DNA of 64,000 nucleotides from Eledone cirrhosa (taxonomy: Eukaryota): assembly GCA_964016885.1 (NCBI GenBank), contig OZ024741.1, positions 289,974,001 to 290,038,000 of the forward strand, in the 5' to 3' direction. The translations under genes were made by a program, and so were the position numbers. The notes under the pieces were generated by a model that searched no databases, was not told where the DNA came from, and saw only the letters and a program-made list of their open reading frames with translations. Below are positions 1-64,000 of the stretch, in pieces (position 1 is the first letter of the stretch; every line of letters starts with the position of its first letter).

Positions 1-288
1 GTATGGGGAGAGGGCTGAAGGTTAGACAGATAAGTACACGGAAAGACATACTCAAATAAATAGATATATTAAGAGAAAGTGAGAGAGAGGGTATATGAAT
101 GAGAGAGAACGAGAGGGAGAGAGAGAGAGTGGATGAAAGACGGAGGGAGAGAAGCAGGGAGCAAATTAAAAAGAGAGACAAAAACATTGAAAAACTAGTA
201 ACACCCATTCACACGCATATGTTTATATACACATGCATAATTTATATACAAACGTAAACATACAGACTCAAACACACCTCTCTCTCTC

Positions 289-415
<127 letters not shown>

Positions 416-470
416 ATATATTTATATATATATATATATATTGGCAACATGGCCCTCCCAAAGTATAACA

Positions 471-508
<38 letters not shown>

Positions 509-593
509 TCTCACTCTCTCCATCACTTTCTGCTTGTGCGTATATATTTATACCTATATCTATCTAGGGCGGGTAAAATTCCCGAGATATATA

Positions 594-637
<44 letters not shown>

Positions 638-788
638 AGAAGAAAGTAAGGGAAAGAGTGACAATGCCGTAGGAGAAAGCTGGGTATGGAAGAGAAATTG
701 AAGATTAATGAGAATAAGGAGGAAATGTCACGATTGACTGAGAAAATGTGTGTATATGTGTGTATTAACGTGCATGTACGTATGTATG

Positions 789-975
789 TTAGCGTGTACG
801 TATTTTAGGTGACGGTGCTTGGTTTCGTCGTTAGGGTGTTCGGCTCATAACTTTAGGGTCGTGGGTTCGATTGCCAGCGGCTCTTTGTGCCTTTTACTTC
901 ATGTTACTGCAGTCTTTTCACTAGCAAATGGTTCCGTTATTCGAACAACTAAACACTGTCATTGGAACAGACGTA
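789..975 (+). mobile_element. Old tRNA-derived SINE (family B)
   Basis: A-box-like TGGTTTCGTCGTTAGG and B-box GGGTTCGATTGCC; 3' part TTCGAACAACT..ACACT.GTCATTGGAAC is shared with the copy near 41.15 kb. Confidence 0.6.
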
Positions 976-1472
976 GATCGCACTCACACACACTCGCACA
1001 CATATACGTATTGTGTTAGTTTGTTTGTATATGTGTACAAGCATTGTACCTAGAGTGTGTGTTGAATGTATGTCTGTATGTATGTGTATAACAATAATCT
1101 CTCTCACCTTCTCTCTTCTCTCCCTCCCCTCTCTCTTATTCTCTCTCTCTCTTGTAAATGCTCACTAAGTATCCACTTTGGTAAAAAAAAAAAGAGAAAC
1201 AAAAAAAAAAACAGCACCCAAAATTTCTCTTGTCTGTTCTTTGTTTTGTTATCGTCGTATATGCATATTCCCGACGGAGCAGGCTCAGATCTGATGCGCA
1301 AGCTGGCATTACAACTGCAACACTACATTAACTCGCAAAACTGCACCACTGTAAGGTGGCTGTTGAGGCATTGAAGCATTTGAGTGTTCGTGTTATGTAA
1401 CTCTGCATTTTCAGCTGATACTATATATGAATGTGTGCGCGTATATATATATATATATATACATATATATAT

Positions 1473-1491
1473 CCAGGGTCTTTGTCTTATA

Positions 1492-1543
<52 letters not shown>

Positions 1544-1562
1544 TATAAGACAAAGACCCTGG
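1473..1562. repeat. Perfect inverted repeat with (TA)n loop, inside (TA)n
   Basis: CCAGGGTCTTTGTCTTATATTATTTA-(TA)n-TAAATAATATAAGACAAAGACCCTGG. Confidence 0.9.
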
Positions 1563-1607
<45 letters not shown>

Positions 1608-2065
1608 CGTATGTGTGTGGATAGCAATAGAGAGACAATCTGTTTATTAGTGAGAAAACAACACAGACAACATATGTGTGTGTGTTGTTGTTTGTATCTA
1701 TATTTGAGTGTATATCTGCATGTGTATAAATATAAAATTAAATGAATGAATGATAATATTTAGTCAAAATGATTGTAAGACCTGGTGTCAATATTTTAAG
1801 ATTGCATGACGTCTGCTAAACTATATTTGTTAGTGGGGTTCTGTGTATTTATGAGATTCTGACTCTTTATATCCGTATATATGTGTATATATATTTGAAT
1901 ATATGTGTGTGTATGTTTATATGTGTGCATGGCATGTGCGGCCGTGTGTGAGCGTGTGATTTAATTTAATTCCTAAGCACGTATTTAACCGCAACAATAA
2001 CCGTTTCTTTTCTTTCCCATCCCTCTCTCCGCTATCATCACGCAAACATACGTACAAAAACGCAC

Positions 2066-2995
<930 letters not shown>

Positions 2996-3917
2996 TGCAA
3001 CGACAATGAAAATGTAAAATGTTTGTGCGCAAAAGCAGAATTAAAAGTCAAGATTTTTTTCATGATTGATTTGATTAAAAGAAGGATTAAATGACAATCT
3101 AGAGTTAATAATTCCAATAAATCACGTAAAATGTTAAAAAATATCACATCATCTACAACAAATTCATGTTCTATTTAAGTATGTGTGATATGGCCTGAAA
3201 CTCTCACTTAATGCAATATTCACATACACTTTTACGTTTGTATGTATATATGTATACCATATGTATGTATATATATTTAATTATCCCATCCTCTCTGTAT
3301 ACACATATATAAATATATATACACACACATACACACATCATATATTTATAACACTAATATATATAACACTAATATATTTAACTTATATCTATATAACTTA
3401 TATACTCGTGTCAAATTTGATCTCCGATCAACGAGGTTGGACCTTTTCATAGTAAAATGAGGGAATGACATTTGCTGTCCTGGTGAACTGAAACATCCTA
3501 TTTTTGATCAATCATCGTCCTTTCAATAGATTTTGTTTATATTTTACATATACATGTTTATTCGTTTTTCTGCCTGTAATTACATGTGCACATGTTCGAT
3601 TATTTGCCAGGCTGGTGGGTTGTACACTCTAATTAATTATTATGCAACAGTAAATGAAATTACAATTCTTATATAAACCCCTGGTGTCCATGTGGACCCG
3701 GCTATGAAGGAGAGTTAGCTAATGGTACCTTCTACATTAACCTGTCATTTTGATGGCAATCGGCATAAATTCATTATAAATTCATTAAATATAGAACGAG
3801 TTTATGTATTTAATACTGAATTTTCAAACGAATTTCAACGTTGACATATAGTGAGGTGAGATTATTCACATATTGATCCCTTGAATTTGTTATAATAATC
3901 GTGCATGAAAGGTTTGA

Positions 3918-4010
<93 letters not shown>

Positions 4011-4023
4011 AATATATATATAT

Positions 4024-4531
<508 letters not shown>

Positions 4532-4796
4532 AAAGTTATATTTAAATTGTTGGGTTAACAACGAGTAAATATTTATAACTGATATAAAAGCACTCAACAA
4601 GTATTTGGAGTATATTTATGATATTAAATAAATGGAAACTATATTTATAAAACCATATTTATTTCGTTATATATATTTCAGGGATATCATATTAACAATA
4701 TGTTATGCCATCTTCAGACAAAATACAATATAAACAGTCTTATAAATAAATAGATACGACATACCTTTCAATCACCTTGCATTTGGGAGGTTGATT

Positions 4797-4867
<71 letters not shown>

Positions 4868-4937
4868 TAAAATATCAGATTAAAGTTTAAGCAAAGAATC
4901 GCTGCTTTCTCCCTTAACGGGATCTTTGTAAATATAT

Positions 4938-5052
4938 TTGTACAATTTCCCTCCTGTGTTTTGTTCGTTCATTTCAACTATCTATCTATCTATATATATA
5001 TATATATATATAGTTGAAATGACCGAACAAAACACAGGAGGGAAATTGTACA
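4938..5052. repeat. Inverted repeat with (TCTA)/(TA)n loop
   Basis: TGTACAATTTCCCTCCTGTGTTTTGTTCG..TTTCAACTA and its reverse complement, about 1 mismatch. Confidence 0.85.
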
Positions 5053-5126
5053 CAGTTATATTAGGTTCAGGCTTGGTGGAAGTGGCAAAGTTATATATAT
5101 ATACATATATATATTCATATATATAT

Positions 5127-5200
<74 letters not shown>

Positions 5201-5439
5201 GCAGACTGGGTCTAAAAATATTGGTTGCCAGGAGATGAAGGGGGCCCACCTACATATAGATTACTATCATTTGATTTTTATAATGAATAAATAACATTTT
5301 CAAAAAATACAAAAGTGGAAACAAAGCAGTGCAATCAAATTTTTGCGCAAAAATATCTTACCTTCTTCTATAAAAAAATATTATGTATTTTGCGAAATCT
5401 GGAGACTTTCAATAATGACCTTTGGTCTTTCACACTCAC

Positions 5440-5478
<39 letters not shown>

Positions 5479-5599
5479 ACAAACATAGAATATTCGAAAA
5501 TATTCTGTATGTTTATAATAAACATTTTGAAGACCCAATCGCTATAGAATAGAATACGTCACGTATTACAATTTGAGATTCTCGATAAAAGCAAGGGAA

Positions 5600-5642
5600 G
5601 TAACCTACGCGTTTCATTCTTATTAGAAATCATCAGGATTAC
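5600..5642 (-). ncRNA. Minimal type I hammerhead ribozyme (312-bp unit 1)
   Basis: Minus strand GUAAUC-CUGAUGA-U-UUCU(AAUA)AGAA-U-GAAA-CGC-GUA-GGUUAC; 6-bp stem I; palindromic stem III ACGCGU. Confidence 0.85.
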
Positions 5643-5911
5643 ATATCCAGTGCTTTTATCGAGAACGACACAGCTAGAGACTTATAGAATACTTAGCTGT
5701 GTACAGGAACTGGTTTGAAAGAGCTGTAGCCGGTCCGGCAGAAATTAGAATTTGGATATAATGCTCTGAAATAGCGATATATATGTGAAGACAAACATAG
5801 AATATTCGAAAATATTCTGTATGTTTATAATAAACATTTTGAAGACCCAATCGCTATAGAATAGAATACGTCACGTATTACAATTTGAGATTCTCGATAA
5901 AAGCAAGGGAA

Positions 5912-5954
5912 GTAACCTACGCGTTTCATTCTTATTAGAAATCATCAGGATTAC
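5912..5954 (-). ncRNA. Minimal type I hammerhead ribozyme (312-bp unit 2)
   Basis: Identical to 5600-5642. Confidence 0.85.
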
Positions 5955-6223
5955 ATATCCAGTGCTTTTATCGAGAACGACACAGCTAGAGACTTATAGA
6001 ATACTTAGCTGTGTACAGGAACTGGTTTGAAAGAGCTGTAGCCGGTCCGGCAGAAATTAGAATTTGGATATAATGCTCTGAAATAGCGATATATATGTGA
6101 AGACAAACATAGAATATTCGAAAATATTCTGTATGTTTATAATAAACATTTTGAAGACCCAATCGCTATAGAATAGAATACGTCACGTATTACAATTTGA
6201 GATTCTCGATAAAAGCAAGGGAA

Positions 6224-6266
6224 GTAACCTACGCGTTTCATTCTTATTAGAAATCATCAGGATTAC
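6224..6266 (-). ncRNA. Minimal type I hammerhead ribozyme (312-bp unit 3)
   Basis: Identical to 5600-5642. Confidence 0.85.
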
Positions 6267-6483
6267 ATATCCAGTGCTTTTATCGAGAACGACACAGCTA
6301 GAGACTTATAGAATACTTAGCTGTGTACAGGAACTGGTTTGAAAGAGCGGTAGCCGGTCCGGCAGAAATTAGAATTTGGATATAATGCTCTGAAATAGCG
6401 ATATATATGTGAAGACAAACATAGAATATTCGAATATTCTATGTTTGTCTTCACATATATATCGCTATTTCAGAGCATTATAT

Positions 6484-6523
<40 letters not shown>

Positions 6524-7244
6524 TAAAATAATCAAATTAAATTAATTCAACAGTTAAACACACAGGAATAATAAAGTTGTTATCAAAGAGCCAGAAGATT
6601 GACAAGACGACCCTAAATATGACTAATTGTTCTACGAAAGCCATGTACGGCACCACAACTTTTAAACTTTGATTTTAAAGTAGGTTTATAATTATTAATT
6701 TCCATAATACTTCCGTGGCTGTCTCGGTAGCCTAGTTGGAGGAATCATAGACGTTGGTAATCCTGGTCTGAGGTTAGATCCTGGTCGGTAGTAGGGTTCG
6801 CGGTAATCCTTTTCAGTTGTTTTCTTTGGGATGTAAAATCAAAACTGAAAAAGATTACATGTACCTCTCGACCAGGATTGAACCCGAGATAAGGATCTCC
6901 ACCTACGAAAGTGTTATGAAAATTCATACTTATAAACCTACTTTCAAAATTTTCAAAACAAAATGATGTGGTGTCGTTCATGTCTTTCTTAATGTTGTTG
7001 CTCCTAATTAAAGTCGACTTCTAACTCATTTGGGTGTTCCATAACCAACATCCTCGTTTTGTTTCTCACGTATCTAGACTATATTTTAAGCTGTAATCGA
7101 TGTTTCATTTCTGTTGGACCTCATTTATCCTCCTCCTACCCCCTCTCTTTTTCTCTCTGTGATATTTTAATCTACTATGATTTGGACTTACCTTATTCAT
7201 ATATATATGTTTTTGCATGTCAGATTGAAACTTACAATCATTGG

Positions 7245-7336
<92 letters not shown>

Positions 7337-7434
7337 ATATACATATATACATATATATATATACATATATATATACATATATTTATATATATATATATAT
7401 ACATATATACATATATATATACATATATATATAC

Positions 7435-7506
<72 letters not shown>

Positions 7507-7895
7507 CTTTTCTGTTTGTATCTTTTCTACATGTATTACCTTAAATAATATCTTTATATATAATATGCTCAATATTTCACTTTTCACCATTGCTCCTTAT
7601 ACTCTGATTTCTGTAGCAAAACATCTTTTTGTAACTCCTGCGTTTCTATATGATACCACTGACACCGTCAATAGTTATGTATCTATATAAATATTCTGAA
7701 GACTAGGATTTTAATTACCTGTTTAAACATTGTGTATGTTCCGATGATTCCAGACATATTCGTCTCAAGGAAATATTTGTCAGCAATTTTCATTGTTTTA
7801 TATTTTGTATATATATATATATATAAAGAAAAAGATGAAATCGAAAATGCAACTGGAGTCTTATTTTTTTTTTAAATATATATATTTATTTGGTT

Positions 7896-7933
7896 CCTTT
7901 ACCGGTTTCGCAGTTCTTCTGCTTTTCAAAAGG
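7896..7933 (-). ncRNA. Hammerhead U3-A8 variant (inverted copy)
   Basis: Reverse complement of 8009-8046. Confidence 0.7.
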
Positions 7934-8008
7934 TGAGTTGAGATGGAGGGTCTGTGGTTTTTCTCACATCTGATGTGAGAAAAACCATAGACCCTCCATC
8001 TCAACTCA

Positions 8009-8046
8009 CCTTTTGAAAAGCAGAAGAACTGCGAAACCGGTAAAGG
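8009..8046 (+). ncRNA. Hammerhead U3-A8 variant
   Basis: CCUU-UUGAAAA-GCAG(AAGAA)CUGC-GAAA-CCG-GUA-AAGG; palindromic stem III ACCGGU; C3-G8 replaced by U3-A8. Confidence 0.75.
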
Positions 8047-8177
8047 AACCAAATAAATATATATATTTAAAAAAAAAATAAGACTCCAGTTGCATTTTCG
8101 ATTTCATCTCTTTTTCTTTATACTTTCACTCGTGTAGGACACCACGGTTATTTTTCATTTTGTAACAAAAACCTCAC

Positions 8178-8327
<150 letters not shown>

Positions 8328-8366
8328 GTATATGTATGTATATATACATATATATAGATATAGATG

Positions 8367-8430
<64 letters not shown>

Positions 8431-8472
8431 TATATGTACATACATATACATATATACATGTATATATATATG

Positions 8473-8512
<40 letters not shown>

Positions 8513-8554
8513 TATATGTACATACATATACATATATACATGTATATATATATG

Positions 8555-8633
<79 letters not shown>

Positions 8634-8701
8634 CACCTTCACCACTAGTTGTTTTGACAGATGTCTTCAACCCATTGATACCAAACATTATTTGGTCAGT
8701 A

Positions 8702-8892
8702 GGGCGGTGGATTGGCAGTATCGGTAGAGGGTCGGAGGCCATGCTTCGCAGCATAGAGTTACGGCCCTTTATGATCTGAGTTCAATTCCCGCCGAGGTTA
8801 ACTTTGCCTTTCATTCTTACGAGGTCGATAAAATAAAGTACCAGTAATGCACTGGGATAATTGGTGGCCTTGTGCCAAATGTAGAAACAATT
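8702..8892 (+). mobile_element. tRNA-derived SINE family A with TSD
   Basis: A-box TGGCAGTATCGGTAG, B-box GAGTTCAATTCCC; TSD ATTATTTGGTCAGTAG on both sides. Confidence 0.9.
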
Positions 8893-8923
8893 ATTTGGTC
8901 AGTAGTTCATGGGTACGTGTAAG

Positions 8924-8954
<31 letters not shown>

Positions 8955-9008
8955 GTGTATATATATATATATTTATATATATATATCTATATATATATGT
9001 ATATATAT

Positions 9009-9048
<40 letters not shown>

Positions 9049-9323
9049 TTGATCGCTATCATGTATTTTGTTTAAAATGCTTTATTATATTTAATAAGAT
9101 ACTCAACGAATTATGTAGTGTTACTTTCAGTGTAGATTGTCTCTAGTTCTATGTTTTGATATGTCTTAGTGCACACTTAACTGTGTATGAATATATTTCA
9201 ATCACTTTCTTATAATGATTAGGGCTCGATTTTATTCTCTGAATTTTATCTTGAGCTGTTTTTAGAGACGAGATTTATGTTTGATGTTGACTCATTCATG
9301 ACACCCTTTACTTTGAAAGTAAT

Positions 9324-9511
9324 AATAATTGTTTCTACTTTTTGGCACAAGGCCAACAAAATACCCAGTACATTACTGTTACTTTATTTTATCGACCCCG
9401 TAAGGATGAAAGGCAAAGTTAACCTCGACGGGATTTGAACTCAGACCGTAAAGGGACGTAACTATGCTGGAAAGCATGGCGTCCGACCCTCTACTGATAC
9501 TGCCAATTCAC
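9324..9511 (-). mobile_element. SINE family A
   Basis: Reverse complement of the family consensus. Confidence 0.85.
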
Positions 9512-9563
9512 AATGATTTCATTTATTAGCCTCAAGGGCCGACCGTAAGTAATAATAATAATA

Positions 9564-9649
9564 ATAATTGTTTCTACTTTTGGCACAAGGCCAGCAAAAA
9601 CATCAGTATATTACTGGTACTTTATTTTATCGACTCCGTAAGGATGAAA

Positions 9650-9653
<4 letters not shown>
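9564..9653 (-). mobile_element. SINE family A, 3' half
   Basis: TTGTTTCTACTTTTGGCACAAGGCC..GGATGAAAGGC, cut by (TA)n. Confidence 0.8.
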
Positions 9654-9728
<75 letters not shown>

Positions 9729-9934
9729 GATTGTGTGTGTATGTGTCTATATATATATATATGCGCGAAGCTTTAGATTTTATACAACGTACAACCACTG
9801 ATTCCAGCCATTTTCATTATCATATATTTTCGTTTCAAATTAATTCCCTAGAGAATTGGTTGACCAGATGTCTTGCTTAATTGTTTTATATATTTTTAAC
9901 AACATCTTTCTCTTGGACTTGGCTAGTCGGACAC

Positions 9935-10005
<71 letters not shown>

Positions 10006-10345
10006 ACTATTAAGTATTATTATTACAAAAATAACTGTGCTTCATGAATTGCCATCATTTTGAAGGATGCATCACATATAAGTATTTTTGTGAATAAGAA
10101 AATATAGAGACGACAAAGGCATATGCGCACACGCATATATACATAAACACACGCACATATACATACATAAACACACGCACATACACATACATAACATATT
10201 CAAAGAACGCATGCATAAATAAATACACATATGGTGTATCTTCTTAAAACCAGAGATGAGAGTATACGTTAAAAAAAACAAAAGAATACAACAGAACATA
10301 TATATATATATATATATATCCATATATATATATATGTGTGTGTGA

Positions 10346-10410
<65 letters not shown>

Positions 10411-10426
10411 CAGAAATATATGTTTG

Positions 10427-10457
<31 letters not shown>

Positions 10458-10806
10458 GCAGATAATTATATAGATATATATGCGTGTGTCAGTGTCTTCT
10501 TATGTATCCCCTAAAATAATAATCAAAATTCAGACAGACAACAACATGGTATGCCGTTTATTTTTTTACATCCAATTTAGTGAAGTACCTTCTCGAAAAA
10601 CGCTTGTTTTGTTCGGGAGTCGAACAGAACAAGATGTTTGAATGACATTTTATTATAACTTCTCGTGAAAGAAATAACTGCTTCTTAACAGACTGTTGTG
10701 GTGAGAGTATTAGTGCCTTTAACACTCTGATCGATCTGTCATATTAAGTATGTTTTCATACATCATCAATTCATGCTTGATTGAGTCATCACACTCAAGT
10801 AAATAT

Positions 10807-10933
<127 letters not shown>

Positions 10934-10955
10934 TATATAGTTATATATATACATG

Positions 10956-11017
<62 letters not shown>

Positions 11018-11227
11018 ATATGAGCTCATCAGTAGATATATACGTACAATAAAAACTCTTGAGCTCTTGAAAAAGATATATAAGATATATATCATTAGTT
11101 ATCTTAAATAAAAAATGTACGATGCCTTTCAGAAATATTGTATGTAATCAATTGGGTGCCCACTTAGTTGGTCAAATATGCCAACAGGCTACACGGACAG
11201 CACATATACCCATCATCTATATGTGTG

Positions 11228-11264
<37 letters not shown>

Positions 11265-11282
11265 GTATGTATATATATATGC

Positions 11283-11345
<63 letters not shown>

Positions 11346-11370
11346 AATGTATGTGTATAAACAGTATATA

Positions 11371-11424
<54 letters not shown>

Positions 11425-11482
11425 TATGAATAATCTACTACAAAACGAGGTTTCACATGGGGTCTTTGTTGATTAGGATCAG

Positions 11483-11553
<71 letters not shown>

Positions 11554-12001
11554 CTTTACATTTCAGTATTTGTTTTGCCAGCTGCCTTACGTGGGTGTGT
11601 CGGAACAGATCTTGTTAGAATTTGTGATGGTAATAAAACACGTGCATTTGTTCAGTGGTAATACCTTTTAGTACGATTATATTACAATTAGTCAGGTAAC
11701 TAATACATCCATCGTTTGCTTTATTAAATGGATGATTATTTAATTGTTAAATTTCTATCGTAAAACACATGTAAACTTCACAGTGGTAATTATTGTAGGC
11801 CTCTGTCTCTCCTCTTTGTTTTTATTTAAATCTAGTTACTCTATGAATTCCGCTTAGGTTCGATCACACACTCATGGGATAATGTGTTAATATCCACTTC
11901 TATAGCGTCGGTGTGATGAATAATGTTTTTGTGTAATTTTGTCAGAGGGAGTATGTTTATATACAGATATATATATCTATATATATATATATATTTTTTT
12001 T

Positions 12002-12830
12002 ATTTTGTTGATTTCGGACTTACAGAAACCTAGCGGAGATATTGTATAATATCAACGCGATGGTCCAGGTTTGTCATATTTTCCTGAGTCAGTTTTTTTC
12101 GTTGCTTTGGTCACTGCGGCTCGCTTATCGTTCGCTGTCTTCAATTTGCAAAGCTGTCTAAACGTAATGTTATAACTCTAAGGTAAAATACCTTATTGAT
12201 TGCTTAGCTGCACATTCCGATTGCATTCGTTAGCTTAGCTGCAGCCAGAGCTTCGATTATGCTGTACTAATTTTTGTATTATTATCTCCTAGACTTAATG
12301 ATTAATTGATTAATTTAATTAGACAATTCTATTGATTGATTAATTGTTTATGCTTGTTTAATAACATCTAGTTGAGACCTTTTTTCGGTTTGTGAAAAGG
12401 AATTTATTCCTTTGTTCAAATTTTGAATTTGACCGCCAAAACCTCTCTTCGGGAAAACCACGTGACTACTGGCCGTGTTTACTGCTAATATTCACAACCG
12501 GAGCGGAGTAGAACGAAAACTTGTTGACGAAGTAAATTCCACTGTTCTATCTTCCAAAACCAATAACTTGCAGGCTCCTGTAAGTGGATTTTGTTGATTT
12601 CGGATTTACAGAAACCTAGCGGAGATATTGTATAATATCAACGCGATGGACCAGGTTTGTCATATTTTCCTCAGTCAGTTTTTTTTTCGTTGCTTTGGTC
12701 ACTGCGGTTCGCTTATCGGTCGCTGTCTTCAATTTGCAAAGGTGTCTAAACGTAATGTTATAACTCTAAGGTAATAAACCTTATTGAGTGCTTAGCTGCA
12801 ACCAGAGCTTCGATTATGCTGTACTAACTT
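12002..12830. repeat. Direct repeat, 586-bp period (~1.4 units), between (TA)n tracts
   Basis: 12002-12270 matches 12588-12828 with few substitutions and one indel. Confidence 0.8.
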
Positions 12831-12906
12831 TTATATATATATTTATTTTATTAAAATAACAGATTAAAGTTTAAGCAAAGATTTTAGTCTTCAAATTTAT
12901 TATTAT

Positions 12907-12965
<59 letters not shown>

Positions 12966-13839
12966 AGGTCGCTCTTGAGTGTTACTGGTAACATGTAACC
13001 CAGTACACCCTGTCTCATGGTCAGGTCGTCGGCGAGGGATGAAATATATATATGTGTGTGTGTATGTGTGTGTGTGTGTGTGTGTATGTTTGTGATGTTA
13101 ATGGACGCGAGAATAAATACCATAATAGAGTTTAATATTATTTATCATCGCCAAGTAATGAGTCTTATTACACTGGTATTGCACCTGAGTACTCACAGGA
13201 TCCTCAGACATGTCTTGTCTGAGGATCCTGCCAGTACACAGCTGAAATTCCAGAATAACTAAGCTCTTAACTCCGCCATAGTAAATATGTATTATATATA
13301 TATCATATAGGTTATTCAGTAATGTTGTTGATTACTGGAGGTAGTACCATTTAGAGGACTCGATGCTACAGAAGAGTGCTTGCATGAAGTTTGGTACGAC
13401 GATTTTTCACTTTATAATGATTTCATTCAATATCGAAACTTATGTACGTTTCACAGATGATTGGCTTGATAAACCTGACTCCAGCATCGATCAGTACATC
13501 AGACGTGTGAACTCAAATGAACACAGGACATGTCAACTGTTTTTAATTGATTCTACATGTCTGTCGAAGAGATCAATGCTGGAATCTGTTCTATCACATT
13601 AATAAACCTCTCGAATCAATCACCTATGAAACATGGATAAGGGTCGATATATATATACATGGTAAATGTAAAGAAGGCGGTGCCCCAGCATGGCCTCGGC
13701 CGGATGGCTGGAACAGGTAAAAGAGTTAAAGAGTAAGCCCTTCTGCAACAAATGACTCTGGGATTTTCACCTGGAACGGTTCCTTCCAAGAAACAAGTCC
13801 GGCCAAAATATGTGTTATTTTGTTTTTCTTTTAATAACA

Positions 13840-14067
13840 GCAGCCGCCCATGAATACCGGCCTCTCCTTATCATGTCACTCATGTTGTCCAAGAGAAAGG
13901 TAACTGTCTATCCAAGTTGGTACCAGTGACGTCGCTACGAATTTCTACAGCCGAGTGAAATAAAGTGTCTTGCTCAAGTGTACATAGCACTATCCGGTCT
14001 CGGAATCAAACTCACAACCTCAGGAATGTATATCAAATGTTCTAAACACTCAGCCAGAGGCCTTCAC
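13840..14067 (-). mobile_element. Old tRNA-derived SINE
   Basis: Minus strand TGGCTGAGTGTTTAG, GAGTTTGATTCC and CTTGAGCAAGACACTT. Confidence 0.65.
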
Positions 14068-14082
14068 AAACACTTACAACTC

Positions 14083-14248
14083 TCGATTTTCACTGAAAAT
14101 TCTTCATTAGACTGAAGCAAGTGTACACAAAAAGCCGGGCAAAGAAGGGATCGAACTCGAAATGATGGAAATGGTAAGTGAATTGACCGTCATTACAATA
14201 CAGCCATTCCTGTGGCTAGTTCTACAAAGTGGGACTGTGCTTCTAGAA
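14083..14248 (-). mobile_element. Dispersed SINE-like repeat (family C)
   Basis: Second copy at about 18082-18251; B-box-like GAGTTCGATCCC on the minus strand. Confidence 0.6.
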
Positions 14249-14300
14249 ACAAATTAAAATCATGTATAGAGATAACCAAACACATGCACACACAGCACAC

Positions 14301-14402
<102 letters not shown>

Positions 14403-15086
14403 AAAGAAAGTCCCACACACATGCAGGGCACACATACATATACGCACTTACACACACGCGCGCGCGCCCGCGTACAATATCATTTAATCTTAGTACTAAC
14501 AGCCGTCATCAAACAGTAACAAAGAGTGTTTTATGAAAGCGGTCATGTGTGATAGAATTCTTAACATTTTCTTTTTCTTTCTGTATCTTCCATGACAAAT
14601 CTAAGTCAGGGTTACATTTTCTTACATTATTTCTTGTTGTTTGTTATTAGGTGATGTAATGTTAGTAGTGGCGGTCGGTGAAGTCATAGAGATACTCACA
14701 CTCTTCCTAGTCATTGACGGACTAAATATTTGTTTGCTCTATAGAGATATGTATTTATCAGTTATCTAATTAGGGAAATTGTAAACTGTATTAGGTCATT
14801 GGTATGACGTCAATTACAGAACATGTAACCCCTTCTACGTTGACATGTTTATTTACAGACATTTCTGCACAGCGTACACTCTACGTAATATCTATGTATG
14901 TGTGATTATTGTGTTTCTTATAGCTCTCTGTATATGGAGGACATATTGATATAGAAATGTACATTTATACATCCACCCATTCATTTATGCATACATACAT
15001 GCACACATATATGCATAGATACATATGCACACATATATGCATGCGTGCATACATATATACACACACACTCACACATAATGTATGTA

Positions 15087-15155
<69 letters not shown>

Positions 15156-15342
15156 AGATAAATCTACCAAAATATACGGTAGTGTCCAATCCGTATGAAG
15201 AACTCAATGTAATCCAAATATCATGAAAAGAAAAGATGTATTCAAACATTTTTTCGATGAAAATCACAGAAAAACAAAGTCAAGATAAATTAATAAAAAC
15301 AATGAATAAAAACAAAGAAACAGTTCCTTATATTAAAAAATT

Positions 15343-15478
15343 CATCATTTTACGATCGTTTCTAGGATATATATGTGTGTGTTGGTATGTATATCATATA
15401 GATCTATGTAAAAATTTTACAAACTATCAGAGGGAATATACATACCTACACATATATATGCTGTCTTCAGAAATAATG
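15343..15478 (-). ncRNA. Type I hammerhead with ~105-nt stem II
   Basis: CAUUAUUU-CUGAAGA-C..long hairpin..A-GAAA-CGAUC-GUA-AAAUGAUG. Confidence 0.7.
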
Positions 15479-16390
15479 ATATTTGTTTATTGAAAAAAAC
15501 CAACAAAGATTTAATATAATAGGTCTGTTTGGGAACAGGTTTAGAATTGACCAATAGAAAAGTAGTAAGTGGTCAAGTTGATAGAATAGTAGTAGTAGAA
15601 ATTTAATTTAGGAGTAGAGGAATGCAGACTTCAGTTTTGAATGGAAAGAATACTTTGAATGAAAAGATTACTTTGGGGATAATAATAATAATTTGTAAAA
15701 TATAAGTGTATATTAATTAGGTTTATAATATTTGAAAGTTTTTTTAAGTGTGCTCAAAAGGACCACCCCTTATCAAAATAACAGATATGAGTGTAGATTC
15801 CCATGAACTTTTTGAAATAATGAAATCTAAGGATATCCTATTAAATAAGCGATAAGAATTAATTATATCGTGCAATCATAGAATTAGAAGAACTTTCAAA
15901 TATTATAAACCTAATTAATAAACACTTATATTTTACAAATTATTATAATTAGTTTTTTTTTTAATTTAGTTAACCTATAATTAGTATTTTACTACTGAGA
16001 ACTTCATAATTTTATTTCCCTTTTACAGCTATCTTTTCCTAAAATTAATACCTATAAGTATACATATAAACTATTTTAATTTCCTGTTATGAATCTTAAT
16101 TCCTTGTAGTCTATATAAGTTTGTTATTTCTCACTAATATATTTATCCCCCCCCCCCAATTCTTTTCCTTCGTTTTTAACAACATTCTTTAATAACATCT
16201 AACTCTTATTTATCACATCTATATGAATTAATATAAATTTATCCCTATAAGTATACCTATCAATTAAATAAATTTAATTTCTTTTTATAGATCTAAATTC
16301 CTTATGTTTTAAATAAGATTGGTATTTCTCACTAACACATTTATCCTAAAATTTTATTCTCCTTCGATTTTAACATTAGCATTATTCTTT

Positions 16391-16521
16391 AATTGTTTCT
16401 ACTTTAGGCACAAGGCCAGCAATTACCCAGTACATTACTGGTACTTATTTTATCGACCCCGTAAGGATGAAAGGCAAAGTTAACCTCGGCGGGATTTGAA
16501 CTCAGACTGTAAAGGGACGTC
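16391..16521 (-). mobile_element. SINE family A, 5'-truncated, inside PLE UTR
   Basis: Family consensus; absent from the homologous position near 47790. Confidence 0.85.
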
Positions 16522-16786
16522 GTGTACCTTTCACCGGCTTGACCTCTTTTCATCCTCAAAGTAATCTTTTCATTCAAAGTAATCTTTCCATTCAAAACTG
16601 AAGTCTGCATTCCTCTACCCCTAAATTAAATTTCTACTACTACCATTCTATCAACTTGATCACTTACTACTTTTCTATTGGTCAATTCAAAACCTGTTCC
16701 CAAACAGACCTATTATATTAAATCTTTGTTGGTTTTTTTCAATAAACAAATATCATTATTTCTGAAGACAGCGGGGAGATTTCTGA

Positions 16787-16979
16787 GGGCGGTGGATTGG
16801 CAGTATCGGTAGAGAGTCGGACACCATGCTTTGAAGCATAGAGTTACGTCCCTTTATGATCTGAGTTCAAATCCCGCCGAGGTTAACTTTGCCTTTCATC
16901 CTTACGGGGTCGATAAAATAAAGTACCAGTAATGTACTGGGTAATTGCTGGCCTTGTGCCTAAAATAGAAACAATTATT
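16787..16979 (+). mobile_element. SINE family A with 18-bp TSD
   Basis: TSD ATTATTTCTGAAGACAGC at 16755-16772 and 16974-16991. Confidence 0.9.
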
Positions 16980-17108
16980 TCTGAAGACAGCATATATATG
17001 TGTAGGTATGTATATTCCCTCTGATAGTTTGTAAAATTTTTACATAGATCTATATGATATACATACCAACACGCACATATATATCCTAGAAACAATCGTA
17101 AAATGATG
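16974..17108 (+). ncRNA. Type I hammerhead with long stem II (PLE UTR)
   Basis: AUUU-CUGAAGA-C..A-GAAA-CAAUC-GUA-AAAU. Confidence 0.65.
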
Positions 17109-17563
17109 AATTTTTTAATATAAGGAACTGTTTCTTTGTTTTTATTCATTGTTTTTATTAATTTATATATATATATATATATATATAAGCACACACACAC
17201 GCACAAAAGTATCTCAATACATTTGGCTTTTCAATGATCAAAACCACATCAAATTCTTAATTGGAATAACATATTAGACTATGCCATGTTTTACATGCAA
17301 AGCGTATTTTGCTGCGGTTCCACCTCAGATATTATTTTCATCCCGTTCTATAAGTTTACCGCCGTCGACTCGAAATTCAAAATCAGAGTTAATTCTCTTT
17401 GGTTGTACCAACCAAAATACCTATTAAAAACCAACACCCATTTTCTGAATTTCCTTTAGCCGACACTAAGTATCTTCAAAATATAGAGAAGAAACTTATT
17501 TCCATATCCATCCTAGTGTTGACAATTCATGAATCCTTACTATTCCGTGACAACCCTCTAAAC

Positions 17564-17854
17564 CAGGCCTGGGCAACATTTTTCGAAAAGCGGGCCGCAT
17601 GAGATATGGCTCATCAACAGGCGGGCCCCATTCCTAATTTACATTAGTACCCAAATTAAAAAAGGGTCAGTAACTTAGGTTGTTTTGATTTGTTTCTTCA
17701 GAATTCGTTATTCGTTGTTTTCCTCGATCGTAAAAATGATAGAAAGATAAATTACGACTGAAAATTTGGGGTAAAAAAATTCAGAAAGATTTCACTTAGG
17801 CGACTTAGGCGAGCCATTCAGAAAGCTTCGCGGACCGCAGGTTGCCCACTACCG
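17564..17854. mobile_element. hAT-type MITE
   Basis: 8-bp TSD CTCTAAAC (17556-17563, 17855-17862); imperfect TIR CAGGCCTGGGCAAC / GTTGCCCACTACCG. Confidence 0.8.
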
Positions 17855-18081
17855 CTCTAAACGGTAGCACTACTATCTACTTAATGTAAATGAGCACACA
17901 CATTTGAGCACACAAATGAGCACACAAATTTGACTCCCTGATCTTAATATTTTCACTGCCATCATCTTCACTCACATTAACACAATACCGCTGTTAACTC
18001 CGCCAAGATTACTAATTCTCTAACTCAATTCTATCAGTCGTTATTAATTTGTTATCACATCACCATTTACTTTACTACAAT

Positions 18082-18251
18082 TTCGATTTTACTCAAAATT
18101 GTTCATTAGATTGAAGGAAGAGTAAACATATTTACAGAACAAGCCACGCAAGGGAGAGATCGAACTCGAAACGATGAGAATGGTAAGTGAACGTCATTAG
18201 AATACATCCATTCCTGTACCTAGTTCTACAAAGTGGGATTGTGCTTCTAGA
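18082..18251 (-). mobile_element. Dispersed SINE-like repeat (family C)
   Basis: Homologous to 14083-14248. Confidence 0.6.
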
Positions 18252-19941
18252 GACAGTACAGATATTTGATCTTTAAAGGGTAGCTATGAAAAGTCTTTCT
18301 TATCATTGTTTCAAATGAACATCTCCAGACGATGTTTCATAAGTAAAACAGCACATAAGCTATAAGCTTATTCTTGTCTCGGTACCGAGTCAGGAAATGT
18401 CAACGATAACGAAGAAAAATCCAGAAACACGTATGTGACTTTTCATCTTGCTACTCATAGCTATGAAATGATCACTGTTTAATATATCCATAGCAGGACT
18501 CTTGTACTTTATCCTTTATCATACATAAACATATCGTACATGTCTTCATATACAACCTTGCCGTATACATATGCAATAAGCGATACATTGAAAGATAGAA
18601 GGAAAGTCATAGAGAAGGAGGGATGGAAATAGAGAGGAGATAGAGACAAACAGAAGGAGAGATAGAAGAAATATGTCAGGAAGACAATCAGGAGAAGCGA
18701 AGAAAAACACAATAAATTATTGAAGGAAAGAAGGAAATTAATAAAATATTAAATCAAAAAGAAATGAATGAATCTTGTAGAAAACAATGTGGATAAAATG
18801 ACGAATGAAAGATTTCATGAGTGAATTTGAAAGAATATTTGTGTTGAAAATGATAACAATTATATCTTACAATAGTCACAAACTAGGCATTTGTTGTGGA
18901 GAGAACATTCAATTAACTCGACATCCGTACCTGATCGGATGATAAAATTCATTGTTATATATGGTATTTTCTACGAAGGTCTAACGATTCAAATAATGCC
19001 ACCGATTAGAAGGGAGTCATGCATGATCCCGTAAGTCCTGAGGGAACCGCAGGGGCACCGCATTACCATACGAATTTCCAGGGCATTTTTAAAACCTGGC
19101 GGAACCCATCTTTTCTCCTGGTCTGAATACAGCAATTTCTTCCAGAGAAGGATAAAGTGTGAGAGAATGGAGAAATGAGAAATAGATGAGAAGCAAAATT
19201 AACCGCGGCGGGATTTAGGCAGGATTTAGACTCAGGGAGCATTGAGCCGGACCGACTTTGCCAATTCGCCACCTTTTAATACTAAATAGGATATAAGAAA
19301 TCTAGAAATATTAAATTAAAAACAATAATTGAAGTTACATTAAAATACAATGAAAGAGAACGTGTAACAAATATATATATAAATCATAAACGAAAGGAAA
19401 GAAATCGTAAAAGAAGGAGATAGTGAAAAAAAAGCATGAAGGGTACAAAACATAAACAAATGTACAATAACCACAACTATGTAAGAAGGAAACAAACAAA
19501 CATGAAATGAAGAAAGTAAAAACGGATATTGGTCGTAACGAAAGTAAATATTGAAAAGAAGTGAAAAAAATGAAAGAAAAGAAGAAAGGTCATTGGTTAA
19601 TTGAATGTTGTAAAGGAATGAATAATATAAGAAAAAAGGTTAGTAGTTAAGACGGAGAAAAGAAGATGATTTAAGGAATAGAAAGAAAGGGAAACAGATA
19701 AATTGATAGCATGACAAATAAACAGAAATGCATACAGACTTGCAAATAGATCATTAGATAGATAAATAGATAGAAAGAGACATACATACATATATACATA
19801 TATACATACACACACAGAGACAAAAATACACACGTACACTTACACACACACACAGACACACACACACATATATATAGTATAACTCGTGCCAAATCTAAAT
19901 TGGGGAGGAATACAAGTATATTAGTGACAAATATTTTTTTG

Positions 19942-19973
<32 letters not shown>

Positions 19974-19995
19974 CAAACAAAAAAATTATTTGTCA

Positions 19996-20039
<44 letters not shown>

Positions 20040-20652
20040 GAGAGAGAGGGGGAGAGAGATGAATAGAGAGATACAAAAGAAATTAAATACATTTAAAAAA
20101 TTAAAAAGATAAAACAAGCTTAATGATTTTATAAGAAGAGATGATGAAGGAGTGATAGATATGTATATAGAGAGGTAGGTAAATAGATAGATAGTAAGAT
20201 GAGGTGAGGTAGCGAGAGAAAGAATGAAGAAAGTTTTAAAGAAACAAGGATACAAAGGCAAAAAAATTATCGTACAATTAAAATAAAAATACAAAACAGG
20301 CAATGAAAAGAGAAAAGAGAAGTAAGGGAAAATCAAGCTAACAATGAGGGTGTAACGCTGGAAGCAATGAAATGAAAAATTGTGACGATGTTCACAGCAA
20401 ACGTTCTTTGGTTGAATGGCAGTTAACAAATGAATTATCTAATTAATGACAATAACATATGTTTTCACATTTTGCTAACTCATATATAGCTGCCGGACCT
20501 TTTAAAAATATGACGCCATCTTTCACTGAAACAGGCGCCATTTTCTTTGACTGTGATGGTTGTCGTTTGATGTTGTTGTCATTGCCATTGTAGTGTTTGT
20601 TGTTGTTTCTATATTTGATTATAACGAATACCTGATCTCAAATTATAAATGA

Positions 20653-20683
<31 letters not shown>

Positions 20684-20718
20684 TGTATGTATGTATGTAT
20701 GTATGTATGTATGTATGT

Positions 20719-20776
<58 letters not shown>

Positions 20777-20845
20777 ATGCATACATATATACACACACAC
20801 ATATATATATATATACTTACATACACACACACATACTCCCTCCCC

Positions 20846-20885
<40 letters not shown>

Positions 20886-21061
20886 GTAATTGTGTTGCGG
20901 TTTTTCTTCATCATTCATCCAGTCTGTATCCATTATCAGGTCTACCAAACACTATTGGTAGACGTCTGTACATTCATTTATATCCGTCTGTGAATATTCT
21001 GTTTACATTTCTTTAATACAACATTAAACATATCACTTAATTTATCACATTATTATGCATA

Positions 21062-21255
21062 GGGCGGTGAATTGGCAGTATCGGTAGAGGGTCGGACGCC
21101 ATGCTTTATAACATAGAGTTATACCCCTTTATAGTCTGCGTTCAAATCCCACCGAGCTTAACTTTTCCTTTCATCCTTCCGGGGTCGATAAAATAAAGTA
21201 CCATTAATGCACTGAGATAATTGCTGGCATTGTGCCCAAAGTAGAAACAATTATT
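21062..21255 (+). mobile_element. SINE family A with TSD
   Basis: Full length; TSD ATTATTATGCAT. Confidence 0.9.
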
Positions 21256-21669
21256 ATGCATCTTGTATGATATTTCCTAGCATATGATAAATTTACAGAA
21301 AAGAACTGATAGCAAAAATGCTATCAGAAATGTAGTCCTCCCAAAGCTGATGACTATATTAATAATAGATCACTATAAATAATAGTTTTAAAACACGGAT
21401 AACGTACCCCAGGTGACGGAAAAATTAGACAGACGTGTCTGCGAGGAATAGAAATCCGTAATTCTCGGATGCCGGACGAATGTGTTAACCGCTAGTAGTT
21501 ATCTAAAAGACAAATTCAATGCCCTTTTTCAAAGGGCATTGAATTTGTCTTTTAGACATTTTTAAACTACTCATTTCAGTCTGGTACTTAAATACCTCTG
21601 TATGTCGATCCACAAAATTGCGAAATAAAAAGAGACTTAACATAAACAATAACAATATATATATATATA

Positions 21670-21724
<55 letters not shown>

Positions 21725-22934
21725 CACACTTATATAGACTTGCGTAAACACACACAAAGAGAATTTATTTTAAACGAATTCATTTTTCTTACGCTTAGGT
21801 TATAACGTTGCTATGATCTCCAGGCGTCAAACGTCTGTGGTTATTCCGGCTTTTTCATCAGCATCAGAGTGGCTTCATTCTTTTGTGAATGGTTATCGAT
21901 TTCATTGATGATTTCTTAATTTGATTTATTAGGCCGTTATCTTTGGTTATCAAAGTTTCATTTGCCAATTCGAAAAAGTGGTTCTAGTTTTCTTTTTCAT
22001 ATGTTCCTTGTTGCTTTACTGTTTTACTGTGTATGAGTCTTCGTATCCTTTTTAAGGACATATGCTTGGCACTGTTATCAATGGGCTTGATAGTGTATTC
22101 TTAGATAATGCACAATAGAATAAACTTGACATCAAATAATTTATATATATATACAGGGTTTCGTAATTTATAAGTATGAAATCTGGCGACAGGCAAAGTA
22201 AATCTTTACCGTCAAACAATGACGACAATAACATCATCCTCATAATCGCCTTTATCAGCAGCTTAACTAAATGTAACATCATCAGTAGGAGCAGCAGCAC
22301 CTATAACAGCATCAGCATTATTAGCAGTAACATCAGCAGCATTTCAAGTAAAACCCCAGCACCAGCAGTGATAACAAAGACAACCACACCAACAGCAGCA
22401 AGCCAGTATTTAAGGAGTAGAAATGACATAAGATGGTGCCTTATAAATTTATCAGATGGTCCTTAATGAATTGATCTACTCGCTGTTGTTTCCAACGTAA
22501 TGACAATAGAAATCGGTCTTTCTTATATAACACTGTCCCATTACTAGCACCCACTCTCTACATCTGTTCCAGCTCCCTTCTCTCACTTTACCTACTACCC
22601 CAGTTTTTCTCTATTATACAGCAGCGCCTCACTACTGTTTCCCCATTCCACAGTCACTACTGCCATAAATATCGCCCCCTCTCTCCCTCTTTACGTTTCT
22701 TTCTTTCTCTTTCTCTTTCTCTAATATATAGCAATGTCTCACCCTACGGTTCCACTATTACTCCGTCTCTATTGCCGTAATCTACCCTTCCTTCTCTCAC
22801 TCTCTCTCTACCCCTGTCACTCTGTTCTGTCTTTGACCCTCTTTTTATATACGTATATAGGTTTATATATATATATATTCTTTTTTTTAATAAAAATCAT
22901 TAAATGTATATATATATATGTGTGTATATATATG

Positions 22935-23001
<67 letters not shown>

Positions 23002-23022
23002 ATACTGAACAAATTCAGAAAC

Positions 23023-23075
<53 letters not shown>

Positions 23076-23160
23076 ATAATAATAAATTTGAAGACTAAGA
23101 TCCAAAGAGGGCTCGATAAGGAAAAATATATATCAAATATATAAGAACCGTAGAGCAAAT

Positions 23161-23210
23161 GTTTTAGAAGATCCCGTTAAGGGTGAAAGCAGCGATTCTT
23201 TACTTAAACT
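23161..23210 (+). ncRNA. Hammerhead-like motif (variant core)
   Basis: GUUU-(C/U)AGAAGA-U-CCC(GUUAA)GGG-U-GAAA-GCA..U-AAAC; related copies at 4880-4925 (-) and 50847-50888 (+). Confidence 0.4.
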
Positions 23211-23403
23211 TTAATGTTATTTTAATATATATATATATATATTGTTATACTTTGGGAGGGTCATGTTGCCAATAAGAAACACACGCACCAGTTGCTTTCA
23301 CTCCAATTTATTATAAATTAAATTTGTAAATTTATAAATTTATAAATTTATAAATTTCCGGTTGGTTGGTTGGTTCCACAACCGGACGGTTGTTCATATA
23401 TTA

Positions 23404-23444
23404 TCAAAGTTCTTTCATCACACATTCTGTGACCTCTTCAGTGA
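23404..23444 (-). ncRNA. Minimal hammerhead-like motif
   Basis: UCA-CUGAAGA-G-GUCACA(GAAUG)UGUGAU-GAAA-GAA-CUU-UGA; relative at about 36915-36950. Confidence 0.5.
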
Positions 23445-23539
23445 CTGGGGATTCTTTTCTTTGTTTTTGTGCCTCACCTTTGTTCTGTCCTACGCCATCT
23501 TGTTTTTGTGTGTGTTTATTTATTTTATGAGTGTGTGTG

Positions 23540-24093
23540 TGTGAATTTCGTATATCTGAAGATATACGGCATGTTTAATAAATAAACATTTTGAAAGCCC
23601 AGCTTCGAATATTGAAAAGCGGATGGTCAGCGCCGTTTAGCGGAATCCAGCAGAAGCAGCGGGGAACAACTCTCTATGCTCATTTTGAGCTCTGGCCCTC
23701 ATCAGGACAGTGCTTCCACTGCTGGATCATGAAACAGGCGAAAATATATAGTTTTTTCACCTGTGTAGGTGGGCTGATTAATTTCATTTTCATACTTAAA
23801 GTACTTAAAAGTAGAATTAAAATTTAGCTTCATATTCAAATGAGCTAATCAGCTCATCTACATTCGGCGAAAAACTATATATTTTCGTCTGTTTCATGTT
23901 CCAGCAAAGAGCAGGAGAAGCACTTTCTTTATTAGAGCCAGAGCTCGACATGCGCATAGACAGTTTTCCCCCGCTGCTTCGGCTGGAATCAGCTAGACGG
24001 GGCTGGCCGTCAACTATTCAATATTAATAGCAGAGCTTTCAAAATATTTATTTATTAAACGTACCCTATATATTTAGATATACGAAATTCACA
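23540..24093. mobile_element. Diverged fold-back element (~250-bp arms) with decayed HHR in each arm
   Basis: Consensus of the two arms restores CUGUC-CUGAUGA-GAGC(CAGA)GCUC-GAAA-UGCGC-AUA-GACAG. Confidence 0.75.
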
Positions 24094-24362
24094 TATATGT
24101 ATGTATATAGCTATGTCGAAGCAAAATTTTAAATATATATATATATATGTAATGTATGTATGTATATATATATGTATGTATATAACGATACTAATCTGTA
24201 TTGCAAACGTATGGTATTTCATTCATATTTTCGATTTTAATTTTCTTATTTTCTTCATTTCTTTCATTCTTTCTTTCCTTTTTCTCTTTCACATTTTCCC
24301 CTTTTCTTCTTTACAATTCGCATTTACTTCTTTTCATTCTTTTGTTCGGCAGTTCCGTATCA

Positions 24363-24401
<39 letters not shown>

Positions 24402-24544
24402 ATATTTATAAACACATGTATATATATATATATATATAAACATATTTATAAACACATGTATATATATATATATATACACACAATAACAACAACTACTACT
24501 ACAACTATTACTACTACTACTACTACTACTTGCTCTAATTATCT

Positions 24545-24612
24545 GTGCCGGCGGCCATATTGCCTCACTTCCGCTTTCTGCCAATATTGGCTTGCCCGGC
24601 TCGCTTTCGCTT
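24545..24612. promoter_or_regulatory. Candidate regulatory island
   Basis: GC-rich unique patch with YY1-like GCGGCCATATT, ETS CACTTCCG and double CCAAT palindrome GCCAATATTGGC. Confidence 0.3.
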
Positions 24613-24723
24613 AAAGAGAATATTAAGCGAGATGCGGTCTTCTTGGAGAGCTCTCTCTTCTGAAGTGGAATTCGAAGACGGCATAAATGACTGGATAAAG
24701 ATAGGAATGGCTGGGCTTGTATT

Positions 24724-24790
<67 letters not shown>

Positions 24791-25289
24791 CTGGTTTGTG
24801 TCTGGTTTATGTCTGTGTTTCTCAGATTCTATGTTGGATGTGTGTGTGACTTTATGAATGTGTATATATACCGATATATTTGTATACATGTACAAGTGTA
24901 TCTCAGTGCGCGTGTGCTTATGTGTGCACACTTTCGTGTCAATGTGTGGGAGTCTCAAGGTACACAAACCCACAGGCGCATCCACACACACACGCATACA
25001 CACACTGTTACGTATATGTATATATATATATATGCATACATATGTATCTATCTATCTATCAATCTATCTATCTCTCTATGTATCTCACCCCTCTCTCTTT
25101 GTGTGTGTATGTATATATATATATATATATATATCTTTCTCTTTCTCGCCCTCCCTTTCTCTGTCTACCCACACATATACATATACATATATATATATAT
25201 ATATATATGCAGGGTGTCCCAAAAATGTATACACACTTCAATAGCATTCTAATCAAAGTATGTATACATTTAGGAGGGACACACTGTAT

Positions 25290-25367
<78 letters not shown>

Positions 25368-25446
25368 TGGTGTATATACTTGTGCGGCGCCGAAAGTACA
25401 CATTTCTGTATTTATATGAAAGTGATAGGTGAGCGAGCGTAAAAGG

Positions 25447-25533
<87 letters not shown>

Positions 25534-25893
25534 GTTTCAGGATTAAAAATAAACGAAATTCTCTACAAAAATTTAATTAAATATATAATAATAATATAAA
25601 AAAATCAGATAAAGAAAGCGAAACGAAACGATTATATAATTATATATAAAAACATCAAGAATAAAGAGTGAAACTTCTATTATATGAACACAGTTTTATA
25701 TTTTGGGAGGAGGAAAATGTGGAGAAGGGGAAGGTATGTGGGTCAATGTTGAGATGTGTAGGAGTGTTGTGACATGAAGGTGGGGAGATATTAGATGAAG
25801 GGGTTTTTATTTTTATGAAGGGGTGGGTTGTCATCGGCGAGAGCTTTAGCAAGATGTGTGTTTCTGTGTAGGTATCCGTGTATATATATGTGT

Positions 25894-25926
<33 letters not shown>

Positions 25927-26094
25927 CATATACATGTGTATATGTGCATATGCATATGTAGATATGCCTGTATATGTATCTATGCTTGTATGTATTTTTT
26001 TTGGGGGGGGGGGATATGCCTGCTGCTACGAATGTGCGTATATATACTTAGGTGTATGTATTTATATATATATATATATACTGTATATATATAT

Positions 26095-26184
<90 letters not shown>

Positions 26185-26489
26185 TGTGCATATATGCATG
26201 CATGTATGTATGTATGTATAATTGAATGTATGTGTATCAATGCATGTGATTATGTGTATGTTTATGAATACTTGTGTATACATGAATGTTTGTATATATG
26301 CGTATAGAGAAGAGGAGCTAGCGGTGGCTGTTGTAAAGTGGCTGTAGTAAGAATCGTCAACGAGGTATGGGTTGGGGTGAGTGGAATGGACTGGGGACTA
26401 TTTAAGGTTGGGCACGGATTTGGTGCTGGATTTTTGATGACGAAGCTCGGATGAATGGAGTTGAAGGAGAAGGGAACTGCAGAAAGACG

Positions 26490-29010
26490 AAAGAAAAGAA
26501 AGAGATACAGGAAAGAGGGAAGAAAAGAAAGAGATAGAAGAAAGAGGGAAGAAAAGAAAGAGATAGAAGAAAGAGGGAAGAAAAGAAAGAGATAGAAGAA
26601 AGAGTGAAGAAAGAGTGAAGAAAAGAAAGAGATAGAAGAAAGAGTGAAGAAAAGAAAGAGATAGAAGAAAGAGGGAAGAAAAGAAAGAGATAGAAGAAAG
26701 AGGGAAGAAGAGAAAGAGATAGAAGAAAGAGTGAAGAAAGAGTGAAGAAAAGAAAGAGATAGAAGAAAGAGTGAATAAAAGAAAGAGATAGAAGAAAGAG
26801 GGAAGAAAAGAAAGAGATAGAAGAAAGAGGGAAGAAGAGAAAGAGATAGAAGAAAGAGTGAAGGAAGAGTGAAGAAAAGAAAGAGATAGAAGAAAGAGGG
26901 AAGAAAAGAAAGAGATAGAAGAAAGAGATAGAAGAAAGAGGGAAGAAGAGAAAGAGATAGAAGAAAGTGGGAAGAAAGAGTGAAGAAAAGAAAGAGATAG
27001 AAGAAAGAGAGAAGAAAAGAAAGAGATAGAAGAAAGAGTGAAGAAAAGAAAGAGATAGAAGAAAGAGTGAAGAAAAGAAAGAGATAGAAGAAAGAGGGAA
27101 GAAGAGAAAAGATAGAAGAAAAAGGGAAGAAAAGAAAGAGATAGAAGAAAGAGGGAAGAAAAGAAAGAGATAGAAGAAAGAGGGAAGAAAAGAAAGAGAT
27201 AGAAGAAAGAGTGAAGAAAGAGTGAAGAAAAGAAAGAGATAGAAGAAAGAGGGAAGAAAAGAAAGAGATAGAAGAAAGTGGGAAGAAAGAGTGAAGAAAA
27301 GAAAGAGATAGAAGATAGAGAGAAGAAAAGAAAGAGATAGAAGAAAGAGTGAAGAAAAGAAAGAGATAGAAGAAAGAGGGAAGAAGAGAAAAGATAGAAG
27401 AAAAAGGGAAGAAAAGAAAGAGATAGAAGAAAGAGGGAAGAAAAGAAAGAGATAGAAGAAAGAGGGAAGAAAAGAAAGAGATAGAAGAAAGAGGGAAGAA
27501 GCGAAAGAGATAGAAGAAAGAGGAAAGAAGCGAAAGAGATAGAAGAAAGAGATAGAAGAAAGAGTGAAGAAAAGAAAGAGATAGAAGAAAGAGGGAAGAA
27601 GCGAAAGAGATAGAAGAAAGAGGGAAGAAAAGAAAGAGATAGAAGAAAGAGGGAAGAAGCGAAAGAGATAGAAGAAAGAGGGAAGAAAAGAAAGAGAGAG
27701 AAGAAAGAGGGAAGAAGAGAAAGAGATAGAAGAAAGAGTGAAGAAAAGAAAGAGAGAGAAGAAAGAGGGAAGAAGAGAAAGAGATAGAAGAAAGAGGGAA
27801 GAAGAGAAAGAGATAGAACAAAGAGGGAAGAAAGAGTGAAGAAAAGAAAGAGATAGAAGAAAGAGTGAAGAAAAGAAAGAGATAGAAGAAAGAGTGAAGA
27901 AAAGAAAGAGAGAGAAGCAAGAGGGAAGAAGAGAAAGAGATAGAAGAAAGAGGGAAGAAGAGAAAGAGATAGAAGAAAGAGGGAAGAAAGAGTGAAGAAA
28001 AGAAAGAGAGAGAAGAAAGAGTGAAGAAAAGAAAGAGATAGAAGAAAGAGGGAAGAAGAGAAAGAGATAGAAGAATGAGGGAAGAAGAGAAAGAGATAGA
28101 AGAAAGAGGGAAGAAGAGAAAGAGATAGAAGAAAGAGGGAAGAAAGAGTGAAGAAAAGAAAGAGATAGAAGAAAGAGTGAAGAAAAGAAAGAGATAGAAG
28201 AAAGAGTGAAGAAAAGAAAGAGAGAGAAGAAAGAGGGAAGAAGAGAAAGAGATAGAAGAAAGAGGGAAGAAGAGAAAGAGATAGAAGAAAGAGGGAAGAA
28301 AGAGTGAAGAAAAGAAAGAGATAGAAGAAAGAGTGAAGAAAAGAAAGAAAGAGAAGAAAGAGTGAAGAAAAGAAAGAGAGAGAAGAAAGAGTGAAGAAAA
28401 GAAAGAGGGAGAAGAAAGAGGGAAGAAGAGAAAGAGATAGAAGAAAGAGAGAAGAAAAGAAAGAGATAGAAGAAAGAGGGAAGAAAGAGTGAAGAAAAGA
28501 AAGAGATAGAAGAAAGAGTGAAGAAAAGAAAGAGATAGAAGAAAGAGTGAAGAAAAGAAAGAGATAGAAGAAAGAGTGAAGAAATGAAAGAGAGAGAAGA
28601 AAGAGGGAAGAAGAGAAAGAGATAGAAGAAAGAGGGAAGAAGAGAAAGAGATAGAAGAAAGAGAGAAGAAAGAGTGAAGAAAAGAAAGAGGGAAGAAAGA
28701 GTGAAGAAAAGAAAGAGATAGAAGAAAGAGGGAAGAAAAGAAAGACATAGAAGAAAGAGTGAAGAAAAGAAATGGAGAGAAGAAAGAGTGAAGAAAAGAA
28801 AGAAAGAGAAGAAAGAGTGAAGAAAGAGAGAGAAGAAAGAGGGAAGAAGAGAAAGAGATAGAAGAAAGAGGGAAGAAGAGAAAGAGATAGAAGAAAGAGG
28901 GAAGAAAGAGTGAAGAAAAGAAAGAGATAGAAGAAAGAGGGAAGAAAAGAAAGAGATAGAAGAAAGAGGGAAGAAGAGAAAGAGATAGAAGAAAGAGGGA
29001 AGAAAAGAAA
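26490..29010. repeat. Polypurine minisatellite, 29-bp unit
   Basis: Variants of GAAGAAAAGAAAGAGATAGAAGAAAGAGG over ~2.5 kb. Confidence 0.95.
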
Positions 29011-29169
29011 TGAGAAAGGAGAAGAAAATAGGGAAGAAAAAGAGAGAAGAAAGCGAAGGGAGTGATGGATGAGGTGAAATAGGTGAAAAGAGTGAAAGGG
29101 GAAGGTGATGTGGAGAGGGAGATTTATACTGATCAGGTGCGAGAAAGGAGGGAATAAAGTGAACGTTTA

Positions 29170-29231
<62 letters not shown>

Positions 29232-29235
29232 ATGT

Positions 29236-29300
<65 letters not shown>

Positions 29301-29301
29301 A

Positions 29302-29384
<83 letters not shown>

Positions 29385-29385
29385 A

Positions 29386-29459
<74 letters not shown>

Positions 29460-29463
29460 ATGT

Positions 29464-29531
<68 letters not shown>

Positions 29532-29580
29532 ATGGTGGTAGTAATAGTAGTAGTGATGGTGGTAGTAGTAGTAGTAGTAT

Positions 29581-29612
<32 letters not shown>

Positions 29613-29655
29613 ATGGTAGTAGTAGTAGTAGTAGTTCTTGTAGTAGTAGTAGAAA

Positions 29656-29686
<31 letters not shown>

Positions 29687-29706
29687 TCTTGTAGTAGTAG
29701 TAGAAA

Positions 29707-29776
<70 letters not shown>

Positions 29777-29808
29777 TCTTGTAGTAGTAGTAGAAATAGT
29801 AGTAGAAA

Positions 29809-29849
<41 letters not shown>
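29170..29849. repeat. (TAG)n microsatellite, ~680 bp
   Basis: Direct reading, with TGA/TGG interruptions. Confidence 0.97.
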
Positions 29850-30380
29850 ATGTGAAAAAATGAAGGAAATGGTATGAATAAAAGTAAAGAAAGTAAAAAC
29901 GTGATGTAGAAAGAAAATAGAAAGAAAGTAAAAAAGAAAAAAGAAAAAAGAGAAAAGAAAAAAGAAAAAAAGGAAGAAGAAAGTAAAAAGATAGAAAGAA
30001 AGAAAGAGAGGAAGTAATAAATGAAAGAAATGAAAGGCATGATATTTAACAATGATAGGTGTGCTGGAGGATTATCTGATAGGGGTTATGGGGACGTTCT
30101 TAATAAGTCAGAAATTAGTCCTAATCTCCAAGTAAAAGAGGAGTGAAATAGCTAAGGACAAGATGGCTGCTGACTGAGACTTTATTGAGAAAAATGTTTT
30201 CTTCACGTATCAATATCTTCCACCTTCATCGTCGCCATATTTTCATCATCAGAATTTTTTTCTGTTTGTTATACTAATTTAATTCATTAGATCATGTAGT
30301 TTTATATTAAAGAAGATATAAATATACATATATATTTAAGTAATTAATTAAATTATTATAAACTTCAACACTCATAAATT

Positions 30381-30436
<56 letters not shown>

Positions 30437-30578
30437 CCAAAGATTAATATGGTTCATTACTCAAAGAATATAGTATGTTTACAATAGATTAAAAGCACTC
30501 TACAAAAAAGTTTTCTGGAGTTATTAATATTATTCAGAATATTAATAAATGAAGACATTCACATAATCAAAATATATG

Positions 30579-30640
30579 TTTTATTATATATATTTCGAAG
30601 GTACTGTGTTGTTTTTTCAGTACGTCCTCGTCAGATAAAA
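30579..30640 (-). ncRNA. Type I hammerhead (inverted copy)
   Basis: Reverse complement of 31704-31765. Confidence 0.75.
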
Positions 30641-31703
30641 TACATGAATTGATGTATGACATACCTCAACGGTCTTGATAGGTCATTGTTCAACTAGAAA
30701 TTTCTTGATTTGTGGTTTGAAATATCTTCTGGTTTCAAATTACTTAAATATTTTAAATGTTCACATATGATGAACGAGTTATCTTCCTTTGTTTACATTC
30801 TTCGTAAATAATTTTGTTCTGTCTGAATAGCTTGCTAAATTATATTTAACATGAATTATGCAGTTTAATAATATATGAAAATCCTTAAAGGGAAACTATA
30901 TATAATAATAAGTAATTGCTGAAGTAAATATGAAATAATAAAGCTTTTGAGAATATATATAATTGCAACTTAATCCTGTAATTAAATGACAATCAATAAT
31001 TTTATAAAGAAAATAGAATAACTCAGATAATAATTGATCTTAATATAAAAAATATATATATACTGATGGTGATATATGCATGTGTTTTAATAAATATCCT
31101 AATACACTTAATAATTATTTAAATATGCTTTAAAGATAAAAATATTTTTAAAAGTTGTAACAAAATATTTGGTGAATGTATTACTTGTTTAAACTATGTA
31201 TCTGACAGCTATAGAAAATAATTTTATTTGTTTAATTTTGATATAATATATAAGTGTAATTAGCTTAAACATAACCAAATACAAAAGATATTAAACATTT
31301 CAGTTATTTAATTGGTTGCATCTATTTGACTTAATATTTGAAAACAACGGTCTTTCTACCCCCCCCCCCCCTCATTTCTTTCTTTTTTGTCGTTATTTCT
31401 TCTTTCTTCTTCTTTCTTTCTTCCTTTTTTTCTTTTATATATTTCTTCCCTAATACATCTATTTACTCATTTAAATATTTATGTATGTATGTATTTATTT
31501 ATTTTATTTTTTTCTTGCATTTCCTCATATTCACCCCCTCCTTATATCCCTATCTCGCTCTACGTCCTCTTCTTCTTTAAATTTAAGTTTATCATGTTTT
31601 TATTTGTGGTATATAAATGTTGAGATTTGTTGTAATAAATCACTGCCAATACTGGAATTGAACTATCAAGAGCGTTGAGGTATGTCATACATCAATTCAT
31701 GTA

Positions 31704-31765
31704 TTTTATCTGACGAGGACGTACTGAAAAAACAACACAGTACCTTCGAAATATATATAATAAAA
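31704..31765 (+). ncRNA. Type I hammerhead
   Basis: UUUUAU-CUGACGA-GGA.GUACUG..CAGUAC.UUC-GAAA-UAUAU-AUA-AUAAAA. Confidence 0.8.
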
Positions 31766-31809
31766 CATATATTTTGATTATGTGAATGTCTTCATTTATT
31801 AATATTTTG

Positions 31810-31848
<39 letters not shown>

Positions 31849-31954
31849 GTATTCCCGTAGGAATGGTAAATGAAAGGAAAGTGCTCTATGTAAACTACAG
31901 AGCTATTTAGTTATGTAATAAACAACATAAGACAATTATTCCATTTACCAAAAT

Positions 31955-32025
31955 TTCATTCTGATGAGCGATTTCAGACGTTTGTGTCGAGCTCGTCTGT
32001 CTTCGCGAAACCTTTGGTAAATGGA
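31955..32025 (+). ncRNA. Canonical type I hammerhead
   Basis: UUCAUU-CUGAUGA-GCGA..CAGACG/CGUCUG..UCGC-GAAA-CC(UUU)G-GUA-AAUGGA; preceded by an inverted copy of its downstream flank. Confidence 0.85.
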
Positions 32026-32094
32026 ATAAATGTCTTATGTTGTTTAATACATCATGGTCATCATTTGACGTCCGCTTATATATATATATATATA

Positions 32095-32368
32095 ATAAAT
32101 GTAATCTGAGTTTTTCGAATATTAATAATAACATTCGATTCGTTTGCAATTACGCAAACAAGCGTCAGTAGATCATTCTACTGATATGGCTATAAAATTG
32201 AAGGAACCCTTCAATCTTGCTCTTGTGTTGGCATGTGAACATGCCAACACAAGAGCAAGAATGAAGGGTTCATTCTACTGACATGGCTATACAATTGAGG
32301 CTTGTTTGCGGAATTGCAAACGAATCGAATGTTATTATTACTATTCGAAAAACTCAGATTACATTTAT
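32095..32368. repeat. Nested fold-back with internal direct duplication
   Basis: Outer arms ~68 bp; inner hairpin TCTTGCTCTTGTGTTGGCATG-TGAA-CATGCCAACACAAGAGCAAGA; CATTCTACTGA.ATGGCTATA occurs twice. Confidence 0.8.
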
Positions 32369-32413
32369 TGTATTCAGCCATGTAGAGCGAACATTTTCTT
32401 TTATATATATATA

Positions 32414-32943
32414 CAGTGTACCCTCGGCATTCGCAGAAATTTCCTTAGTACCTAACTAACAATGATTTCTACTATAGGCACAAGGCCAGCAATTTAGTGG
32501 GAGGGGAAAGATCGATTAAATCGACCCCAGTGCATTACAGGTGCTTTATTTTATCGACCCTGTAAGGCAAAGCTAACCTCGGTGGCATTTGAACACAGAA
32601 CATAAAGAGCCGAAAATCTATGCCGCAAAGGATATTTTCCGACACTCTACCGATAGTTATAATCCACCGCCCTTAGAACCTAACTAATTATAGTTCTTGA
32701 AAACCACTGCGTATTCGGGGAATCGTAAATATCTTCTGCGATTTTTTAATGTTTTTTTTTCGTAGCAAAATATATTTTATCACGCTTTTTAACGTTAAAT
32801 TATTAATGACAATATACCGTTTTTGCCGGCCTATATTTTATGTTATGTTTTGACGTTTATAGGTATTTTCAAGGACCACGTCCAATATTCGCGGTTCTTC
32901 ACTCTTCGCGGATGCTCTAGGAATGTAATCCCCACGAATACCG
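32414..32943. mobile_element. pogo/Tigger-like MITE interrupted by a SINE
   Basis: TA then CAGTGTACCCTCGGCATTCGC; partial right TIR CGAATACCG; internal TATTCGCGG motifs. Confidence 0.55.
32461..32672 (-). mobile_element. SINE family A (long subfamily)
   Basis: Has the extra GTCGATTTAATCGA segment; ACCTAACTAA on both sides. Confidence 0.85.
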
Positions 32944-33086
32944 TCTGAAGACAGACAAAATATCTGCCTTCAAGAAACCACTGGTAAATGAAATAATTAT
33001 CTTATGTTGTTTATTACATAACTAATAAGCTATGTAACCTACATAGAGCACTCTTTTTTCCTGTACCTTTCCGACGGAAATCCTTC

Positions 33087-33136
<50 letters not shown>

Positions 33137-33140
<4 letters not shown>

Positions 33141-33408
33141 ATGTTTAACCCCGACGGCAGAGCTCAAGCTGCTTCGACGGCTATCTAGGGCGGGTAAAAT
33201 TCCCGAGATCCATGGACGAGTTCTCTCCAGCGGTCTCTGTCCCTCATTATCGCTGACTTTTGGATTTTCATCCTCAGTGTATACTGATTAATCGACGGCT
33301 ATTTCTCGTCGGGGTTAAACATTTTCCTATTACCCAGTCTACTACCCTAAGTATTGAGTACTCTGATGCGTTATGGTCCATCTGGTTTCTTACCACACCT
33401 CCTTCGTT
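33137..33408 (+). mobile_element. LINE-like 3' end with inverted 5' segment carrying an RTE-like C-terminus
   Basis: Minus strand 33185-33265 reads IQKSAIMRDRDRWRELVHGSREFYPP*, resembling the DRxxWR end of RTE-type ORFs. Confidence 0.55.
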
Positions 33409-35161
33409 TTATATATATATATATATATAATTAACACTTAGTTTTTGAAACTATCGCAAAACAATGGATTACTCTCATCGCTATTCCGTCTGATTAGGGA
33501 GTATATAGGATTACATTATTCGATGATTACTCCTAGAAATTGTTGTGATTTGAATGAGTTTGCTATTTATGACGGTCAATTGGCGGAGTGGTTAGATTGA
33601 CTGTTAGAATGCTTTGCGTTATCCGTTTCGGCTCTGTGCTCTGTGAGTTCAAATCTCGCCAAGAACTACTTTGCCTTTAATCCATTCGAGGTCGATATGG
33701 GGCTGATTCTTCTTCTATATCTCTTTCTCACATCCATTCGCTCAATTTCTAACCCTTCCTTGATGAAAGCTGCTGTATTCAGACCTGGAGAGAAGATGGG
33801 CTCCACCAGGTTTAAAAAATGCCCTAGAAACATTGTACGTTAATACGGCACCCCTGTGACTCTCTCAGGATTTACAGGACCATGCATGCAGTTTATTTCT
33901 TGGCTGTTTGGCTTGCTGGTTGCTGAGTCTGGCGGTTGTTATTGCTACTGCTGTATTTGATGTTTAGCTCCATGTTAGTCCAGTTTCAGCAGACCTATTA
34001 TTAGAAGTATTACAACTCTGAATATCACGCTTTTACATTTATAGATATAAATAAAAGAATGGTTTCTTATTTAGGCAGAAGGCCAGCACTCTGAGGAATG
34101 TAAACGTCGATTAAATTAATCCCAATACTGGATTCCTATTATATTTTACCGACTCTATTGAGATTTGATCTCAGGTCGTATATAACCGGAAAAAAATACC
34201 GCAAATAATTTTTTCCGACACACTGGTGACTCTCCGAATCTACTACCATTAAGCAGTGTAGTTTTAAACATCATGTATCATATGGTAGGCTGAGGTTGCA
34301 AGTAAATTTGGCTGCTATTTCTAGCAGGTCACTTGATGAATCAGTACTGATCATTGTCGCTGTGGTAGTGTTGTTATGTGCGGCGATGGAAATGATGATG
34401 CTGTTATTAGAATTGTTTATAATGGTGGGGGTGGGGTGCCGATAGAGTTGGTTGGGGGTGGAGTTGGTGGTGGTTGAGGGGTTTCAAACCGGAAATTCCT
34501 CTCAACGGCATAATCATGCGACCCATTTATTCCGTCCCGAATGTTCTCCTCTCAACCCTCTCCCTCTTCTTTTCCTTCTGCTCTCTCTAACTCTATCCTC
34601 AACCCCTTCCTCCTTCTCCTTCCATTACTCTGTATCTCCCCCACTTTCTCTTTCATTTCTTACAGTCACCCACTAATACATCTAAGTCTATTTCTGATTC
34701 ATTTCTCTCTCAAAAACAGCGCCTCTAACACTTTTACCACCATTATTGATACTACTACTACAACCACCACAAACCACCACAACTATCACCACCCCCACCA
34801 GCACAACCACAATCACCACCATCAACCAGCAGCACCACCACCATCATCACTACCTCCCCAACCAACACGATCACAAACACTACCATCATCGCTACCACTA
34901 CCAACACCATATCTATTATCGCCGTCACAGTCACAACTACTATAACCAGTACTACCCCCACCACCATCACGACAACCACCACCACTATCACAATCACAAC
35001 TCACCATCATCACCAACAAGAACAACAACAACAAAACTAACATCGTTACTATCACCACCATCACCATCGTCTTTACTACTACAACCTCCTACACCACCAA
35101 TAACACTAACCTCATCTTTGCCATCATAACTATTACAATGGCCATCACCACTATTATTAAC

Positions 35162-35345
35162 ATTGGCAGTATGGGTAGAGGGTCGGACGTCATGCTTTGC
35201 AGTATAGAGTTACGGCCCTTTACGGTCTGAGTTCAAATCTCACTGAGGTTAACTTTGCCTTTCATCCTTACGGGGTCGATAAAATAAAGTACCAGTAATG
35301 CACTGGGTAATTGCTGGCCTTGTGCCAAAAGTAGAAACAATTATT
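35162..35345 (+). mobile_element. SINE family A
   Basis: Family consensus; flanked by ATTATTAACA. Confidence 0.88.
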
Positions 35346-35536
35346 AACAACACTACCACAACTAATAACAACATCATTATCATTATTAATACTACTACTA
35401 TCAATACCATTATTAATAATATTACCACCATCACCATCAATAATGACGTCACCACCCACATTACCATCATTAATACCACTGTCATTTTCATCATAACTAA
35501 TACCAATTATACAACAAATAGCATTATTTGGCACCA

Positions 35537-35729
35537 GGGCGATGGATTGGCAGAATCGGTAGAGGGTCGGACGTCATGCTTTGACGCATAGAGTTATGGC
35601 CCTTTCCATTCTGAGTTCAAATCCCGCCGAGGTTAACTTTGCCTTTCATCCTTACGGGGTCGATAAAATAAAGTACCAGTAATACACTGGGTAATTGCTG
35701 GCCTTGTGCCAAAAGTAGAAACAATTATT
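35537..35729 (+). mobile_element. SINE family A
   Basis: Full-length family consensus. Confidence 0.9.
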
Positions 35730-36022
35730 TGTCACCGCCATGGTCTTCAATATTACCAAATCACAACCATCACCAGCATTACCACCTATATCATCATCAT
35801 TACTACCACCGTCATCACCATGAACATCTCCAGCAGCACCATCAATAATTCCATCACCGCCTCAAGCAACATGACTACCAGCAACAGCATTAATACCCCA
35901 CCATTTCATACAGAATCAATCACACGCACAAACAACCTCCGCCGAAAACGACCACCATGATGATCATCTTCGCCAATAACAAGACCAACAGCACCACTGC
36001 CATTATTACTAGACACGCCACG

Positions 36023-36482
36023 ACGGTGGATTGGCAGTATCGGTAGAGTGTCGGACACCATGCTTTGTAGCATAGAGTTACGGCCTTTTACGGTCTGAGT
36101 TCAAATTCCACCGAGATTAACTTTGTCTTTCATCCTTACGGGGTCGATAAAATAAAGCACCGGTCAGGCACTTGGGTCGACTTAATTGACCCCCCCCCCA
36201 AAAAAAAAAAATTACTGGCCTTGTGCCTATACTAGAAATCATTATTACTAGACACACCAGGGTGGTGGTTTGGCAGTATCGGCAGAGGGTCGGATGCCAT
36301 GCTTTGCAGCAGAGAGTTACGGCCATTTATGATCTGAGTTCAAATCCCGCCTAGGTTAACTTTGCTTTTCATCCTTACAGTGTCGGTAAAATAAAGTACC
36401 AGTCACGCACTGGGGTCGATTTAATCGACTTTCCTCTCCCCCAAAATTGCTGGCCTTGTGCCTATATAAGAAACCTTTATTA
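36023..36482 (+). mobile_element. Two tandem SINE family A copies (long subfamily)
   Basis: Copies at 36023-36246 and 36260-36482; TTATTACTAGACAC occurs three times. Confidence 0.88.
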
Positions 36483-37440
36483 CTAGACACACCGCTACCA
36501 ATGTCAATGTCTATAAATTATTTTACTTTATCTTTCTCAATCCAGAAACTCGTCTGACTCTGCATCTGAGTCCATTCAATCCTAAAGTCTCAGTTTCTAT
36601 CAAACTATCTCACTCAATGTCTTTCACTGATCCTCTTTATCTTTATATGTTCTGGCTCTTTACTCGCTGAGTTCAAATGAAGCTGAGGTCAAGTTTGCTT
36701 TTCACCCTTCCGGGTTCAATAAAATACGTACCATAAAATACTGAGATCGATTTAATCTAATGTCTCATCTCCTCATATTACTATTATTATTTTCTAGCGG
36801 AGCAGGGAAGTCGATAATGGCGGCTAGAGCATTTAATTTTTGGAGTCAAGGAATGGCATGCCATATATAGCCTATTTATTTACAAACACGGACATTTGTG
36901 ATTTAATGAATATAACTTTCGTCACACATTCTGTGACCTTCTCAGTGACTGGATTTTTTTTATTTTGTGTCAATCCTTTGTTCTCTCCTACACCATCTTA
37001 TTTTTGCATGTTGTATAAAAAAAACCCAGTCACTGAGGAGGTCACAGAATAAAAATATCCTTATATTTGAACGATAAAAGTGATATATTAATTTATTTCT
37101 TGGCTATAATTTCATAAATGTTCAGCAAGCATATCCAATTGACATTCAAGATTAAATGTATAAGTAAAGTTGGAGCAATAACTATTCAAGTGGGTGAATG
37201 TAGGATTAGACCCCCATCCTGGTGAGATCTGGAAACGAACTTCTTATTGTAGCAACATGACTGATTTACGAAATGCATTGCGCGTATGCGTGTAAATTTG
37301 TGTGTAAATTTTATATATATATATCAGCCCATTACTCAACAGAATATATGATATTTGAGATAGTAGAGTATGACTATATTATAAATAGTCGGGGGAGGGG
37401 GGACGGTTGAGATCTTTCTGTTTCAACAGCTAGTTCCAGA

Positions 37441-37482
<42 letters not shown>

Positions 37483-37579
37483 AAAAGGTATGACCTTTCC
37501 TATTTCCCACTCTACTACCCTAAGTATTGAGTACCCTGGTGTGTTATGGTCCATCTGGTTCCTTACCACAACTCCTTCG

Positions 37580-37645
<66 letters not shown>

Positions 37646-38855
37646 ATATATATACAAGCGCATGCATGGCTTATAGTTGATTCTATAAATAGTTTGCATT
37701 GCTATTCATTACATTCATCGAATATTAACTGAAGATCTCACACAATACGGCACCTTGCGAGCGAACTACTCCTTTGTCCTGCCGACTAGGGCCACCTTCC
37801 CTTCATACACTAACACGCTTGTTTCTCCATCATCGATTTAATCCTTAAAATCTGACCACAATTGTCACTGATCTAGCACTCCAGAAACTATTTTGTTACT
37901 ATACTTACTGAGGATTTCTTCTATGCTCCAACCTTTTGTATTTCGCCTTCTTGCTTCTTTCATATCCTTGATGAAACATATTTTGCTTCATTTCACAATA
38001 AAAGCCAATATTTCTATTGTAACCCTTTTTAAACAGTACGACATTAAAGAATATTTCAGACCCATAGAATGCACGTTTGGTAGGAATGAACCCAAGTCGG
38101 TTTCGACAATAACTATTCGTTTCAAAGTTCTTTGGTCAAGAAAACAGCTTGGTCGTGAAATTAATGTTGTCCCATTGTGAGAAAAACCAGATCAGAAAGC
38201 CGTGTCTTGCTCAGAGAGAAATAATTTTGGTTTGGCTTCTGTGGCAGAATGCTCTTCCTAACGCCAACCACAAAACATGTTATCCTGCATCGTAACAATG
38301 CCTGCAATTCGCTGCTTTTGAACGAAATTAATAATTAAAGACCTACAATATAAAATGGTTTTCAATGAAGTCATTGCTATACAACAGCAATCTAAAAATT
38401 TAGGCTGTGTTCACCAACACACCTATCGATTTGTCCGGCCAGCTGATGTTTTTCCACATTTACTATTGAAAAGATAAATAGAAAAATTAACAAGAAAACA
38501 ACAAAAAATAAATTAAGAAGAAATGAACAAAACATAAGAAATGGAAATTCAAACATCATTATTATTATTAATAAATACTTTAAAAAAACAATCACAATAA
38601 ATATATTGATAATATAAAAAATAATCAGGATAACAAAATACAAATATGGCATAAAAAGAGATGGAATTTTAAAGAAATGTAAATAATGCCACAATATAAA
38701 ATAGGAATATAAATTACATTATTTTTTTCGGGGTAACAGTTGAAAATGCTATTAGTCAAACAAACATCTTTGTGTTGGAAATAACATCTCTGCATCTATT
38801 ATTTTATTTCATATATATATATATATATATATATGAAATAAAATAATATATATAT

Positions 38856-38898
<43 letters not shown>

Positions 38899-38931
38899 AT
38901 GTATATATATATATAAATATATGTATATACA

Positions 38932-38990
<59 letters not shown>

Positions 38991-39368
38991 TATACATATG
39001 TACGTATATATATATATATATACATACACATATATATATACATTTATATATATATATATATATTATATATAATATATATATATACATACATATATTTTAT
39101 TTTATATGTATGTTGTGTTGATTTTCGTTTCGTTTAAAATCTATTAAAATGTATGGACAAATATAAACGTTGGAATAATACATTTTACTGAACGATCGTT
39201 TTACATTTTATTTTATAGATATATGCACATATACTACCACACACAAACACCACTATACAGCCACGCATACTCACACAGATGTATGTATAAAATACAAAGA
39301 AAAACGAGCAACAAACAGACATATTCATTAAAGTTTATGTATGTATTCACAACATGCATAAATAAAAA

Positions 39369-39424
<56 letters not shown>

Positions 39425-39478
39425 TATATAGATATATAGATATAACACGCATATGTATATATACAAATCTCTCTCTCA

Positions 39479-39520
<42 letters not shown>

Positions 39521-39542
39521 CTTTCTAGCTTCCTCTCTATTT

Positions 39543-39629
<87 letters not shown>

Positions 39630-40442
39630 GAAAGAAGCTAGAAAGAGATGCTGAAGTCACATAGGGAGATATATATAACAATACATATTTCTATATTAAC
39701 ATAGACCAACTTTTAAAAGTATTTTTTTTTATTTCAAATTGTGATATGTTACATATAATTCTTCCCACATGGAAGGTCGTTAGTGTGTGAGCCTATGTTT
39801 TTGAGTACGTGTAAATATCTGCCTATTTTATACCTGTGAATAGTAATGCGTGACAGTTTATTCCTGTATGTGTGTATGAGTGTTGTCTTTTGTTTTATGC
39901 ATTTTACATTCGATTTAAAAACACCTTCCTAGAGAAGAATGAAAATAGACACAAAAGAAAGATCGTTTTTTTGCTTTAACTCTATTTCTCTCCATCTCAC
40001 ACACACCCAAACCCTATATATATTTATGTATCTAGCTATCTATCTCTATATATATATACATACATATACATACACACACTTATATATGTACACACACACA
40101 CACACATATATATATAATAAAATAATGGTCCATATTATCCAACTGCAAATGGAAATGTAGGGGAGACAATAACATATTTAAGGCTCATTTATGACGGAAA
40201 TAACTTCAGTTATCATCATCAACACAAGGAACAGCTGGCACAGTACTGTTACTAATTGTTTGTAACTATGTTTCAATATGTATGAAGGTTAGTGTGTAAG
40301 TATAGGGGCCATAAGCATACACAGTGAGGCGTGCACACACAGAGACACAGAGCCACACATGCTCATCCATATATACACATACATAAATATATATATATGT
40401 TATATATACATAGAACACACACACACGCACACACACACACAC

Positions 40443-40509
<67 letters not shown>

Positions 40510-40549
40510 AGTATATATGTGTGCACCTATGCATACACACACACATATA

Positions 40550-40584
<35 letters not shown>

Positions 40585-40911
40585 CCTCATACATATATGT
40601 AATGTATATTTATTTATGTATGTATCTATACATCTCAAGGAAAAAAATATTTGTAGGATCAGAACCATCATATTTTCAATTTAAATGAATCAGCCACAAT
40701 AGTATATTGTAGTTTTTGTCTCCTTTCTTTCTTCAATTATTTAACACTTTAACAGAGAACGAAATATAACATGTTTCGTTTAATTGCTCCACATGCCCTT
40801 TATTTATAGTTTCAGAAACATGCCTATTTTCTTCTTAAACCTATCTGTTTACACACTCACACACACTCAAGCAGACCTACACACACATATCTATATGAAT
40901 ATAAATACATA

Positions 40912-41182
40912 TAAGTTCTCACGTTCGATTCCCACCATCGTGATGAGTCTTTGTGTGAGATACATTATTTTACGTAGCTAACGTCCAGTCAGTTACCAAA
41001 ACAGTGTTTGCAATCGTAATTTAAATTGCCAGTATTGTCACACATATATTAGGCTGAATCTCCTTGAGAAATACAATACATTTGCACGCATCTGCGCACC
41101 GCTCAGCCACTTACACGTTAATTTCACGAGAAGATAGTTCTCTTGTTCGAACAACTTGTACACTCGTCATTGGAACCTAGGC
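40912..41182 (+). mobile_element. Old tRNA-derived SINE (family B)
   Basis: B-box GTTCGATTCC; GCTCAGCCACTTACACGTTAATTTCACGAG; tail shared with 789-975. Confidence 0.65.
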
Positions 41183-41333
41183 AGCCCCTACACACTCACG
41201 AGTATATAAATATAATATTTCATTAGGCTCCATGAAGACATTCTCCTAACAGTGAAGACCTGAAAGGTGAGAAGGTATGTCTATCTAATAAGAACCAATG
41301 GTCTTGCAAATATATATATATATATATATATAT

Positions 41334-41481
41334 ACCTCTTTCTTTGAGCAATTTAATTGTAAGAGAATATTTTGAGTTTCTAACTCAATATATACCTTTG
41401 ATATATATATATAGCAAAGGTATATATTGAGTTAGAAACTCAAAATAGTCTCTTACAATTAAATAGCTCAAAGAAAGAGGT
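41334..41481. repeat. Fold-back with (TA)n loop containing the 3' half of a hammerhead
   Basis: ~67-bp arms; right arm has A-GAAA-CU(CAAAAU)A-GUC. Confidence 0.8.
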
Positions 41482-41806
41482 TTTTCTGAGCCGTGTAATA
41501 TAATTGAATATAAAAGAGAGATAAACATAGATATAAACATATATGTGTTCAAATCGTAAGGGACCAGGTTCGCTAGGGTGTAAAAAAATACTAACTATTA
41601 ACAATAGGGTTTGCCAGACTCAATTTAAAATAATAAATCAAGAAAAGAAATATAAACCGGTATTGGGCAACTGCCGGACACCCAGACAGCTTTTGGTAGG
41701 CTATTTCGCAATTTTAGCGAAGGGAATTACGAATTCTTTGCTCATATGTGGGTGTAAAATTCAACACATATATGTTTATATCTGTGTTTATCACTCTTTT
41801 ATATTC

Positions 41807-41879
<73 letters not shown>

Positions 41880-41885
<6 letters not shown>

Positions 41886-42360
41886 AAGAGTGAAGAATAA
41901 CATGGTCGGCTGTAAAAAAAAGGTTTTATTTACAGTATTAACAATTGATCAGGAGAGTCTAAAGGCCGCTAATCACTCGAAATTGCGTCACTCGATCTTA
42001 AATACAGTGTGTCTCTGATCAAATCATCGGAATACAGTATTCCGATGATTTTATCAGAGACACACACTGTATTTAAGGTCGAGTGACGCAATTTCGAGTG
42101 ATTAGCGGCCTTTAGACTCACCTGATCAATGAAACAATTGTTAATACTGTAAATAAAACCCTTTTTGTACAGCTGACCATGTTATTCTTCACTCTTTCAC
42201 TACTATTATTCCAAGAATGACTTGCATGGGAATTGTCGCAAACTTGCTACCTAACTAAGGAAACCTCTTGTTGAGTCAAACAACGCCGTCCATTAAAACT
42301 ATCCATAGTACAGAGTACTCACAACCTCTAACTGGATTACCTTAAACAATACCTTGTTAT

Positions 42361-42362
<2 letters not shown>
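41880..42362 (+). mobile_element. HHR element with ~155-bp fold-back
   Basis: Palindrome centred at 42036; diverged opposite-strand copy at 42478-42778. Confidence 0.8.
42034..42150 (+). ncRNA. Hammerhead variant (CCGAUGA core, long stem II)
   Basis: ACAGUAUU-CCGAUGA-U-UU(G)AUCAG..CUGAUCAA-U-GAAA-CAAUU-GUU-AAUACUGU; 8-bp stem I; palindromic ACAAUUGU. Confidence 0.7.
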
Positions 42363-42428
<66 letters not shown>

Positions 42429-42850
42429 AAAGTAAAAAACAACAACAACGCTGATATATATATATATATATATATATAGGATAACAAAGTATCGTTGAGA
42501 GGTTGAGAGTACTCTGTGTCGAGGTTAGCTTTAACTAGTCGAGTGGCCGATTTAAGAAAGTTCCTAGGCAGGTGTTTCTTGGAGTAATTATAGTAAAAGA
42601 ATGAGGAATAACATAGTCGGCTGTACAAAAAGGGTTTATTTACAGTATTAACAATTGTTTAATAATCAGGTGAGTCTAAAAGCCGCTGATCGTTATAAGT
42701 TACATCACTCGATCTTAATAAACTGCAAATAAACCCTTTGGTACAACCGACCATGTTATTCCTCATTCTTGTATTATATATATATTCATAGAAAATGCAT
42801 GGATCTCAAATGCGTATAAGAACTGTAAACAGGGTCGGTGTCTATGAATG

Positions 42851-43043
42851 ATTGTTTCTACACTTGGCACAAGGCCACCAATTATCCCAGTGCATTACTG
42901 GTACTTTATTTTATCGACCTCGTAAGAATGAAAGGCAAAGTTAACCTCGGCGAGATTTGAACTCAGACTCTAAAGGGCCGCAAACTCAATTCTGCAAAGC
43001 ATGGAGTCCGACCCCACTACCAATAGTGCCAATCCACCACCCT
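42851..43043 (-). mobile_element. SINE family A
   Basis: Full-length family consensus. Confidence 0.85.
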
Positions 43044-43391
43044 ATGTCTATAGTGTCTATAAACAATAGCTTAGAGAATCGAGTAAAAATCTATATAGTC
43101 GGAAAAGATTGGATAGCAACTGATACAAGGAATCAAACTTTGTATTTCTCAGACATCGGCTGAGTGCTTCAATCATTGAGCAAGGGAGCTGCCGAGAAAA
43201 ACCCCGTCTAAATTAGAAAGTCAATTTTAGCAGCTTTGTTTCATGCAAATATCGAACTTTCGAAGCGGTGAGGAGTAATAAAATTCACATTCATATCAAT
43301 TAGCTTCCTATTAATTTATTGTTTATTATTATTGTTATTGTTTTATTTGTTTAGCCGTATTCAACAAAATAAGCAATGACAGCATTGATAA

Positions 43392-43579
43392 TGATTCCTA
43401 CTATAGGCACAAGGCCAGCAATTCTGGGGGAGGGGAATGTCGATTAAATCGACACCAGTGCATCACTGGTGCTTTATCCGTAAGGAAGAAAGGCAAAGCT
43501 AACCTCGGCGGGATTTGAACTCAGATCATAATAGGGCGTAACTCTATGCTGCAAAGCATGGTGTCCAACGCTCTACCGA
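43392..43579 (-). mobile_element. SINE family A (long subfamily)
   Basis: Family consensus, 5' end clipped. Confidence 0.85.
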
Positions 43580-44009
43580 ACAACAACATTAATAATAACA
43601 ATAAAAAAACAACAGCAACACGAACAACTACAACAGCCACAACAACAACATATTCCGAGCAATGGCTGCAAAAGCAGCCGAACTATTCAGCATAGACTTG
43701 AAAAAAACACGTTGACCATTTGGCAAAAGCGCCAGCTTAATTTAGCGCCAAAACACAAAAGCTGAAATAGCCGTCCTGTCCGATGCGTTGGCGGCAAGGG
43801 GAAAAAGATTCTGATATACAGAACATTTTCTATGAAATCGAGACTGCGAGAAGTGGCATCACAAAGTGAGTGCAAAAGAGATATGAAAGACAGAATCCCC
43901 GATGTAGAGCTTATAGCTACAGCAAGGCAATTCGAAGCCATTCCAGCGTTCCACACAATCAAAACTCTGACCATTAAGCATTCTGTGGTCCCGGTTTGGA
44001 CAGTCTAAT

Positions 44010-44135
44010 TTGTACTACACCCTCGTCGACTTTTACAAGTTCCCCCTGGATAGGAAGGCGGGGAGGAGAGGGAAGTGCTGCTCCCACTACATTTGTTAGA
44101 AGGTGAGTTGAACGTAGCGAGGATGGCCTGAGTGA
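44010..44135 (+). mobile_element. Possible decayed L1/Tx1-like ORF2 C-terminus
   Basis: Frameshifted LVDFYKFPLDRK..EREVL..FVRR*.NVARMA; resemblance from memory only. Confidence 0.3.
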
Positions 44136-44446
44136 ATATGCCTACTCTAAACATTGGCCTATAGGCTGGAGAGTTATGTGAAGAGAGGGGCACCTTCATA
44201 AAGTCCTCTTGGATATTAGGATGATTTAGGACCGGTGGGGTTACTAAATTACTTGGTGCTCCCCCTATTGGGGAATTTTTTTTATTGTTATTAGTTTATT
44301 GTTTATTGTTATCTGTTGTATTTGTTTACATAATTTCGGGATTTTGTAAATCTCCACTGCCCCCATATGTTTTTTTATTGTTTTCCATGTTTCGGTCCTT
44401 GTGGCCAAATATAGATATAAATAAGGATAATTATTATTACCATTTT

Positions 44447-44485
<39 letters not shown>

Positions 44486-44680
44486 CAGTAGTAGTAGCAG
44501 CAGCAGCAGCAGTTGCAGCAGTAGTAGTAGTAGTAGTAGTAGTAGCAGCAGCTTTGATAACTTTGATAGGTTTCGGCCAGATGGTAATTCTTTATTCTTG
44601 GCCCCAAGGGGCCACTGATATAGGATGAAAAATTGTACATGGGAGTACAAAAGCATGCATTGTTCTTTTTCTTAATACTG

Positions 44681-45650
44681 TCTTCTTCTTCTTCTTCTTC
44701 TTCTTCTTCTTCTTCTTCTTCTTCTTCTTCTCAGAGGGTCGTGGAGGCAGAGTCCTCAAACACTTCTTCCTGCGGGTCCTGGCAGAAGCAACCATCTCCA
44801 ACTTATCCGGCTGGACACCCAAGCGTTACCAAAGAAGCTCATGGATGTTATCCGACCACCTTTCTCGGGGTCTACCCCTGGGTCTCCTACCTGCTGGATT
44901 TGCCCGTAAAATCTGTCCAGTGATTCTTTCTTAAGACATTCTAAAATATGTCCATAGTATCGTAGCTGTGATCTCTAAATTCGGAGACATAGCGGCGTTA
45001 CGTGGAGTGATTCTCTCATCTCCGAGCTATGCATTTTAGCGAGGAACGTTACTCCGAAGACCTCTCCAGGAGCTTGTATTCGCGATCGTATTCGGTTGGT
45101 ATTACCCAAGATTCATGACGATAGAAGAGTGTTGGCACGAATACCGAATTGAAGACAGCGAGTTTGGCTTTTATGCCTACCTCCCTTTTGATTACCGAAT
45201 GCTGAAGCTGGCGCGTTACTGCACCAGCTCTTGCAATGCTTGCACTTGCTTAACACTTCTACTTGAAGTTCTGTTCCTGCTTCAGTGGAACACCATTCAC
45301 ATGTAGAGTGCACTGTGCAGGCTTCCATAAGAGGACGTATGTCTCAGTTTTCGCAGCACTAATTTTCATTCCATCCATGCAGCATTCGGTATCAAACCTA
45401 TCGAGAACACGTCGGGGATCAATTTCTGTCGACTTAAGTAACACCATTTTGTCTGCAAATTCCAAGCGATTCATTCTACTCCCGCCCGGCATTATGCCAC
45501 TTACAACACGGCTGCACCTCTCAATCCTGTTCATGTAAATAAAGAAAAGGAGAGATGACAGTACGCATCCTTGGCAGAGTACAACACCCACATTGAATAG
45601 TTTCGATTTAGCACCGTTTATACGAACACAAATAACCCAAGTATTCTTAT
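44681..45650 (-). mobile_element. 5'-truncated RTE-clade LINE, RT pseudogene with (GAA)n tail
   Basis: QGCVLSSLLFFIYMN, LEFADK (FADD), GMKISAAKTE; RPRGRPR-like motif near 44880; ends LPPRP then (GAA)n. Confidence 0.85.
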
Positions 45651-45755
45651 AGAGACATCAGAGCAGCAAGAAGTTGGGAACCTGGAGTATTGTTATCGTT
45701 GAATGTATTTGTTGCTTCTCTCCCTCTCTCACTCCACCATCTCCCTCTCATTCAT

Positions 45756-45854
<99 letters not shown>

Positions 45855-45957
45855 CTCTTTCCTTCTCCTTCTCGCTCGTTCTCAAACTATTTTATACGAC
45901 ACAACAATCTCCCCACACATCATTATCTGTTTTTGACATCGTTTTAATATAATGTAT

Positions 45958-46015
<58 letters not shown>

Positions 46016-46050
46016 TTGTGAGTGTGTGTGAGTGTGTGTGTGTGTGTGTT

Positions 46051-46083
<33 letters not shown>

Positions 46084-46991
46084 TATGTATATATATATAC
46101 ATACACACACACACATACACACACGCACATATATATATAATATTTTTGGCATCAAATTCCGAAATATATTTAAGGAAGAGTGATTTACCTATTATTATAT
46201 GCTATTAAAACCTTCAGTAGATTCTTCTTCTTCTTCTTCTTCTTCTTCTTCTTCTTCTTCTTCTTCTTCTTCTTCTTCTTCTTCTCCTTCTCCTCCTCCT
46301 CCTCCACCTCTCTCGTTTTTCTCTCTCTCTTCTTTTTTCAACCAACAACACCATCATTATCATCATCATCATTACCACCTCCTCCATAACCACACCACCA
46401 ACCAATATCCCAACACCAACATCACCGCCGCCAGCACCACCACCAACAGTTCCACCACCAACAACACCAACACTACAACCAACAACACCGCCATCTCCAC
46501 TATCAACACCGCCAGGAACCACACCAATACCAACAACAGCACCAAAAAGTACTATAACCTGAACGACCACATTACTACCACCCACACCTTATGTGTGTGT
46601 GTGTGTGTGAATGTGAGTGTGCTTGTAGGTGTGAGTATGCGTTTATGTGTGAGTGTTTGTGTGTGTGCATTATGTGTGTGTTTCAATTGTGTAAAGCAGC
46701 TCTACCAATTATTTCATGAATATATCTTCCAATTCTTCATTGCTGTCACCGCCATAATACTGAGTATTTTACTAAATCAACAATAGCAATAACAACAAAT
46801 TACTACCACCAAGACCAGAACTACTACTACTACTACTACTACTATACATATATGCAGAGAATCTACAAACACATCACGTCACTTCTTTCCATTCCCCTAC
46901 CCATAATTGAATAATTGAAGCTCAATTAATATACATACATACGTATGTATGTATATACGTATTTATATATGTCCATATATACCTGTATATG

Positions 46992-47057
<66 letters not shown>

Positions 47058-47136
47058 CCCCCCCCCCACTCTCAAGAGCGTGAATCTAATAAACCTTTGT
47101 TCGTACTGCCTCTCTCTTTTGTTCCCGTTCCATTTT

Positions 47137-47246
<110 letters not shown>

Positions 47247-47424
47247 AATCTAACAAAATATACGGTAGTGTCCAATCCGTATGAAGAACTCGATGTAATC
47301 CAAATATGAAAAGAGAAGATGCATTCAAAAATTTTCGATGAAAATCATAGGAAAACAGAGTCAAGATAAATTAATAAAAACAATTAAATAAAAACAAAGA
47401 ACAAGTTCTTTATATTAAAAAATT

Positions 47425-47560
47425 CATCATTTTACGATCGTTTCTAGGATATATATATGTGTGTTGGTATGTATATCATATAGATCTATGTAAAAATATT
47501 ACAAATTATCAGAGCAAATATGCATACCTTCACATATACATGCTGTCTTCAGAAATGATG
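47425..47560 (-). ncRNA. Type I hammerhead with ~105-nt stem II
   Basis: CAUCAUUU-CUGAAGA-C-AG..CU-A-GAAA-CGAUC-GUA-AAAUGAUG; 8-bp stem I; palindromic ACGAUCGU. Confidence 0.75.
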
Positions 47561-48279
47561 AGATTTGTTTATTGAAAAAAACCAACAAAGATTTAATATA
47601 AAAGTACTGTTTGGGAACAGGTTTTGAATTGACCAATAGAAAAGTAGTTAGAGGTCAAGTTGATAGAATAGTGGTAGTAGAAATTGAATTTAGGGGTAGA
47701 GGAGTGCAGACTTATGTTTTGAATGAAAAGAAAACTTTGAATGAAAAGAATACTTTGGGGATGAAAAGAGGTCAAGCCAGTGAAGGGTACACGAAAATTT
47801 GATGTTATTAAAGAATAATGTTAAAAACGAAAGAAAATAAAATTTTAGGGAAGGGTATTAGTGAGAAATACCAATCTTATTTAAATCACAAGGAATCTAG
47901 ATCTATAACAAGAAATTAAATTAATTGATAGGTATACTTATAGGGATAAATTTATATTAATTCATATGAATGTGATAAATAAGAATTAGATGTTATTAAA
48001 GAGTGTTGTTAAAAACGAAGGAAAGTAAAATTTTAGGATAAGGGTAGTAGTGAGAAATACCAATCTTATATAAACTACAAGGAATCTAGATACATAACAG
48101 GAAATTAAATTAATTTATAGGTATACCTTTAGGTATTAATTTTAGGAAAAGAGAGCTGTAAGAGGGAAATAAAATTATGAAGTTCTCTGTAGTAAAGTAC
48201 TAATTATAGGTTAATTAAATTAAAAAAACTAATTATAATAATATGAAAAATATAAGTGTAAGGTGTATATTAATTAGGT

Positions 48280-48726
48280 TTATAATAAGGTTCTTCTAAT
48301 TCTATGATTGCAAGATATAATTAATTCCTGTCGCTTATTTAATAGGATATCCTTAGATTTCATGATTTCAAAAAGTTCCTCGGAGCATAACCTACACTCG
48401 TATCTGTTATTTTGATAAGGGATGGCCCCTTTGAGCACACTCCAGGTCAGGTTGTAATCGATATTCTTCTTTCTATAATCATTAATTGTTTCAGCCAAGG
48501 ATGTTGTATTAGCTAATGCGGCATTTTTAAAACTATGTTTGTGGGTATTAAATCTTATTTTAAATTGGTTAGACGTAGCTCTTATATATGAATAAGTGGA
48601 GTCCTTAGTGCTAATTTTACATTTATAGACTATGTTATTAATAAGATAATTTCCCTTTAATGGGCAATTTCTTTTGATTCTACAGTTACAACCATTCGTG
48701 AATATTATATCAGGGGAGTTAGTCAA
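48280..48726 (-). pseudogene. PLE GIY-YIG endonuclease domain
   Basis: CNCR..CPLKG..IVY..YI(R)AT..FKIRFNTHKHSF..CRLCSEE..LNKRQE..CNHR. Confidence 0.9.
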
Positions 48727-49399
48727 ATTTGGTGTGGAATTTACTCGGCTTGTTATAGGTGAAGGAGATTGTGGTTTGTTGCGGTTTATTTTAGTATTAT
48801 GGTTGGTTTGATGTGTTCGTGATATATTTGTGGGTTCTTTACATTTATATGCGTTGTACGCACTTATATTTTGTTGTATATTTTTGGTAGTGGAGTAGGA
48901 AAATTTGACAGTTGATCTATTTAAAATTTGATGATATTTATGGTTTGGCGGGAAGTTTTTCTCTAGGATAGTAAAAAGTTTTTTAGGGATATTATCTTTA
49001 ATTTGTAGATTAAATGGAGCATTATACCAAGTAACCGTCTATTACGGTTTCGATATTGTTTTTTATATTTATACGATGTCTCAGGATGTTTACTAAGAGA
49101 GTTACTATTAGTGAATTTATTATATATAGGTTTAGTTAGATTAACTGATTTAGGTGTTTTAGTCTGATTACTAGGAAATTTGTTAGTAATGTTGTTAACA
49201 TATATTGGAGTTTTAGGATAAATGGTTTTTTGAAAGTCATTATATTTTATGTGAGAAGAGGTAGAGAAATTAAGTTTTAGGTTGGTAGTTTTGGGTGTAG
49301 TATGAGTGGCATTTAGGTGTGGGTTTTTCATTTGGTGTTTGTTGGTAATATTGGGTTGTATGTTTGAAGTATTATTGGTGCAAGGTATATAACTAATTT

Positions 49400-50198
49400 G
49401 TTTTTGTAGCCGCTTCTAGCTAAAGCTTCGTTATAAAAGGGCGCGTTTTTATCGAATACATCCTGGTTAGATGAAAGGTTAGAGATTCTGAGTGAGATAT
49501 TATATGCTAGGTTTTTAAGGATAGATCTAGGGTGATTGGATTGTGAGTGTATGTAATGTAAGTTTTGGTTAGGTCTAAAGTTATATCTGGGAAATTGACT
49601 ATTTTACTGGTGTTTTCAAATGTAATAGTGAGATTGTAATAGTCTTCGAGGAAAGTTCTGATAAGTTTTTTTTTTTTTTTTAATTTCTGATAGGCTAAGA
49701 TTAGTGGAAAGAACAAGACAGTCATCACGATATAAACTACCTTTAAGGTGGGGAAAAGATGAATTAATGTTAAATAGAAGAAAGAGGCCCACAAGATCGG
49801 TAATTTGGGCGGAATCACTAGAGCCCATAGTAATGTCGAAGAGATTACTATATGTATTTCTGGTCCAGTATTCCTTCTGAAATTCCAATAGTGTTTGTCT
49901 AGCGTGCGTGATAATATTAATGTCATCCATAGTTAAGTTTGATCTATTTTTGGCAAATATCAAGGCTTTGTTCAGGAGTATGGGTGACATAGAGGAATAA
50001 TAAGCATCTGTATCAAATTGTAGAAATGAAGCAGATGATTTATTTCTAATATTAGTAAACCAGTCAATTACCTGGGATCTATTTTCCCAGAGTGGTAAAT
50101 TAACGTGTTTTCTTAATTGTGGGATGATTCTATCTAAAAAATGTTTACTAATGATGCCAATGTCAGACTTGGAAGGGCATATAAGTCTTATGAAAGGA
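49400..50198 (-). pseudogene. PLE reverse transcriptase, frameshifted
   Basis: RLICPSKSDIG, FLQFD..AYYSS, FDITMGSSDSAQITDLVG, LYRDD, VNFPDITLDL. Confidence 0.92.
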
Positions 50199-50452
50199 TT
50201 AAAAATTCTTATGGAAGGATCGAAATTCTTTTTGCTCAGAACATTCCCTGAAACATAAGTATTACATGTGTAAAGTTTGAAAAGAGTCGGTTGGGTGCTT
50301 CTCTAGTTTTAGGGATTCAAACTCACACACACAGACAGACATCCTCAGTTTCATATATATAGATAAATGAAGTATTTCCGTACAGGAAAAAAGAGTGCTC
50401 TATGTAAGTTACAGAGCTTATTAGTTATGTAATAAACAACGTAAGATAATTA

Positions 50453-50514
50453 TTTCATTTACCAGTAGTTTCTTGAAGGCAGATGTTATGTCTGTCTTCA
50501 GTCGTCAGAATGAA
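50453..50514 (-). ncRNA. Type I hammerhead (other arm)
   Basis: Near reverse complement of 50537-50599. Confidence 0.65.
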
Positions 50515-50536
50515 TAATAATATAGATGTTATTTAT

Positions 50537-50599
50537 TTTCATTCTGACGACTGAAGACAGACATAACATCTGCCTTCAAGAAACCACTGGTAAATGAAA
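50537..50599 (+). ncRNA. Type I hammerhead, C.A at stem II base
   Basis: UUUCAUU-CUGACGA-C-UGAAG.CAGA..UCUG.CUUCA-A-GAAA-CCACUG-GUA-AAUGAAA. Confidence 0.75.
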
Positions 50600-50884
50600 T
50601 AATTATCTTATGTTGTTTATTACATAACTATATATATATATATACAAATATATATATATATATATTCGTGGTTTTGTCTTTACGTGTAATTTTTTTTCAC
50701 CGCTCCAAATAATGACGTATTATATTCGTTTTTTCCCGTTCTTTGACAGGGAACGTTTCCACGAACCAAAGTATCGTCTTCCTGTCTTCCTCCGATTGCA
50801 ACGTTTTTTGAAATATTCACTTCTGCGTTCACAGATTGACTTTGTTAGTTTCAGAAGATGCCGTTAAGGGTGAAAGCAGCGATT

Positions 50885-50915
<31 letters not shown>

Positions 50916-51182
50916 CAAATATAAATTCTCGAGAATCGCATTTCGGCCCACGTAATAACGAAAAACAAGCTCCGAGATGTGTGGCAAGTGCTCAATGATT
51001 CAGATGAACCAGAGCTATAACAAACGTTAAAGGCCAAACACACTGAGACGATGGATAAACAATCATTCGCATAGCCAAAAAAATGATCAAGTAATACGGG
51101 TCAAACAAATAAAAAATATCTGTGATTGAAAATTTACCCGGACCCCTGGAAGGTTGGTAAAATCCAGCATATATATATATAT

Positions 51183-51361
51183 AACGAAGGAGTTGTGTTA
51201 AGGAACCAGATGGACCATAACGAACCAGAGTACTCAATACTTAGGGTAGTAGAGTGGGTAATAGGAAAATGTATGACCCTGACGGCAGAGTTCAAGCCGT
51301 TTCGACGTCCCGAAATAGCCGTCGAAACGGCTTGAGTTCTGCCCTCGGGGTCATACATTTT

Positions 51362-51362
<1 letters not shown>
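51183..51362 (-). mobile_element. LINE-like 3' end with 5' fold-back
   Basis: Same family as 4182-4365. Confidence 0.75.
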
Positions 51363-51414
<52 letters not shown>

Positions 51415-51487
51415 GTGTGTATTTTTCTATGTATGTGTATGTGTGTATGTGTGTATATGTATGTGTATGTGTATGCATGTATATGTA

Positions 51488-51535
<48 letters not shown>

Positions 51536-51720
51536 TAGTTAGGGAAGCAGAAAATTGCTTATTGTGATCCAGTTCGTGGTTAAGAAAGCCAGTTTTATTG
51601 ACGGTTTCAACGTACGGTTAGGGGTGACTCCACAAGTTTGTAAAAATTCCGTTCAATCTTGGAGTATAAAGTATTAAAGAGAAAACACAGGTAAGCATTA
51701 AGAGAAGGGTTTTATCCAGG

Positions 51721-51821
51721 TATTTACGACCGTTTCATCGGTAAGTGCAACCTTATATTCCTATACTGCAAATAGCAGCCATTCAATGATAATTGTTGTT
51801 CACGTCCAAATTTTCAAAATA
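51721..51821 (-). ncRNA. Hammerhead U3-A8 variant with long stem II
   Basis: UAUU-UUGAAAA-U-UUGG..CCGA-U-GAAA-CGGUC-GUA-AAUA. Confidence 0.6.
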
Positions 51822-52388
51822 GTGAGTAAGTTGCTCTTGAAATAGTTCTTAATATATAGAGAAAAACATTTTATTTAATTGTATTTACTAGTATATAGAG
51901 AGAGGAAGAGGAATTAGAAAGTGAGGGGACAAACGGAATAGTATAGAGAGAGAGGGAGGGGGAGAAGAGTAAGGAAGTAGAGTGACAAACTGAGATGGAG
52001 GGTGGGGTAGAGGTGGAAGGAATCCTTCATCAGTTTTGATACGTAGACTACATTTCGTCGATTGTAGTGAGTTAAAGAGAATTAAATTGATCATAGTGGG
52101 AAGGATGGAGAGAGAGGGGGGGGGGAGATATAAATAGATAAATATATATATAAAAAATAAAGATAAAAATAATAATGATAAAAATAAAAGTAAAGGGGGG
52201 AGAAAGAAGAAAAGAAAAGGTAGCCAAAAAGGGGAGGGAAGAAAGGAAGAAAACGAAAAGAAATAGAAGAGGAATGAAGGAGAAGGGAGGGACATAGGTA
52301 TTGGTTTTTGTGGGTAATTAAAGGGGTTAGATACAATAAGAGGGTATAGAGTCTAAGTATATGCAGTTTGTCAGTTGGTAGTAATAGG

Positions 52389-52527
52389 TTAAGGATTCGA
52401 TTTGCACTTGTAGTGCGAAAACTTTTCTTTGAGTCTATGGTTACAATAAATTGATCTTTCGATTTTATTGTTGAGTAACTTATTCTTCGAACTCAAAATG
52501 TGGAACAGCTCAAGGTCACATAATCGA
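52389..52527 (-). pseudogene. PLE GIY-YIG C-terminus (not in ORF track)
   Basis: RLCDLELFHILSSKNKLLNNKIERSIYCNHRLKEKFSHYKCKSNP*, aligning to the end of the 48280-48726 ORF. Confidence 0.8.
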
Positions 52528-52841
52528 TTATGTGACCTTGTCGATTATGTGACCTCTCTATACTATTCCGTTTGTCCCCTCACTTTCTAATTCCTCTTCC
52601 TCTCTCTCTATACTAGTAAATACAATTTAAAAAAAAATGTTTTTCTCTATATATTAAGAACTATTTCAAGAGTAACTTACTCACTATTTTGAACATTTGG
52701 ACGTGAACAACAATTATCATTGAGTGGCTGTTATTTGCAGTATAGCAATATAAGGTTGCACTTACCAATGAACCGGTCGTAAATACCTGGATAAAATCCT
52801 TCTCTTAATGCTTACCTGTGTTTTCTCTTTTATACTATATA

Positions 52842-53054
52842 CACATCTGATGTGAGAAAAACCACAGACCCTCCATCTCAACTCTACTTTTAAAAAGCAG
52901 AAGAACTGCGAAACCGGTAAAGGAACCAAATAAATATATATATTTTTAAAAAAAATAAGACTCCAGTTGCATTTTCGATTTCATCTCTTTTTCTTTATAC
53001 TTTCACTCGTGTAGGACACCTCGGTTATTTTTCAATTTGTAAAAAAAATCTCAC

Positions 53055-53061
<7 letters not shown>
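52842..53061 (+). mobile_element. Copy of the 7826-8184 HHR element
   Basis: Near-identical; core mutated to UUAAAAA. Confidence 0.85.
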
Positions 53062-53092
<31 letters not shown>

Positions 53093-53111
53093 GATAAAGT
53101 ATGTCCATAGA

Positions 53112-53208
<97 letters not shown>

Positions 53209-53511
53209 AGATCAATAGATGGTTAAAAGAGTTCCAAGTATTTTATTATGCGCATTTCAAAAACAAATATCATCATGAGATGACATTTGCGTTTTCATCA
53301 GATAAAATAGGGATACATGATATGAAGGTTAAAAAACACTTGTGAATAGTGAAGTTTTAAATAAACATATGAAAAATAATTTAAGATTGATGTGTGATAT
53401 TGGGAAAAAGTGAGGGGATGGTTGGAAAGGGTGAAAAAGAGGAGGAGATGAGAGTAAAGAATGGTGGGGGAGGAGTATAATAAGGAAGGATGAGATAGGA
53501 GGAGAGATGGG

Positions 53512-53563
<52 letters not shown>

Positions 53564-54088
53564 TTTACAACTGAGAAAAATATATATTGTTTCACAGAGA
53601 GAGGTTAAAAAGCCGTTGGAAGATAATATATAATTTAAACGAATTTGAAATTAAAAGTTGATGAAGAGAAAAATGGGCTTAAGAATAATATTAAATTAAG
53701 GTTTGTATATTGAAGGGTTTAATAAAATGTCCGATGAAAAGAAATTGTTAATATGTATTATTAAAATAAAAATATTAATGTTATTAAGGATATAATGTGA
53801 AAAGAAGTATCCGATATTTGCATTGCTTTATTGTACTACAATAAAACTCACCTCCTACATATATATATATATATATATATACATTTATCTTATTTTGTAC
53901 ATTTGCTTACTACGCGTGTTTGTTTATTTATTTTTATTTATTTTTATTTCGCATCGCTGTCAACTTAATAATTTTTTTATTCCCTTATTTTTTATTTTTT
54001 ATATTTGACTTTACTTTGATTTCATGTATATGTATTTTGTTTGTTTATTGATTTTTATTTATTCTTATAATTATATGTGTGTGTGTGA

Positions 54089-54137
<49 letters not shown>

Positions 54138-54334
54138 TATTCAGGTTTGAGGTTCACCACTGGATAGAGCTGGTCAATTCCGTATGGTCAATCTCAATGT
54201 AATAATATAGAGAGTACTCAACGTAAAGCAGTTCAACCGTCTTTGTTTTTGTAGTTGGTGGTGCTATTACGGAGTTAAATATTATAATGAAATGACAGGA
54301 GGCTGGATTTGTGTAAATCCTTGAAAGGTTTATT

Positions 54335-54392
54335 ATACTATGATCATTTCAATGACCAGGTTCCGTATGAATCCGGTGATATCATCAGGTAT
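54335..54392 (-). ncRNA. Type I hammerhead (left arm)
   Basis: Near reverse complement of 54454-54511. Confidence 0.7.
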
Positions 54393-54453
54393 TCGAAATA
54401 TAATAAGATAATGTAATAGGTTTTATCTATTACATTCACTTAATATATTTCGA

Positions 54454-54511
54454 ATACCTGATGATATCACCGGATTCATACGGAACCCGGTCATTGAAAT
54501 GATCATAGTAT
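54454..54511 (+). ncRNA. Type I hammerhead, U.U at stem II base
   Basis: AUAC-CUGAUGA-U-AU.ACCGG..CCGGU.AU-U-GAAA-UGAUC-AUA-GUAU; palindromic AUGAUCAU. Confidence 0.75.
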
Positions 54512-54557
54512 AATAAACCTTTCAAGGATTTACACAAATCCAGCCTCCTGTCATTTC

Positions 54558-54591
<34 letters not shown>

Positions 54592-55534
54592 AATAAGGGC
54601 GCTGCGGAGTTGCAAATGGGTTACATATGAAAAAAGTTTGTCCTTCATCAGTGATCTTCCAACTATCATAGGCATTTCATCGCTTTAAAGACCATATACC
54701 TCCGGTTGGTGCGAGCAACGGCTAAAAAAAGTCGCTGGGACACGTAAATAAAGGGGACGCGAGGGTAAACAACAAAATGGTGAGGCAACAGAAGTGAGGA
54801 AGAAGGAGACTAAATTCATAGAAATCTGGGACTTGTCTCCTTCTTCCTCACATTATTAAGATTGTCAACATATTTTTGAATAAACATATTTTCCTTATTT
54901 ATTCGCATTTGTTCTGTTGTATTGTTAGCGCAAAGGTAAAATGGGAAGACTTGGAATTTGGGTGTCTTATGCGAATAAATTTGGGTGTCTTATGCGAATA
55001 AATAAGGAAAATATGTTTATTCAAAAATATAGACCAACATTAAATAAGGTTTAATATACATTATGTCAACACCACAATATGACATACACACACACACATA
55101 ACACCTTCTACTTTAGAAAATAAAAACCCGAACTAAATAAACCTTAAACATACGTTTGCACTGGCAATACAATAGCAAACACGAAAAAGTCAGGAAAATA
55201 TGTTCATTCAAAAATATTCCTACTAAAGGAATCATTTTCCTACACACACACATACACACACACACAATATATATATATATATATATATATATTCTCTTCA
55301 TCTTAACATGCTAACCATACTCCCACACACATAACACCCATACACACACATAACAATCCCCACACCTACAACACCCTCCCCATTTCTACTAATAGAACCA
55401 CTTTCCTACACACATATATATATACACACACACAAAATATATATTCTCTCTATCTAACATACTCGCACACACACACATAACACACAACTCCCTCCCCCAT
55501 CTCTACTAATAGAATCATCTTCCAATACACACAT

Positions 55535-55567
<33 letters not shown>

Positions 55568-56083
55568 AGCACACAAATAAACACATATCTTCAGTCTCAA
55601 TAGAAAATCTGAACTCTGACACCTGAACTCTGACAGCTGGCAATATTCACTGAACCAGAACATTTCTCCCAATCCCTTTTCCCTTGACCACTATCTCTCC
55701 ATTGTCATAACATTCACTATAAAGACTACAGAATAGTTTTCCAAATAAGGGCGCAAAAATGTAATGAAAACTTGTTCACGTGACAGCCAAATTTCATTTA
55801 TAACCAACCAAAAAAAAGCCTTCGTGAGCCTCATTTTTTCAAGTAAAAAGAAATTCAAACACTCATATATGAAAAAACAACCTGTGACACCCCCCCCCCC
55901 CCCTCTCTTATTTGAAGAACTATTGTAACGCGAACTGGCGCGAAATTTATTATAATTATTGACAAACCAATCAAATTACTTCTCGAAAAACCTGGTTTTC
56001 GAGCCACTTTTTCCATATAAAACAAGTAACATTTAGAGACCAACCAGATGTGAGAAAAACCACAGACCCTCCATCTCAACTCA

Positions 56084-56121
56084 CCTTTTGAAAAGCAGAA
56101 GAACTGCGAAACCGGTAAAGG
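56084..56121 (+). ncRNA. Hammerhead U3-A8 variant
   Basis: Identical to 8009-8046. Confidence 0.75.
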
Positions 56122-56274
56122 AACCAAATAAATATATATATTTAAAAAAAAAAATAAGACTTCAGTTGCATTTTCGATTTCATCCCTTTTTCTTTATACT
56201 TCCACTCGTGTAGGACACCTCGGTTATTTTTCATTTTGTAAAAAAAACCTCACTTTCTAATATATATATATATT

Positions 56275-56335
<61 letters not shown>

Positions 56336-56451
56336 TCATTAGTTAAGCAAAACAAGGCCACAAACTTCACAAGGAAGACATTATTAAGATTGTCAACATA
56401 TTTTAGTTTGATGTAAGGAATGTAGAGAATAATAATAATAATATTAATAAT

Positions 56452-56639
56452 AATTGTTTCTACTTTAGGCACAAGGCCAGCAATTTACCAGTGCATTACT
56501 GGTACTTTATTTTATCGACCCCGTAAGGATGAAAGGCAAAGTCAACCTCGGCGGGATTTGAACGCAGATCGTAAAGGGACGTAACTATGCTGGAAAGCAT
56601 GGCGTCCGACCCTCTACCGATACTGCCAATCCACCGCCC
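56452..56639 (-). mobile_element. SINE family A inserted in the PLE inverted arm
   Basis: Full length; ATAATATTAATAATAAT duplicated on both sides. Confidence 0.9.
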
Positions 56640-56702
56640 TATAATATTAATAATAATAATGTCCTATTTGCGGTCCACAATTGCACTAATCGGGGAATTG
56701 AT

Positions 56703-58087
56703 TTGCTAAAGAAACAATTACATAGATTCTTCAAAAATAACGGTCTCTCTATCACCATCGAGCTGAACCATAAAGTAGTAAACTTCCTAGACGTCACCCT
56801 TGATCTCAACAATAACCTCTATAACCCTTACCATAAACCAGGTGAAATACTCACATATATTAGCCCACACTCTAACCACCCACCGGCAGTCATCAGAGCA
56901 GTAATCAAACCTATCTCCTATAGGATCTCAATGCTATCAGCAAATGAGGAGATATTTATAAACCACGCACAATATTATAATAAGGCTCTCTCTGAATCTG
57001 GTTATAAACAATCAATTTATTACATACCTAAATGCCATAACACAGCAACTCACAATAATAAACTTAACACTAGAACTAGAAATATCTTAGCATATAGCCA
57101 GATTCGCCGGAATTTTAGCAGTAACAGCACCTATACAGGGAACTTTAATGGTGGCAGCGGCCTGCTCCCCACTCCAAGTAGCAAACTAAAAATCAATCCT
57201 AGAATAGGAATGAGAAATGGGATGACAAATAACAAATCCCCAGGTAATAATAACCCTAGGAAAGCCCCTACCAACTCCACTAGAACCCCTAGAAAGAATA
57301 GACCTAGAAATATCACCTGGCTAAATCCCCAATTCTCATCTAATCTAGCCACTAATATCCCCAAACGCTTCTTCTCTAGCCTACCCCCCCCCCCAACCAT
57401 AGATATTACAAACTCTTTAATAAAAATAACATTAAAATCTCATTCTCCACAACACCTAACCTAGCTAGCCACATCGCGTTCAGTAACCATCATAAGCTAA
57501 GACAGTATAACTCCCACACCTCGGTACCACCACCCCTATCAAATACACCACGCCACTACACCAATAATTACTCTAGTAGCACACCTCCCCCATCTAATCC
57601 TTCTAGCACGGACCTACCGCTTAGGTTAAACAACCCTACTCTCACTAACCACAGAAGTAACTGCCGTTACCCCAATGCATGCCCATTAAATGGACACTGC
57701 CTGACATCCAACATAGTCTATAGGTGCATGGTTGAGACTGCTTCGAATACCAGCTCTTATATCGGGTCTAACTCTAACCCTTTTAAGGTACGCTATAATG
57801 CGCACTCTTTTTCCTTCCGAGACCCTAGCAACAGATGTTCGACATCGCTAGCTAGGCTCATTAAAAACCTTAAATTAAACAACGTTCAATACTCACTAAA
57901 ATGGGACATCGTGGCTAGGGCCCAACCGTTCAATGGACGAAGAAAATCTTGTGATCTCTGTGTTATAGAAGCATATTACATAACTCTATCACGACCTCTA
58001 CCGATTAACGATAGAACGGAGGTAACCATTAGCTGTCAACACCGAAGGGCTAATTCCTTCGCCAATAGAATTGTTGACCCAACTTAG
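56703..58087 (+). pseudogene. PLE RT thumb, linker and GIY-YIG (frameshifted)
   Basis: VNFLDVTLDL..PYHKP..SNHPP; NITWLNPQFS; CPLNGHCL..IVY..YIG..FKVRYNAH..CDLC..E..CQHR. Confidence 0.92.
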
Positions 58088-58462
58088 TCATGTAGCCCCA
58101 TTTTTACTTGTAGCTAATAAGTTAAATTGCTATGTACAACTCGATAATTATAAGTTACCTCCCCTACATTGTCTTTCAATTAAAAAATAAAAAAATTAGC
58201 ACTTAACTATAAACACTCACCATTTCTAATCTCTCGAGAAGTTACTTCCCCTGAAACCACCCTCTAATTAGTAAGGTAAATATGCCCTTTGGCAGCCATC
58301 TTGTTACCCATAGGCAGATCTCACACAATGCAGCCTCGACAGATGAATACTGCTTGATTACGGCTGACAACTGATCCAACCAAGACACCATAGTAAAAAC
58401 CAATATATGGAACATTATATTATGTAACATTATCCCATTATATTAATTTATATTCCTTTGAA

Positions 58463-58582
58463 GTTCCGATGAGCCACTCTGTTTTTTAAATATGTTAATT
58501 ATTTTCAACTGAACCAGATCAATTATCATATATAATCATCTGATCCAGAAATATTATATGGAGTAGCGAAACAATTGTAAAC
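58463..58582 (+). ncRNA. Hammerhead variant (CCGAUGA core, long stem II) in PLE 3' UTR
   Basis: GUU-CCGAUGA-GCCACUC..GAGUAGC-GAAA-CAAUU-GUA-AAC. Confidence 0.6.
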
Positions 58583-58887
58583 GGACATTATTATTATTAA
58601 AATTATTATTATTATTCTCTACATTCCTTACATCAAACTAAAATATGTTGACAATCTTAATAATGTCTTCCTTGTGAAGTTTGTGGCCTTGTTTTGCTTA
58701 ACTAATGAATATTTCCAGCTCTGCGCACTTAACTTCTGCATGAACCCAGCCACCTAGCTGCTTTCTACTGCATATTGCACATTGAGCACATGCCTTTACG
58801 CTATGGCTTCTAACTAACACACCAATCTCTCCTCTCATATCTCCTCTACTATCTCCATCTCTCTCTTTAAGATTGATTACTCTTGAA

Positions 58888-58966
<79 letters not shown>

Positions 58967-60140
58967 ATTTTTTATTTCATTGTTTTAACTTATATGTATA
59001 TATATATGGATGTGTGTGTGTGTGTGTATGTTCGTATGTGCATGTGTATTTCTCTGTGCGAGTGTGCGTCCATGTGTGTGTTTGTATGTGTGTGTGTGTG
59101 TGTGTGTGTGTGCCCATGTGCATGTGTTCGTGTCTCTGTGTGTGTACATGCGTACATGTGTATGTTTGTGTGTTTTCATTCTGTGTGTGTGTGTGTATGT
59201 ATGTGTGCGTGTGCGTGTTCGTGTATGTGTGTGTGTACATGTGTGTGTGTGTGTGTGTGTTCGTGCCTGTGTGTGTGTATGTATATATGTGTGTGTGTGT
59301 ATATGTGTGTGTGTATGTGTATGTGTGTGTGTGTATGTGTGTGTGTATGTGTATGTGTGTGTATGTGTTTATGTTTGTATATCTGTGTGTGTGTGTGTGT
59401 GTGCGTATGTGTGTGTGTGTACTCGTATAAGTTGGGAATGGCTTTACTTTCAAATATACAAAACAGGACTATGCTCCAGTTTCGTCATTTTACTATGGAT
59501 GTTCCCTATTTCCTTAGATATTTATACTTATTTTTTAATAGTTATGCAATTAAAGTTTGTCTCCGTCCCCATGACTCATCAAGCCGATGGTTATCTCTCT
59601 TTCTTTTGTGTTAAGTGACTGAGAATACAAGAATACTGTTCTTAGACAGGATCTCCAATCCATTGCTTTCCACTGAGTGGACGCGAGCAATTTGAAATGA
59701 GACATTTTGCTCAATGACACAACACGCCATCTATCGCGAGATTTACACTCCAATTTTATCATTTTATTATGGAATTGTTTATAATTCCTTATTAGCAATT
59801 TATGTTTAGCATGGAACAGTAGCGTACCTAAATCACGTGAAACTTAAATAAGGCGTCCCCGAACTCCTGGCGCCCTCATCAGACTTTAGGACAATCTCTA
59901 ACGCCGGGACTGTGGGGAGGCCAGCATGTGGGACACCATTTGCTCACCATACAGAGATGGGGAGGGCGAGAGAGATGGAGGCGATGACAGTGGGAGTTCG
60001 GCTCTTCCACGTTCGGACCATATCCTTGTGGTTGTGTTCATTAACTATAGAGTTCATTCTATTACTCAGTGGTTATCGAAATACACATATTTATACATAT
60101 TCCCCTTTTCAGAACGTAACCATTATTCCATTAGTATAAC

Positions 60141-60179
60141 ATTCTGAAGATGGATCCGTGAAAGCGTCGAAACGTTAAT
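60141..60179 (+). ncRNA. Minimal hammerhead-like motif
   Basis: AUU-CUGAAGA-UGG..UC-GAAAC-GUU-AAU; weak stem II. Confidence 0.45.
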
Positions 60180-60663
60180 AGATAGCCTATTGACTTCGAA
60201 TTATTGGCCTGTTACTCTGGATATTATCTTATGTTTTGCAAGGTCACCAAACAGTGTTGAAAGTGGTAGTGAGAGGAGAGGAGTTGTCCTGGTGGAGTTG
60301 GGGGTAGTGTTGCTTATGGTAGTGGTGATTTTAGTAATAGTGGTGTTGGTGATGCTGGATTTGGTGAGCATGCTGATGCTGGTGGTCGTCATTGCCATGG
60401 TTGTAGCTGTTAATGTGGTGAAACATCGACGGCGACATGACTGGAAACATATTAAGATCAAATAACGATGATGACGTTATTCACGTTGACGCTGACGGCG
60501 CGAACGCCGCTGCCAATGCAGATATTAACGTTTAACTGATTCTGTGACATTGCCCTACCCCTGCACGACACCTCTGATGCGGCGGTAACAACGGTGCTAG
60601 TTACTGAGTATGGGGGGGGGGGGGAGATAAATGACAGAGAAATAAAAAGGGAGAGCAAAAGGA

Positions 60664-61047
60664 GTGAAGAAGAAGAAGAAGAAGAAGATGATGATGATGA
60701 TGAATAAGAAGAAGACGGAGAAGATGATGAATAAGAAGAAAAAATATATGAAGGAGGAGGAGGAAAAAAGAAGTAGTAATAGTAGTAGTAGTAGTAGTAG
60801 TTGTAGCAGCAGCAGCAGTAGTAGCAGTAGCAGCATAAGTGGTAGCAGTAGTAGCAGTAGTAGTAGTAGTAGTAGTAGTAGTAGTTGTAGCAGCAGCAGC
60901 AGTAATAGTAGTAGCAGTAACAGCAACAGCAGAAGTAATACTAGTAGTAGTAGCCATAGCAGCAGAAGTGGTAGTAGTAGTAGTAGTAGTAGTAATAGTA
61001 GCAGCAGTAGTAGTAGTAGCAGTAGTAGCAGTAGTAGCAGTAGTAGT
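60664..61047. repeat. (GAA)n/(GAT)n and (TAG/CAG)n microsatellites
   Basis: Direct reading. Confidence 0.9.
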
Positions 61048-61330
61048 CTATAACAAGGACGATAACAACAACGACAGAAATAAAAGGTTAAAACTAAAGT
61101 AAATAAAAGAAATGACGAAACGATGGAACGCCGTGGGGGGTTGTTACGATTCATTACCGTAGCTACTATCTCATTACTGGAGCAACAGTCCAATTACAGA
61201 GTTGATATCAAGGTTGAGGTGGGCAGGCAAGATGCCCAAATATCACCTGACATCATGTATCACGCCGTCAGACTAATCAAAATTGCTTAAACGCAATAAT
61301 ACACGACCAACGCTACGATTTATGTATATG

Positions 61331-61384
<54 letters not shown>

Positions 61385-61400
61385 CACACATATATATATG

Positions 61401-61463
<63 letters not shown>

Positions 61464-61760
61464 TGAAACAAAATGAAAACGAAATTTCATTTCTCACTCT
61501 TAGTATGGCACTTACTTAAATGTAAGTATGCATGTATACGTACATACATATATGTATACAGACGTACAGTAGCATGCACATATATATATATATATACATA
61601 TATATATACATATGCATACAGGTACACATACATATATGCACGTATCAGTTTAGCGGCGCTAACGTCGCTTTGTTCGTTTGTAAACAAACTGAACAGCCTG
61701 AATTTATGCCATACGGTGTTAAGGCAACCACGTCACCTTTTTGTTCAACACTGACACAGG

Positions 61761-61805
61761 AACGATGTACTAGTTTCAAGCTTGTTAGCTATCATCAGCA
61801 CCGTT
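61761..61805 (-). ncRNA. Minimal type I hammerhead (466-bp unit 1)
   Basis: AACGGUG-CUGAUGA-U-AGCU(AACA)AGCU-U-GAAA-CUA-GUA-CAUCGUU; 7-bp stem I; palindromic ACUAGU. Confidence 0.87.
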
Positions 61806-61838
61806 TACCCATCTGCCAGATAGTTGAACGTTCGAAAG

Positions 61839-61886
61839 TATATACTTTCCTTATGAAAATTAACGGCTGAGCAGCCTAATTTGCAT
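61839..61886 (-). promoter_or_regulatory. Putative internal promoter (octamer + TATA), repeated in each unit
   Basis: ATGCAAAT at 61886-61879 and TATATA at 61844-61839; same spacing at 23834-23881. Confidence 0.45.
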
Positions 61887-62226
61887 ATTGAGTGAGTTAA
61901 ATCGGTCAGGCATACCGAAAACGATAAATTGAAACAAAATGAAAACGAAATTTCATTTCTCACTCTTAGTATGGCACTTACTTAAATGTAAGTATGCATG
62001 TATACGTACATACATATATGTATACAGACGTACAGTAGCATGCACATATATATATATATATACATATATATATACATATGCATACAGGTACACATACATA
62101 TATGCACGTATCAGTTTAGCGGCGCTAACGTCGCTTTGTTCGTTTGTAAACAAACTGAACAGCCTGAATTTATGCCATACGGTGTTAAGGCAACCACGTC
62201 ACCTTTTTGTTCAACACTGACACAGG

Positions 62227-62271
62227 AACGATGTACTAGTTTCAAGCTTGTTAGCTATCATCAGCACCGTT
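62227..62271 (-). ncRNA. Minimal type I hammerhead (unit 2)
   Basis: Identical to unit 1. Confidence 0.87.
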
Positions 62272-62692
62272 TACCCATCTGCCAGATAGTTGAACGTTCG
62301 AAAGTATATACTTTCCTTATGAAAATTAACGGCTGAGCAGCCTAATTTGCATATTGAGTGAGTTAAATCGGTCAGGCATACCGAAAACGATAAATTGAAA
62401 CAAAATGAAAACGAAATTTCATTTCTCACTCTTAGTATGGCACTTACTTAAATGTAAGTATGCATGTATACGTACATACATATATGTATACAGACGTACA
62501 GTAGCATGCACATATATATATATATATACATATATATATACATATGCATACAGGTACACATACATATATGCACGTATCAGTTTAGCGGCGCTAACGTCGC
62601 TTTGTTCGTTTGTAAACAAACTGAACAGCCTGAATTTATGCCATACGGTGTTAAGGCAACCACGTCACCTTTTTGTTCAACACTGACACAGG

Positions 62693-62737
62693 AACGATGT
62701 ACTAGTTTCAAGCTTGTTAGCTATCATCAGCACCGTT
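62693..62737 (-). ncRNA. Minimal type I hammerhead (unit 3)
   Basis: Identical to unit 1. Confidence 0.87.
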
Positions 62738-63158
62738 TACCCATCTGCCAGATAGTTGAACGTTCGAAAGTATATACTTTCCTTATGAAAATTAACGGCT
62801 GAGCAGCCTAATTTGCATATTGAGTGAGTTAAATCGGTCAGGCATACCGAAAACGATAAATTGAAACAAAATGAAAACGAAATTTCATTTCTCACTCTTA
62901 GTATGGCACTTACTTAAATGTAAGTATGCATGTATACGTACATACATATATGTATACAGACGTACAGTAGCATGCACATATATATATATATATACATATA
63001 TATATACATATGCATACAGGTACACATACATATATGCACGTATCAGTTTAGCGGCGCTAACGTCGCTTTGTTCGTTTGTAAACAAACTGAACAGCCTGAA
63101 TTTATGCCATACGGTGTTAAGGCAACCACGTCACCTTTTTGTTCAACACTGACACAGG

Positions 63159-63203
63159 AACGATGTACTAGTTTCAAGCTTGTTAGCTATCATCAGCACC
63201 GTT
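63159..63203 (-). ncRNA. Minimal type I hammerhead (unit 4)
   Basis: Identical to unit 1. Confidence 0.87.
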
Positions 63204-63624
63204 TACCCATCTGCCAGATAGTTGAACGTTCGAAAGTATATACTTTCCTTATGAAAATTAACGGCTGAGCAGCCTAATTTGCATATTGAGTGAGTTAAAT
63301 CGGTCAGGCATACCGAAAACGATAAATTGAAACAAAATGAAAACGAAATTTCATTTCTCACTCTTAGTATGGCACTTACTTAAATGTAAGTATGCATGTA
63401 TACGTACATACATATATGTATACAGACGTACAGTAGCATGCACATATATATATATATATACATATATATATACATATGCATACAGGTACACATACATATA
63501 TGCACGTATCAGTTTAGCGGCGCTAACGTCGCTTTGTTCGTTTGTAAACAAACTGAACAGCCTGAATTTATGCCATACGGTGTTAAGGCAACCACGTCAC
63601 CTTTTTGTTCAACACTGACACAGG

Positions 63625-63669
63625 AACGATGTACTAGTTTCAAGCTTGTTAGCTATCATCAGCACCGTT
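63625..63669 (-). ncRNA. Minimal type I hammerhead (unit 5)
   Basis: Identical to unit 1. Confidence 0.87.
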
Positions 63670-64000
63670 TACCCATCTGCCAGATAGTTGAACGTTCGAA
63701 AGTATATACTTTCCTTATGAAAATTAACGGCTGAGCAGCCTAATTTGCATATTGAGTGAGTTAAATCGGTCAGGCATACCGAAAACGATAAATTGAAACA
63801 AAATGAAAACGAAATTTCATTTCTCACTCTTAGTATGGCACTTACTTAAATGTAAGTATGCATGTATACGTACATACATATATGTATACAGACGTACAGT
63901 AGCATGCACATATATATATATATATACATATATATATACATATGCATACAGGTACACATACATATATGCACGTATCAGTTTAGCGGCGCTAACGTCGCTT

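Follow-up and report, generated by a model that had tools for sequence, protein, structure and literature searches.

The window analysed here is a 64,000-nucleotide stretch of the Eledone cirrhosa genome (GCA_964016885.1, contig OZ024741.1, positions 289,974,001 to 290,038,000, forward strand). It contains a tandem array at 5476–6434 with a period of 312 nt and 99% matches, comprising three full units plus 23 nt. Unit 3 deviates by one base (6349) from units 1 and 2, which match each other exactly and have in common the variant missing from unit 3. Monomer numbering follows the RNA-sense (minus) strand and begins at the predicted hammerhead cut site, position 1 being 5605. In this numbering the array forms a long minus-strand arm, arm A, of 3.07 units, with its outer 3′ end at position 130 (site A) and its inner end at position 108. 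A short arm of opposite orientation, arm B (6429–6486, plus strand), covers positions 108–165 in 58 nt and has its outer 3′ end at a second position, site B. The arms meet in a 6-nt self-complementary overlap common to both, TTCGAA (6429–6434), and form a perfect 55-bp palindrome (6377–6431 and 6432–6486) at the RNA-sense 5′ end of the array. The stretch from site A to site B, here called the tail, is 35 nt long in this copy (6452–6486, plus strand). A repeat search places (TA)n target sequence on both sides, at 5443–5475 and from 6486/6487 to 6523. Each unit carries a type I hammerhead on the minus strand, at 5600–5642 (by motif and fold), 5912–5954 and 6224–6266 (by motif), with the cut in the first predicted at 5606/5605, and neither end of the array falls at that site. 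A perfect 15-bp helix, scored at 16 bp as a flank duplex, encloses each hammerhead on the minus strand (5579–5593 with 5651–5665, repeated at +312 and +624). The initial annotation, which had described the unit count, the hammerheads, the enclosing helix, the inversion, the flanking (TA)n and array ends displaced from the cut site, is confirmed in all of these features.

There is no ORF of at least 120 amino acids over 5476–6486, no LTR in the array anatomy, and no RT or GIY-YIG ORF between pLTRs, by which an autonomous Penelope-like element (PLE) would be recognised. The array has tandem repeats within the range of 150–1000 nt and type I hammerheads in two or more units in a row, and it is a young non-LTR retrozyme by the working definitions given in 10.64898/2026.07.22.740005 and PMC7229834. 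A plant LTR retrozyme, with a type III hammerhead in LTRs, a primer-binding site and a polypurine tract, is excluded by the type I topology and the tandem units. Other repeats lie in the same window. A short element between TA runs at 4530–4796 resembles by eye an inverted-repeat element with a hammerhead-like core seen at another locus (L085). A 2.5-kb purine-only satellite at 26481–29023, with periods of 16, 29 and 127, is followed by (TAG)n. A second hammerhead tandem occupies 61458–64000 on the minus strand in 466-nt units that are 100% identical; it starts at (TA)n and continues past the window end, and one 312-nt family arm (L058) lies inside a relative of it.

On the minus strand the hammerhead core, CTGATGA...GAAAC-GC-GTA, is found at 5636, 5948 and 6260. 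Stem I is 6 bp long; stem II has an unpaired U.U and then 4 bp; the palindrome ACGCGT makes up the loopless stem III. A palindromic stem III implies that cleavage needs a dimer, so that the hammerhead works in tandems and stays quiet in monomer circles (PMC4209133). In Schistosoma, paired hammerheads are found on opposite strands 100–700 bp apart (PMC4209133). Among Xenopus dimers, 8 of 9 showed no cleavage (10.64898/2026.07.22.740005), which weighs against a hammerhead-cut circle. An Rfam search of the array gave nothing at the gathering score; each unit has a sub-threshold match to HH9 at 19.9 bits (cut-off 52, E 0.059). Matches to miRNA precursors at the palindrome are far below cut-off and were rejected as hairpin artefacts. 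The initial annotation had proposed folding the circular monomer, and this gave z −4.8 (−4.5 for the linear form). One family haplotype swaps a G-C pair of the enclosing helix for A-T. Catalytic core and remaining sites are equally variable among family copies (0.39% each), which is weak counter-evidence to the reading favoured below, because neutral decay of the copies predicts the same.

Exact matching in the 3.0-Gb genome found 520 copies of the 33-nt hammerhead core and 974 tail motifs, and the best full-length matches have 96–100% identity. About 61 loci lie on one 443-Mb contig, from which some 400 insertions are estimated genome-wide. The family is dispersed, mobile and young, with several hundred recent insertions. 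Ninety-two loci were fetched for comparison: 39 best-scoring candidates, which are biased toward multi-unit insertions, 13 taken among the first 100 core matches, and 40 selected by one end pattern. One of them, L079, is a duplicate of L065; most counts exclude it and cover 91 independent loci, but it is still counted in the figures for arm-length fit, inner-end distribution, divergence, locus-fixed variants and mirroring. L152, which has an internal duplication, served as a control only.

The architecture of the window copy recurs across the family. Two back-to-back arms, antisense then sense with their 3′ ends outward, make up 71 of the 91 loci, the other 20 being single-arm or complex. All 64 classifiable two-arm loci have site A (125–141) and site B (162–176) once each, with no A+A or B+B combination; one end lies elsewhere in 7 of the 71 two-arm loci. 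The one-A-one-B rule also holds in every one of the 37 such loci that were picked independently of their ends. Among all loci picked in that way (n = 51), 88 of 92 outer ends fall in the two bins, which amount to 10% of the unit. The modal outer ends are 132 and 168, 36 nt apart, and account for 26 of 56 scored A ends and 44 of 63 scored B ends. At least (TA)3 is present within 12 nt of 124 of 128 outer flanks of A+B insertions. The tabulation of starts and unit numbers suggested in the initial annotation, made over these loci, bears it out in part: inner ends are scattered round the unit and unit number varies, up to seven per arm, but the outer ends are fixed, and the free circular permutation that had been postulated is not supported, since the inner 5′ ends alone vary.

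The initial annotation had also read the inversion as a fold-back, as would arise if the end of a single rolling-circle cDNA folded back and primed its own second strand. Self-priming has been proposed as the source of PLE palindromes (PMC3846280), and the perfect palindrome of the window copy, centred on a self-complementary hexamer, agrees with it. However, of 59 simple two-arm junctions just 2 have a palindromic centre, site B is invariably the end of the second arm, which may be the longer of the two, and unit variants are not mirrored between the arms, as detailed below. Because the outer end stays fixed at site B whatever the arm length, the second arm appears to be independently primed, and what had been read as a fold-back is a general two-arm structure with one arm at the short end of its range, since palindromic centres are confined to the window copy and L070. 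Self-priming is largely refuted by the A+B rule and is highly improbable as an account of the family; it could still apply to the window junction alone.

These features are the marks of Penelope insertion. PLE insertions have an inverted 5′-truncated partner and a tail of 30–40 bp at one end, and some clades favour (TA)n (PMC8557442, PMC3846280). The anole PLE protein cleaves AT-rich DNA on both strands and extends them, and the tail is delimited by the two internal points at which its reverse transcription begins (PMC11167929). The retrozyme family reproduces the inverted partner copy, the tail (36 nt between modal ends) and the (TA)n target, and this insertion architecture very probably ties it to Penelope enzymes. 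The PLE-type mobilisation postulated in the initial annotation is supported by the end data together with the haplotype data below, which indicate that several units of one haplotype were inserted in one event. Two degenerate PLEs with RT and GIY-YIG-type frames lie in the window, at 48280–50630 (minus strand) and at 56562–58087 (plus strand), the latter a member of a large family. The first has an inverted terminal pair at 50353–50630 capping its body (48280–50302), in which the cap at 50548–50630 mirrors a stretch ending at 50504, an inversion of the kind with which the initial annotation had compared that of the retrozyme. Neither window PLE has any match to the retrozyme. Pfam, applied to 9 window ORFs, detected a single RVT_1 fragment, and both degenerate PLEs escaped it. 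The genome is rich in GIY-YIG elements; no partner PLE sharing retrozyme sequence in its pLTR was recognised in 60 endonuclease loci (the best 30 of 10,597 and the best 30 of 59,160 candidates), and none was recognised beside 100 sister-family loci.

The inner ends record where synthesis of each arm would have stopped. Only 4 of 118 lie within 8 nt of the cut site, compared with 6 expected, and 3 lie within positions 127–185, compared with 18 expected (p = 7e-6); this avoided zone coincides with the presumed RT-binding region. Secondary structure has no effect on arm stops, with pairing of 0.62 at inner ends and 0.60 overall. Arm lengths are compatible with an exponential distribution (mean 562 nt, KS p 0.16), and the two arms of an insertion are correlated in length (rho 0.38, n = 58, p 0.004), also in the 32 less biased loci (rho 0.36, p 0.04). 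Of 49 flush junctions, 20 have overlaps of at least 3 nt, counted with the locus haplotypes, where chance predicts 6.5%; extra bases are present at 9 of 58 junctions. Where the arms of four loci meet (L114 at 2532–2791, L120 at 2554–2667, L080 and L115), there is foreign sequence or a jump in phase, which suggests template switches in synthesis or later insertions. Crossings of the cut site are seamless, with no indel in 281. R2-type RTs are known for template jumping, and an RT that jumped end to end along cleaved linear monomers could mimic a circle. Such jumping is scarcely credible here given the absence of indels at the crossings, the lack of a pile-up of ends at the cut site, and the near absence of haplotype switches between adjacent units.

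The haplotypes of the units are uniform within insertions and diverse between them. Divergence is 0.63% within arms, 0.59% between the arms of one insertion and 1.87% between insertions; at 19 polymorphic sites the corresponding values are 0.8%, 0.65% and 19%. Of 122 pairs of adjacent units, 5 are unlike at two or more polymorphic sites; of 2775 random insertion pairs, 2113 are. Among 76 loci 29 haplotypes are found. Variants foreign to the family consensus and fixed within a locus are present in both arms in 13 of 18 cases. In 6 loci out of 43 a single polymorphic site separates the two arms, and in four of the 6 this site is a hot spot, position 190. Unit-specific variants are mirrored in the opposite arm in 2 of 92 cases in the same register and 4 of 73 at an offset of one unit, a test that has power only if the source arrays had unit-specific variants; in the duplicated control locus 8 variants are mirrored. 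Position 190 toggles among the units of a single insertion in 8 of 55 loci and position 276 in 5 of 63 (e.g. L058, L062 and L047), possibly through RT misreading at fixed template sites or gene conversion.

Growth of the arrays after insertion has to be weighed against this uniformity. Short PLE-type insertions might have been expanded later by unequal crossing-over or slippage, and some change after insertion is indicated because L065 and L079, which have flank and junction in common, differ in unit number by 2 in one arm and 1 in the other, and because some variants recur in non-adjacent units (L047, L058, L059, L062). The L065/L079 difference is change after insertion or an assembly error, and the identical units 1 and 2 of the window copy would also agree with expansion. 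As an account of the arrays as a whole, later expansion is improbable, for units are as close to the opposite arm as to their own. Most units date from the insertion, because neighbours are as divergent (0.59%) as units two (0.58%) or three (0.65%) apart; at 4–6 units apart the divergence reaches 0.7–1.7%, in few loci.

The best reading, and a probable one, is Penelope-driven twin priming on a predicted circular 312-nt monomer. Tandem transcripts would be cut by double hammerheads formed via the palindromic stem III, and the monomers would be ligated into a circle that the lone hammerhead cuts poorly. A PLE RT-endonuclease may bind positions ~70–170 of this circle; after cleavage in (TA)n, the two DNA ends would prime at different sites, one at A and one at B, each cDNA would proceed for 0.2–7 rounds with strand displacement, and the 3′ ends of the two cDNAs would be joined through microhomology. 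In the window copy, arm A would represent 3.07 rounds and arm B would have halted at 58 nt.

The main rival is PLE twin priming on an uncut linear tandem transcript of a genomic array, for which a circle is unneeded. Such a transcript of a young uniform array would leave a nearly identical record, and seamless cut-site crossings (281 of 281) are equally expected from it. Uncut RNA is the main in vitro substrate of the anole PLE, with hammerhead cleavage unnecessary (PMC11167929), and the minimal hammerheads of PLEs cleave weakly (PMC4209133). At L063 the cut-site base is G in 5 of 6 units over both arms, the exception sitting mid-arm. NUG at a hammerhead cut site is not known to be cleaved, and the L063 variant counts against a hammerhead-cut circle because such a circle should lack G there; its pattern fits neither a clean hammerhead-cut circle nor a mirrored linear template. 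Against a linear template stand the sparse mirroring of unit variants between arms, and the variants fixed in both arms (13 loci) together with the 29 haplotypes, which imply repeated single-monomer bottlenecks. Furthermore, arrays copied from uncut transcripts would shrink every generation because daughter arms cannot exceed the source length, yet in 30 of 58 insertions each arm is longer than one unit. Reuse of a junction between loci was not noticed by eye save in the L065/L079 duplicate. Taken as a whole, the linear template is unlikely, but it deserves more weight than the other rivals. Of 68 loci, 3 are mixed at the ligation site, position 312 (p 0.036); misreading there is only a hint of a circle because this position is mixed less than 190 and 276. 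A 342-nt contig closing a 312-nt cycle in sequencing run X5 was set aside as proof of a circle, as a tandem array yields the same cycle. Runs X1–X3 contain many variant contigs of the family.

Sister lineages were recovered from the flanks of family loci, and their hammerhead helices were scored by motif anchors. They keep the hammerhead layout with other sequences; stem I is kept, and stem III is palindromic and different each time (ACAGACTGT, ACGATCGT, ACAGCTGT, ACAAGGCCTTGT). U3-A8 replaces C3-G8 in four of the lineages, a known variant of PLE hammerheads (PMC4209133). Self-cleavage is predicted from the motif and from this covariation. The enclosing duplex has −19 to −32 kcal/mol in intact representatives, with differing sequences; three copies that are decayed or truncated have −17.6, −7.5 and −0.4. 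In sister families 2 and 4 the ends fall at two positions, separated by 26–29 nt in search coordinates. The window also contains, at 23350–23850, an old two-armed copy that belongs to a seventh sister lineage (~80% identity to its relatives, 1781 candidates) and shares the motif TTCAAAATGTTT..AAACATA.

The kind of element found here is known. Metazoan non-LTR retrozymes likewise have non-coding tandem units of ~300 nt with a type I hammerhead each, and PLEs co-occur with them; their circles have been demonstrated, mobilisation through a circle and PLEs has been proposed (PMC7229834, 10.64898/2026.07.22.740005), and local amplification has been invoked for the tandems (10.64898/2026.07.22.740005). 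They are described as head-to-tail, whereas our family, known from DNA alone, is two-armed. The available portions of PMC7229834 and 10.64898/2026.07.22.740005 do not describe two-armed inverted insertions, fixed ends, a tail or one haplotype per insertion. No description of two-armed, fixed-end, single-haplotype retrozyme insertions was found elsewhere in the literature searched, from which subscription journals and supplements may differ; within that literature the two-arm architecture is undescribed for retrozymes.

PLEs with the endonuclease share with the family the inverted 5′-truncated partner, the 30–40-bp tail and the AT-rich or (TA)n targets (PMC8557442, PMC3846280, PMC11167929), and their hammerhead lies ~100–170 nt upstream of the two internal RT starts (PMC11167929). 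Unlike them, the retrozyme has no ORF and its arms may each hold many whole units. The strict use of one A and one B per insertion also exceeds the in vitro PLE report, in which start sites were used without a strand difference (PMC11167929). Chlamydomonas MRC1 is similarly non-coding and is mobilised by a PLE into multi-copy head-to-tail insertions, but for MRC1-type elements a partner with 3′-end similarity has been identified, and canonical hammerheads are absent from their clade (PMC8557442). The retrozyme family differs from MRC1 in its conserved hammerhead, and no partner was recognised among the loci examined. In LINE-1 twin priming, two DNA ends prime on one RNA, leaving an inverted segment with a microhomology joint; the second site is variable and the template linear. 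In the retrozyme, by contrast, both sites are fixed and each arm may exceed the monomer several times.

It seems rather more plausible than otherwise that two coupled Penelope RTs roll round a single circular RNA from two fixed starts, one per DNA end, and that the sister clan marks the RT-binding signal. If true, one mechanism would account for retrozyme arrays, PLE inverted ends and the PLE tail. The signal marked by the clan of at least six or seven sister circles would be the common TTCAAAATGTTT..AAACATA hairpin region, ending near TTCA (site A) and AAT (site B). The return of animal retrozymes to DNA and the formation of PLE inverted ends and tails are treated as unsolved in the accessible parts of the literature. 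The 312-nt template, the two mapped start sites, the one-A-one-B rule and hundreds of young insertions together yield sharp predictions that the existing in vitro PLE assay could address, and the family would represent a natural design for writing multi-copy DNA off a small RNA circle.
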